DNA of 22,290 nt, taken from contig CAZGJX010000073.1 of the NCBI GenBank assembly GCA_964525635.1, positions 1-22,290 on the forward strand, given 5' to 3'. The position numbers were made by a program, and so were the translations under genes. The notes below the pieces were generated by a model. That model did not search any database. It was not told the origin of the DNA and worked only from the letters and a program-made list of their open reading frames with translations. The DNA comes from an uncultured archaeon (GTDB lineage: Archaea > Asgardarchaeota > Lokiarchaeia > Sigyniarchaeales > SOKP01). How positions within the stretch are numbered: position 1 is the first letter of the stretch; each line of letters opens with the position of its first letter. Positions 1 to 22,290 of the stretch are shown piece after piece.

Positions 1-42
1 TTTATTCTCAAGATATATATTTTTTACCCGATTATAGGTTCT

Positions 43-699
43 ATGTTTAATTTCAGAGTAGAAAATATGCGATCACAGAGTAATGTAGTACACTATATGA
101 GATTACAGAAAAATATACCTGAAAAGGATTACTATTACTTTTTTGATTATCATAATCTAAATGAATATAAACAGAAGAAAAAAAAATATGATACTATTTC
201 TTCATTCTTTTTTCCAGATTTTATAACAGAAAATTTTAGTTCTGCCGAATTTTATAATAGCTTAATAGATTGGTTGGATTTTATCAATTTAAAATTGTCG
301 AATGATAATGATTCAGAAATTATTAGATTGTTAGAAGAAGAAAAAGAAAAATCTATAGTAATAATCGAACGTATAGAGAATAAAGATGATATTTCAAGAA
401 TAAAAGCCAATGGATATGAAAAAGTAACAATTAATTTTCTAAATAAAAATTATGGAAAGGAGATACAAAGAGCTTACCCAAATGATATACACTTAAATCC
501 CAATAATGAAATAAAAAAAAAAGATACATTTAAACAAATATTTAAAAGAGAGATTACATCCAGAATCAAAGATATTGTTAAAAATTCAATGAAAAATGAT
601 CCTAAAAGAAGAGATTTTAAATTTCCATTTGAAATTAAACTAGAACCTTTTTATAGAAAAATAGCAGATTTATATAATAGAGTTCCCTCTATAAATTAA
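43..699 (+). CDS. Hypothetical protein (218 aa)
   Basis: Long open frame in very AT-rich DNA, co-oriented with the downstream HEPN gene; no recognisable motif. Confidence 0.65.
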   Translation: MFNFRVENMRSQSNVVHYMRLQKNIPEKDYYYFFDYHNLNEYKQKKKKYDTISSFFFPDFITENFSSAEFYNSLIDWLDFINLKLSNDNDSEIIRLLEEEKEKSIVIIERIENKDDISRIKANGYEKVTINFLNKNYGKEIQRAYPNDIHLNPNNEIKKKDTFKQIFKREITSRIKDIVKNSMKNDPKRRDFKFPFEIKLEPFYRKIADLYNRVPSIN

Positions 700-817
700 T
701 CAAGAGAGAAAAGTAGAAAATATATTTATTAAAAATTAGCTATTTTTAAAATAAGACAAAAATCAAAAAAATAAAATATAGGAGTTCTCAATTTAAAACT
801 AAAGGGAAAGCTCTAAA

Positions 818-2368
818 ATGACAGAGAGTAACAATATTAATTACTTTATAGAAATTTTAAAAGACAATATGGTTAAACTAGTAAAATATTTTGAAGATAA
901 TGAAATATCTATTAAAGATAAAGATGAAAACTATATTATTGATTATAATTTATTTAAAGAATTAATGAAAAATTATTGTTTTAATAATAATAAAAAAGAA
1001 ATTCAGTATATACCCACTAGTATAATTCCTCCAAAAAAAGAAAGTACTTTAATTCCTGTAGTTAAAATTCCTGTTCCTGAAGAACAATTAAAACTATTTA
1101 AGAATATTATTCTTGGAATTTTTGAGAAAAAAAGAAATCTAACTTTAAGTTATGTTTATGGAAGTCGTTCAACATTTTTTAATTTAGAGGAATTATACTA
1201 CAGATTTTTTTATAGTTTATGTAATGAGACTTATTGGTTAGATGATAAGATTAAAGAAGTATTGGATAATATTTCAACACAATGGAGACTTGCACTAGAG
1301 GGGAAGGAAATTGAAATTAAGATATATTTACCAGTAGATTCAATTTATATTTTGGGAAATGAAATTTTAGTTAATAAAGATAATTATTCAATGAAAAATC
1401 ATACATTTATTACAGTAAAGAAATTAGAAAATAGTCTTGTGGATTCGAGATTTTACAATGTACTTATAATTGGTAAAATTAAATTAAAGACAAAAATTTT
1501 TTTTTCTAATTTTTTAGGTGATCCCACATTTGAAAAAGATTTTGAGTTATATGATAAACAGTATAAAGAAGCATTAAAAGACTTACATCTATTTGTAAAT
1601 GCATTATATTTAGAGGATTTCCACTTTAAATGGCGGAGTCCAGTACTTCACTTACCATGGTGGTTTGAACCTAATATGACAGATTTTTCCAGACTTGAGA
1701 GAAAATATCATAATATAAGTAAGAATTTAGAAAATACAAATTTTGATAATATATTATCAAAATACTCAGCTCTAAAGAACACTAAATTACTAGAAAAAGA
1801 TCCAGTAATATTGACTTATTATTTTCGCTTAAATCAAAAACGTCTAATTGATTCATATTTTTTTATTGATGTAGTAACATTTTTAGAAACAATGTTCACC
1901 AAAGGGAGTAAAGATTATGTGAACTTACGATTAAGGCTTAATGCGGCCTCACTTTTAGCAAAGGATGAAAAAGAATTCTGGAAATTACATAAATTTCTTG
2001 GAAAGATATATGAAATAAGATCAATAATTGTACATGGAAGTGATTGGTTTAAAAAATTTGAAAAATTTATGAAAAGTTGGTATTGCGAAAGCGAGAGAAA
2101 TATCAGTAAATTAGTAGGAAAGTTCCATAATGAAATCCTTTTATATTTTAATTTTATGCTAACATATTTAATAAAGAAATTGAATGAAGATCCTGAGATA
2201 CTAAGAAAAATGAATGATGATCCTCTCTATTTTTTTAAAAATTGTAGATTATATAAATCAGAAGAAATAAGGAATAAAATCATAGAAAAAATAAGAAATA
2301 AATACATTAGAGAAAAATATAATTATGAAAACAAATGGGAAGAAATTTGTGAATTATTTAATATTTGA
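818..2368 (+). CDS. ApeA-like HEPN domain protein (putative RNase, possibly defence-related)
   Basis: The C-terminal half shows the ApeA/HEPN pattern 'FLETMF...LRLRLNAASLL...LGKIYEIRSIIVHG', with an RxxxxH motif (RSIIVH, nt about 2018-2035). Confidence 0.8.
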   Translation: MTESNNINYFIEILKDNMVKLVKYFEDNEISIKDKDENYIIDYNLFKELMKNYCFNNNKKEIQYIPTSIIPPKKESTLIPVVKIPVPEEQLKLFKNIILGIFEKKRNLTLSYVYGSRSTFFNLEELYYRFFYSLCNETYWLDDKIKEVLDNISTQWRLALEGKEIEIKIYLPVDSIYILGNEILVNKDNYSMKNHTFITVKKLENSLVDSRFYNVLIIGKIKLKTKIFFSNFLGDPTFEKDFELYDKQYKEALKDLHLFVNALYLEDFHFKWRSPVLHLPWWFEPNMTDFSRLERKYHNISKNLENTNFDNILSKYSALKNTKLLEKDPVILTYYFRLNQKRLIDSYFFIDVVTFLETMFTKGSKDYVNLRLRLNAASLLAKDEKEFWKLHKFLGKIYEIRSIIVHGSDWFKKFEKFMKSWYCESERNISKLVGKFHNEILLYFNFMLTYLIKKLNEDPEILRKMNDDPLYFFKNCRLYKSEEIRNKIIEKIRNKYIREKYNYENKWEEICELFNI

Positions 2369-2510
2369 TAGAGAAGGTATCTAAAAATCTCTATAAAAAT
2401 AATAAACTTATTGATTTTTTTAATTCAGATTAAAGAAGATAATAAATAATTTATTTTTAAATAATAAGATCTTTTCATAATTTAAACAAAAATCAAAAGA
2501 CAAAAATATT

Positions 2511-2735
2511 ATGAATAATAATTCTGAAAACTCAAAAAAATCTAATGATTTTAAAGTTAAATTAAAAGAGACCAATTCAAAATTTTACTGTTGTCTTCAA
2601 GAAATTCTAACCTTAGATCCATTAAGATCAATTCCTATTTGCACTCTTATATTAAATCTTATTTTAACACAGAATTATTTTCCTTGGTTGAAAGCTCTCT
2701 ATAAAAAAATTCCTTCATTAATGCCAATATTTTGA
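2511..2735 (+). CDS. Possible small hypothetical protein (74 aa)
   Basis: Only an ORF filling an intergenic gap; no motif. May be spurious. Confidence 0.25.
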   Translation: MNNNSENSKKSNDFKVKLKETNSKFYCCLQEILTLDPLRSIPICTLILNLILTQNYFPWLKALYKKIPSLMPIF

Positions 2736-2791
2736 TTCTACTTATCATATGAATAATAGAAAACGGAAAAAAAAAGGGGAAAAAATAGGAT

Positions 2792-3793
2792 TTAATTATT
2801 ATATTTTTTCTTGTTAATATATCCAATAACAAGAGCAATTATTGCAACCATTCCTACTATTCCAACACCACCATAAAAAGCTGTGGGTGGGATAAAGGGT
2901 ACTGTTTTTATACTGCTATTGGTAGTATTCGTTTGATTTCCTACATCGCTTGAATTCAATTCTGTTGATATTTTTCTTATCCTAACTAGATGTACTAAAA
3001 TGTTTATGTTTAGCTGTACCTGATAATTTTTAAAATCCATAGAATAAAATCCTCCCACAGCAGTACCGAATGGAAAATCTATTGGTGTATTAAATGCCAT
3101 AATCGGTTTACTGTTAAAGATTATAAATACAATACCATTAGGATCTGTTAAATTTAAATTAATTTCTAGTGTGGCATCCAAACTGTAAGCAATAGGGCTT
3201 ACTCTACTAATATAGAATTTATACATTGTATCTGTTTCAAGATTTATAGAACAATTATGGTTTTCTTCAGGGTGTACAGGAAAAGGAATATCAGACATTT
3301 TATCGCCTTGATAGATACTAATATGAATATTCAAGTTCGGACCTTCTGTTTCCGTAAAGATTAAAGTATGGTTTCCAGTAACAGCTACACCATAGGGGAC
3401 TGTATAATAAGCATTAAAGCGCATTGGAACCTCTGATTTAAATATATGATATATCAACCCATTTGGATCAATTAGTGTTAAATTCATATGGCACTCATGT
3501 TCATCGGTTACAACAGCAAATTTGATGTGATAAAATGACTGGTTGAGTAGATATGGATTTAGGACGATTTGTCTATGATTTTCATGAAACGTATGTACCT
3601 TGTCGTGTATTAGTCCTTCACCCAGATCTTGGGTATTTAATTCAGATCCAAGTACGCTAATTTCTGTATTCTGGGAATTCATTTTCTGGATATTTATTAC
3701 ATTTGGAATAAAAACTACTCCCACAAGAAAAAATAAAAGTATTATTCCAGGTGCTATTTTTTTTTTGCATTTCACTATGTTTTTGATTTTCAT
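2792..3793 (-). CDS. Cell-surface/membrane-anchored protein with two tandem 'DPNG' beta-domains
   Basis: N-terminal basic + hydrophobic segment. Internal duplication ('MNLTLIDPNGLIYHIF...VPYGVAVTG' vs 'INLNLTDPNGIVFIIF...FPFGTAVGG'). Asn/Thr/Ser linker, C-terminal TM helix and KKKY tail. Confidence 0.85.
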   Translation of the reverse strand: MKIKNIVKCKKKIAPGIILLFFLVGVVFIPNVINIQKMNSQNTEISVLGSELNTQDLGEGLIHDKVHTFHENHRQIVLNPYLLNQSFYHIKFAVVTDEHECHMNLTLIDPNGLIYHIFKSEVPMRFNAYYTVPYGVAVTGNHTLIFTETEGPNLNIHISIYQGDKMSDIPFPVHPEENHNCSINLETDTMYKFYISRVSPIAYSLDATLEINLNLTDPNGIVFIIFNSKPIMAFNTPIDFPFGTAVGGFYSMDFKNYQVQLNINILVHLVRIRKISTELNSSDVGNQTNTTNSSIKTVPFIPPTAFYGGVGIVGMVAIIALVIGYINKKKYNN

Positions 3794-4100
3794 ATACTTC
3801 CATCTCTATAAATTCTTTAACTACTTCATGAACAAGTATGCAACTGCCATAATTTACACAATTGAAGCAAGGGCGATCTGCCCGAAAATAGGATTCTTTT
3901 CCATTCTGTTCAATAATTAAAATGGGAAAGTTCCTTAGAGGGCATATAAGCGCAGAAGAATGAACCTTTCCCTGCTTTGGGTGAGAATACAAATTCCCAC
4001 ATATTTCAAGTTTCATATCTCGTTTATAATTGGAATTCTTATGGAAAAAAAAGGAGCAATTGCAATTAGGATAGTATCCAATTTCGTCTTTCTTGTTCAT
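3657..4100 (-). CDS. Possible Cys-rich hypothetical protein
   Basis: Fills the gap between two co-oriented genes and is Cys-rich (CNC, CFNCVNYGSC). It overlaps the next gene by 137 nt, so its 3' part is doubtful. Confidence 0.45.
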   Translation of the reverse strand: MNKKDEIGYYPNCNCSFFFHKNSNYKRDMKLEICGNLYSHPKQGKVHSSALICPLRNFPILIIEQNGKESYFRADRPCFNCVNYGSCILVHEVVKEFIEMEVYENQKHSEMQKKNSTWNNTFIFSCGSSFYSKCNKYPENEFPEYRN

Positions 4101-4152
4101 CGTCGTATATTCTAAAATTTATATTTTACAGTAAAATCAAATGTGCCTATTT

Positions 4153-4181
4153 AAAGAAAAAAAAGAAAAAAAAAAAGAAAA
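4153..4181 (-). terminator. Oligo-U archaeal-type terminator candidate
   Basis: Long A tract on +, i.e. a U tract on the minus transcript, directly after the stop codon of the 1192-aa gene. Confidence 0.4.
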
Positions 4182-4182
4182 T

Positions 4183-7100
4183 TTAGGTTAATCTATATCT
4201 TTTCTTCTTATAAATTAAGTGTATACCATAAATAAGTGATATAAGAGTCATTACTATAATCCATGGACCTAATGAAATATTTTGTTGATTATTTGTAGAT
4301 TTTAATAATATTTCATCATAATAAATATCTGAGACTAATCTAGCTGAATCCATATATTGCACATAAATTCTTTTCAATCCATCTCCTTCAGATAAGCTAT
4401 AAATTATCGTTTCTTCAAAAGACTCCCAATCACTCCAAAATGTACCATCATAACTAAAACGCATTTGTACAACCAAATTAATATCGCTAGCATTGAGTGT
4501 TAGAATAACATCCTTTACTTTAGTCGAACTTTCATCATTGTTTATTTTAATTGATCCTGTTGGTTCTATTGTATCAAGTATAATTGAATCTGAAATGGTA
4601 TTTGCAGAAATGAATCCATTTGAATCTTGAAATTGAACATAAATTGTTTTTAAACCATTATTTGAAGAGAAAATATATTGCTTTAAAGAATTAAATGGTT
4701 CCCATGAGCTCCAATCTGTATTATTATCATCACTGAATCTCATCTGGACGGCATTAGATGATGTTATACTCAGAGCTATAGAAGATGAAGTGCAATAAGT
4801 ATCTCCATTATTTATCATAATTGTACCAGTGATGGGATCAGGATAGATGGAGAATGAAAAATCACTCTCATCTAAATTCAAACCACCAAATCCATCATCT
4901 ACATTTACACGAATGACTATAGAATGAGAATTTGAAAGCATTGAAAAATCCCATGTATAATTCTGTTGTTTGATTCCAGATTCAATTAAATGCCAACCAG
5001 TATTCTCAATATTATAATAAAGACTAAAGGTTAAATTGTCATTATCAATATCTGTTGCAGACCAATTTATTAAAACTGAATCTGCAATGATTTCACCGCC
5101 ATTTGGATATAATAATTGTATTTCAGGAGCTTTATTTTCTACTGTATAGCTATATGGCTGATCACCAATATCTCTTTTTATTGAATGGTGATTTCCTATA
5201 TCCCACGCTTGAATATACCATTCCATTGTGGAACCATGCGGGATAGAAGGAAGATTTCCTTCATATATAAACGTATTATCAATCCAGCTAATCCTCTGCA
5301 GTTCAATATAATCAGATATATCATCATAACTATAGCTCACCCATACTCTATCAATAGATGTTTCTTCATCTAAAGTAACTGTAATTAGAGGATTATCATC
5401 CGAGCAAATCAAACCATCACCAGTAGTATCGTATTGATACGAAAGATCGGTGATCAATGGGGAAACATAGTCTGTTGAATTAAACTCTAGCGGATTAGAT
5501 GTCATAGTAAAATTTTCATTAGATCTGAAAATATAAGTCCCAAAAAGTCTATCAATACCAACATCCATATGTAAATGATCAGAAACATCATCATCTTCAA
5601 GTTTATAATACGCTTCCATTTCATGATTAAATTGAGTCTCTGAATACACCTTGGTATGACCACTAACAAATGGTGTTTCGAATTCATTAGTAAATAATTT
5701 CTGACGCATACTTTGAGACATTTGCCATTCTATTGTTGAGGTTTTTCTCTCAGTATTGATTTGTTTTGTACTTTCTTCCCAAGCTATTTGAGCATCCCAT
5801 CCAAAATCTTGTTTTAACCAACTTACATTTTGAAATCCATTATAGACTTGATTCTGAAGTTTCCAAAGATCAGGAGCGTTCTGATGATGAAGTATCTTTT
5901 CTCCTTCTGCTGTTATCCAATATTTTATTTGATATTTTAAATGTTCAATTGTTCCATTATAGAAACTCCGATTACATTCAATAATATCATAACGCACAGT
6001 CCAAGCCTCTCCCCAATATACATCCCCTCTTCCTAATCCAATATAATTGGGATTAACACTCTCAATATTTGATGAGAGAGAGGTATAATTTGTGACCTGC
6101 AACCTAAAATCAAACTCCTCAATTGTTTCATTTGATTCGTGAAATTCTAATCGAGTTCCTACAGAACCAATGCTAAATCCTGCATAACTTGGTGTAATTT
6201 CAAATCCATAATCCCAATCTTCATTATCGGTATGAAAATCAAAGTCTACTCCAATTGACAGATCTGTGGTGCTCTCTTTAAATTTAGAAAATGAATGATC
6301 TCCAGGAGGATCATGAAGTATAAGATATAGTTGATCTCCCATATACGTAAAATTATGTTCCAGTAATGTTGAAATATATTCTTTCACCTTTCCAAATCGA
6401 AATATACGTGTATCATTTACTAGCTCAACATCATTAGAATATCCATGGAGTGTTGCTGATACCAATCCTTCAAGATTATGCTCCAAATATGATATATTGA
6501 CTTGATTTAAATTCCATACTGAACCATAATCATAACCTTCAATTGTAAGATTTACATTATTAATTCCAATCTTATCATAGGTAAAATTAAACCAACTATC
6601 GTCTCCAGCATTAAATAAAATATGTTCAATGTCAGAGGGATTCTCCCATTTTACAAAAGGTTCTTCAACGGGAATGATATCAGAATGAAACCTGACGTCA
6701 TCAGAACTCGTATCTGTTTCCTCGCCCAATTCTTTTACATCATTATTAATATCAACATCTACATAAAACCAGAAATCACCCGTTTCATATGGGATAAAAG
6801 GTACTTCTACTTGAAAATCTTCTTCAGGAGCAATATCATAGGGAACATCAATAAAATAATCAAATGTATGAAGGGGATTGCCTTTTTGCCAAATCTTTAC
6901 TGAAAAATCCTCATTTGAATAAAGTGTATCTACTCCAACATTTGTTAAATTAAGCCATAAACTTGTTGGCACTCCTTCATACCATAATTCTGTACGATAA
7001 ATATTGGAACATACAATATTGGGCTCCCATTTTTCTATTAAAATATAATCCCATTGTGCATGAGTCCACCAAGATGATCCCACACATGATTGTGATTTTA

Positions 7101-7761
7101 TTGCTCCCATTCCCATTTCCATACTTAAAACATCGGAATTTGAGATATAATTATAAGTCTCATATATATCAAAAGGACCATCATAAGTGTCATAAGTACT
7201 ATCGATTATTTCTCTAATGATATCATTATTATTTAATCTAAAAAAAAACTCAAAAACATTTTCAAAAACAGGATTTTCAAATATATTTCTGCTCATTGCA
7301 TCTCTATAATTTATTTTTATGTGATGATTATATCCTTGTGAAATAGGGATATTCCTATTAATATTTGTATACTCGCCAGGATAGACATGAAAATTAGTTG
7401 GCGATACTATTGTAGCAATAAATCCTTGTCGATGACAATGAGACCATAAGCTATTAATAGCATCTGTTTCACTAAAGGTGTCTTCTGTTATGAAGCCTTC
7501 TGGTATTGTACCAATGCCTCCCTCAAATTCAGATTCAAGAAGTATGTCAGAAATAGTTAGACTGCTTTTTGGTTTATTTTCAATTAAATATGAATCATTT
7601 CTAGGTAAATGTATTTTTCCAATGAGACTCATCTGATCAATTAACATATTACCGAAACTAAAAAAAAAAGGAGATGTTAAAAAAATAACAAATAATATTT
7701 TTTTAAATTTAGATTTTATTTGTTTTTTATCTTCAAGTCTTTTACTTTTCATAAATCTCAC
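4183..7761 (-). CDS. Large cell-surface protein with CARDB/Ig-like domains and C-terminal membrane anchor (likely start ATG 7752)
   Basis: N-terminal signal/TM; CARDB-like segment ('LNLTNVG...VDVDINNDVKELGEE'); central 'ILHDPPGD' domain; 'NKAPEIQLLYPNGGE' Ig/FN3-like domain; two tandem 'TG.I.INN...QMRFS...WS.WE.F...G.K.IYVQ..D' repeats; TM + KKKR tail. The annotated GTG is part of a GGTGA SD-like motif upstream of ATG 7752. Confidence 0.9.
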   Translation of the reverse strand: MRFMKSKRLEDKKQIKSKFKKILFVIFLTSPFFFSFGNMLIDQMSLIGKIHLPRNDSYLIENKPKSSLTISDILLESEFEGGIGTIPEGFITEDTFSETDAINSLWSHCHRQGFIATIVSPTNFHVYPGEYTNINRNIPISQGYNHHIKINYRDAMSRNIFENPVFENVFEFFFRLNNNDIIREIIDSTYDTYDGPFDIYETYNYISNSDVLSMEMGMGAIKSQSCVGSSWWTHAQWDYILIEKWEPNIVCSNIYRTELWYEGVPTSLWLNLTNVGVDTLYSNEDFSVKIWQKGNPLHTFDYFIDVPYDIAPEEDFQVEVPFIPYETGDFWFYVDVDINNDVKELGEETDTSSDDVRFHSDIIPVEEPFVKWENPSDIEHILFNAGDDSWFNFTYDKIGINNVNLTIEGYDYGSVWNLNQVNISYLEHNLEGLVSATLHGYSNDVELVNDTRIFRFGKVKEYISTLLEHNFTYMGDQLYLILHDPPGDHSFSKFKESTTDLSIGVDFDFHTDNEDWDYGFEITPSYAGFSIGSVGTRLEFHESNETIEEFDFRLQVTNYTSLSSNIESVNPNYIGLGRGDVYWGEAWTVRYDIIECNRSFYNGTIEHLKYQIKYWITAEGEKILHHQNAPDLWKLQNQVYNGFQNVSWLKQDFGWDAQIAWEESTKQINTERKTSTIEWQMSQSMRQKLFTNEFETPFVSGHTKVYSETQFNHEMEAYYKLEDDDVSDHLHMDVGIDRLFGTYIFRSNENFTMTSNPLEFNSTDYVSPLITDLSYQYDTTGDGLICSDDNPLITVTLDEETSIDRVWVSYSYDDISDYIELQRISWIDNTFIYEGNLPSIPHGSTMEWYIQAWDIGNHHSIKRDIGDQPYSYTVENKAPEIQLLYPNGGEIIADSVLINWSATDIDNDNLTFSLYYNIENTGWHLIESGIKQQNYTWDFSMLSNSHSIVIRVNVDDGFGGLNLDESDFSFSIYPDPITGTIMINNGDTYCTSSSIALSITSSNAVQMRFSDDNNTDWSSWEPFNSLKQYIFSSNNGLKTIYVQFQDSNGFISANTISDSIILDTIEPTGSIKINNDESSTKVKDVILTLNASDINLVVQMRFSYDGTFWSDWESFEETIIYSLSEGDGLKRIYVQYMDSARLVSDIYYDEILLKSTNNQQNISLGPWIIVMTLISLIYGIHLIYKKKRYRLT
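4300..4845 (-). repeat. Two tandem ~90-aa Ig-like domain repeats (protein level)
   Basis: 'TGTIMINNGD...QMRFSDD..WSSWEPF...GLKTIYVQFQD' and 'TGSIKINNDE...QMRFSYD..WSDWESF...GLKRIYVQYMD'. Confidence 0.8.
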
Positions 7762-8006
7762 CTTTTTTTAAAAACTATAATTAATATTTATTGAAGAAAT
7801 CCTTAATTAATAAAGTAATTGAAAATATACATTTTCAATCAATACTATACATATTGATATGGATTAAGTCTCATAAAATGTAGAATTCAGAGATAGAATC
7901 TTAGAGGAATATTATCAAAATATATAAAATATATAAATTTAAGAAACTCACTAATTAAAATATAAGTTTTATGAAATCTTTTCACTTCTGTAAATTGAAA
8001 TTACCA

Positions 8007-9623
8007 TCAATCTTTAAAGTCATTTTCTTTTCGATCTAGAAAATTTAATCCGATTTCTGAAATTTCATGTAATTTCTCTCTTCCTCTTTTATATTTAATA
8101 ATCATGAAGTTCTCAGTAAGTACATATGCAGTTTTTAATAATGTGTTTATATGGCAATCGAGCCCTTTTCTTAAATCTCCCACTAATACAGGTTTATTAT
8201 AATTTTTAAGATATTTTAAAAAAGGTAATATATAGCGTCTCTGTGATTTTTTCCAAGTAAAATAATCATCAAAAATGCTAAAGTATTTCCCTGATTTTAT
8301 CACTTGAAGAAATTGTATCCCAGCCGCTGTAATATTATAATTTTTCATAAAACTTCTTGAAATTAAATATTTATCTCTGAGGATTTTTAATGCAGAATCT
8401 AATTTTTTATCTGAGATGTTGTTTTCTAAATTAATCTCAAGGATATTTTTTTCGAGTATTTCTTTTGATACAGGATTGTATTCATTTTGCATTTGTTTTA
8501 ATGTATCCAATATAGTCAATATGTAATATTCTTGTTTAGTTAGATCTAATATATCTAAATATGTATCTTTTAATTCTTCTTCAGAGATTTCTTCTATTTC
8601 ATTAAGATCTTTATCATCTTTTGGATGAAAGTAATGAGAAAATGAATAAAGACCTTGTTTAATAAATTTTATAACCGTTGTATTCGAATGTCTTATTTTG
8701 AACTTTTTATATATATTTTTAATGCATATGATAATAGTATAGATATACAAGAACATACCTAATATAAAAATAATTAAAAATACAATTGGAATATCAATGT
8801 TAATAAAAAAAAGACTTGAGACAATAAGCATAAAAAGATGGGATGCGATTAAAGAATACCAAAAATATTTTATATACCTTGAAAATCTATTGATTTTATT
8901 TGAATTAAATAAAGTTGGAATTATTAGAATCAATAATCCTATTAATAGGAAAAAAGCAGGCAAGATAGAAGATAATATTCTTGCTTCTTTTACAAATCTC
9001 GAATCTAAAAATAATCCTGCTAAAACAAGTATCCCTCCAATCATATACATTACTGAAACAGAACTCTGGATTTGAGAAGGGCTCCTATATTTATAAGTGC
9101 CCCATAAAAAAAGCATAACAATAATAGTATCAATTCCTGCTAAAATAACCATGAGATTTCTTTGTATGTCAAAAGGTATGAAAAAGAGGGATATTATTAT
9201 AAATAAAATACTTAAACCTGATAAAAATTTTAAATATTTCCCAATTCTGTATTTTTTTTTATTTAATTTGATACTTATCCCTATAATTCTCCCAATTTCA
9301 TAAATAAAAATATTTATTGAAATATTAACGCTACTATGGGCTAATTGTATATATATTGGATAATAAAGCTCGTTAAAAGAATCATAGTTTCCAATAAATA
9401 TATGTCCATCATAGAAACCTTCTATATAATAATCACTTAAATAATAAAATAATCTCAATAAAGCTAATCCAAGAATAAGAACACCAATCATTCGATAAAT
9501 ACGTTTTATCATTTCATCTCTATTAAGTCCTCTGAAAATCAAATATATTCCAAAAAAGAAATATAAAAAGATCACAAAAGCCCAAATTATTCGATTTAGT
9601 GGATCAAAAATTATAAGGTCCAT
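8007..9623 (-). CDS. Membrane-tethered putative transcriptional regulator (about 9 TM helices + two C-terminal winged-helix domains)
   Basis: About 9 hydrophobic segments in aa 10-305. Two wHTH-like ends follow: 'LDSALKILRDKYLISR...YNITAAGIQFL' and 'GDLRKGLDCHINTLLKTAYVLTENFMIIKYKRGREKLHEISEIGLNFL'. Confidence 0.75.
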   Translation of the reverse strand: MDLIIFDPLNRIIWAFVIFLYFFFGIYLIFRGLNRDEMIKRIYRMIGVLILGLALLRLFYYLSDYYIEGFYDGHIFIGNYDSFNELYYPIYIQLAHSSVNISINIFIYEIGRIIGISIKLNKKKYRIGKYLKFLSGLSILFIIISLFFIPFDIQRNLMVILAGIDTIIVMLFLWGTYKYRSPSQIQSSVSVMYMIGGILVLAGLFLDSRFVKEARILSSILPAFFLLIGLLILIIPTLFNSNKINRFSRYIKYFWYSLIASHLFMLIVSSLFFINIDIPIVFLIIFILGMFLYIYTIIICIKNIYKKFKIRHSNTTVIKFIKQGLYSFSHYFHPKDDKDLNEIEEISEEELKDTYLDILDLTKQEYYILTILDTLKQMQNEYNPVSKEILEKNILEINLENNISDKKLDSALKILRDKYLISRSFMKNYNITAAGIQFLQVIKSGKYFSIFDDYFTWKKSQRRYILPFLKYLKNYNKPVLVGDLRKGLDCHINTLLKTAYVLTENFMIIKYKRGREKLHEISEIGLNFLDRKENDFKD

Positions 9624-9976
9624 TGAGATTATTTACAGTAATTTTAGTCTTCATTATGATTAATTATTAAAATATTTTAATAATTCATTATTTAATAAAA
9701 GGAGTTTCAAATTCATTAATAATAATTTCTCTTGCATACTTTGAGGTATTTACCAATCTCTTGTTCTAAGTTTTTTCTCAATATTAATTCCTTTCATTCT
9801 TTTTTCCCAGACTATTTAACTATCCCTTCTAATATTTCGTTATAACCAACTTACATAAGTTGTTATCATTATGGAACACCGATACATATGGATTTGTATA
9901 GACACTTGAAATTGAAGGAATTGAGACATTTTTTATCATATTTTTTCTTTATAAATATCCAAAATAAAATGATCCC

Positions 9977-10852
9977 ATGCTTGATGGAATTTGGTTATTT
10001 GTAATCATCCTGATTCTCGGTTTCTTTTTACGAATGATGTGGAGAGGACTTCCCTCAAATTTTCTGAAGACCCTCCTAAGAATCATTGCCTTCATTGGAA
10101 TCATCATCCATGAGCTGTGTCATTACGGGATGTGTCTTTTGATGGGAAAGCGACCAGAAAGTATAAAGGTGAGTTATAGAGAAATGAAGGGTAGTGTAAG
10201 GAGTGATGTAGGAACGTTCTTGCAGGCATTTCTAATTGGTCTTGCCCCGCTTCTTATAATGAGCTATATTGCGTGGTTTTGCCTTGATATCGCTCTTTTC
10301 TCGTCTTTTCTCTGGTACTATCGATGGTTGGCGGGGATTCTTGTAATCTCCATTCTATTCGCAGCAGGTCCGTCACCAGCAGACATTCGAGCTATAACAT
10401 CGAGATTTTCAAGGAATTCCAAATATGCTATGTTTCAGATATTAATAGTCTTCCTTTCAGGAATCATAGTCTATTTTCTAACGAGTAATCTTTTCATTCC
10501 AGTAAAATTCAGCTTTATCTACTTTATTTTTATAGGCGTTGGTTATTTTTTCTTGAAATACTTAGCTATGGGAGTGAATCTCTTGGCTCATTTGTTAACT
10601 GGTAATGGTGGACACAGGATACCTTCTAGACATGGATTTAGGGGCTCCATTTCCACATTAAAACTAAAGAAAAAGAGGAAGATTGGGAAAATCCCAGCAA
10701 CCAGAGATGGGGTTATTGACCATATCAGTAATGATGATACTATGATACCACAGCAACAATATGGGGAGGATAATCCGATAGATAATATTATCGGGACGAT
10801 TATAAAAAGAGGAAAAAGAAAACGAATCAAAATCGAATATGGACAGTGGTAA
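9977..10852 (+). CDS. Membrane-embedded zinc metallopeptidase, M50/M50B (site-2-protease)-like
   Basis: HELCH (HExxH) at the end of a TM segment, 'GLAP' motif, 'PSPAD' providing a candidate third Zn ligand, and multiple TM helices. Confidence 0.75.
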   Translation: MLDGIWLFVIILILGFFLRMMWRGLPSNFLKTLLRIIAFIGIIIHELCHYGMCLLMGKRPESIKVSYREMKGSVRSDVGTFLQAFLIGLAPLLIMSYIAWFCLDIALFSSFLWYYRWLAGILVISILFAAGPSPADIRAITSRFSRNSKYAMFQILIVFLSGIIVYFLTSNLFIPVKFSFIYFIFIGVGYFFLKYLAMGVNLLAHLLTGNGGHRIPSRHGFRGSISTLKLKKKRKIGKIPATRDGVIDHISNDDTMIPQQQYGEDNPIDNIIGTIIKRGKRKRIKIEYGQW

Positions 10853-11159
10853 AAATAATAACATGAATATTTTAAATTCTTTATTCTTTTTTTCTTTTAA
10901 ATACTTAGAAATTATTAGCATGGTGATGATAATTATGAATATGATAATACATATCTCGAATTTAGCTATAGAGAATTCAGGGAAATACTCCTGTCCTCGA
11001 TGCGGTAATGCTAGCATCTATGAATATGAGGAATCCTTTGATTGTATCAACTGTAAAAAAGAGTTTGAAAAGCAGGACGTGGAAGAGTTCGACGATGAGT
11101 TTATTCTCTCGATAGAGGAGAAATTAGCCTTTATTGAGAGTCTACTCGCTGAGATATAA
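10839..11159 (+). CDS. Small zinc-ribbon protein (true start probably downstream, near 10920-10945)
   Basis: CPRC...CINC pair with an acidic helical C-terminus. The N-terminal ~30 aa of the ORF look non-coding. Confidence 0.7.
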   Translation: MDSGKNNNMNILNSLFFFSFKYLEIISMVMIIMNMIIHISNLAIENSGKYSCPRCGNASIYEYEESFDCINCKKEFEKQDVEEFDDEFILSIEEKLAFIESLLAEI

Positions 11160-11227
11160 GAATCGATTTTTCTTTCTTTACTTTTTATTCTTCTTCTACT
11201 TTATAGCAAGAAAATTCTTTTCAATTT

Positions 11228-11719
11228 TTAAACTGTTTTAAACATTTTTAATAAGTTTAAGTTCAATGCTATATTTGCCAATAAACCTGGAAGACTAAAT
11301 GCAATTCCCATCATTGCAAATACACTTCCAACTTTCTCAATTGAATTTTCTGCTTCATTTAAACCTGCTTTTTTACTTTTAATTCTTGAATAGATACCAG
11401 ATAGTAATGAAATAATTTGTAGAAAGAGAACGACTATTAATGCTGGTTGATTAACGAAAAGATTATCACCGAAGATTTGTGCAAAAACAAAATAAGCCGG
11501 ATGTATAGCTAGAGGTAGAGATATTAGGGAAGAGACAAAACATTTTTTTGATTCTGGTCCTATTTTTGTTCTCGCTTTATTGGTTATTTGTGAATTTATT
11601 AATGAGGTATTCTTTTTATTTTCAAGTCTTTCAGAAGAAATATAAACATTACCCCCACATGTTCTACAAAAATTTTGATTTAAATTTGTTAATTTTGCTC
11701 CACAATATGGACAAGACAT
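11228..11719 (-). CDS. Zinc-ribbon domain membrane protein (DUF4190-like TM region)
   Basis: N-terminal CPYC...FCRTCG ribbon followed by 3 TM helices. Confidence 0.8.
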   Translation of the reverse strand: MSCPYCGAKLTNLNQNFCRTCGGNVYISSERLENKKNTSLINSQITNKARTKIGPESKKCFVSSLISLPLAIHPAYFVFAQIFGDNLFVNQPALIVVLFLQIISLLSGIYSRIKSKKAGLNEAENSIEKVGSVFAMMGIAFSLPGLLANIALNLNLLKMFKTV

Positions 11720-11820
11720 ATATAATACATCTAATTATTATTTTTATTAATTTTATTGGATTATAATATACAGAAGAATGTTTATATTTATTTTTTTCTA
11801 TACTTTTGGTCAATATTTTT

Positions 11821-11843
11821 GGTTCTATACAAAATTCAGTGAT
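11821..11843 (+). repeat. IS terminal inverted repeat (transposase 3' side)
   Basis: GGTTCTATACAAAATTCAGTGAT. Confidence 0.7.
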
Positions 11844-11874
11844 GCATAAAATCTCGTTTTAAATGATGAATTGA

Positions 11875-12711
11875 TTAAATTATAGCAAAATATTGATACC
11901 AAACTTGTTGGTAATTACCAAACCATAGTTCTAACTTCTTAATTGTCTGAGCAAAATGATTTGACTGCCCTCTAATAGAAGCATCTCTTCCTATTTCTTG
12001 AAGTACTTCTCGATATCGTCTATATTTGGCGCGATAAAAGCGAATATATTCAGGAAATCTTCTAAAATTATGCCTGAACATACGATAATCGAGAACTCTC
12101 TGCGCCCCCCTAGCTGTCATCATCCTGCGTTTAAACGAAGGATAGTAGGTATACTTCTTATGATTGGCTTCTAATAGATTATTCGTTTTTGGAATACTTG
12201 GATTTCGCTGATGGGCTATAATTTTATAAAACCCGCCTTGCAAATTCTTCAGAGCTGTTTGAAGATGGTTAATCTTCCTTCCTTGTAATCGCTTTATTGT
12301 GCTCCGAACAATCTCTAATTTAATATATGCATCCGTTTCATTCTTCGAATTTATGACATTATAAAATCGTTTAAGGAGCCAACGCCATTGTTTGGGAATA
12401 GGTTTTATCGATTGAGTAGATAATCCACAGAAGGCTTTTACATGTTTTGAGATCATCCATTTCACATGAGTTAAACAATTCTGCTGGATAATATGTTTAA
12501 AACTATGGGTTCGAAGGAGCCCACCTAGATTTGTTGTCAAATCCTTTACAAGGCTTTTGATCCGTAGAGTATTGTGACAACGAGCTTCTTTAAACAGATG
12601 ATATCCTGCTTGTCTTCCCATCGATTCGGATATCATTGCTCCTGGAACAAATTTCGTCACCACATCCACCGTATCTAATGCGTACATTCTCTTCCCACTA
12701 ATTCGCATATG
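11875..12711 (-). CDS. DDE transposase, exon 2 (278 aa)
   Basis: Starts HMRISGKRMYALDTVD directly after the intron 3' end. Contains the second Asp (LVKD), QNCLTH (CxxH) and TNNLLE. The first 21 aa of the ORF-track model (12712-12774) are intron domain V/VI sequence. Confidence 0.9.
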   Translation of the reverse strand, partial: HMRISGKRMYALDTVDVVTKFVPGAMISESMGRQAGYHLFKEARCHNTLRIKSLVKDLTTNLGGLLRTHSFKHIIQQNCLTHVKWMISKHVKAFCGLSTQSIKPIPKQWRWLLKRFYNVINSKNETDAYIKLEIVRSTIKRLQGRKINHLQTALKNLQGGFYKIIAHQRNPSIPKTNNLLEANHKKYTYYPSFKRRMMTARGAQRVLDYRMFRHNFRRFPEYIRFYRAKYRRYREVLQEIGRDASIRGQSNHFAQTIKKLELWFGNYQQVWYQYFAII

Positions 12712-12752
12712 GTCGAGTAGGTCGGGATTGTTACCAATCCCTTCCCCTCTAA

Positions 12753-12786
12753 GAACCGTGCGTGCGACTTTCACCGCACACGGCTC
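12753..12786 (-). ncRNA. Group II intron catalytic domain V
   Basis: AGC triad, GAAA tetraloop, 34-nt hairpin. Confidence 0.95.
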
Positions 12787-12876
12787 AGGCAGAGAGTTCC
12801 AATCACGTCCCCGCGTACCCTTTCTTCATTCCACGTCACCGCTTCCTGAGTACTTAAGTTAAGTGATAATTGATGG

Positions 12877-14349
12877 TTAAGTCATTGCATATCTAATTTC
12901 CTCATATCCCCTTCTTCTCCAATAATCCTTAACCTTAGGGTTTGGATCTAAAGGAGATTTATCGCCAACTATAGACTTATATTTCAATATCTTGGTATCA
13001 CTTGCTTTTCTTAATGTATACCCTGTTTTATCAACTCTAAAAGTCCATTTTCTGTTATCAACTTTTCCATAGTACTTATTAGCTATCCATCTCTTACCTT
13101 TCTTATCATTCTTATGTCTTCTTACACACCAACGCCATATTTGTTGCCATAGTACCTTGTCCACTATTGAAAACGTTTGAAATGCATCAGAAAATCTATA
13201 ATACATAGCCCAGCCCCTAATCTTAGGGTTGAGCAGAGCTATAAACTTTCCCTGTTCCATCTGCTTATGAGTCCAAATAATAGATCTCATACTGTCTAAG
13301 AATTTCTTCACTCGTTCCTTTTGGGGTTTGATGTATAGTTTTTGTCTTGGCTGCTCAATCGTGAATCCTAAGAAATTAAATCCTTGTTCCTTATTTGTAA
13401 TTCTTGTTTTCTCTCTTTTCAAATTTATATCTCGTTTTCTAAGGAAGTTCACCAATTCTGGGATTATCCTTTTCATTGCCTCCTTCGTTTTTGTCATTAC
13501 TATAAAATCATCTGCATAAAGGATAGCGATTCCATCCTTTCCAATGGTCTCATGTATTCCGTGTAGTGCAATATTAGCTAATATTGGGCTAATTGGGCTT
13601 CCTTGAACGATACCCTTGTGTATTTTAAGTTTCTTGCCCTTGTCTATTATCCCCACTTTTAGGCATCTTTGAATAATTCTTTGGAATATATCCAATTTAT
13701 CTATAATTATTTTATGTCTTATATTATCAAAGAATTTATTGATGTCCGCATCTAATATAATTCTATCTCCTCTGTTCAACTCCATGTAGATTCGTTGTAT
13801 CGCGTCTTGGGTGCTTCTTCCAGGGCGAAACCCGAATACATCAGGGTGTAATATTGTTTCCCATTTAGCATTTAAAGCAAATGAGATTAACGTTGTCATG
13901 ACCCTATCTTTGATTGTCATTATTCCTAAGGGTCGTTTTTCCGTTATTGAGGGACATTTCCTATATCTCCGTTTATTATTTCGTATCCTTGTCCTCCAGT
14001 TCTCTTGTACTTTAGGTATGTATCGTCTTAGTACAGGCTGAAATTTATAAGTCCTATAATCAAATTTTTCTTTACTTAGTTCCATTCTTTCTTTTGATGT
14101 TAAATAGACTTTTCCATCTATTCCAGGGGTAATTTTTCCTTTATTCTTCTGGGTTATCATATAAATCGCCAATAATTTTGCTGATTCCGATCGTACCAAC
14201 AGTTTCATAAGGTTCCTTACCCGTTTATTATCACCTTTCTTGGATGCTCTGAAGATCCTACCTTGAAGTCGCCTTACATTCCGTTCCAGTTGGGAAAAGT
14301 TTATCTTATCCCACCAATCTTCTTGCCTATAGATTTGTTCAATTTTCAT
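12877..14349 (-). CDS. ltrA: Group II intron reverse transcriptase/maturase (no HNH endonuclease domain)
   Basis: RVT_N region (VRRLQGRIFRA...GKITPGIDG), RPLGI, FGFRPGRS, DADINKFFD, QGSPISPILANI, YADD, FNFLGF, X/thumb domain (LNPKIRGWAMYY). GAGGAG RBS upstream. Ends shortly after 'SPLDP...YW'. Confidence 0.95.
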   Translation of the reverse strand: MKIEQIYRQEDWWDKINFSQLERNVRRLQGRIFRASKKGDNKRVRNLMKLLVRSESAKLLAIYMITQKNKGKITPGIDGKVYLTSKERMELSKEKFDYRTYKFQPVLRRYIPKVQENWRTRIRNNKRRYRKCPSITEKRPLGIMTIKDRVMTTLISFALNAKWETILHPDVFGFRPGRSTQDAIQRIYMELNRGDRIILDADINKFFDNIRHKIIIDKLDIFQRIIQRCLKVGIIDKGKKLKIHKGIVQGSPISPILANIALHGIHETIGKDGIAILYADDFIVMTKTKEAMKRIIPELVNFLRKRDINLKREKTRITNKEQGFNFLGFTIEQPRQKLYIKPQKERVKKFLDSMRSIIWTHKQMEQGKFIALLNPKIRGWAMYYRFSDAFQTFSIVDKVLWQQIWRWCVRRHKNDKKGKRWIANKYYGKVDNRKWTFRVDKTGYTLRKASDTKILKYKSIVGDKSPLDPNPKVKDYWRRRGYEEIRYAMT

Positions 14350-14718
14350 TGTCTAACTCCTCTTATAGTTAAGGGTTCCTTCAAGGTACTTTCTCAGTCT
14401 CCACCACCTTTGAAGTCAGCAGACTTTCGTCTTGGAGCATCTCCTATATCTCATCGAATATCTCTCGATATAGGCTCCTATCCACCCTATTATTAGGCGG
14501 CATTCGCTTCCTCTTGGTTCCTCTGCCCGCTAAACCTTCCCCTTCACTTAGGATCTGGATACCGTATCTATAATCTTTTGAAAGGCGAGGAGATACCTCA
14601 TATGTCTTTCTTTTCCCTTTATAGTACGGGGTTTATCGGGTTTACCATGTTTTATATATTTGACTTTAATCGACTTCCTTAGGTACTTGCTCTCCCCCGG
14701 CTGAACTACGGATGGAAA

Positions 14719-14741
14719 AGCGATAAGAGATAATTATCGCT
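14719..14741 (-). other. Candidate EBS1 stem-loop of the intron
   Basis: 8-bp stem AGCGAUAA/UUAUCGCU with loop UUAUCUC. UAUCUC pairs 5/6 with the 5' exon end GAGAUU. Confidence 0.7.
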
Positions 14742-15023
14742 AACTGTCAGCATTACCTTTTGGTATGGCGTATCACTACCTTTCGCCACGGGGTACGTTA
14801 CGGGGGTTTATCACAAGTTCACTGTCGTTTACCATAGAAGTCCTGGCTAGCCCATCATCCGAATGGTAGTTTCGTCTGATAGTACATTGTTCCTAAAGCT
14901 TAACACATTATCGTTACCAATAATGCACCTTTAGGTAGCCACACCTATCCATCTTAGTGCCGTTTTCTTAGTATTTATTAACCTCCAAGTTTACGTATTC
15001 AAATATATAACTTCATGTCGCAC

Positions 15024-15554
15024 AATCTCATCATAGCCCCAATGTCCACTTGAGGGAATAGGTGTCTCTTGAAGCATGTCTCGTAATGGTTCTGCGACCT
15101 CATTAATCCAATTTACGATACTTGATTTCGAAATCGTAATTCCAAAATCGATTTTAAATACACGTCTAATCTGGGAGGGCATTAAGCCTTCCATATAATG
15201 CTGTCGAGCTCGTCGTTTATAGTTTTCATGATAATTTGAAAATTTAGGAAAGAGTTCCGAATAATCTGGATGTATTTCACCACATTGGGGACATCGTTTT
15301 CTCTGAATGAGGAATTGGAGTTTTCCTTTCCCATTATCGTGAATTATTACCCTCTTGTTACGTCCATTTTTTACTAAACGAGAGCCACAATCAAGACAAT
15401 GAGTTTCCTTTATTTTGACTGTATTCCCTCGCCCAATTTCAAGAGAATATCGGGATTTAATATTTGATTTGCAGTGTTTTTTCCGAAGTATTCCAATTTT
15501 CGGTTTTTTCAAGAAAGGAAAATATTTAATAAGACTGGTTTGTTCTATAAACAT
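15024..15554 (-). CDS. DDE transposase, exon 1 (177 aa: zinc ribbon, HTH, first catalytic Asp)
   Basis: CLDC...CPQC ribbon, HTH ('GLMPSQIRRVF...ISKSSIVNWI'), and 'WGYDEI' immediately before the intron GUGCG. Confidence 0.9.
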
Positions 15555-15613
15555 GGGTGATTCATTTCTTCTGTTTTTTGTATGTGGTATATGAAAACGA
15601 AGAAATGACTCCC
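15555..15613 (-). promoter_or_regulatory. Hairpin abutting the transposase start codon
   Basis: TCATTTCTTC (15562-15571) / GAAGAAATGA (15599-15608) inverted repeat, extended by GTTTT/AAAAC inside and GGG/CCC outside. Confidence 0.55.
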
Positions 15614-15735
15614 TTTAAATCTTTCCTTTTTGTTACTAAAGATTTTATTAAAATTTAACTTCAGTTTTTGAAATCAAGGATTTATATACAAGATTCTTAA
15701 GAACAAAAAACATAAGGCGACAAAAATAACTTCAA

Positions 15736-15758
15736 ATCACTTAATTTTGTACCCGATC
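15736..15758 (-). repeat. IS terminal inverted repeat (transposase 5' side)
   Basis: Reverse complement reads GATCGGGTACAAAATTAAGTGAT; the core matches the other end. Confidence 0.65.
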
Positions 15759-15779
15759 GCACTTTTTTATTTAAATATA

Positions 15780-15971
15780 ATGATGGTTATCAAGCAATAT
15801 GAGTATTGAAAAAGACACCGTTTTCACGTACAAATTTTATACTGTCCATTTTTAAGGAGTTGTATACTCCCTCAGACAGATGAAATTTGCAATTTTCCCT
15901 GTTATAAGGAATGTTCTGAATACCAGCTAAAGAAGGAATACTTAAGAAAGAAATATCACGACCTTTATTAA
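15780..15971 (+). pseudogene. Small Cys-rich ORF (63 codons) with in-frame TGA at codon 10 (pseudogene or recoded)
   Basis: Hand translation: MMVIKQYEY*KRHRFHVQILYCPFLRSCILPQTDEICNFPCYKECSEYQLKKEYLRKKYHDLY; TGA at 15807-15809. Confidence 0.55.
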
Positions 15972-16321
15972 AAAGTTCTTTCTTTAGCGGTTTTTTTCTT
16001 TAAATACTTATATTATTTAATGATAAATAGGACTGATTAATTAATTATTAGATTTTAATAGTAATCCTTTATGCAGAATAAAGGAATCCTTCATCCCTTT
16101 ATTTACAATAAAAAAAATCATAAATATCAATTTATATATTGGTTTGGCTGAAAAAGACAATATTCAATTAATCGAGGAAAAAAAAGATATTTTTATATAG
16201 AAATAAATTGATATTTACTTTATAATTAGAATTTAGAGAAAGGGATCTTTAATATTATAAATTTTATGTATTATGTTTTTGAATATTGCATAATATAATT
16301 ACAAAAGGAAGGTGATGAGGT

Positions 16322-18205
16322 ATGAAGAGATATGTATTTAAAATATTAATAGCAGGTAGTGGAGGTATTGGGAAGACAGCTTTTTTAAAAAGGTTTGAAG
16401 AAAATGTCTTTACAGAAGATTATAAAATGACTATTGGATTTGCTCTTGATATAATCCACTATACATTGGAATTAGAAGGACAAGAATCAGTGCTAATAAC
16501 TGCCCATATAATAGATTGTGGGGGTGAGGAACGTTTTCGTCATGTTGTTGAGAACCTTGCTCAAGGATGTTCTGGAGCTTTTCTAGCTGTAGATTTAACA
16601 GATTATGAGACTTTCCAAAGTGTTCCTGAATGGTTAAAAATTATAAGAAAAAATGCTGGTTTTATACCTATTTGGTTAATTGGAAATAAATGTGATATCT
16701 CTGAGGATAAATATGAAATTGAAGATGAGGTTGCAAAAGATTATGCAGAACGAGCAAAGATGGCTGGATGGATTATGACATCAGCAAAAGAGAATATTAG
16801 GATTAAAGAAGCATGGAGATCTCTTTTTAAGTCTCTTATTGAAGAAAAAGAAGACACCCCTCTTTTAATTGAAATTGATAATCCCACAGACACCAAAGAA
16901 CAATTTAAAATAAAATTAATGGATATTTGTCAGGATAAGCAAATTGTGTCTTTTCTCACTAATGTGTTTAATGCCTTTTTAGAATATAAACCTTCAGAAG
17001 CAGAAAAAATGTTTACACTTGCTCAAGTTGGTGAGGATAGAATTTTAAATGCTTCAGAGCTACTTCATTTTATTGAGCAGATCAAGCATGAAAAAAAATT
17101 CGCAGAATTATATAATGTAGGAGATTATCTTCAAGCATTGGTTCAGATCCAAATTAGTATTAGAATGAAAGATAAAAAAGAAATAATGGCAAGTAATTTA
17201 ATAGAATGTGCTAAACATCTCAAACTTGCTGGTTATGAAAAACATTCAGCAATAACATTTGTATATGCCACATGTCAATTATTAACTTCAAATCGAGAAT
17301 TATTAAACCGAAAGCTTGATGAAGATGACTTTTATATTGATTTAATTGCTGTAGATAGGGATTTAATGGCATTTCCCTTATATCTTGTAGATGCAACAGA
17401 AATCACTAATGAAGATCCGAATCCACTTATAGGATTACTGGATAACGCTAAGAAATTCGGAGAGTATTACGGAATTGATTTAGGGAAATCAATCATTAAA
17501 GCAATTAATTGGGTTGAGGATAACTTAATAAAGCCTAAAATCACTGAAATTTCGGTAGAACCTCATCGACCATCTTCGGGAGATGATGTAAAATTATTTG
17601 TTGATATTGTAAATCCTACTGCAAAAAAAACCATTATTGAACTTCATCTTAGAGCTCCATTTTTCTCTTTTCCAGAGACTCATGTAAAAGAAATAATAGA
17701 ACCTCATACATCCAAAAAGATCGAAATTTATCTTGGGATTGTAAATACAAAAAGAAGGTCTGTAATAATCTCAATTTCCCTCAATGATGAAAATGGAGTG
17801 AGGCTTTCCACAACTTCTTATGATATAGGAATAAAGCCTTTAGACGAAAAAGTTGAGATATCTGAAATACTAATCCAACCTAAAAAGTTAAGATTAGACA
17901 ATGATGCAGAAGTAGTATTAACATTAAAAAAAAATCAAGAAAACCCATTAGACCTTATAATTCGCCTAGATCCAACAGGAATGGGGCTTCCGTCTGATGA
18001 AAAAAAATTATCTATTAAAGAAAGTATGGAGAAAATCACAATGAGTATAAAAAAGGCACAGGAACTTGGTATGCAAAGAGTTCATGCAATGGTGCTAGAT
18101 AAGGAAGGAAAACTCCTAACGGATGAAACAGCATATTTTAAAATAACTCGTTCTTTAAAGAATATTATGGGAAAGATATTAAAAATAGGATTCGATAAAA
18201 TATAG
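16322..18205 (+). CDS. Rab/Ras-like small GTPase fused to a helical region and two beta-sandwich (Ig-like) domains
   Basis: G1 GSGGIGKT, G2 MTIG, G3 DCGGEERF, G4 NKCD, G5 TSAK in aa 1-175. Helical middle. Two repeats of an 'I.EI.V.P.....D...V...L.N' beta-sandwich pattern. SD GGTGA/GAGG upstream. Confidence 0.9.
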   Translation: MKRYVFKILIAGSGGIGKTAFLKRFEENVFTEDYKMTIGFALDIIHYTLELEGQESVLITAHIIDCGGEERFRHVVENLAQGCSGAFLAVDLTDYETFQSVPEWLKIIRKNAGFIPIWLIGNKCDISEDKYEIEDEVAKDYAERAKMAGWIMTSAKENIRIKEAWRSLFKSLIEEKEDTPLLIEIDNPTDTKEQFKIKLMDICQDKQIVSFLTNVFNAFLEYKPSEAEKMFTLAQVGEDRILNASELLHFIEQIKHEKKFAELYNVGDYLQALVQIQISIRMKDKKEIMASNLIECAKHLKLAGYEKHSAITFVYATCQLLTSNRELLNRKLDEDDFYIDLIAVDRDLMAFPLYLVDATEITNEDPNPLIGLLDNAKKFGEYYGIDLGKSIIKAINWVEDNLIKPKITEISVEPHRPSSGDDVKLFVDIVNPTAKKTIIELHLRAPFFSFPETHVKEIIEPHTSKKIEIYLGIVNTKRRSVIISISLNDENGVRLSTTSYDIGIKPLDEKVEISEILIQPKKLRLDNDAEVVLTLKKNQENPLDLIIRLDPTGMGLPSDEKKLSIKESMEKITMSIKKAQELGMQRVHAMVLDKEGKLLTDETAYFKITRSLKNIMGKILKIGFDKI

Positions 18206-18295
18206 GCTATATTAAGGAATATAAAGTATTAATATCTATTTAAGAATAGATACAATTTCTTTTTTAATTTTCTATTCATTTCCAAGACAGAATAA

Positions 18296-18529
18296 TTAGA
18301 TTTTCTCAAAGAGAATTAACTTCTTTACTTTAATCTAAGAGTCTTTATTTAATCCGTTTTTATATCTCTATTCAATAGTTGAGATATCTTGTGTCTCAAA
18401 TGTTAAAGCATTTAAAATCTTATTACAAGTCTTAGGTATTATTGGATTAGACAATATAAAGACGATTCTAAGCCCCTTGACCAAACTATACATGATCACA
18501 CATAATTCCTCAAAATTCCCCTTCTTATA
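18296..18529 (-). pseudogene. metG: Degenerate C-terminal (anticodon-binding) fragment of a class I aminoacyl-tRNA synthetase, most likely MetRS
   Basis: Hand translation: YKKGNFEELCVIMYSLVKGLRIVFILSNPIIPKTCNKILNALTFETQDISTIE*RYKNGLNKDS*IKVKKLILFEKI*. This resembles the MetRS pattern 'LY.L.E.LRII.ILL.P..P....KI...L...W...LF.KI', with internal TAG stops at 18370 and 18337. Confidence 0.6.
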
Positions 18530-18563
18530 CCCTGTTATAAATAAGTCTAATAACCTTTCATTA

Positions 18564-19085
18564 TTATTTCTTTTCTTCTAAAATATCTAAGACTTCAGAG
18601 ACACATCCATTTACATCTTTATTAATTTCATTTCCAGTAAAGCGAATAACTGTATAACCTTTCTTTTGTAAGAACCGTTGGCGTTCCGCATCATTGGTAC
18701 GCTGTTCTTTTGACTTATGGTATTCATGACCATCAAGCTCAACTACTACTCTTTTATCTATTACAGCAAAATCCACACGATATTGTCCAATAGGTTCTTG
18801 AGGTTTAATATCAGGAATAAGTTTTCTTGCAACTCTAAAAAATCGTTCTTCTATAGAAGATTCACATTTCTTTATTAAATCATCCTTTTCATTTAATATA
18901 TCAATTATTGAGATGTCTACGTGTAATTGAGTACCACAATTCTTACAAAATTCTTGTTCTGTAGTAGATTCATTTCCACACATCTCACAATAAATTTTAG
19001 AAGGAGTTTTTATTATTTGATCAGAACTTGCTCTTTTACTAATTAACTTATTTGTATTTCTAATATTAATCCTAGGATTGTCCAC
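18564..19085 (-). CDS. Zinc-ribbon + DUF559 (Vsr-like PD-(D/E)XK) endonuclease
   Basis: CEMC...CKNC ribbon; 'QEPIGQYRVDFA...VVELDGHEYH...DAERQRFLQKKGYTVIRF' is the DUF559 pattern. Confidence 0.85.
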   Translation of the reverse strand: MDNPRINIRNTNKLISKRASSDQIIKTPSKIYCEMCGNESTTEQEFCKNCGTQLHVDISIIDILNEKDDLIKKCESSIEERFFRVARKLIPDIKPQEPIGQYRVDFAVIDKRVVVELDGHEYHKSKEQRTNDAERQRFLQKKGYTVIRFTGNEINKDVNGCVSEVLDILEEKK

Positions 19086-19282
19086 ATTTTATTTATTTGA
19101 ATAAACGCAAAAGTGTTAATATTACTGTTATTTTTTTTACAATTCAATAAAACTTCTGTTATTTTTTCCCAGAGATTTACAGCTCTCTCAAGATTACCTT
19201 TATTATAATCGTTCCATGCATTATCGGAAATAGAATTAACTTCACTTAATAATTTTTCAAGTATATGACGATGCTCTTCTTC
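19043..19282 (-). pseudogene. Start-less open frame with a TPR-like helix pair, continuing the frame of the upstream gene past its stop
   Basis: 79 open codons: EEEHRHILEKLLSEVNSISDNAWNDYNKGNLERAVNLWEKITEVLL... Confidence 0.45.
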
Positions 19283-20176
19283 TTATATTAAGATTTCTTC
19301 CTTTTTCTGTGTAAACCTTTTACTTTTTTGTGTTTTTATTTTTATTGAAATACAAATATCCACAATTAGTATAGGTATAAATAATATAATTAGTGTTGAT
19401 GCAATCGTAATAGTAAGATCATAAATAGGAGTTCCTTGTCCAGCGCTGACTCCAATTATCATTGTAATTAAAAAGCACATCCCGTAAATAGTTAAGAGAA
19501 TATGTCTTTTTATAAATTTTGTATAATCCTCCTTCTGATCTGAAATGATTCTTGGTTCCTTAATAAAAAGACATCTCTCATCAAAATGAAGATGTGCTTT
19601 TTTTACGTTTAAATTGGGTGATTCTCCCAATTTTACACCTTTAATACACATTCGGCATATATAATCATAATTTACACTTGTTTGATTTAAAAAATCTGAA
19701 AGATAATCTAAATCACCTATAGCAGAATCAACCATTAGATTTATTCCTTCTCTTTCTCGTTTATTTTTTAGATGATAATATAAATAAATAGGGATTAAAG
19801 CAAGACCAAGTGTAAAGATAGTGAGAATACATAATACACAATAAATTAACTCTTTTTTCTTTCCTTCCTCAGTAAGACGATATCCCAATTTATAGCGCCC
19901 GTCTTTAACTCTTAAGGCAGTTCTTGGAGGATGTTTAATCTTTTGTAAGGCTAACTGTCCTTGCTGTTCAGTATTCGATATCGCTATTTGAATAGGTACT
20001 GCATACTCCATTTTATCACAGTATTCACAATAAGTAGTTCTTTCTCGATCTCTTCGTTGTTTTTCTTCTTTTGTAATGGTTCTGTTATATAATAAATGTC
20101 CACAACCTTTACATGTTATTCTGCCTTCAGAGACCTGTATGTTTTTATTACAAAATTCGCAATAATACCATACCAT
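19283..20176 (-). CDS. Multi-CxxC zinc-ribbon membrane protein
   Basis: CEFC, CKGC, CEYC and CRMC motifs plus 3 hydrophobic TM segments. Confidence 0.8.
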   Translation of the reverse strand: MVWYYCEFCNKNIQVSEGRITCKGCGHLLYNRTITKEEKQRRDRERTTYCEYCDKMEYAVPIQIAISNTEQQGQLALQKIKHPPRTALRVKDGRYKLGYRLTEEGKKKELIYCVLCILTIFTLGLALIPIYLYYHLKNKREREGINLMVDSAIGDLDYLSDFLNQTSVNYDYICRMCIKGVKLGESPNLNVKKAHLHFDERCLFIKEPRIISDQKEDYTKFIKRHILLTIYGMCFLITMIIGVSAGQGTPIYDLTITIASTLIILFIPILIVDICISIKIKTQKSKRFTQKKEEILI

Positions 20177-20388
20177 TTTAGTTAACCAATTTTTATCTTT
20201 TTTGGATTTTAAAAATTAACTATATATGATATCTATATACAATAATTTTGTTTATATATATTTTCTTTTCACGATATTCTTCTCTTGGATAAGTAAATCG
20301 TATAATATATAGTAAAATATAAAGTGAATTTTCTATTTCTAACTCATTTTTAATTTTAATATAAGTTTAAGTGAACCTTACACTATAA

Positions 20389-20856
20389 TTATCTTATCCA
20401 CCAACCTCTATTTTTTTCCTCAATTATTTCATTAATTTTATTTTGAATGAGTTCAGCTCTTTCTTGATCTTTTTGAGCTATGGAATTTTTACATATTTTT
20501 AACTGATCCTCTAATTTTGTGATTGGAATTGGAATACCATCAATAAAGCCATAGACAGGTTCATTTAACCTATGCATAAGTGATTTCCATCCATCCTTTG
20601 TCTTTACAGATAGTTCTCCCATGATCTCTACTTTTAGTAAATGCATTTTAAATTCTCCGAAATAGGATTTATAGTGGTTACCTTTTTTCCATTTAACTTT
20701 CTTTACCATGAATTTCTTTAAGACTGTATTTGATTTTAAAGCCCCCTCTTTATCAGTCAAAATATCTACATCTTTAGGTATAATATCAATATTATGAAAT
20801 GCTAAACTTGTACTTCCGATAACCATCCATTTAATTCCTGCTTCTCTAAATCTCAT
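20389..20856 (-). CDS. Nucleotidyltransferase superfamily protein (Pol-beta-like; 5' end probably further upstream)
   Basis: 'WMVIGSTSLAFHNI...PKDVDIL...VEIMG' matches hG[S]x(9-13)DhD plus a third acidic residue. Confidence 0.8.
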   Translation of the reverse strand: MRFREAGIKWMVIGSTSLAFHNIDIIPKDVDILTDKEGALKSNTVLKKFMVKKVKWKKGNHYKSYFGEFKMHLLKVEIMGELSVKTKDGWKSLMHRLNEPVYGFIDGIPIPITKLEDQLKICKNSIAQKDQERAELIQNKINEIIEEKNRGWWIR

Positions 20857-21049
20857 TTCAATTTCTTCTAATGCGCAAACATGTTCAAAAGATAATTTTA
20901 CCTTTTTTTTACCATTTCTTCTTCCAAGATATATTTTTTTTACACCTTTTTAGTTTATATGACAATATTCCATCTATATAAAAAGAAAAAAAGTGCAGAT
21001 ATTATTTTTCGGTTGAATTTAATTATCTATTAATGGATTTTTTCTTTAA

Positions 21050-21373
21050 ATGAGGATACCCATAAGATTTAGTATGAATTCAGAAGAAGTCATTTGTGAA
21101 ATTACCTTTAAAGATCCCCAATCATTTCACACGCATACGATAACAGGGAAGGTAAGAATAAAACAAATCTTTTCCTCTAATGATTCGTGGATTTCCATCT
21201 CAAACGTTTTCCGAATTAACGGAAGTTGGAAAAATGCTGAGCATACGATTCACAAGGCAAATATTTTTCAATTGACCATCCATAAGAGAAAGATCTCATA
21301 CACATTTGAAAAAGAATCGCTGGGACTGTATCAAATAATTCAAGGCAACTCCCTTATGGTACATATAAGCTAA
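21050..21373 (+). CDS. Hypothetical protein (beta-rich, 107 aa)
   Basis: ORF only; no recognised motif. Confidence 0.5.
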   Translation: MRIPIRFSMNSEEVICEITFKDPQSFHTHTITGKVRIKQIFSSNDSWISISNVFRINGSWKNAEHTIHKANIFQLTIHKRKISYTFEKESLGLYQIIQGNSLMVHIS

Positions 21374-21768
21374 AAATTGACATACTGATTATTAATGAAT
21401 GGTATACGTTTAGAAAAGGGTAAGATAAGGTATAGATAGGGTAAGTTAAAGGTAAAAAAAATAAGATATAAATATCTAGGTATTCTCTTATTATCATTTA
21501 AGGTTTTAAATATAAACTTTTCCTAAATCTTGGTCTAAATAGAATATTATCTCTTTATTGAGTAAATTTTCTTTAGAATCCCCATTCACAGAAGATAGAT
21601 TCAAAGTATCTAGTCATTATTGATGAAGATCCATTCTGCTTAGGTTGGAGTGAGTCTAAGGCAGTAATTTAATGAGATCGCTATTTTCCTATGAGTTTAA
21701 ATAGTCATTTTCAAATTATATAGTAATAAAATAAAGTAAAATTAATCTAAGAAAAGAGGTAGATAAAA

Positions 21769-21951
21769 ATGAGTAATAATATAAAAAAGAAAAGGCTCAC
21801 CCAAGAGGACATAGAAAGAATGATGGCAAATGCCCTTGTAGACGCTTATTTATCATGTCCTTATTGTGAATATGGAGACTTAGAGCCTGACTATGACACC
21901 TGTCCAGAATGCAATAAAAAAAATCCCTTGCGACAGCTTGGGATGATCTAA
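21769..21951 (+). CDS. Small zinc-finger protein (60 aa)
   Basis: CPYC...CPEC, with SD GAGGT upstream. Confidence 0.75.
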   Translation: MSNNIKKKRLTQEDIERMMANALVDAYLSCPYCEYGDLEPDYDTCPECNKKNPLRQLGMI

Positions 21952-21970
21952 TAGGGAGGGATGAGGAAAA

Positions 21971-22141
21971 ATGAAAGATTTCATAAAAGAGCAGAAAATT
22001 AAACTTGCCAAAAAACTTGAAAATAAGATCTTCTCCTATGAGGAATATCATGAGATATTGGACATAATCAATACTTTCGGTGTTGGAAAAGATGAGTTTT
22101 ATAAGGAGTTTGAAAGATTAGTATCAAAATATTTTTTATAA
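21971..22141 (+). CDS. Small hypothetical protein (56 aa), not in ORF track
   Basis: MKDFIKEQKIKLAKKLENKIFSYEEYHEILDIINTFGVGKDEFYKEFERLVSKYFL; GGAGG/GAGG upstream; operon-like spacing. Confidence 0.6.
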   Translation: MKDFIKEQKIKLAKKLENKIFSYEEYHEILDIINTFGVGKDEFYKEFERLVSKYFL

Positions 22142-22160
22142 ATTATAGAGAGGGATAAAA

Positions 22161-22290
22161 ATAAAATACCTAATATTGAATCAGGACTTACGAGAGGAGG
22201 ACTCCCTAAGAGAGTTAGAATCAAATTCGGTTCAACTAATCCTCACATCGCCCCCCTATTTTAATGTTAGGAATTACACAAAGCACTCAC
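22161..22290 (+). CDS. N-terminus of a site-specific DNA methyltransferase (beta class, N4C/N6A), runs off the window
   Basis: Hand translation IKYLILNQDLREEDSLRELESNSVQLILTSPPYFNVRNY contains catalytic motif IV SPPY in its typical N-terminal context. Start is uncertain (ATA 22161 or TTG 22176). Confidence 0.75.
   Translation, partial: MKYLILNQDLREEDSLRELESNSVQLILTSPPYFNVRNYTKHS

Follow-up and report, generated by a model that had tools for sequence, protein, structure and literature searches.

The transposase gene of an insertion sequence (IS) in a Promethearchaeota genome is interrupted by a group II intron, and the locus probably represents nested selfish elements, a mobile IIB-type intron residing within an IS that is bounded by terminal inverted repeats (TIRs). 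The stretch of DNA analysed, referred to here as the window, is 22,290 nt long (contig CAZGJX010000073.1 of assembly GCA_964525635.1) and all positions are those of the window. The host, which a first-pass annotation made from the sequence had called apparently Asgard, is a member of the Promethearchaeota (Loki-type Asgard), as judged from the names given to contigs of related genomes. Its genome is a draft metagenome-assembled genome (MAG) of 245 contigs and 4.45 Mb. The features of the locus are collected in Table 1.

Boundaries of the intron and joining of the exons

The intron (2312 nt, minus strand) starts with GUGCG at 15023-15019 and finishes with ...CUCGAC at 12712, as read from the sequence, and the insertion point lies 2 codons past the first catalytic Asp of the transposase (D175). 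When exons 1 and 2 were joined by script the product was 455 aa plus a stop with zero internal stops, so that the intron is in phase 0, and the ligated-exon junction reads GATGAGATT/CATATGCGA (here and below the slash marks the insertion point). All 14 intron-less homologues are collinear with the joined protein and align without gaps over DEI/HMR, and the blastn alignment to an intron-less copy of the IS in a same-genus genome (L016) halts at 12711 and restarts at 15024; the join is therefore not due to chance. The first-pass annotation had proposed these exon and intron coordinates, the phase, the stop-free 455-aa join and the placing of the first Asp of a DDE triad in WGYDEI, and had suggested that intron-less homologues be aligned over the junction; on each of these points it was confirmed, D175 being kept in the window protein.

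As the source is a draft MAG of 245 contigs, the intron might have been joined to fragments of an IS by an artefact of assembly or binning. However, independent Logan contigs from four sequencing runs (X1-X4) span the 5' junction, the 3' junction is spanned by contigs from two of these runs (X1 and X2) with over 31 nt on either side, and because the junctions are bridged in this way the locus is not an assembly chimera. In addition the boundaries match both the end of the Rfam model and the empty site to the base, and this explanation is effectively refuted.

Table 1. Positions of the intron, the interrupted gene, the pairing segments and the IS ends in the window.
Feature	Position	Strand	Details	Basis
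Upstream TIR	15736..15758	-	core TACAAAATTAAGTGAT at 15751-15736; outer 7 nt assigned by comparison with homologues	
Transposase exon 1	15554-15024	-	531 nt, 177 codons, ends ...WGYDEI	ORF list, sequence, Pfam, homologue alignment
IBS2	15032..15039	-	GGGCUAUG, exon -16 to -9; 7/8 paired with EBS2; C.C at -13 (window 15036)	covariation, site scoring
IBS1	15024..15029	-	GAGAUU, exon -6 to -1; 5/6 paired with EBS1; U.U at -1 (window 15024)	covariation, site scoring
Group II intron	12712..15023	-		Rfam RF00029 + RF02012, sequence, exact empty-site break against L016
EBS2	14790..14797	-	CGUACCCC, intron 227-234	covariation alignment
EBS1	14727..14732	-	UAUCUC, intron 292-297; loop of hairpin 284-304	
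EBS3	14692	-	G, intron 332; pairs with IBS3, the C at 12711 (first exon-2 base)	covariation
Intron-encoded protein (IEP)	12877..14349	-	490 aa, RT with YADD + maturase X domain	Pfam
Domains V + VI	12712..12788	-	AGC triad in DV; bulged A 12718, candidate branch point	Rfam alignment, sequence
Transposase exon 2	12711-11875	-	278 codons + stop, starts HMRISG	ORF list, sequence, homologue alignment
Downstream TIR	11821..11843	-	core ATCACTGAATTTTGTA at 11843-11828	

Ribozyme, intron-encoded protein and target recognition

The Rfam family Intron_gpII (RF00029), against which a scan had been suggested, matched over the full length of its model (1-77) with 68.9 bits (gathering score 40; E 6e-12) and the match ends at 12712, while a second family (group-II-D1D4-7) matched at 14959-14851. 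The features by which group II introns were recognised are all present, namely a 5' GUGYG and a 3' AY, the AGC triad in DV, a bulged A 7-8 nt from the 3' end in DVI, and an RT and maturase (X) ORF in domain IV. In the Rfam alignment A12718 is unpaired within the DVI 3' strand CCUACUC, 7 nt from the 3' end, and the earlier assignment of this base as the candidate branch point stands.

The IEP matched RVT_N (4e-28), RVT_1 (3e-38) and GIIM (4e-19) above the Pfam cutoffs and scored 276 bits against TIGR04416, slightly below the cutoff of 300. A Pfam domain search found no D/En endonuclease domain in its 490 aa. For archaea, IEPs of clades CL1A, CL1B, C and D have been reported. All the parts of the intron required for splicing and mobility look intact and it is apparently still mobile.

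EBS1, EBS2 and EBS3 were located by covariation over seven related introns. The EBS2 segment complements exon positions -16 to -9 by 7-8 bp in each of five other introns of the lineage (L064, L065, L066, C36B and C36A). The EBS1 segment is a perfect 6-bp complement of the last 6 exon nt in the first four of these and is paired at 6/6 positions, including two G.U, in C36A; both EBS1-IBS1 and EBS2-IBS2 thus covary in these five introns. Of all alignment columns, that at intron position 332 alone covaries with the +1 base of the exon, and it does so in 7/7 introns (G-C in five, U-A in L065 and A-U in L063, the last intron having been left out of the column scan). Recognition of the first 3'-exon nucleotide through an EBS3-IBS3 pair in place of delta-delta' is the mark of the IIB type. 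The sequence identifies the intron as En-less and, because EBS2 is present, as not IIC-like. An early EBS2 candidate chosen by eye (loop GGUAGU at intron 245-250) and the search for EBS1 as a perfect complement were both given up once the multi-intron alignment had provided the true segments.

These results suggest that an En-less IIB-type intron reverse-spliced into the DNA for the conserved WGYDEI/H motif of a DDE transposase, the site being recognised by base pairing of EBS2, EBS1 and EBS3 with 8 + 6 + 1 exon nucleotides. At the occupied site 12/14 EBS1 and EBS2 positions are paired and both mismatches are at synonymous third-codon positions. The chance of at least 12/14 pairs at a fixed site is 5e-6, and there are 69 such sites in the whole 4.45-Mb genome. 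In the IS family the 17 distinct sites without an intron scored from 10 to 14/14 (at least 11 at 16 of the 17, with a perfect 14/14 at L025), and mismatches of the kind found at the occupied site also occur among these unoccupied sites. The two mismatches, including the U.U next to the splice site at -1, could reduce use of the 5' splice site.

Relatives of the intron are located in other transposase genes, in other introns and in intergenic DNA, and on another contig of the same genome (C36) a relative of 74% identity holds an ORF-less intron and a third intron. Mobile DNA in Loki-type genomes forms several interacting layers, in which introns occupy transposase genes or other introns and an IS occupies an intron.

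The transposase and its insertion sequence

Exon 1 encodes a Zn-ribbon (DUF6431-like), a helix-turn-helix region and D175, and gave a match to Pfam DUF6431 together with sub-threshold matches to IS66/IS6/ISH6. Exon 2 encodes the remainder of the RNase H-like core (with D234), a helical insertion domain and the catalytic Glu (E358, in NNLLE), and all three residues of the DDE triad are kept in the window protein. Within a family of 46 sequences D249 and E373 show no variation, and conservation of D190 exceeds 90% (family numbering). The AF2 model built from the alignment of these 46 sequences (pLDDT 89.6) has beta1-beta5 and helices; it replaced a first model from a 14-sequence alignment, which was unusable (pLDDT 51). 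Foldseek searches with the model returned ISCth4, the P element and retroviral integrases, the best PDB match being the ISCth4 transposase (E 1e-11, TM 0.59), and with the family profile the D-D-E residues line up with those of ISCth4 (E 2e-7). Model and alignment together thus give both the fold and the D, D, E triad of an RNase H-like DDE transposase.

The NCBIfam cutoff for IS256 (NF033543) was reached by 0/46 family members, with sub-threshold matches in 22/46; IS6, IS66, ISL3 and ISH6 gave similar sub-threshold scores, and none of the 46 members reached the curated NCBIfam cutoff of any other IS family. Because its IS256 matches are all sub-threshold we call the transposase, on its modelled fold and its profile, Mutator/IS256-like without assigning it to IS256. 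Its likeness to ISCth4/IS256 (Mutator superfamily; PDB 6xg8) consists of an RNase H-like DDE core in which an all-helical domain is inserted after the second Asp and before the Glu, the alignment of DxIH, xxD and TNxxES motifs by the family profile, and the TIRs and 8-bp target duplication found in homologues of the window IS. It differs in the added N-terminal Zn-ribbon, in falling below the curated IS256 cutoff and in having been found nearly exclusively in Promethearchaeota-type genomes.

The IS is about 1.6 kb in size and its TIRs (pair I15; 16 nt, 94% complementary) have the same core as is found at both ends of intron-less homologues. Homology to L016 ends at about 11814 and 15777. An 8-bp target duplication is clear in two homologues (L011 and L013), and the flanks in the window agree at 5/8 bases (AAAAGTGC vs AAAAATAT). 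As the TIRs flank the whole unit, the idea put forward in the first-pass annotation that the IS can carry the intron as cargo is a reasonable one. No other copy of either exon was found in the same draft genome, it being noted that draft MAGs often collapse or lose repeats. A search for the 5'-junction pattern in 400 genomes of the phylum found it in its own genome and in none of the 399 others, and two exact degenerate patterns for the same junction had zero matches among JGI metagenome contigs, so that these collections give no sign of spread of the intron-IS composite.

Compared with 14 homologues the window protein is the most divergent member of the family. It deviates at 11 residues that are invariant in them, including a C to L change beside D234 (leave-one-out controls gave 0-9), and because of this divergence the transposase may already be under relaxed constraint. 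Many copies of the IS family in relatives contain stops. Among the 150 family representatives listed, the short proteins terminating near the site (P0027 and P0089) show no read-through into an intron.

Consequences of the insertion and comparison with known systems

Since the intron lies inside the ORF and its excision would restore the ORF, full-length transposase would be obtainable solely from intron-spliced mRNA. On unspliced mRNA a stop is met 10 codons into the intron, giving a predicted 187-aa N-terminal fragment. We infer that the intron is spliced within the transposase mRNA at some efficiency, and if RmInt1 and Ll.LtrB are taken as a guide, the net outcome for the IS would most likely be dampening and not neutrality. 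The sequencing runs listed as containing the locus included no RNA run. In four DNA runs from salt marsh the contigs represented the intron-bearing form alone and contained no intron-skipping joint, although contigs drop rare variants and absence is not implied.

Introns within IS transposase genes are classic and the arrangement is of a kind familiar from bacteria. [quoted passage not shown] RmInt1 differs in its bacterial host and IS family, in being multicopy per genome and in having proven mobility and proven very low exon ligation, whereas the present element is single-copy and known from its sequence. The introns of Methanosarcina are likewise archaeal, include RT-encoding and ORF-less forms and nest in one another, as on C36; as far as the summaries of Dai & Zimmerly (2003) in PMC8919778 and PMC4424553 describe them they lie mainly within other introns or in intergenic DNA, whereas here a transposase coding sequence is the target and the host belongs to the Promethearchaeota. 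Ll.LtrB (PMC6003770), which lies in the ltrB relaxase gene of conjugative elements of Lactococcus, likewise splits the key mobility gene of a second mobile element, whose spread both depends on the intron and is restrained by it; its IEP has an En domain, however, its host element is a conjugative plasmid and not an IS, and its effects have been demonstrated by experiment.

In RmInt1, the closest analogue, exon ligation in vivo is 0.07% (PMC3035460). This figure would fit an inactivating insertion, with no useful exon ligation, the IS copy effectively dead and decaying and the intron using the IS as a safe harbour. So would the U.U at -1 and the C.C at -13, the changes at family-invariant residues, more frequent in the window protein than in any homologue, the single copy of the element in the draft genome and the stops in many copies of the IS family in relatives. 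We think this unlikely, if a serious alternative: 455 open codons and the DDE triad are retained over both exons, both mismatches are synonymous and of a type seen at unoccupied sites, and every ribozyme and IEP feature is intact.

Within the preferred reading, that of a mobile intron nested in an IS, it is conceivable but decidedly speculative that the intron lineage has specialized on this Asgard-restricted IS family by homing to the codons of WGYDEI/H, the catalytic motif most conserved in the family, making transposition a switch gated by splicing. Unspliced mRNA would then supply the 187-aa Zn-ribbon/HTH fragment, which could act as an inhibitor by occupying the ends of the IS, and the transposase would come from spliced mRNA. 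A conserved catalytic motif is a target that cannot drift away, a strategy also used by inteins and homing endonucleases.

The host is an Asgard archaeon and the intron lies at a phase 0 position in a coding gene, and the first-pass annotation had taken this to bear on intron origins. It is very improbable that the locus represents an Asgard protein-coding gene dependent on group II splicing and hence direct evidence on how spliceosomal introns arose: the interrupted gene encodes the transposase of a TIR-bearing IS and is not a cellular gene, and the presence of relatives in other transposase genes, introns and intergenic DNA is the behaviour of a retroelement. Because the interrupted gene belongs to another selfish element, and because reports of group II introns from the Loki and Heimdall lineages go back to 2015-2017 (PMC5709842; preprint 10.1101/2024.12.10.627823), that bearing is weak. 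The locus is no example of a group II intron in an ordinary Asgard gene and adds little to the debate beyond published work.

What it provides is a fully dissected case, from an archaeon, in which a group II intron is lodged in the transposase gene of an IS, with a full target-recognition code (EBS1, EBS2 and EBS3) obtained from natural covariation. It is of use in correcting annotation, by which the locus would otherwise be called as two broken genes. As relatives contain natural unoccupied target sites, the lineage is suited to experimental work in Asgard archaea on retrohoming by En-less introns.

The split gene and its intron

On the minus strand of the window, positions 15554-11875 contain two open stretches with 2312 nt between them (features are collected in the table). 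Joined by script, they give 455 codons before the terminal stop, and no stop falls inside this frame. The split gene described in the first-pass annotation is thus correct to the base. Searching exon 2 against longer proteins found 14 uninterrupted homologues (493-516 aa, 53-64% identity), of which one carries the name Promethearchaeota. MAFFT aligned the joined protein gap-free with 14/14 of these through ...WGYDEI↓HMRISGKRMYALDTVD... (arrow, intron site), where the homologues read WGYDE(I/V)H(L/M)(R/K).... The element also occurs without the intron, at 78-80% DNA identity, in a genome of the same genus; the blastn alignment stops at window position 12711 and restarts at 15024, the two pieces being contiguous in this intron-less copy, which is a natural empty site. 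Intron-less homologues, both protein and DNA, therefore align continuously across DEI↓HMR, so the break in alignment that the first-pass annotation named as one possible refutation is absent. An assembly chimera is ruled out: the 5' junction is spanned by Logan contigs of four salt-marsh runs and the 3' junction by those of two, the latter reaching well into both sides.

Both the ribozyme and the intron-encoded protein (IEP) are intact, and the 490-aa IEP has no DNA-binding/endonuclease (En) extension. At the start of its ORF (window 14296-14326) seven positions, with spacings in multiples of three, read differently in short contigs of two of the salt-marsh runs (X1 and X3); these represent a second, coding-constrained allele or copy of the intron in the same samples, perhaps the copy on contig C36 of the window's own genome.

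Coordinates of the split gene, its intron and insertion sequence, and of other introns in the same genome
Feature	Position	Strand	Description
Exon 1	15554-15024	minus	531 nt = 177 codons, ending ...WGYDEI; next bases GTGCGACATG
Group-II-D1D4-7 match	14959-14851	minus	Second Rfam family
IEP ORF	14349-12877	minus	Uninterrupted, 490 aa; RVT_N, RVT_1, GIIM, YADD motif
Domains V-VI	12788-12712	minus	Rfam Intron_gpII, full-length match, 68.9 bits; ends on last base before CATATGCGA
EBS1	intron 292-297		UAUCUC, 6 nt, in hairpin loop; by covariation
EBS2	intron 227-234		CGUACCCC, 8 nt, ~60 nt upstream of EBS1; by covariation
Terminal inverted repeat (TIR) core	15751-15736 and 11828-11843		16 nt, 94%; TACAAAATT[A/C]AGTGAT
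Four-layer nest	G000:C36:2478-8219 (parts in L004 and L008)	minus	Introns A, B, C and an IS
Two tandem group II introns	G000:C58:11665-15420 (L005-L007)	+	IEPs 39-47% identical to the window's

The insertion sequence and its transposase family

Intron-less homologues are flanked by the same TIR core, preceded by about 7 further bases, and two of them (L011 and L013) have clean 8-bp target duplications; no clear duplication was found for the window IS itself. By analogy the latter would span ~11821-15758, or ~1626 bp without the intron, and homology to the intron-less copy of the same genus extends no farther than 11814 and 15777. As the TIRs and homology limits enclose the intron entirely it would move with the IS, in agreement with the earlier suggestion that the IS can carry it. 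On a Loki_b32 contig (L010/L041) one IS copy is followed, ~20 nt beyond its right end and downstream of the transposase, by the start of a second left-end TIR, TACAAAATTAAGTGAT, and two copies of the IS family therefore stand head to tail.

The only Pfam match in the transposase gene is a DUF6431 zinc ribbon in exon 1. The NCBIfam IS6 model matches weakly but continuously over the join (exon 1 residues 116-176 to model 14-74, exon 2 residues 3-60 to 78-134). Exhaustive profile searching defined a small family of 192 representatives, whose distant members score above the Pfam cutoff for DDE_Tnp_IS240; all members stay below the curated NCBIfam cutoffs, with sub-threshold matches spread over IS6, IS66, ISL3, IS256 and ISH6. 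AlphaFold with 46 sequences gave a confident model (pLDDT 89.6, pTM 0.81) in which an RNase H-like beta1-beta5 core with a long helical insertion is predicted. The best Foldseek matches in the PDB were chains of the ISCth4 (IS256/Mutator) transpososome (E 1e-11, TM 0.59), with P element transposase and retroviral integrases next in rank, and a profile-to-PDB sequence search again found ISCth4 (E 2e-7). That profile alignment (yDEih/iDAIH, VtDg/cADa, TNNllEs/TTNtiES) places the DDE triad of the window protein at D175, D234 and E358, all three being present. The intron lies in strand beta1 two codons past D175, so its earlier placement beside the first catalytic Asp was right.

Of 400 genomes in the phylum, 40 carry the family, nearly all of them in the window's family-level group. 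Most public contigs with a member bear Promethearchaeota or Promethearchaeia in their titles; this holds for the same-genus genome too, which is linked to its titled contig by identical flanks; the DNA runs with the locus are labelled salt marsh metagenome. Three short contigs with members of this Asgard-restricted family (L050, L052, L055; 55-69% identity) are filed in Spirochaetota, Bacteroidaceae and Patescibacteria MAGs, probably through mis-binning rather than transfer to bacteria.

Target recognition by the intron

Seven introns were cut out with their flanks and their domain I sequences aligned. Two short segments, the exon-binding segments EBS1 and EBS2, vary among introns, each being complementary to its own intron's 5' exon, with 2 nt between the exon sites (IBS2 and IBS1). 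Pairing of EBS1 is perfect (6 bp) and of EBS2 7-8 bp in the relatives L064, L065, L066 and the ORF-less intron C36B, while C36A (also on C36) pairs at 6/6 (two G.U) and 7/8. Column 332 alone covaries with the first 3'-exon base, in 7/7 introns (G-C in five, U-A in one, A-U in one); this covariation identifies it as EBS3, and the RNA is therefore IIB-like. The window intron pairs at 5/6 in EBS1 (U.U at -1) and 7/8 in EBS2 (C.C at -13), both mismatches falling on synonymous third positions (ATT Ile, GGC Gly). Seventeen distinct intron-less sites of the transposase family form 10-14 of 14 pairs with its EBS (at least 11 in 16/17), and the intron-less site of L025, GGGGTATG-AT-GAGATA↓C, forms 14/14. 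The chance of at least 12/14 pairs at a fixed site is 5e-6, and only 69 sites in the whole 4.45-Mb genome reach this. The intron therefore occupies a homing site that is cognate or nearly so, as opposed to a random position, and this site codes for the transposase's most conserved motif.

An unoccupied near-cognate target (13/14 pairs, GAGGTATG-AA-GAGATA↓T) lies at window 16317-16333 (+), 560 bp from the IS, overlapping the ribosome-binding site and start codon of a 627-aa small-GTPase fusion gene.

Related introns and consequences for the host element

Relatives of the IEP share 74% identity with it on C36 and 64-77% in five genomes from the same family, and these introns behave as retroelements. 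L064 (G241:C58; IEP 75% identity) interrupts an IS4-like DDE_Tnp_1 transposase ORF, its removal giving 437 open codons (phase 2), and L066 (G181:C74; 66%) lies in a homologous DDE_Tnp_1 gene 45 nt upstream of the L064 site. Each matches its own site perfectly in both EBS1 and EBS2, which looks like retargeting within one host gene through EBS change. L065, like C36B, lies within another intron. On C36, intron A, 74% identical to the window intron, is broken at ~position 281 by intron B, which measures 995 nt, has no ORF and matches the sequence of A perfectly with its EBS1 and EBS2, and again at ~position 390 by a 2422-nt element C with its own domain V-VI. Element C contains an ORF between 28-bp inverted repeats (CCCGTAAGGGCAATGTCATTAAGTTAAG), so that an IS lies within intron C, which itself lies within intron A. 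No spanning ORF was found for C36A or L063 (G154:C88). The latter is the closest relative of the window IEP (77% identity). Neither its EBS1 nor its EBS2 pairs with its 5' flank, which even contains a same-sense copy of EBS1 (GGUCAG), yet the 3' exon base still pairs with EBS3; L063 may be an ectopic insertion or have a rearranged 5' exon. The tandem introns on C58 of the window's own genome (G000) have separate Rfam domain V-VI matches, the second IEP matching in two pieces (13777-14523 and 14587-15207).

In bacteria, IS transposase genes that contain group II introns are a classic arrangement. Among archaea, nested introns are known from Methanosarcina (PMC8919778), and reports of group II introns in Loki and Heimdall lineages date from 2015-2017, with a survey in 2024 (PMC5709842; PMC8919778; preprint 10.1101/2024.12.10.627823). 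The novel points here are which IS family is interrupted, the position of the homing site on the codons for its catalytic motif, and the recognition code derived from covariation. The bearing on intron origins seen in the first-pass annotation is slight because the locus shows no intron in a cellular Asgard gene.

Like the window intron, RmInt1 of Sinorhizobium meliloti is En-less and lies in an IS transposase gene. Such introns are described as entering single-stranded DNA at replication forks by reverse splicing (PMC8914252), and by analogy this is probably how the window intron entered. Full-length transposase would require splicing; unspliced mRNA would meet a stop 10 codons into the intron, leaving a 187-aa ORF. 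For RmInt1 in ISRm2011-2 exon ligation in vivo was 0.07%, which was taken to mean that the intron holds its host IS in check (PMC3035460), and Ll.LtrB likewise restrains its relaxase (PMC6003770). Given the U.U mismatch at -1 and the loss of some family-invariant residues from the window protein, this IS copy may already be inactive. Since RmInt1 and Ll.LtrB restrain their hosts, the net effect of the intron on the IS is expected to be damping.

Follow-up and report, generated by a model that had tools for sequence, protein, structure and literature searches.

The window, i.e. the whole stretch of 22,290 nucleotides that was analysed, corresponds to one contig (C73) of the genome of an uncultured Lokiarchaeial host (G000). 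It harbours the gene of a 627-aa fusion protein, termed P0001, which is the subject of this study. The gene is solitary, its nearest downstream gene is convergent, and a scan for promoters and terminators gave chance-level matches only. The following features were assigned to the gene and its protein product:

16307..16316, + strand: Shine-Dalgarno-like purine run GGAAGGTGAT, 5′ of the ATG (sequence reading)
16322..18205, + strand: P0001 gene (GTPase-helical-Ig-Ig-helix fusion)
16322..16849, + strand: Rab-like (Asgard RabL) GTPase head, aa 1-176
16355-16378, + strand: G1 of the head
16430-16432, + strand: G2 of the head, T37
16514-16525, + strand: G3 of the head (+E69)
16685-16696, + strand: G4 of the head
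16781-16789, + strand: G5 of the head
16889..17524, + strand: all-helical stalk, aa 190-401, ~12 predicted helices, solenoid-like
17531..17839, + strand: Ig-like beta-sandwich repeat 1, aa 404-506
17840..18151, + strand: Ig-like beta-sandwich repeat 2, aa 507-610, CARDB/Transglut_C type
18152..18202, + strand: C-terminal basic amphipathic helix, aa 611-627, candidate membrane anchor

The host genome (4.45 Mb, 27% GC) looks complete and contains ~67 small-GTPase ORFs, and DNA of the host is present in salt-marsh metagenomes. The head-tail junction of P0001 is bridged by contigs from three other runs, and its reading frame was unaltered in four other samples. The GC3 of the gene (0.197) lies inside the range of the genome and is alike in head and tail, so that there is no sign of a recent foreign origin.

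Directly upstream of the P0001 gene lies a group II intron (11875-15554, −), with Rfam domains at 12712-12788 and 14851-14959 and an RT/maturase ORF at 12877-14349. The intron is flanked by IS-transposase-like pieces (14991-15554 and 11875-12774) and was probably inserted into an IS gene. On the other side of P0001, a zinc ribbon is joined to a DUF559/Vsr-type endonuclease domain (18564-19085, −). Elsewhere in the window we found a surface protein of 1192 aa that has hydrophobic helices at both termini as well as Ig-like repeats (4183-7761, −; weak Big_7), followed by a smaller membrane-anchored protein with two repeats (2792-3793, −). A 516-aa protein (818-2368, +) carries an R-x4-6-H motif near aa 405, reminiscent of an Apea-type HEPN domain; at E 0.01 it was matched by neither Pfam nor PADLOC, and PADLOC gave no defence match. 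A multi-pass membrane protein, the cytoplasmic end of which is winged-helix-like (8007-9623, −), is encoded divergently from an M50-like membrane peptidase with a HELCH motif (9977-10852, +), and neither protein of this pair had a Pfam match at E 0.01.

Per-genome iterated profile searches found the layout GTPase-helical-Ig-Ig-end helix in 4 of 400 Asgard genomes (4 of 161 Lokiarchaeia), all within one Lokiarchaeial order, whereas the Heimdall-side genomes searched yielded none. Besides P0001, the full-length members are P0002 (784 aa, from another family of the same order), P0003 (695 aa, same genus) and P0004 (685 aa, same layout). Since the architecture recurs in three relatives, the possibility raised in the earlier note that it is a one-off fails. 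A fifth copy, the second fusion-type GTPase of G037 (L161:3700-4389, +; G037:C380), runs into the contig end after its linker. It resembles P0002-P0004 in its head and linker and has a His at the catalytic Gln position.

The P-loop, DxxG and KxD are kept in every family member. The tails are 15-27% identical (44% for the P0003/P0004 pair), and a profile of the Ig pair made without P0001 ranked P0001 first of 7199 host-genome ORFs (E=2e-8). No neighbourhood is common to the family members. A small zinc-ribbon gene is located upstream of both P0001 and P0004, which we did not count as synteny because this gene is multi-copy and 4-5 kb away. Among the other matches, the one in G305 was a chance match to isoleucyl-tRNA synthetase, and the weak ones in G216, G183, G186, G021 and G026 were Ig domains of secreted or unrelated proteins. 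In a protein at L069:454-1818 (−; G026:C129), an Ig-like domain is N-terminal and precedes the helical repeats, opposite to the order in the fusion tail. Sequence searches with the tail in protein sets of 5.8 billion and 1.84 billion entries returned the query alone, and scans of metagenome contigs yielded no relatives.

As read from the sequence, the head of P0001 contains all five motifs G1-G5 (aa 7-172) and matches Pfam Ras with E=2e-30, in agreement with the complete small GTPase and the intact nucleotide-binding motifs described in the earlier note. Its best PDB matches are Ypt1/Rab1, and the Pfam match to Roc is weaker (E 2e-18). P0001 would be expected to bind GTP and to hydrolyse it slowly. 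The position of the catalytic Gln is occupied by Glu, as in the stand-alone orthogroup that we regard as parental (see below), and this inherited residue suggests the need for a GAP. The aromatic effector triad of Rabs (F45, W62 and Y77 in Rab1) corresponds to F42/W64/Y79; it is retained in 14 of 14 rows of the stand-alone orthogroup and replaced by L42/I64/L79 in P0001. From this loss one might guess that P0001 signals via its own tail and not via the external effectors of its parent.

Compared with a single-copy stand-alone GTPase of ~177 aa, which is present in about 118 of 160 Lokiarchaeia and fused in none of them, the P0001 head shows 42-50% identity; with the heads of the other fusions it shares only ~30%. 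In a 69-sequence tree, from which long-branch and Rag/Arf-like rows were omitted, the P0001 head was sister to this orthogroup (support 100/98), while the other four fusion heads formed a separate clade (support 100/99). A single clade of all five heads was rejected by the AU test (p=0.016), a result that was not significant under thinner sampling (p=0.076). The branch of the P0001 head is long (0.78 compared with 0.05-0.25), and this head has evolved fast. The stand-alone orthogroup itself is characterized by a DFAGE switch II and is highly conserved over Lokiarchaeia (L164-L192; L162:2144-2677, −). No separate stand-alone copy was detected in the host genome, where the best match is the P0001 fusion, and the three congeners of the host likewise gave none at the threshold used; in G037, no split tail gene was found downstream of the stand-alone orthologue. 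As the heads derive from two Rab-like paralogues, either the head was replaced or the tail was fused twice, and head and tail were not inherited as one ancient unit. The presence of one tail on two paralogues suggests selection for the pairing.

The ~210 aa following the head of P0001 are all-helical, with ~12 stacked helices, in a low-confidence tail model that was built from four sequences (mean pLDDT 61, 40-70 in the helical part, pTM 0.32); a single-sequence AlphaFold2 model of the whole protein reached a pLDDT of 39. The region had been described as TPR/SNAP-like, of which only the helical character was retained, as none of the four fusion tails matched PF14938 or TPR models. The profile similarity of the P0001 helical region to that of the other members was not significant, and homology of the stalk therefore rests on its position and a short visible motif. 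The two ~100-aa beta-sandwich repeats, on the other hand, are a genuine tandem Ig pair (hhalign 97.6%). No Ig sandwich family of Pfam scored above threshold for P0001. The best Foldseek matches of the pair were a transglutaminase C-terminal Ig pair and RbmA, an atlas search matched CARDB proteins, and the Ig of a Loki surface protein was aligned with an hhalign probability of 61% (E=8e-5), this control having been picked from the family search and thus being biased toward a match. The best matches of the pair are thus generic sandwiches of the CARDB/transglutaminase type and Loki surface-protein Ig, an outcome that the earlier note had named as counting against its proposal. Kinship with adaptin or COP appendages was not upheld, because the model predicts two sandwiches that resemble each other, followed by one end helix, with no alpha/beta platform. 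No TRAPP, adaptin or COP chain was found among the 50 matches listed (Foldseek, and a second and a wide VIA search); as one Ig domain fills these lists, this weighs little against such matches. The tail profile, based on a shallow alignment, matched nothing among PDB sequences at E up to 10.

All four full-length members end in a Lys/Arg-rich amphipathic helix. In P0001 this helix has a hydrophobic moment of 0.63 and a charge of +5; both values are reached by 0.17% of 2415 host-genome C-termini, and the matching fractions are 0.21% for P0003, 0.66% for P0004 and 5.5% for P0002, with a measure that was selected after the helix had been seen. None of the four proteins has a C-terminal cysteine for prenylation. 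Asgard Rabs in general have no terminal cysteines and no prenylation machinery, and no membrane targeting of Thor-Rab was seen in cells (PMC10933270). Given these observations, the end helix suggests itself as an alternative device that may anchor P0001-type GTPases in the membrane. Alternatively, such a helix can pack on a protein or serve in dimerisation.

We consider it probable, with moderate confidence, that the fusion is a lineage-restricted, ‘large Rab-like’ GTPase of Lokiarchaeia that arose by domain shuffling and acts as a membrane-anchored switch-scaffold. A stand-alone Asgard Rab-like GTPase gene would have been joined to a tail consisting of the helical stalk, a duplicated CARDB-type Ig domain and the basic amphipathic end helix, and the evidence points to a recent event. 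The end helix may bind the inner face of the cell membrane, in place of the prenylation of eukaryotic Rabs. The stalk and Ig pair would presumably act as a spacer and protein-binding scaffold, which might be turned on and off by the binding of GTP or GDP to the head. Wide lineage-specific shuffling of the domains of Asgard eukaryotic-signature proteins has been documented (bioRxiv 10.1101/2020.10.19.343400; PMC10933270). The host genome contains ~19 small-GTPase ORFs of at least 300 aa. By eye, we recognized in this genome a TIR-LRR-GTPase (C25:8199-9704), a roadblock-GTPase-LRR-membrane protein (C39:19777-22635), a roadblock-GTPase-DUF4268-like protein (C17:19341-21389) and a GTPase with a Pro-rich tail and zinc ribbon (C41:13130-14815).

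It is unlikely that P0001 instead arose by shuffling close to mobile DNA as a largely neutral product, whose head is decaying to a non-switching domain and which has no GTP-regulated role. The gene adjoins a group II intron set among IS-like transposase pieces, the members lack a common neighbourhood and are patchily distributed, and the P0001 head evolves fast and has lost the triad, all of which would fit such a product. However, P0001 has kept its five G motifs, and the P-loop, DxxG and KxD persist in all members despite the low identity of the tails. Moreover, the end helix has been conserved, such a tail acquired a GTPase in two lineages, and the frame is unchanged across four other samples.

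A second alternative concerns a protein of ~420-440 aa, in which a SNAP-like solenoid is followed by two Ig domains and which occurred in 36 of the 91 Asgard genomes sampled, the host among them (G000:C109:3785-5128, −). Further loci are L055, L056, L058, L060, L063, L064 and L223-L251. In Lokiarchaeia, its gene adjoins that of AMP phosphorylase. The best PDB sequence matches of this protein are gamma- and alpha-SNAP, and PF14938 or TPR was matched in six of six stand-alone proteins. A weak match of the family to PF23643 (TRAPPC13_C) was discarded as non-specific, since it also occurs weakly in Bacteroides and Methanocaldococcus; the fusions had no match to this model. This protein is a candidate for a more ancient TRAPP/adaptor-like scaffold than the fusion. 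If the fusion tail were a diverged copy of it, the fusion would couple a Rab-like switch to its likely effector or adaptor (a Rosetta-stone link). Both are cytoplasmic, with a helical, solenoid-like region before two Ig domains, and are alike in length and layout; in addition, this family accounts for the two nearest ESM-feature clusters of the P0001 and P0002 tails. These scores (0.75-0.88) are below 0.9 and thus a lead only. The hhalign comparisons with alignments of 6 and 32 members were not significant (probability 0.4-10%), and the profile of the SNAP-like family missed all four fusions (E 2.2 or worse). Unlike the fusion, the SNAP-like protein has no GTPase and no end helix, shows clear SNAP/TPR matches and is nearly universal in Lokiarchaeia. 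We therefore regard such a descent as improbable.

In our search of the Asgard GTPase literature, no description was found of a helical stalk, tandem Ig and amphipathic end helix on an Asgard GTPase, and the architecture appears undescribed. Described Asgard GTPase fusions carry roadblock/longin (26 of 74 in MK-D1) or unnamed extra domains (PMC10933270), and the suggestion of an undescribed eukaryotic-signature protein is thus narrowed to a variant, not described so far, of the multidomain GTPases known from Asgard archaea. For one branch, the fusion family offers a testable answer to the questions of how unprenylated Asgard Rab-like GTPases get to membranes and which effectors they have (PMC10933270), with an amphipathic anchor and a scaffold that are both built in.

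Like other Asgard Rab-like GTPases, P0001 combines a G1-G5 head and the lack of C-terminal cysteines with a patchy, lineage-specific architecture (PMC10933270; bioRxiv 10.1101/2020.10.19.343400). Ig domains of the CARDB, Transglut_C and NPCBM-associated types (PF07705, PF00927, PF10633) are usually extracellular in archaea, whereas the P0001 pair has no export signal and sits behind a GTPase. Roco proteins (Roc-COR) and the large Rabs Rab44/45/46 also have a Ras-superfamily domain embedded in a larger scaffold. P0001 differs from them in having no COR domain, LRR, EF-hand or prenylation motif; an assignment to Roco was rejected, as COR was not matched and the head is followed by an all-helical region and then Ig.

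The earlier note had also proposed a relative or analogue of the TRAPP large subunits. The order GTPase fold, helical region, Ig domains is indeed that of Trs85/TRAPPC8, Trs120/TRAPPC9, Trs130/TRAPPC10 and TRAPPC11 (PMC10152722, PMC8204860), and Trs120, Trs130 and TRAPPC8 consist of a GTPase-like domain, an alpha-solenoid and four Ig domains (PMC10152722). The TRAPP solenoid has 10-15 helices, compared with ~12 in the low-confidence model of P0001. In a true prokaryotic relative, the GTPase foot would still bind nucleotide as the ancestral state, and the solenoid would bind a longin/Bet3-like core, as the TRAPP large subunits do, and anchor it to the membrane. Apart from the domain order, such kinship would agree with the broad sandwich class shared by the TRAPP Ig/ASH domains and the P0001 Ig, with the amphipathic helix proposed for membrane binding in both P0001 and Trs85 (PMC8204860), with V4R-type proteins (Bet3-like fold) in all four member genomes, and with the eroding P0001 head, as a path to a pseudo-GTPase predicts. 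However, the helix of Trs85 sits between GTPase fold and solenoid (PMC8204860), whereas that of P0001 is C-terminal and its linker has no amphipathic helix. The TRAPP large subunits exceed 1000 aa and have four Ig domains, and the four fusion members have two each. Their GTPase-like folds contain insertions and are unable to bind nucleotide (PMC8204860, PMC9106297), in contrast to the canonical motifs of the P0001 head, a difference that an ancestral form might also show. TRAPP models of Pfam (E up to 1) matched none of the four members, and none of them has a longin or V4R gene as a neighbour. PF04051 (Bet3/TRAPP) had no match in the four member genomes but also none in the controls, so that its absence carries no weight here. 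The heads are canonical Asgard Rab-like paralogues of two lineages, so that the unit is not old, and its range is narrow. Homology to TRAPP is therefore very unlikely. There is equally little chance that these proteins are a relic, or a close living model, of a precursor of the large subunits, namely an active Rab-like GTPase joined to a solenoid and Ig repeats and bound to the membrane by an amphipathic helix, with the P0001 head part-way to a pseudo-GTPase; if true, this would explain the dead GTPase fold in Trs85, Trs120 and Trs130.

In the main text of the Asgard surveys consulted, only core TRAPP parts are described (PMC12962969, PMC10307638, bioRxiv 10.64898/2026.10.28.762692). The weight of the fusion for eukaryogenesis is limited by its rarity (1% of the searched Asgard genomes). 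Nevertheless, as judged from the motifs of P0001, archaea may evolve a GTPase-solenoid-Ig layout in which the GTPase is still live; this offers a useful model for the origin of the TRAPP large subunits, even if convergent. We regard P0001 as an analogue of TRAPP in layout only, working, at most, like a membrane-anchored GTPase scaffold.
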